A DNA stretch of 63,932 nucleotides, filler included, from Octopus bimaculoides (GCF_001194135.2; 5 parts of 4 records of this genome joined end to end with filler, not necessarily neighbours in it); one strand, 5' to 3'. Counted from the whole stretch's first letter, positions 1 to 63,932 are shown. Notes: a model not told the origin generated them from the letters alone. Numbers and translations: made by a program.

Positions 1-13129: not shown

Positions 13130-14160
13130 GATCAAAGAGTATATTATACTCTAACGGAAGATGGCTGACCAATTCAAATCACGAAATCTCTAAGGAAGAC
13201 TATAAACGATTCCGCATTCCTCTCAGAATCTCCATTATGACCAACCAGTCTTGGATTGTCTCAACCATAGCTACTATATTACAAATACAGACCAACATAT
13301 ATTAATTCTATATTAATGACATACGATACATACTTATATTTATTTCTCCTTTTTATGCCATTCGATGCTTTTGGTTTATTTAGCTTCCATAAATTCCCAG
13401 ACATCTTCTTATAAAAGACTGACTTTGGTAATTAATAGGAAACATATCTGGTCTTTTAAAGTGTAGCATCGAATAGCAGCTGGTCTTTCTGAAATTGTGG
13501 TAACTGTATGTTGGAATCGATTAATGGTATCGAAGACATGAAATCATTCTGTATATTATATGATATTATTTATTACAGTTACAGCATGGGCGTTATCAGA
13601 GCTAGTTTTATATTTATAAATGGTGTGGAATTAAAGGGGAAATTCTCTACGGCATCCCTACCAAAGTGTGTCCCCACCCAGTTTTTGTTATTTCGGGAAA
13701 ATTTAGTGATTGCGAGACCAAGTTCTTGCAGTTCTGTAATGGGTGTTACCAGAGCTGGATCGAGTGGTGGAATGGAAGCGAAGGAAAAAATTGCTCCAGC
13801 TTGGTCACCAGAAACCCGATTCCCAGTTTTCTTATTTCAGCCAAATTTGGTGAGTGTGAGGCATGTTCGGCATTCAATATTATTTTAGTTGTTGCAGCTG
13901 TATCATGAGTATTATCAGAATCGGATGTAGATGAGGGGATGGAAAATTCTCCCCATAATAGGGGGTGCCGCAGGTAATTCTGAAGAAAGAAAAGTGCTCC
14001 GGCTGTCTTACCAGAGAGTGCTCCACCGATCTTGATGCCTCAGGCAAATTTGTTTAGTAAGAGGCAAGTTTGATGACTTTTCTTGGTACCAAACATGGTT
14101 TTCCTGCTTCGGTCCCATGGTATTTTGGGGGAGAAGCTTGTGGCAGATTTGCTAAAACCT
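13130..14160 (-). mobile_element. Possible highly decayed LINE (ORF1/endonuclease region)
   Basis: Broken frames such as IPPLDPALVTPITELQELGLAITKFSR and NGDSERNAESFIVFLRDF loosely resemble LINE ORF1/APE segments. Confidence 0.25.
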
Positions 14161-14487
14161 TTGTGGACACTCATACTCTAACCTGTCAGTTTAAGCATTC
14201 AATATGCATGTATAACATTTAAAATTCATGTATTTATGTATATTTCAATCGCAGACCAGCATTTCACTTCGTTTCAAGATGATCCGAGTATATAGTATTG
14301 ACGGCGAAATACCGATATCTACCATTCTCGGTGATTTCAGGCGAGTTGTTTCGCCTGGTCGGCAAAAATCGGTGTTCTTTAACCCTCGGCGTTGTGTAGA
14401 GAGCTTTCTCTTGACTCTGTCCCCCGGCAAATGAGCGTATAAACAGAACACATGCACTATGTGCGACAGATAATGTTTATACATATA

Positions 14488-14705
14488 CGAGGGGGGGCGG
14501 TGAGAAATCCATGGCTTTAAGGGTATCGCGAAAGGCTTGGATGGAGGCCCAACATTCCGAATTCCTTTACGGGGCTTAGAAAACCTGAAAGACCGCTGCA
14601 ATTAATGTGTGAATCTGAGAGGGAAATATGTTGAATAAAATTTAAATTAACTGATTCTCCTGTATTTTCTTTTAGTTAAAGCCAGGAATTTTTCAGCCCT
14701 GCCTC

Positions 14706-14706
<1 letters not shown>
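14488..14706. mobile_element. mariner-derived MITE
   Basis: TA-flanked, imperfect TIRs cgagg...atggctttaa / ttaaagccagg...cctcg. Same family as 36648-36864 in opposite orientation. Confidence 0.8.
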
Positions 14707-14744
<38 letters not shown>

Positions 14745-15308
14745 GGTATCATCGAACAAGAAGTGTCCTTGGCCTTCAAGCTCTATTTTACTTATTTATT
14801 TATCTATGTTTGTTTATCTAATCTGTTTAAACGTTTGTGTAAATGTGGTAAGCAAGATATATACCAAATCTCATATGAAATAATAACCTAAATCTAGAAA
14901 AAAAGACGAAACGAGAAAGAAAGAAAGACGAAAAAATGGAAGGAAGCAAGAAAGAAAGAAAGAAAGAAAGAAAAAGGAAGAAGGAAGGAAGAAACAGAGC
15001 TGAAGAACAGTTGAATAATTTTGTTGTTAAATTATTTTGTGGCCCTTCTGACTCGGCAGATCTTATTTATGGTTGGCGGATCCTTGAAAATAAATTGCCC
15101 TTCCAGTTTTGATCGTTCGATATTATCCTGTTGCTCAATAAATTTGTTTCTATATTAATTTATGGACTTGAAACAGCCTTAGATTAAGATACCAATGTGT
15201 ATAATATACATAGTGTGTATACAAACGGTGAATGGCACTTACTCTGAGATTTTGTTTCAGAGAAACTATTCAAAGAGATTTGTGTGTTAAAACCACCGAG
15301 CTTCGCTT

Positions 15309-15833
15309 TTATACACACTGGTATATTAATCTAAAACCGTTTCAAGTGCGTATATTAGTTTAACTCTAGCCTGGCTAGCTTATGCGGAAATCAATAAATG
15401 TTTCGTTTACCGATTTTTATATCGAAGCAAGTACTTTTAGCCTAGCTCAAGGCATCAGGATGATTCGTCACTGAGGGGATCAAATCCGATCGAAACATTG
15501 CGCCTGGCGATTCAGGAATGTTTTAAGGGAAGCCCTAGTAAAGACACCTACCTTCTAATAAGCAAAAATCTCTTTGAGATTCTCTGAATCATTAATATTA
15601 CAGTTAGTGACGTTGCCTGTTTGTAGACATATGTTGTAAAGGTTATACACACTGGTATTTTAATTGGATGATATTTCAAATGTATTTATGAATTAGTTCT
15701 AGCCTGGTCAGCTTTCGCACAAATCAGTAAATGCTTTCTTTACCGGTTTCTGTATCGGAACAGCACTTTTAGTTTAGCTCAGAACAATGACAACCGAGGA
15801 AACTGAACCAGGTCGAAACAGCTTGTCTGACGA
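15309..15833 (+). repeat. Two degenerate ~200-bp direct repeats (period ~334), each ending in a hammerhead-like motif
   Basis: ttatacacactggtat...ctagcctgg...cttttag..tagctca shared at 15309 and 15643. Motifs at 15465-15510 and 15794-15833. Confidence 0.7.
15465..15510 (+). ncRNA. Degenerate type I hammerhead-ribozyme-like motif
   Basis: tcgtca-CTGAGGG-gatc(aaatcc)gatc-GAAAC-attgc-GCC-tggcga. Stems I and II pair; A9 and U16.1 are substituted. Confidence 0.55.
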
Positions 15834-16671
15834 CCCACCGCGCGAGGCCCTGTATTTTCAACCCCCAAGTCTCTTTGTAAAATATTTCTTTGAAACAAAT
15901 TTTTACCGCTGGTGTCATTCTACATTTGTATCTCCTCAGAAAAAAATTATAAACAAGTAATAAAGCTGTTGCTTTTTGTAGCTTATTTTTTACACCATAT
16001 ATTTTCCTTTTCCGTTATCAACTTTTGCATCGTGTCTAGTATCACTGTACCACAGTATCACTGTATCACTGTTATCAAACAACTTCGTTAATGAAATAAA
16101 GCAGCGAGAGTGTAATTCCAAAGATAAGCTGTGTGTAATTGGTGGTTGCTGTCAGATTTTTATTAAACTATCATCGCCAACCATCGACGAGACTCAAGTA
16201 GTAGACACTGAGTATATGTAGGGGAAGAAGAGGCTAGGAGACACACATTTATCTTCTCACACACTTCACGTGTTCTTAGGATTTAGACAGTTCTCTGCTT
16301 AAAGACATAAATGACAGCTGTTAATAACAGTCTGCTACACAGCGAATGTATAAACTGGTGGTTCGTCATTTTCAATATATTTCTCACGGAAGCTGAAAGT
16401 ACAAAATGTGTGACTCCGGATGGATTTGGGCCAATGGCTGACATTTTTACCATTTTGGTTCTTTGAAATATGTTTTGAGAAGAGATATAGGGAATGACGT
16501 GAAATTAATATTGAATAACGGTTTATGAATACAGAGAGAGGGAATGGAGACAAAAAAAAGAGTTAAAACCATTAAGAAATAAAAGAAGCAAATAACGAAA
16601 TAAAATAAGAAATATAAAAACACATACAAACACACACATACATATACATATATATACATACATACATATTG

Positions 16672-16716
<45 letters not shown>

Positions 16717-17623
16717 GCACATATCTATATATGTGTATGTGTATANNNNNNNNNNNNNNNNNNNNNNNNNNNNNNNNNNNNNNNNNNNNNNNNNNNNNNN
16801 NNNNNNNNNNNNNNNNNNNNNNNNNNNNNNNNNNNNNNNNNNNNNNNNNNNNNNNNNNNNNNNNNNNNNNNNNNNNNNNNNNNNNNNNNNNNNNNNNNNN
16901 NNNNNNNNNNNNNNNNNNNNNNNNNNNNNNNNNNNNNNNNNNNNNNNNNNNNNNNNNNNNNNNNNNNNNNNNNNNNNNNNNNNNNNNNNNNNNNNNNNNN
17001 NNNNNNNNNNNNNNNNNNNNNNNNNNNNNNNNNNNNNNNNNNNNNNNNNNNNNNNNNNNNNNNNNNNNNNNNNNNNNNNNNNNNNNNNNNNNNNNNNNNN
17101 NNNNNNNNNNNNNNNNNNNNNNNNNNNNNNNNNNNNNNNNNNNNNNNNNNNNNNNNNNNNNNNNNNNNNNNNNNNNNNNNNNNNNNNNNNNNNNNNNNNN
17201 NNNNNNNNNNNNNNNNNNNNNNNNNNNNNNNNNNNNNNNNNNNNNNNNNNNNNNNNNNNNNNNNNNNNNNNNNNNNNNNNNNNNNNNNNNNNNNNNNNNN
17301 NNNNNNNNNNNNNNNNNNNNNNNNNNNNNNNNNNNNNNNNNNNNNNNNNNNNNNNNNNNNNNNNNNNNNNNNNNNNNNNNNNNNNNNNNNNNNNNNNNNN
17401 NNNNNNNNNNNNNNNNNNNNNNNNNNNNNNNNNNNNNNNNNNNNNNNNNNNNNNNNNNNNNNNNNNNNNNNNNNNNNNNNNNNNNNNNNNNNNNNNNNNN
17501 NNNNNNNNNNNNNNNNNNNNNNNNNNNNNNNNNNNNNNNNNNNNNNNNNNNNNNNNNNNNNNNNNNNNNNNNNNNNNNNNNNNNNNNNNNNNNNNNNNNN
17601 NNNNNNNNNNNNNNNNNNNNNNN

Positions 17624-17699
<76 letters not shown>

Positions 17700-17833
17700 A
17701 CACACACACAGAGATACATAAACATACACATATACATACATACATGCATGTACACAATCATTCACATGAACACTCCGATACGTATAAAGATAAGAATAAC
17801 GAAGTGAAAAAATATTACAGTTTTGATATTACT

Positions 17834-17839
17834 TTTATT
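17834..17839 (-). promoter_or_regulatory. Candidate polyadenylation signal of gene A
   Basis: AATAAA on the minus strand about 150 nt downstream of the gene A stop codon. Confidence 0.45.
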
Positions 17840-17992
17840 GAATTTCTACATAAGATATATTGAAAACATTGAACAAATATAGACATCTTATAGATATCAT
17901 ATTAGATATCATATAGATATTATATAGTTTCTCTTCTTAAGTTCGACAACCTATTCGATACCAATTCCATAAATTGGTCATTTCTGTGAACC

Positions 17993-18027
17993 TTACAGCA
18001 GAGATAGTTGCATTGCAATCATTAGCT
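17993..18027 (-). CDS. Gene A, terminal coding exon (E)LMIAMQLSLL*
   Basis: Acceptor ttttttgtattttttttag|AG. The phase-1 junction G|AG creates the Glu12 of EF loop 2, followed by a hydrophobic exit helix and TAA. Confidence 0.8.
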
Positions 18028-18139
18028 CTAAAAAAAATACAAAAAACAAAGCGACAATTAGTTGACAATTACACAGAATAATTGGTAATTTAATCAAGAT
18101 CTAATTATCTATTTTCATCATACTCTAGGTGGAGTTTTA

Positions 18140-18860
18140 TTTTCCATTGTGTCTATTGACTTATTGTAAACAGTCCCTGCTTGAAACTAGATCCTATTGT
18201 ACATCGTAGCTCGTCTCCTCAAGACCTTATTGTACTCTGTGTTTATTGTAAACCGATTATGTTGCCCAAAGTGCAATAGTTACATTTGTCCTATTGTTAT
18301 ACACTACCCATTATAAACTGGGCCTATTGTACACCACCAATTATTCATTGTTTATCATTTATTGACTCTAGCGTACACTGTACAATAGGCACATTTGATA
18401 ATAGGCACATTTGATAATAGGCACATTTACTCTTTAACCTATTATACTATTTCCTATTGTACTCTGAACTTATTGTTTTCTGGTTTATACATCGTAATGG
18501 TTGTGCTCTGTACCTATTGTACACTATGCCTACAGCACAACGTCTTTTGGCTTATTGTCTATCCTATTTATTGTAAACTAGGCCTATTGTTCACTAGACC
18601 TATTATCCACTGTGCCGATGGTGTTCCGAACTATTATACAATTTTTACAATTATGCAATGTAGCTATTATATGGATTGTTTAGCTTTTAAGCAATGTGGC
18701 TATTATACAACCTAGTTATTGTACAATGTAACAATAACAATCTAGCTATTTTTAACAGCTATAATAAAATGTAGCTATTATAATGTGTAGTTATTAGTAA
18801 GCAGTGTGAACAATTAAACATGTTATTACGCAATGTTGCTGTTATACAATTAAGTAAATA
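18140..18860. repeat. Cryptic minisatellite-like array (CTATTGT / TGTAGCTATT motifs) in the last intron of gene A
   Basis: More than a dozen TATTGT cores at irregular short spacing, plus a 16-bp ataggcacatttgata tandem near 18386-18428. Confidence 0.6.
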
Positions 18861-19059
18861 TACATTATGGCCAGGATACAATATCACATGACCACATGAT
18901 CGACAAGACTATCGGGTGTTGTTGCATATCGCTGGTCACAATGCGCTTTGCATCTTTTTTTTTTTTTTTTTTTTTAGATTTCGAATGATGCCACTCAGCT
19001 GGCAACGTTAGCGGATCAACACTTACCGCTGATCGGAAGACAATTCCGTCACAGTGTGA

Positions 19060-19200
19060 CCCATTTACAACTCAGTGGGCTGGAATAATGCAGGATGAAG
19101 TGTTTTACTCAAGAACACAACGCGTCGATCGGTCCGGGAATCGAACTCACGACCTTGCGATTTTGAATGCAACACCCTAACCACTAAGTCACGCGCCTTC
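19060..19200 (-). mobile_element. tRNA-headed SINE (family C), partial
   Basis: Minus strand tagtggttagggtgttgcattc...ggtcgtgagttcgattccc...gtgttcttgagtaaaacact. Related copies at 53705 and 60340. Confidence 0.7.
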
Positions 19201-19323
19201 ACAGTATGCAACATAGCAATTATTAGACAATGTAGCAATTTTACAAAACGAGGCAACATTACAATGTAGCTATTAAGCAATAAAGCAATTCAGCAAGGAT
19301 GTTATTGTGTATGATAAACTCAC

Positions 19324-19597
19324 CATCAACCGAGAAGAAGGAGTCTGAATTTGTGTCAATGGAAGCGAATTTCTCCAATAATTGGTTAATTTCTTTGTCG
19401 GTGTAGGATAATGCCTCGAAGAATCCCCACAGTTCGTCTCTGCTCAGTTTACCATCTCTGTTGAGGTCAAAGATACTAAGAAACATCTCAGCATCTTCTC
19501 TTGAACCCCACATCGCTTCAGCTTCTTCTTCGTATTCTTCATCCTCTTCTCCCTCATCTTCTTCTCTTCTCGCCTCTCTTACACTACGAGATGCTTG
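19324..19597 (-). CDS. Gene A, middle coding exon: RSVR/RR sites, acidic tract, two EF-hands
   Basis: Acceptor cattttcag|CAA; 274 nt (91 codons plus 1 nt); donor GATG|gtgagt. EF loop 1 DLNRDGKLSRDE is canonical; loop 2 DTNSDSFFSVD(E) is completed by the next exon. Confidence 0.9.
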
Positions 19598-19607
19598 CTG
19601 AAAATGC

Positions 19608-19650
<43 letters not shown>

Positions 19651-19729
19651 GCAGTGTACATATATACACACGCGCACACACACATAAATTATATCCTTAT
19701 ATGTCGTTTATCTTTTATCGCTTATTTGT

Positions 19730-20135
19730 TTTAGTTATTAGACTGTGGCCATGCTGGAGCACCGCTTTGAGGAATTTTTAGTTGAATCAACTGACCTCAG
19801 TCCTTTTATAAGCCTGCTACTTACGCTTTCGGTCCCGTCTGTCGAACCGTTAAGTTTCGGGGTTGTAAGCTCACCAACACCAGTTGTCAAACGGTGGTAA
19901 GGGACAAACATACACAAAAAACATACACATACACGCACACTCATATATGTATGTATTACGTACGTATGTATGTATGTATATAGGACGGGCTTCTTCCAGT
20001 TTCCATCTACCAAATCCACTCTCAGATGCTATTGTAGACGACACTTGCCTATGGCGCCACGCAGTGGAACTGAACCCGGGACCATGTGGTTGGGAATCAA
20101 ACTTCTTAGTAAACATCCACTCCTTCGCCTATCCA
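19730..20135 (-). mobile_element. tRNA-headed SINE (family B) with internal microsatellite
   Basis: Head ...cccaaccacatggtcccgggttcagttccactgcg, core ggcaagtgtc...ggatttggtagatggaaactgg, tail ctccagcatggccacagtc. Matches 45660-46045. Confidence 0.8.
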
Positions 20136-21069
20136 CATAACCACGCCTGCGCTTGTATGTATATGTACAAATTGCATAAATGTATGCTCATAGATGTACG
20201 TATATACATATTTCATATCCGTGTAGAATACAATGATCTGCCCGAAAATTTTAATTCTAAATCCCTGAAGTCAACAAGGGAGCGAGCCCCAAAGTGGTGT
20301 CTTCATCTGTTAGAAATAGCAAACAAATCTTCCTGAAATAAAGTCTATTATCGTAAAAAAAAATTTTTTTAAAGAAAGAAAGAAACGGAAGTATTTGTTA
20401 TTTTTGGTAAAAAAACAATACACCGAAATAAGGTCAGACTAAGGGCCTAAGAATAAATAACAACAGTATCAATAACGAAAAGCCAAAAGAAGATTTGAAC
20501 CTAAAATCTGTGGATTGGTAAGTGTAATATCGTATCCGCTAGGCCATCTCACCTTTACACCTTTCGAGAAAACAAAACAAGACATACGGTTCTTTAGCGA
20601 CAAAAGTTTACAGAATTCTAAATCCCATGAAATTTGAGCTAAAGTAAATAGGAAGATGGAGACGAGGCGGGCGACGCTCCCTTGTCTAAATAATTCAGTG
20701 TCGTGTCAGATTTGGTAAACGGAAACATTCTGCCAATATAGAATTTATCTGCGACTTTATTTGATCTAGACACTGGCACGTCACGTCATATTACGAAAGA
20801 TGTTGCTTCCAAATCCAACAACAAGAGACAACCAAAACGGAGATTGGTAATGGAGATAAGAAGACGATTTAGTTTTAAGATGTTACTGGAAATGTCTGTG
20901 TGTCATTTCCGTGTGTGGAACACATCACGAAACTTTACCAAATAATCTACATAATATTATATATCATCTACATATCTTAATATCTACTACACAATATAGG
21001 CAATATTTGATGTACACAGACATATATAGTCATAACAGTATATATATATATATATATATNNNNNNNNNN

Positions 21070-21880
21070 TACCTTGTCCTTATTCTTAGTGCAAGTTTTG
21101 AAGAGTGCAGTTCTATTTTAACAGTTATTTTTTCAAAGCTATAATGAAAGTGACAAAGGAGCATATTCAGCATATCTTGCTTTATGAGTTCAATAAAGGA
21201 AACAACACAACTGAAAGTGTCAGCAATTTCAATGCAGTATATGGGGATCGGACAATAAGTGAAAGCCAGTGTCAACGGTGGTTCCAGATATTCCGAGCCG
21301 GAAACTACAGCCTGGAAGATGAACCTCGTCCTGGATGATCTGTAGAGCTCGATGAGGACATCCTGCAAAACCTGGTGGAAAAGAATCCCATCGTAACTGT
21401 TGAGGAACTAGCAGAGAAGCTTGGATTTGGTCATTCAACCAGTCATCGACACGTGCGCTAGAAGAAAAACGATCATCTTTGATTTCAAGACGAAAGGTGT
21501 TCTTCCATGAGGATAATGCTCGGCCACACACAGCGAGGATGACATTCCAAAAGCTGGAGCAGTTTGAATGGGAAACGATGCCCCACCCACCATATTCGGC
21601 GGACATTGCTCCATCTGATCATCATTTATTCCGCAGTCTTCAAAATCATTTAGACGGAAAAAATATGAATTTTGTAGACGAGGTCAGAACAGTACTGGAG
21701 GAGTATTTTTCGTCACCGACAAGTGAATTTTAGAAGAGGGGCCTTGTAAGTCTACCAGATAGAGGGAAGAGCATTGCAGAAAATGGAGGAGAGTATATGC
21801 TAGATTAAAAAAGGACTTTGTTTATCTTAATTTTGAAAAATAAAGGAAAAGAAAAGCGCATTAATTATGGGATGACCCAA
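21070..21880 (+). mobile_element. Internally deleted mariner (DD34D) transposon in intron of gene A
   Basis: MKVTKEHIQHILLYEFNKG...QCQRWFQIFRAGNYSLEDEPRPG and HEDNARPH...HPPYSADIAPSD (34 spacing). Right TIR ...attatgggatgacccaa + TA. Confidence 0.9.
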
Positions 21881-21949
21881 TATATATATATATATTTCGT
21901 TTTGGGATTTGGTTTGCAAGACTTTTTATGTGATTTCGTGTGTTGAAGC

Positions 21950-22126
21950 ATATTCTGTTGTGTCTGGGGAGAGTCATTTTCTTATTGTGCCTTAAAATTT
22001 AACACACTCACCGGTAAAATTTCCACTCATTTCTTATTTTTATTTTCCTAAAATAAAATTTTACTGATGAGTGTGTTAAATTTTAAGGCACAATAAGAAA
22101 ATGACTCTCCCCAGACAACAGAATAT
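21950..22126. repeat. ~70-bp inverted repeat with AT-rich spacer
   Basis: atattctgttg(tg)tctggggagagtcattttcttattgtgccttaaaatttaacacactca at 21950-22022, mirrored at 22056-22126. Confidence 0.85.
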
Positions 22127-22746
22127 ATATATATATATATACAAATAAGACGATATATACACCCAAGACAATATATACACTTAAGGACTGTAAATTTGGT
22201 ATAAGGTCTGAAATGTAGAGATGAGAATGATTGATTATGTCGACCCCGGTAATTCACCGGTGTTTTTTTTTGGGGGGGGGGCGTGATTTAAGAAGGATAA
22301 GAAGTAAATTTGGTCTCGGCAGAATTTGAACTTAGAACATAAAGACCTGGAACAAATATCACGACGCATTTTGTACCTAACGACTGAGCATTCATGAACA
22401 GAAATTTTGAGGAGAGGGATTAGTATTTTATTTTATTTTAAAGGCAATGTTGGCTTCCGCCAAATTTGAACTTCACCATTCTCAAACGTTTCTGCTGATC
22501 CGTCTAGCTTTGCATAGGAAAAGACCAGACATTAGGGCGGAGGGCAACATTGATAAAATAAACTTCAATACTTCAGTGGTACATTAATCTATCGACCCTA
22601 GGCGAATGAAAAGAAAATAAATAAACCTAGGCGAAGTTCGAACTCAGAACGTTCTCAGCCACAACTAAATACCTCAAGGCATTTTGTCTGCGGTTCCAAC
22701 GATTTTCCTAACGTACAAAATACTAAAAATAGATGTATCAACTTAC

Positions 22747-22875
22747 CATGTGATCATGCACATTCTTGAAAACGTCCAAACGTTTGCGAAGTCCAGTAGA
22801 CATAGCTTCAGTTTCGATCCACACGAGTGACAGGGTGCAGACAAGGGCCAATGTAAACAGAAAGAATTTAGGCAT
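22747..22875 (-). CDS. Gene A, first coding exon: signal peptide plus propeptide (MPKFFLFTLALVCTLSLVWIETEA-MSTGLRKRLDVFKNVHDHM)
   Basis: Acceptor ttttctttttcctccag|AA-ATG (exon starts 22877). 43 open codons with a hydrophobic h-region and T-E-A cleavage motif. Donor ATG|gtaagt, phase 0, matching the next exon. Confidence 0.85.
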
Positions 22876-23074
22876 TTCTGGAGGAAAAAGAAAACATTTC
22901 GCTAAACAGTGATTGCATGACTCAAGTCACGTGACTTTGTGGATTTGTAGTTGGTACATATTGTACAGAAATTAGGTATAAATGTATGGATGGTGTATCT
23001 AGATACACATGTACACACACACACACGTACACACACATGCACACATACACAAACACATACATGTATGTATGTAT

Positions 23075-23113
<39 letters not shown>

Positions 23114-24811
23114 TGTATGTATATATGAATGTATCTTACTGAAGTTCAGTGCATTCATAAAGTTTCTCACTGGCGAAGTGACGACAAACGCAGACTCAAT
23201 GGAGAAGGATTTTTCCGATGTTTTTATTCGTCTGTGTATGCATATATGTGAGCATCAGTGTGTGTATGTGTGTAAGTGTCAGTGTGTATGAGTGAAAGAA
23301 TGAAAACGCATTTTATGTACATGTGTATGTATTTATATATANNNNNNNNNNNNNNNNNNNNNNNNNNNNNNNNNNNNNNNNNNNNNNNNNNNNNNNNNNN
23401 NNNNNNNNNNNNNNNNNNNNNNNNNNNNNNNNNNNNNNNNNNNNNNNNNNNNNNNNNNNNNNNNNNNNNNNNNNNNNNNNNNNNNNNNNNNNNNNNNNNN
23501 NNNNNNNNNNNNNNNNNNNNNNNNNNNNNNNNNNNNNNNNNNNNNNNNNNNNNNNNNNNNNNNNNNNNNNNNNNNNNNNNNNNNNNNNNNNNNNNNNNNN
23601 NNNNNNNNNNNNNNNNNNNNNNNNNNNNNNNNNNNNNNNNNNNNNNNNNNNNNNNNNNNNNNNNNNNNNNNNNNNNNNNNNNNNNNNNNNNNNNNNNNNN
23701 NNNNNNNNNNNNNNNNNNNNNNNNNNNNNNNNNNNNNNNNNNNNNNNNNNNNNNNNNNNNNNNNNNNNNNNNNNNNNNNNNNNNNNNNNNNNNNNNNNNN
23801 NNNNNNNNNNNNNNNNNNNNNNNNNNNNNNNNNNNNNNNNNNNNNNNNNNNNNNNNNNNNNNNNNNNNNNNNNNNNNNNNNNNNNNNNNNNNNNNNNNNN
23901 NNNNNNNNNNNNNNNNNNNNNNNNNNNNNNNNNNNNNNNNNNNNNNNNNNNNNNNNNNNNNNNNNNNNNNNNNNNNNNNNNNNNNNNNNNNNNNNNNNNN
24001 NNNNNNNNNNNNNNNNNNNNNNNNNNNNNNNNNNNNNNNNNNNNNNNNNNNNNNNNNNNNNNNNNNNNNNNNNNNNNNNNNNNNNNNNNNNNNNNNNNNN
24101 NNGGTGGTGGGGCTGTTGATTGTGATGCTGTTTCTGTACAGCTTCGATATTGTTATTGTAGGGCTGTTGTTGTTGTTGTTGTTGTTCTCGTCGGCATCGT
24201 CGTCGTGGTCCTTGTACGACAGCTCACCTTTTGTACCTTCGACTTCTGCAACAGTTTGTCAATTGTCACCTGTCATTTTAATCACAACACCTTCTTAATT
24301 AGTCCTTCCTTAATCTAACGATCCGTTAATTCCTAAATATTCCTCGCTTTTCCTCTGTGTGTGTGTGTGCTTTTGTGTGTGTGTTTGTGTGTGTGTTTGT
24401 ACGTGTGTGTGCGTGTGTATGTGCGTGTGCGTGTGTGTGTTTGTGTGTGCGTTATTTCGTTCAGTAAAAATTTCTGCGGGGGCGGCAGGGAGCGGGGAGC
24501 AAGTTGTCTCTATTTATATATGTGTGATTGTGTGTATACATACATATATATGTGTGTGTGGATGTGTGTATGTCTGTATGTGTATGTGTGTTGTAGGAAG
24601 AAGTCCATACATGTGTACGTGCGTGAAATTAGCTACATATCCATCCACGACCGAATGTATGTATATATACATGTATATGTGTATGGCTGAATGTGTGTAT
24701 ATATATNNNNNNNNNNTATATATGTGTTTGTATGTATGTGTGAATACATCTGTATGCATGTTCTGTGTTGAAGTCTATACATGTGTGTGTGTGCGTGCAT
24801 GTGTTTATGTA

Positions 24812-24842
<31 letters not shown>

Positions 24843-25222
24843 GTGTGTATGATGAGCTACACATTCGCCTATGAACGAATGTATATGCATTAAGGCACAC
24901 ACATGCGCGTACATATCTGTACACATACACACATGCATACATTCATAAATATAGGTACACACATGCACACATATATATACATATATATACATACATACAT
25001 ACATACATATATATATATGTGTGTGTGTGTGTATACACATAAAAGGGGGTGCGCGCGTGCGCGTTAACAGCGTGGTGACATCGCCAAATAGATTACATCT
25101 CCGAATAATTAGCGGATTGACTTACAAATTAAGAAAAATGACTGCGTTCATCACCACACAATAACAACAACAATAATAATAATAATTGTAACAACAACAA
25201 TAACTACAACTGTAATAACATT

Positions 25223-25257
<35 letters not shown>

Positions 25258-25276
25258 ATTATTGTTGTTGTTGTTG

Positions 25277-25311
<35 letters not shown>

Positions 25312-25316
<5 letters not shown>

Positions 25317-63932: not shown

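Follow-up and report, generated by a model that had tools for sequence, protein, structure and literature searches.

LOC106874349 of Octopus bimaculoides encodes a probable secretory-pathway protein with a paired EF-hand domain, found so far only in coleoid cephalopods

The window analyzed here, a stretch of 63,932 nucleotides of Octopus bimaculoides DNA (filler included), carries on its minus strand LOC106874349, a real and intact gene that is already annotated and corresponds to no named gene. It is made up of a leader exon and three coding exons and probably encodes a coleoid-restricted Ca2+-binding protein of the secretory lumen or the extracellular space. From its N terminus, the precursor would comprise four segments, namely a cleavable signal peptide (residues 1-24), a basic amphipathic helix that carries an invariant RxxR motif (roughly residues 27-54), a disordered polyacidic tract (residues 55-72) and, at the C terminus, one EF-hand pair (residues 76-141).

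Results

Gene structure and annotation

Joining the minus-strand exons 22875-22747, 19597-19324 and 18027-17993 yielded a protein of 145 amino acids followed by TAA (coding length 438 nt = 129 + 274 + 35; phases 0/1/2). Both introns between the coding exons are of the GT-AG type, with the donors ATG/GTAAGT and ATG/GTGAGT and the acceptors TTTTCAG/C and TTTTTTTTAG/A (slashes mark exon borders). The product matches RefSeq XP_014777540.2, "uncharacterized protein LOC106874349" from O. bimaculoides, at 100% identity, and the same 145-aa model is entered in UniProt as A0A0L8GXB7. The rejoined exons, the GT-AG introns and the identical, independent RefSeq model confirm the exon structure and the product put forward in the original prediction, and the uncharacterized RefSeq entry accords with its failure to recognize a named gene here. 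The claim that the gene was hidden was not supported; apart from the two entries above, annotated models exist in O. sinensis (full-length RefSeq), O. vulgaris and Argonauta. No mention of LOC106874349 was found in the literature.

The start and the number of exons had to be corrected. The start ATG is located at 22875, and position 22877, previously given as the start, marks instead the 5' end of the exon, immediately behind the acceptor (ccAG/AAATG). An older RefSeq model (P0152) begins with MNALNFK in front of MPK.. and was the basis for placing a leader exon, whose codons from that model occur once in the window compared with 0 occurrences expected by chance. The leader exon ends at 23140 (..ATGAATGCACTGAACTTCA/GT), 262 nt upstream of coding exon 1. 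Together with its ATG and donor it is 88% conserved in O. vulgaris, and the acceptor 'ccagaaATG' of the leader intron is also found in O. vulgaris and Argonauta. The exon count thus rises from the three predicted to four, of which three are coding. On the upstream side of the leader exon, an N gap starts at 23342. At the other end, the AATAAA downstream of the stop codon is likely the polyadenylation signal. The coordinates of all features are listed in Table 1.

Table 1. Features of LOC106874349 on the minus strand, numbered from the first letter of the window
Feature	Position	Strand	Description
Leader exon, 3' end	23140..23158	-	Upstream in-frame ATG (MNALNF-), donor A/GTAAGA
Leader intron	22878..23139	-	262 nt, mostly (AT)n and (TG)n, ends ccAG
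Coding exon 1	22747..22877	-	ATG at 22875, residues 1-43
Signal-peptide-like segment	22804..22875	-	Residues 1-24, MPK + 17-residue uncharged core + ETEA
Intron 1	19598..22746	-	Assembly gap 21060-21069 and mariner transposase remnant
Coding exon 2	19324..19597	-	Residues 44-134 and first base of codon 135
RxxR motif	19577..19588	-	R47-S-V-R50, invariant in four species, candidate furin-type site; followed by RR53-54 in octopods only
Polyacidic tract	19511..19564	-	Residues 55-72, net charge about -13, includes Tyr65
EF-hand loop 1	19433..19468	-	DLNRDGKLSRDE, canonical
EF-hand loop 2	19324..19357 + AG at 18027-18026	-	DTNSDSFFSVD + E
Intron 2	18028..19323	-	Phase 1, tRNA-derived SINE-like element
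Coding exon 3	17993..18027	-	Last two bases of Glu135, LMIAMQLSLL, TAA
AATAAA	17834..17839	-	154 nt past stop codon

Glu135, which occupies position 12 of EF loop 2, is encoded by a codon split over the last junction (G/AG), and read-through would yield Gly and then a stop. The earlier argument that this junction supplies the Glu required by the loop was thereby borne out. The assembly gap in intron 1 adjoins an (AT)n run and lies outside the coding sequence. O. vulgaris is unbroken at the equivalent position, where ~180 nt of unique sequence and a microsatellite but no exon were found in the sequence spanning it, and a Sepia mRNA runs straight over the junction equivalent to the gapped intron. 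The reading frame is therefore unaffected by the gap.

Conservation and selection

Intron positions and phases are identical in O. vulgaris, Argonauta hians and a decapodiform (Sepia-like) genomic contig (L005), which also shares the boundaries of coding exon 2. An exon orthologous to coding exon 1 was found by tblastn in the sequences L002 and L003. A Sepia esculenta RNA-seq contig contains a contiguous 141-aa ORF without introns and represents the orthologue's mRNA after splicing. At least four species have an intact ORF, and the gene is under purifying selection, with dN/dS values of 0.25 against O. vulgaris and ~0.12 against Argonauta. At the DNA level, Argonauta can still be aligned with exon 2 (74%) but with no other part of the gene, introns included. 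When dN was determined by segment, the N-terminal helix had a value of 0.25 compared with 0.43 for the signal peptide and 0.44 for the acidic tract. The relatives found carry one copy per genome. No further specific relative was retrieved in searches of 5.8 and 1.84 billion proteins; the family has so far been found only in coleoid cephalopods (octopuses, cuttlefish), in line with the lineage restriction suggested previously.

EF-hand pair

The protein belongs to the EF-hand superfamily and contains a paired EF-hand domain. EF1 (DLNRDGKLSRDE) is a loop of 12 residues with oxygen ligands at positions 1, 3, 5, 9 and 12 and Gly at position 6, and it matches PROSITE PS00018 in all four species. 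It is the only PROSITE EF-hand match in the six frames of the piece; none was obtained in 50 shuffles. In EF2 (DTNSDSFFSVDE), positions 1, 3, 5, 9 and 12 are occupied by D, N, D, S and E, so that every ligand position is kept; the loop fails PS00018 because position 6 is Ser and position 8 is Phe. The Ser is conserved in all four species. EF1 would bind Ca2+ at a standard site, and EF2 would probably be a Ca2+ site as well. A Pfam scan, proposed earlier as a check on the two predicted EF-hands, gave scores above the curated cut-offs for EF-hand_6 (31.9 versus 25), EF-hand_7 (31.7 versus 30), EF-hand_1 (27.0 versus 25.4) and EF-hand_5 (26.3 versus 25.9), and all four family members match Pfam EF-hand profiles above cut-off. 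An AlphaFold2 model based on an alignment of 4 sequences was of moderate confidence, with a mean pLDDT of 65, block means of 65-83 in the EF pair, low confidence in the N-terminal helix and values <50 in the acidic tract, which is predicted to be disordered. All Foldseek matches were EF-hand pairs.

N-terminal segment and composition

In a rule-based check, the N terminus was divided into MPK / FFLFTLALVCTLSLVWI / ETEA/M, corresponding to the n-, h- and c-regions of a signal peptide, with a mean Kyte-Doolittle value of 2.4 for the core. Cleavage is predicted by simple rules after Ala24, with Thr at -3 and Ala at -1. The n/h/c layout is common to the four species, which upholds the signal-peptide-like segment of the original prediction; its sequence is fast-evolving (dN 0.43-1.2), and its character is kept. 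No second hydrophobic segment is present in the 145-aa protein, which probably enters the secretory pathway.

The pI is about 4.3, and an acidic product of ~90-120 aa is predicted, in agreement with the ~90 aa suggested earlier. The mature protein contains no cysteine, and N-glycosylation sequons are absent from the protein. The region of the candidate convertase sites is predicted to be helical with low confidence (AlphaFold2). Tyr65, which had been proposed as a sulfation site, is present in three octopods and missing in Sepia, and tyrosine sulfation would be octopod-only.

Discussion

The conserved basic helix might either be freed by a furin-type cut at RxxR (or at RR in octopods) or serve as a ligand of the EF-hand pair. 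It is possible, though tentative, that furin or a PC-type convertase cuts after R50 and/or R54 in a prohormone- or granin-like layout, as in NUCB2/nesfatin. The products would be a conserved basic peptide of ~26-30 residues with the core L-x-x-Phi-K-N-Phi-H-D-x-M and a very acidic EF-hand product of ~91-95 aa. Such processing is suggested by the RxxR motif, invariant in four species and followed by RR in the three octopods, by the constraint on the N-terminal segment (dN 0.25) and by the order of a basic before an acidic part, a layout typical of processed precursors. However, Sepia has RFAR as its sole basic motif and lacks both RKR and RR, RKR is replaced by RKH in Argonauta, and the RR site has Glu at P4, an unfavorable residue for furin. 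Structural contacts to the acidic EF domain could equally account for the Arg residues being invariant. Of the candidate convertase sites in the original prediction, R47-x-x-R50 is invariant in all four species and the dibasic sites are not; processing is plausible from the sequence, with the sites only partly conserved.

Prohormone convertases split NUCB2 into an N-terminal peptide and a remainder that bears the EF-hands. Like nucleobindin-2/nesfatin and the CREC family (Cab45, calumenin, reticulocalbin), the octopus protein would be an EF-hand protein of the secretory pathway. Nucleobindin-2 and the CREC proteins are 300-460 aa in length, have extra domains or six EF-hands and often an HDEL-type ending. 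The octopus protein has two EF-hands, not six, and ends in QLSLL in octopods and KGYL in Sepia, neither of the KDEL/HDEL type, which sets it apart from the CREC family. No specific similarity to nucleobindin or CREC proteins was present among the matches listed in the protein searches.

Residence in the lumen as a Ca2+-dependent helper in ER/Golgi cargo sorting, similar to MCFD2 or Cab45 and without secretion, appears unlikely. The octopus protein (145 aa) resembles the ER-Golgi cargo co-receptor MCFD2 (146 aa; human sequence checked against PDB) in size and domain order, with a signal peptide, a flexible or disordered N-terminal region and a single EF-hand pair that ends the protein; a retention motif such as KDEL is absent from both. 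The single copy per genome among the relatives found would also suit an adaptor. In contrast to the octopus protein, MCFD2 has a long linker between the EF-hands and neither a polyacidic tract nor RxxR. The hhalign probability was 2.1% against human MCFD2 and 2.2% against a vertebrate MCFD2 profile, where the generic EF pair alone aligned with 17-18% identity, and homology to MCFD2 beyond the generic EF-hand was rejected at this level (~2%). MCFD2 was absent from the listed matches of the exhaustive search and from ten matches of the PDB sequence search. An adaptor with a housekeeping role should also be conserved outside the coleoids. The best 120 MCFD2 relatives listed are from mammals, birds, reptiles and fish, whereas the octopus family has so far been seen only in coleoids.

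We consider it rather improbable that the protein is an acidic, extracellular Ca2+-binding part of the matrix of a biomineral in a structure that coleoids share (such as statolith, stylet or cuttlebone); its analogue in the shell of the pearl oyster would be the extracellular EF-hand protein. Its very acidic character (pI 4.1-4.6), the polyacidic tract and its occurrence in octopods and Sepia alike are compatible with such a role, and the invariant WGS-x-E motif of the family may fit the S-x-E motif of a Golgi kinase. Shell proteomes of lophotrochozoans repeatedly contain EF-hand domains (PMC13425148), and the extracellular EF-hand protein of Pinctada fucata is, according to the title of its description, involved in shell formation (Huang et al. 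2007, cited in PMC13425148). The likeness to this mollusc protein lies in its description, and neither of the large protein searches returned it as a specific relative. Acidity alone is weak evidence, and "EF hand" was not mentioned in a preprint on the Argonaut eggcase matrix.

A further acidic and extracellular protein with an EF-hand pair after a long amphipathic helix is SPARC/BM-40, whose EC domain the octopus protein, presumably extracellular as well, resembles in this layout. In SPARC, the amphipathic helix packs onto the EF-hand pair. The Pfam profile SPARC_Ca_bdg gave sub-threshold matches from the helix through EF2 in three of four members (best E-value 3.5e-4), but the score of 16.1 bits for the protein of the window was below the cut-off of 22, and hhalign against the human SPARC EC domain gave a probability of 3.5% over 24 columns. 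Unlike SPARC, which has disulfide-bonded EF-hands, the mature octopus protein is free of cysteines, and it has no follistatin-like domain. Judged by its sequence, the protein is not detectably MCFD2 or SPARC. CREC proteins and nucleobindins likewise have EF-hands behind a signal peptide. The surprise expressed earlier at this arrangement was overstated, since it is an established one, shown also by MCFD2, by the SPARC family and by the extracellular EF-hand protein of the pearl oyster.

Since the uncharged core of 17 residues in octopods is rather long for a signal peptide, the segment might instead be an uncleaved signal anchor that tethers the EF-hand pair in a type II membrane protein, facing the lumen or the outside. 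This is very unlikely, because the core has just 14 residues in Sepia, the n-region is short with one or two positive charges, a polar c-region follows with small residues at -3 and -1 (T-E-A/M), and signal peptides that are cleaved typically have the overall length of 22-24 residues seen here. Finally, a chance assembly of exons or a dead copy might be suspected in a locus full of gaps and repeats, but this is contradicted by an ORF that is intact, with introns at identical positions, in at least four species, by dN/dS values of 0.12-0.25, the spliced Sepia mRNA and conservation with Argonauta that is confined to the exon, and is hardly credible.

For the product of LOC106874349 we thus favor a small, very acidic Ca2+-binding protein located in the secretory lumen or extracellularly; its secretion, Ca2+ binding, processing and biological role are what we infer. 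The protein would be translocated into the ER and, with no KDEL/HDEL-type ending, would therefore act in the secretory lumen or outside the cell. More speculatively, and with little likelihood, the gene may be a coleoid-specific invention encoding a granin- or nesfatin-like precursor, from which a convertase would free the conserved basic N-terminal part as a signaling peptide. What remains, the acidic EF-hand part, would sort or package cargo in dense-core vesicles in a Ca2+-dependent way or belong to the statolith matrix.

Gene structure and annotation status

LOC106874349 is a minus-strand gene of Octopus bimaculoides for a probably secretory protein with two EF-hand loops, EF1 and EF2. The three minus-strand segments of the original prediction were joined and translated and gave exactly the exons and the protein that it had described, a reading frame of 438 nt coding for 145 residues. 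The splice donors are ATG/GTAAGT and ATG/GTGAGT, and pyrimidine runs precede the acceptors. The proposed start, 22877, is indeed the first base of the exon, but the ATG lies at 22875; an acceptor (ccAG) is located immediately before this exon. The codon split by splicing, G/AG, encodes Glu135, which is position 12 of EF2. Its use as an internal check of the gene model is valid, because without splicing the frame gives Gly and then a stop. An AATAAA signal is found 154 nt past the stop codon.

An upstream leader exon contains a second in-frame ATG. The older RefSeq model of the gene (152 amino acids) opens with this sequence, MNALNFK, and the current model has dropped it. Conservation in Octopus vulgaris is 88% across the leader exon, including the in-frame ATG and the donor. 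The signal-peptide-like N terminus remains whichever of the two ATG codons is used.

The gene had been described as hidden. However, the protein is identical over its full length (100%) to RefSeq XP_014777540.2/UniProt A0A0L8GXB7, named "uncharacterized protein LOC106874349 [Octopus bimaculoides]". An annotation therefore already exists, with the same span of 4883 nt, on chromosome record CM046620.1 of GCA_001194135.2. A literature search by LOC identifier, by UniProt or RefSeq accession, and by related topic returned nothing on LOC106874349. Because the gene is annotated but uncharacterized and its family is restricted to coleoids, the novelty is low to moderate.

An N run in intron 1, adjoining an (AT)n run, raised the possibility of a missing exon. 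The O. vulgaris locus, alignable on either side of this gap, is unbroken there; the sequence spanning it consists of ~180 nt of unique sequence plus a microsatellite, with no exon. In addition, the end of exon 1 runs directly into exon 2 in the Sepia mRNA. A hidden exon is thus ruled out, and the gap is irrelevant to the reading frame.

Features of LOC106874349 and of the surrounding segment (window positions)
Feature	Position	Strand	Remarks
Segment from NC_069000.1	10,738-39,106
Leader exon codons (MNALNFK)	23158-23140	-	GT donor; 262 nt upstream of ATG exon
Coding exon 1	22875-22747	-	129 nt
Intron 1	19598-22746	-
Coding exon 2	19597-19324	-	274 nt
Coding exon 3	18027-17993	-	35 nt including TAA
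W-G-S-x-E (residues 73-77)	19496-19510	-
N run in intron 1	21060-21069
Mariner transposase remnant	21479-21733	+	inside intron 1; 84-aa ORF
SINE-like element	about 18975-19200	-	in intron 2; tRNA-derived
Tc1/Sleeping-Beauty-like transposase remnant	11501-12151	+	downstream of gene; 216-aa ORF
Assembly gaps, among others	12803-13034, 16746-17623, 23342-24102, 27496-27873, 29468-30432, 31409-31777, 32683-33634, 34303-35229

Surroundings of the gene

In the NCBI annotation no further gene is present within 10 kb on either side of LOC106874349. Neither tRNAs (ARAGORN) nor Rfam families were detected in the segment, and its repeats are microsatellites and N runs. Approximately one-fifth of the segment is unread, so that these counts cover the readable four-fifths and small features may sit in the gaps. 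The gaps are many, and in nearly all cases an (AT)n or (TG)n microsatellite adjoins them. Other ORFs were rejected as genes, being low-complexity sequence or transposase remnants. The mariner ORF matches the SETMAR and Mos1 transposase structures (E = 7e-18 to 3e-14), and the Tc1-like ORF matches Sleeping Beauty SB100X (E = 6.5e-8); Pfam returned nothing for either. The SINE-like element, GGCGCGTGACTTAGTGGTTAGGG...GGTCGTGAGTTCGATTCCCGGACC followed by an A run, was not called by ARAGORN or Rfam.

Relatives and selection

Relatives were sought among 5.8 billion proteins by a word-indexed search, performed with the single protein and also with a four-species profile (O. bimaculoides, O. vulgaris, Argonauta hians, and Sepia), and among 1.84 billion cluster representatives by an exhaustive HMMER search. 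Specific relatives outside O. bimaculoides numbered only four: O. vulgaris, with a near-identical Octopus sinensis counterpart in the same 90% cluster; A. hians; a 913-nt contig from run SRR19578112 (Sepia esculenta), which appears in the data statement of an S. esculenta transcriptome paper (PMC10141105); and a decapodiform genomic contig from ERR3431203, very close to the Sepia sequence. All remaining matches were generic EF-hand matches, chiefly with proteins that carry several EF-hand stretches. The ORF in the Sepia contig is uninterrupted, and the contig therefore represents a spliced transcript of the LOC106874349 orthologue.

Two of the existing models are flawed (at positions 9929-10000 of the O. 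vulgaris locus and 10001-10072 of the A. hians locus). Model CAI9737236.1 of O. vulgaris begins at an internal Met and leaves out the signal peptide, the codons for which are found in frame immediately ahead of the model start. The A. hians model is partial, with the leader exon translated. The O. sinensis RefSeq model (148 amino acids) contains the signal-peptide segment.

O. vulgaris, Argonauta, and the decapodiform genomic contig all share the same intron positions and phases. Between O. bimaculoides and O. vulgaris, dN/dS was 0.25 at a dS of 0.17; in the comparison with Argonauta, where dS is saturated, it was about 0.12. At the DNA level only exon 2 still aligns with Argonauta (74%), and the introns fail to align. 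The dN/dS values and the conserved structure rule out a pseudogene or an artefact. LOC106874349 is a functional protein-coding gene, and it belongs to a small orphan family known to date from octopuses, argonauts, and cuttlefish alone.

Anatomy and processing of the protein

Residues 1-24 of the precursor comprise MPK, a 17-residue uncharged core, and ETEA, with Thr at -3 and Ala at -1. This n/h/c layout is kept in all four species despite fast sequence change, and the protein has no second hydrophobic segment. Residues 25-54 are basic (net charge about +5), with a helix predicted at low confidence, conserved hydrophobic positions, and invariant R47 and R50. A polyacidic, disordered tract with a net charge of about -13 follows (residues 55-72), and the EF-hand pair occupies residues 76-141 (block-mean pLDDT 65-83). 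Four Pfam EF-hand families scored above the cut-off. EF1 fits PROSITE PS00018; the segment gives no other match to this pattern in any of its six frames, and 50 shuffles gave 0. In EF2 every ligand position is kept, but position 6 is a conserved Ser and position 8 a Phe. The mature protein has a pI of about 4.3, contains no Cys, and showed no N-x-S/T sequon. The C-terminal sequence is QLSLL, or KGYL in Sepia, and neither is a KDEL-type signal. The peptide EDAEMFLSIFDLNR is part of the protein. The W-G-S-x-E sequence, invariant in the four species, conforms to S-x-E, the motif of the Golgi casein kinase (Fam20C), and is a possible phosphorylation site. Its Trp73 and a second tryptophan, Trp100, are both invariant.

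The gene is thus conserved and under selection, and it encodes an EF-hand pair behind a signal-peptide-like N terminus. The protein would enter the endoplasmic reticulum and probably acts in the secretory lumen or extracellularly as a small acidic Ca2+-binding protein. The dN of the N-terminal helix (0.25) is lower than that of the signal peptide (0.43) and the acidic tract (0.44), indicating that the helix is more than a mere spacer; it may either bind the EF-hand pair or be released at the invariant RxxR. Convertase cleavage, proposed for RxxR, RKR, and RR sites, is plausible but only partly supported: RKR is changed to RKH in Argonauta, RR occurs in all three octopods, and Sepia has neither RKR nor RR. 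Tyr65, with its acidic surroundings, is likewise confined to the octopods. Nothing suggests a toxin. The observation behind the original prediction is confirmed, and its interpretation is partly supported.

Comparison with known EF-hand families

MCFD2 almost matches the LOC106874349 protein in size and layout. Orthology was nevertheless rejected, as profile comparison gave a probability of 2% with human MCFD2, whose sequence was confirmed in the PDB, and with a vertebrate profile alike. A search aimed at an octopus MCFD2 gave only vertebrates among the matches listed. The SPARC EC domain gave a sub-threshold Pfam match in three of four family members, and an LRxRD-Phi-KNV resemblance is apparent by eye; it was rejected at an hhalign probability of 3.5% and with its disulfide cysteines absent from the protein. 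CREC proteins and nucleobindins are set apart by their size and by how many EF-hands they have. Sequence and fold searches of the PDB returned only generic EF-hand pairs (among them sarcoplasmic Ca-binding protein, polcalcins, CHP1, centrin, and snail caltubin), and none of the fold matches reached an E-value ≤0.001. LOC106874349 encodes a lineage-restricted protein, probably of the secretory pathway or extracellular space, where EF-hand proteins are already well established; it belongs to no named subfamily.

As it stands, LOC106874349 is an annotated, uncharacterized gene of modest general interest. It adds one case to the short list of secretory-pathway or extracellular EF-hand proteins. 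Expression in the statocyst, in a gland, or in neurosecretory cells, if found, might make it an entry point for studying calcium handling or peptide signaling specific to cephalopods.
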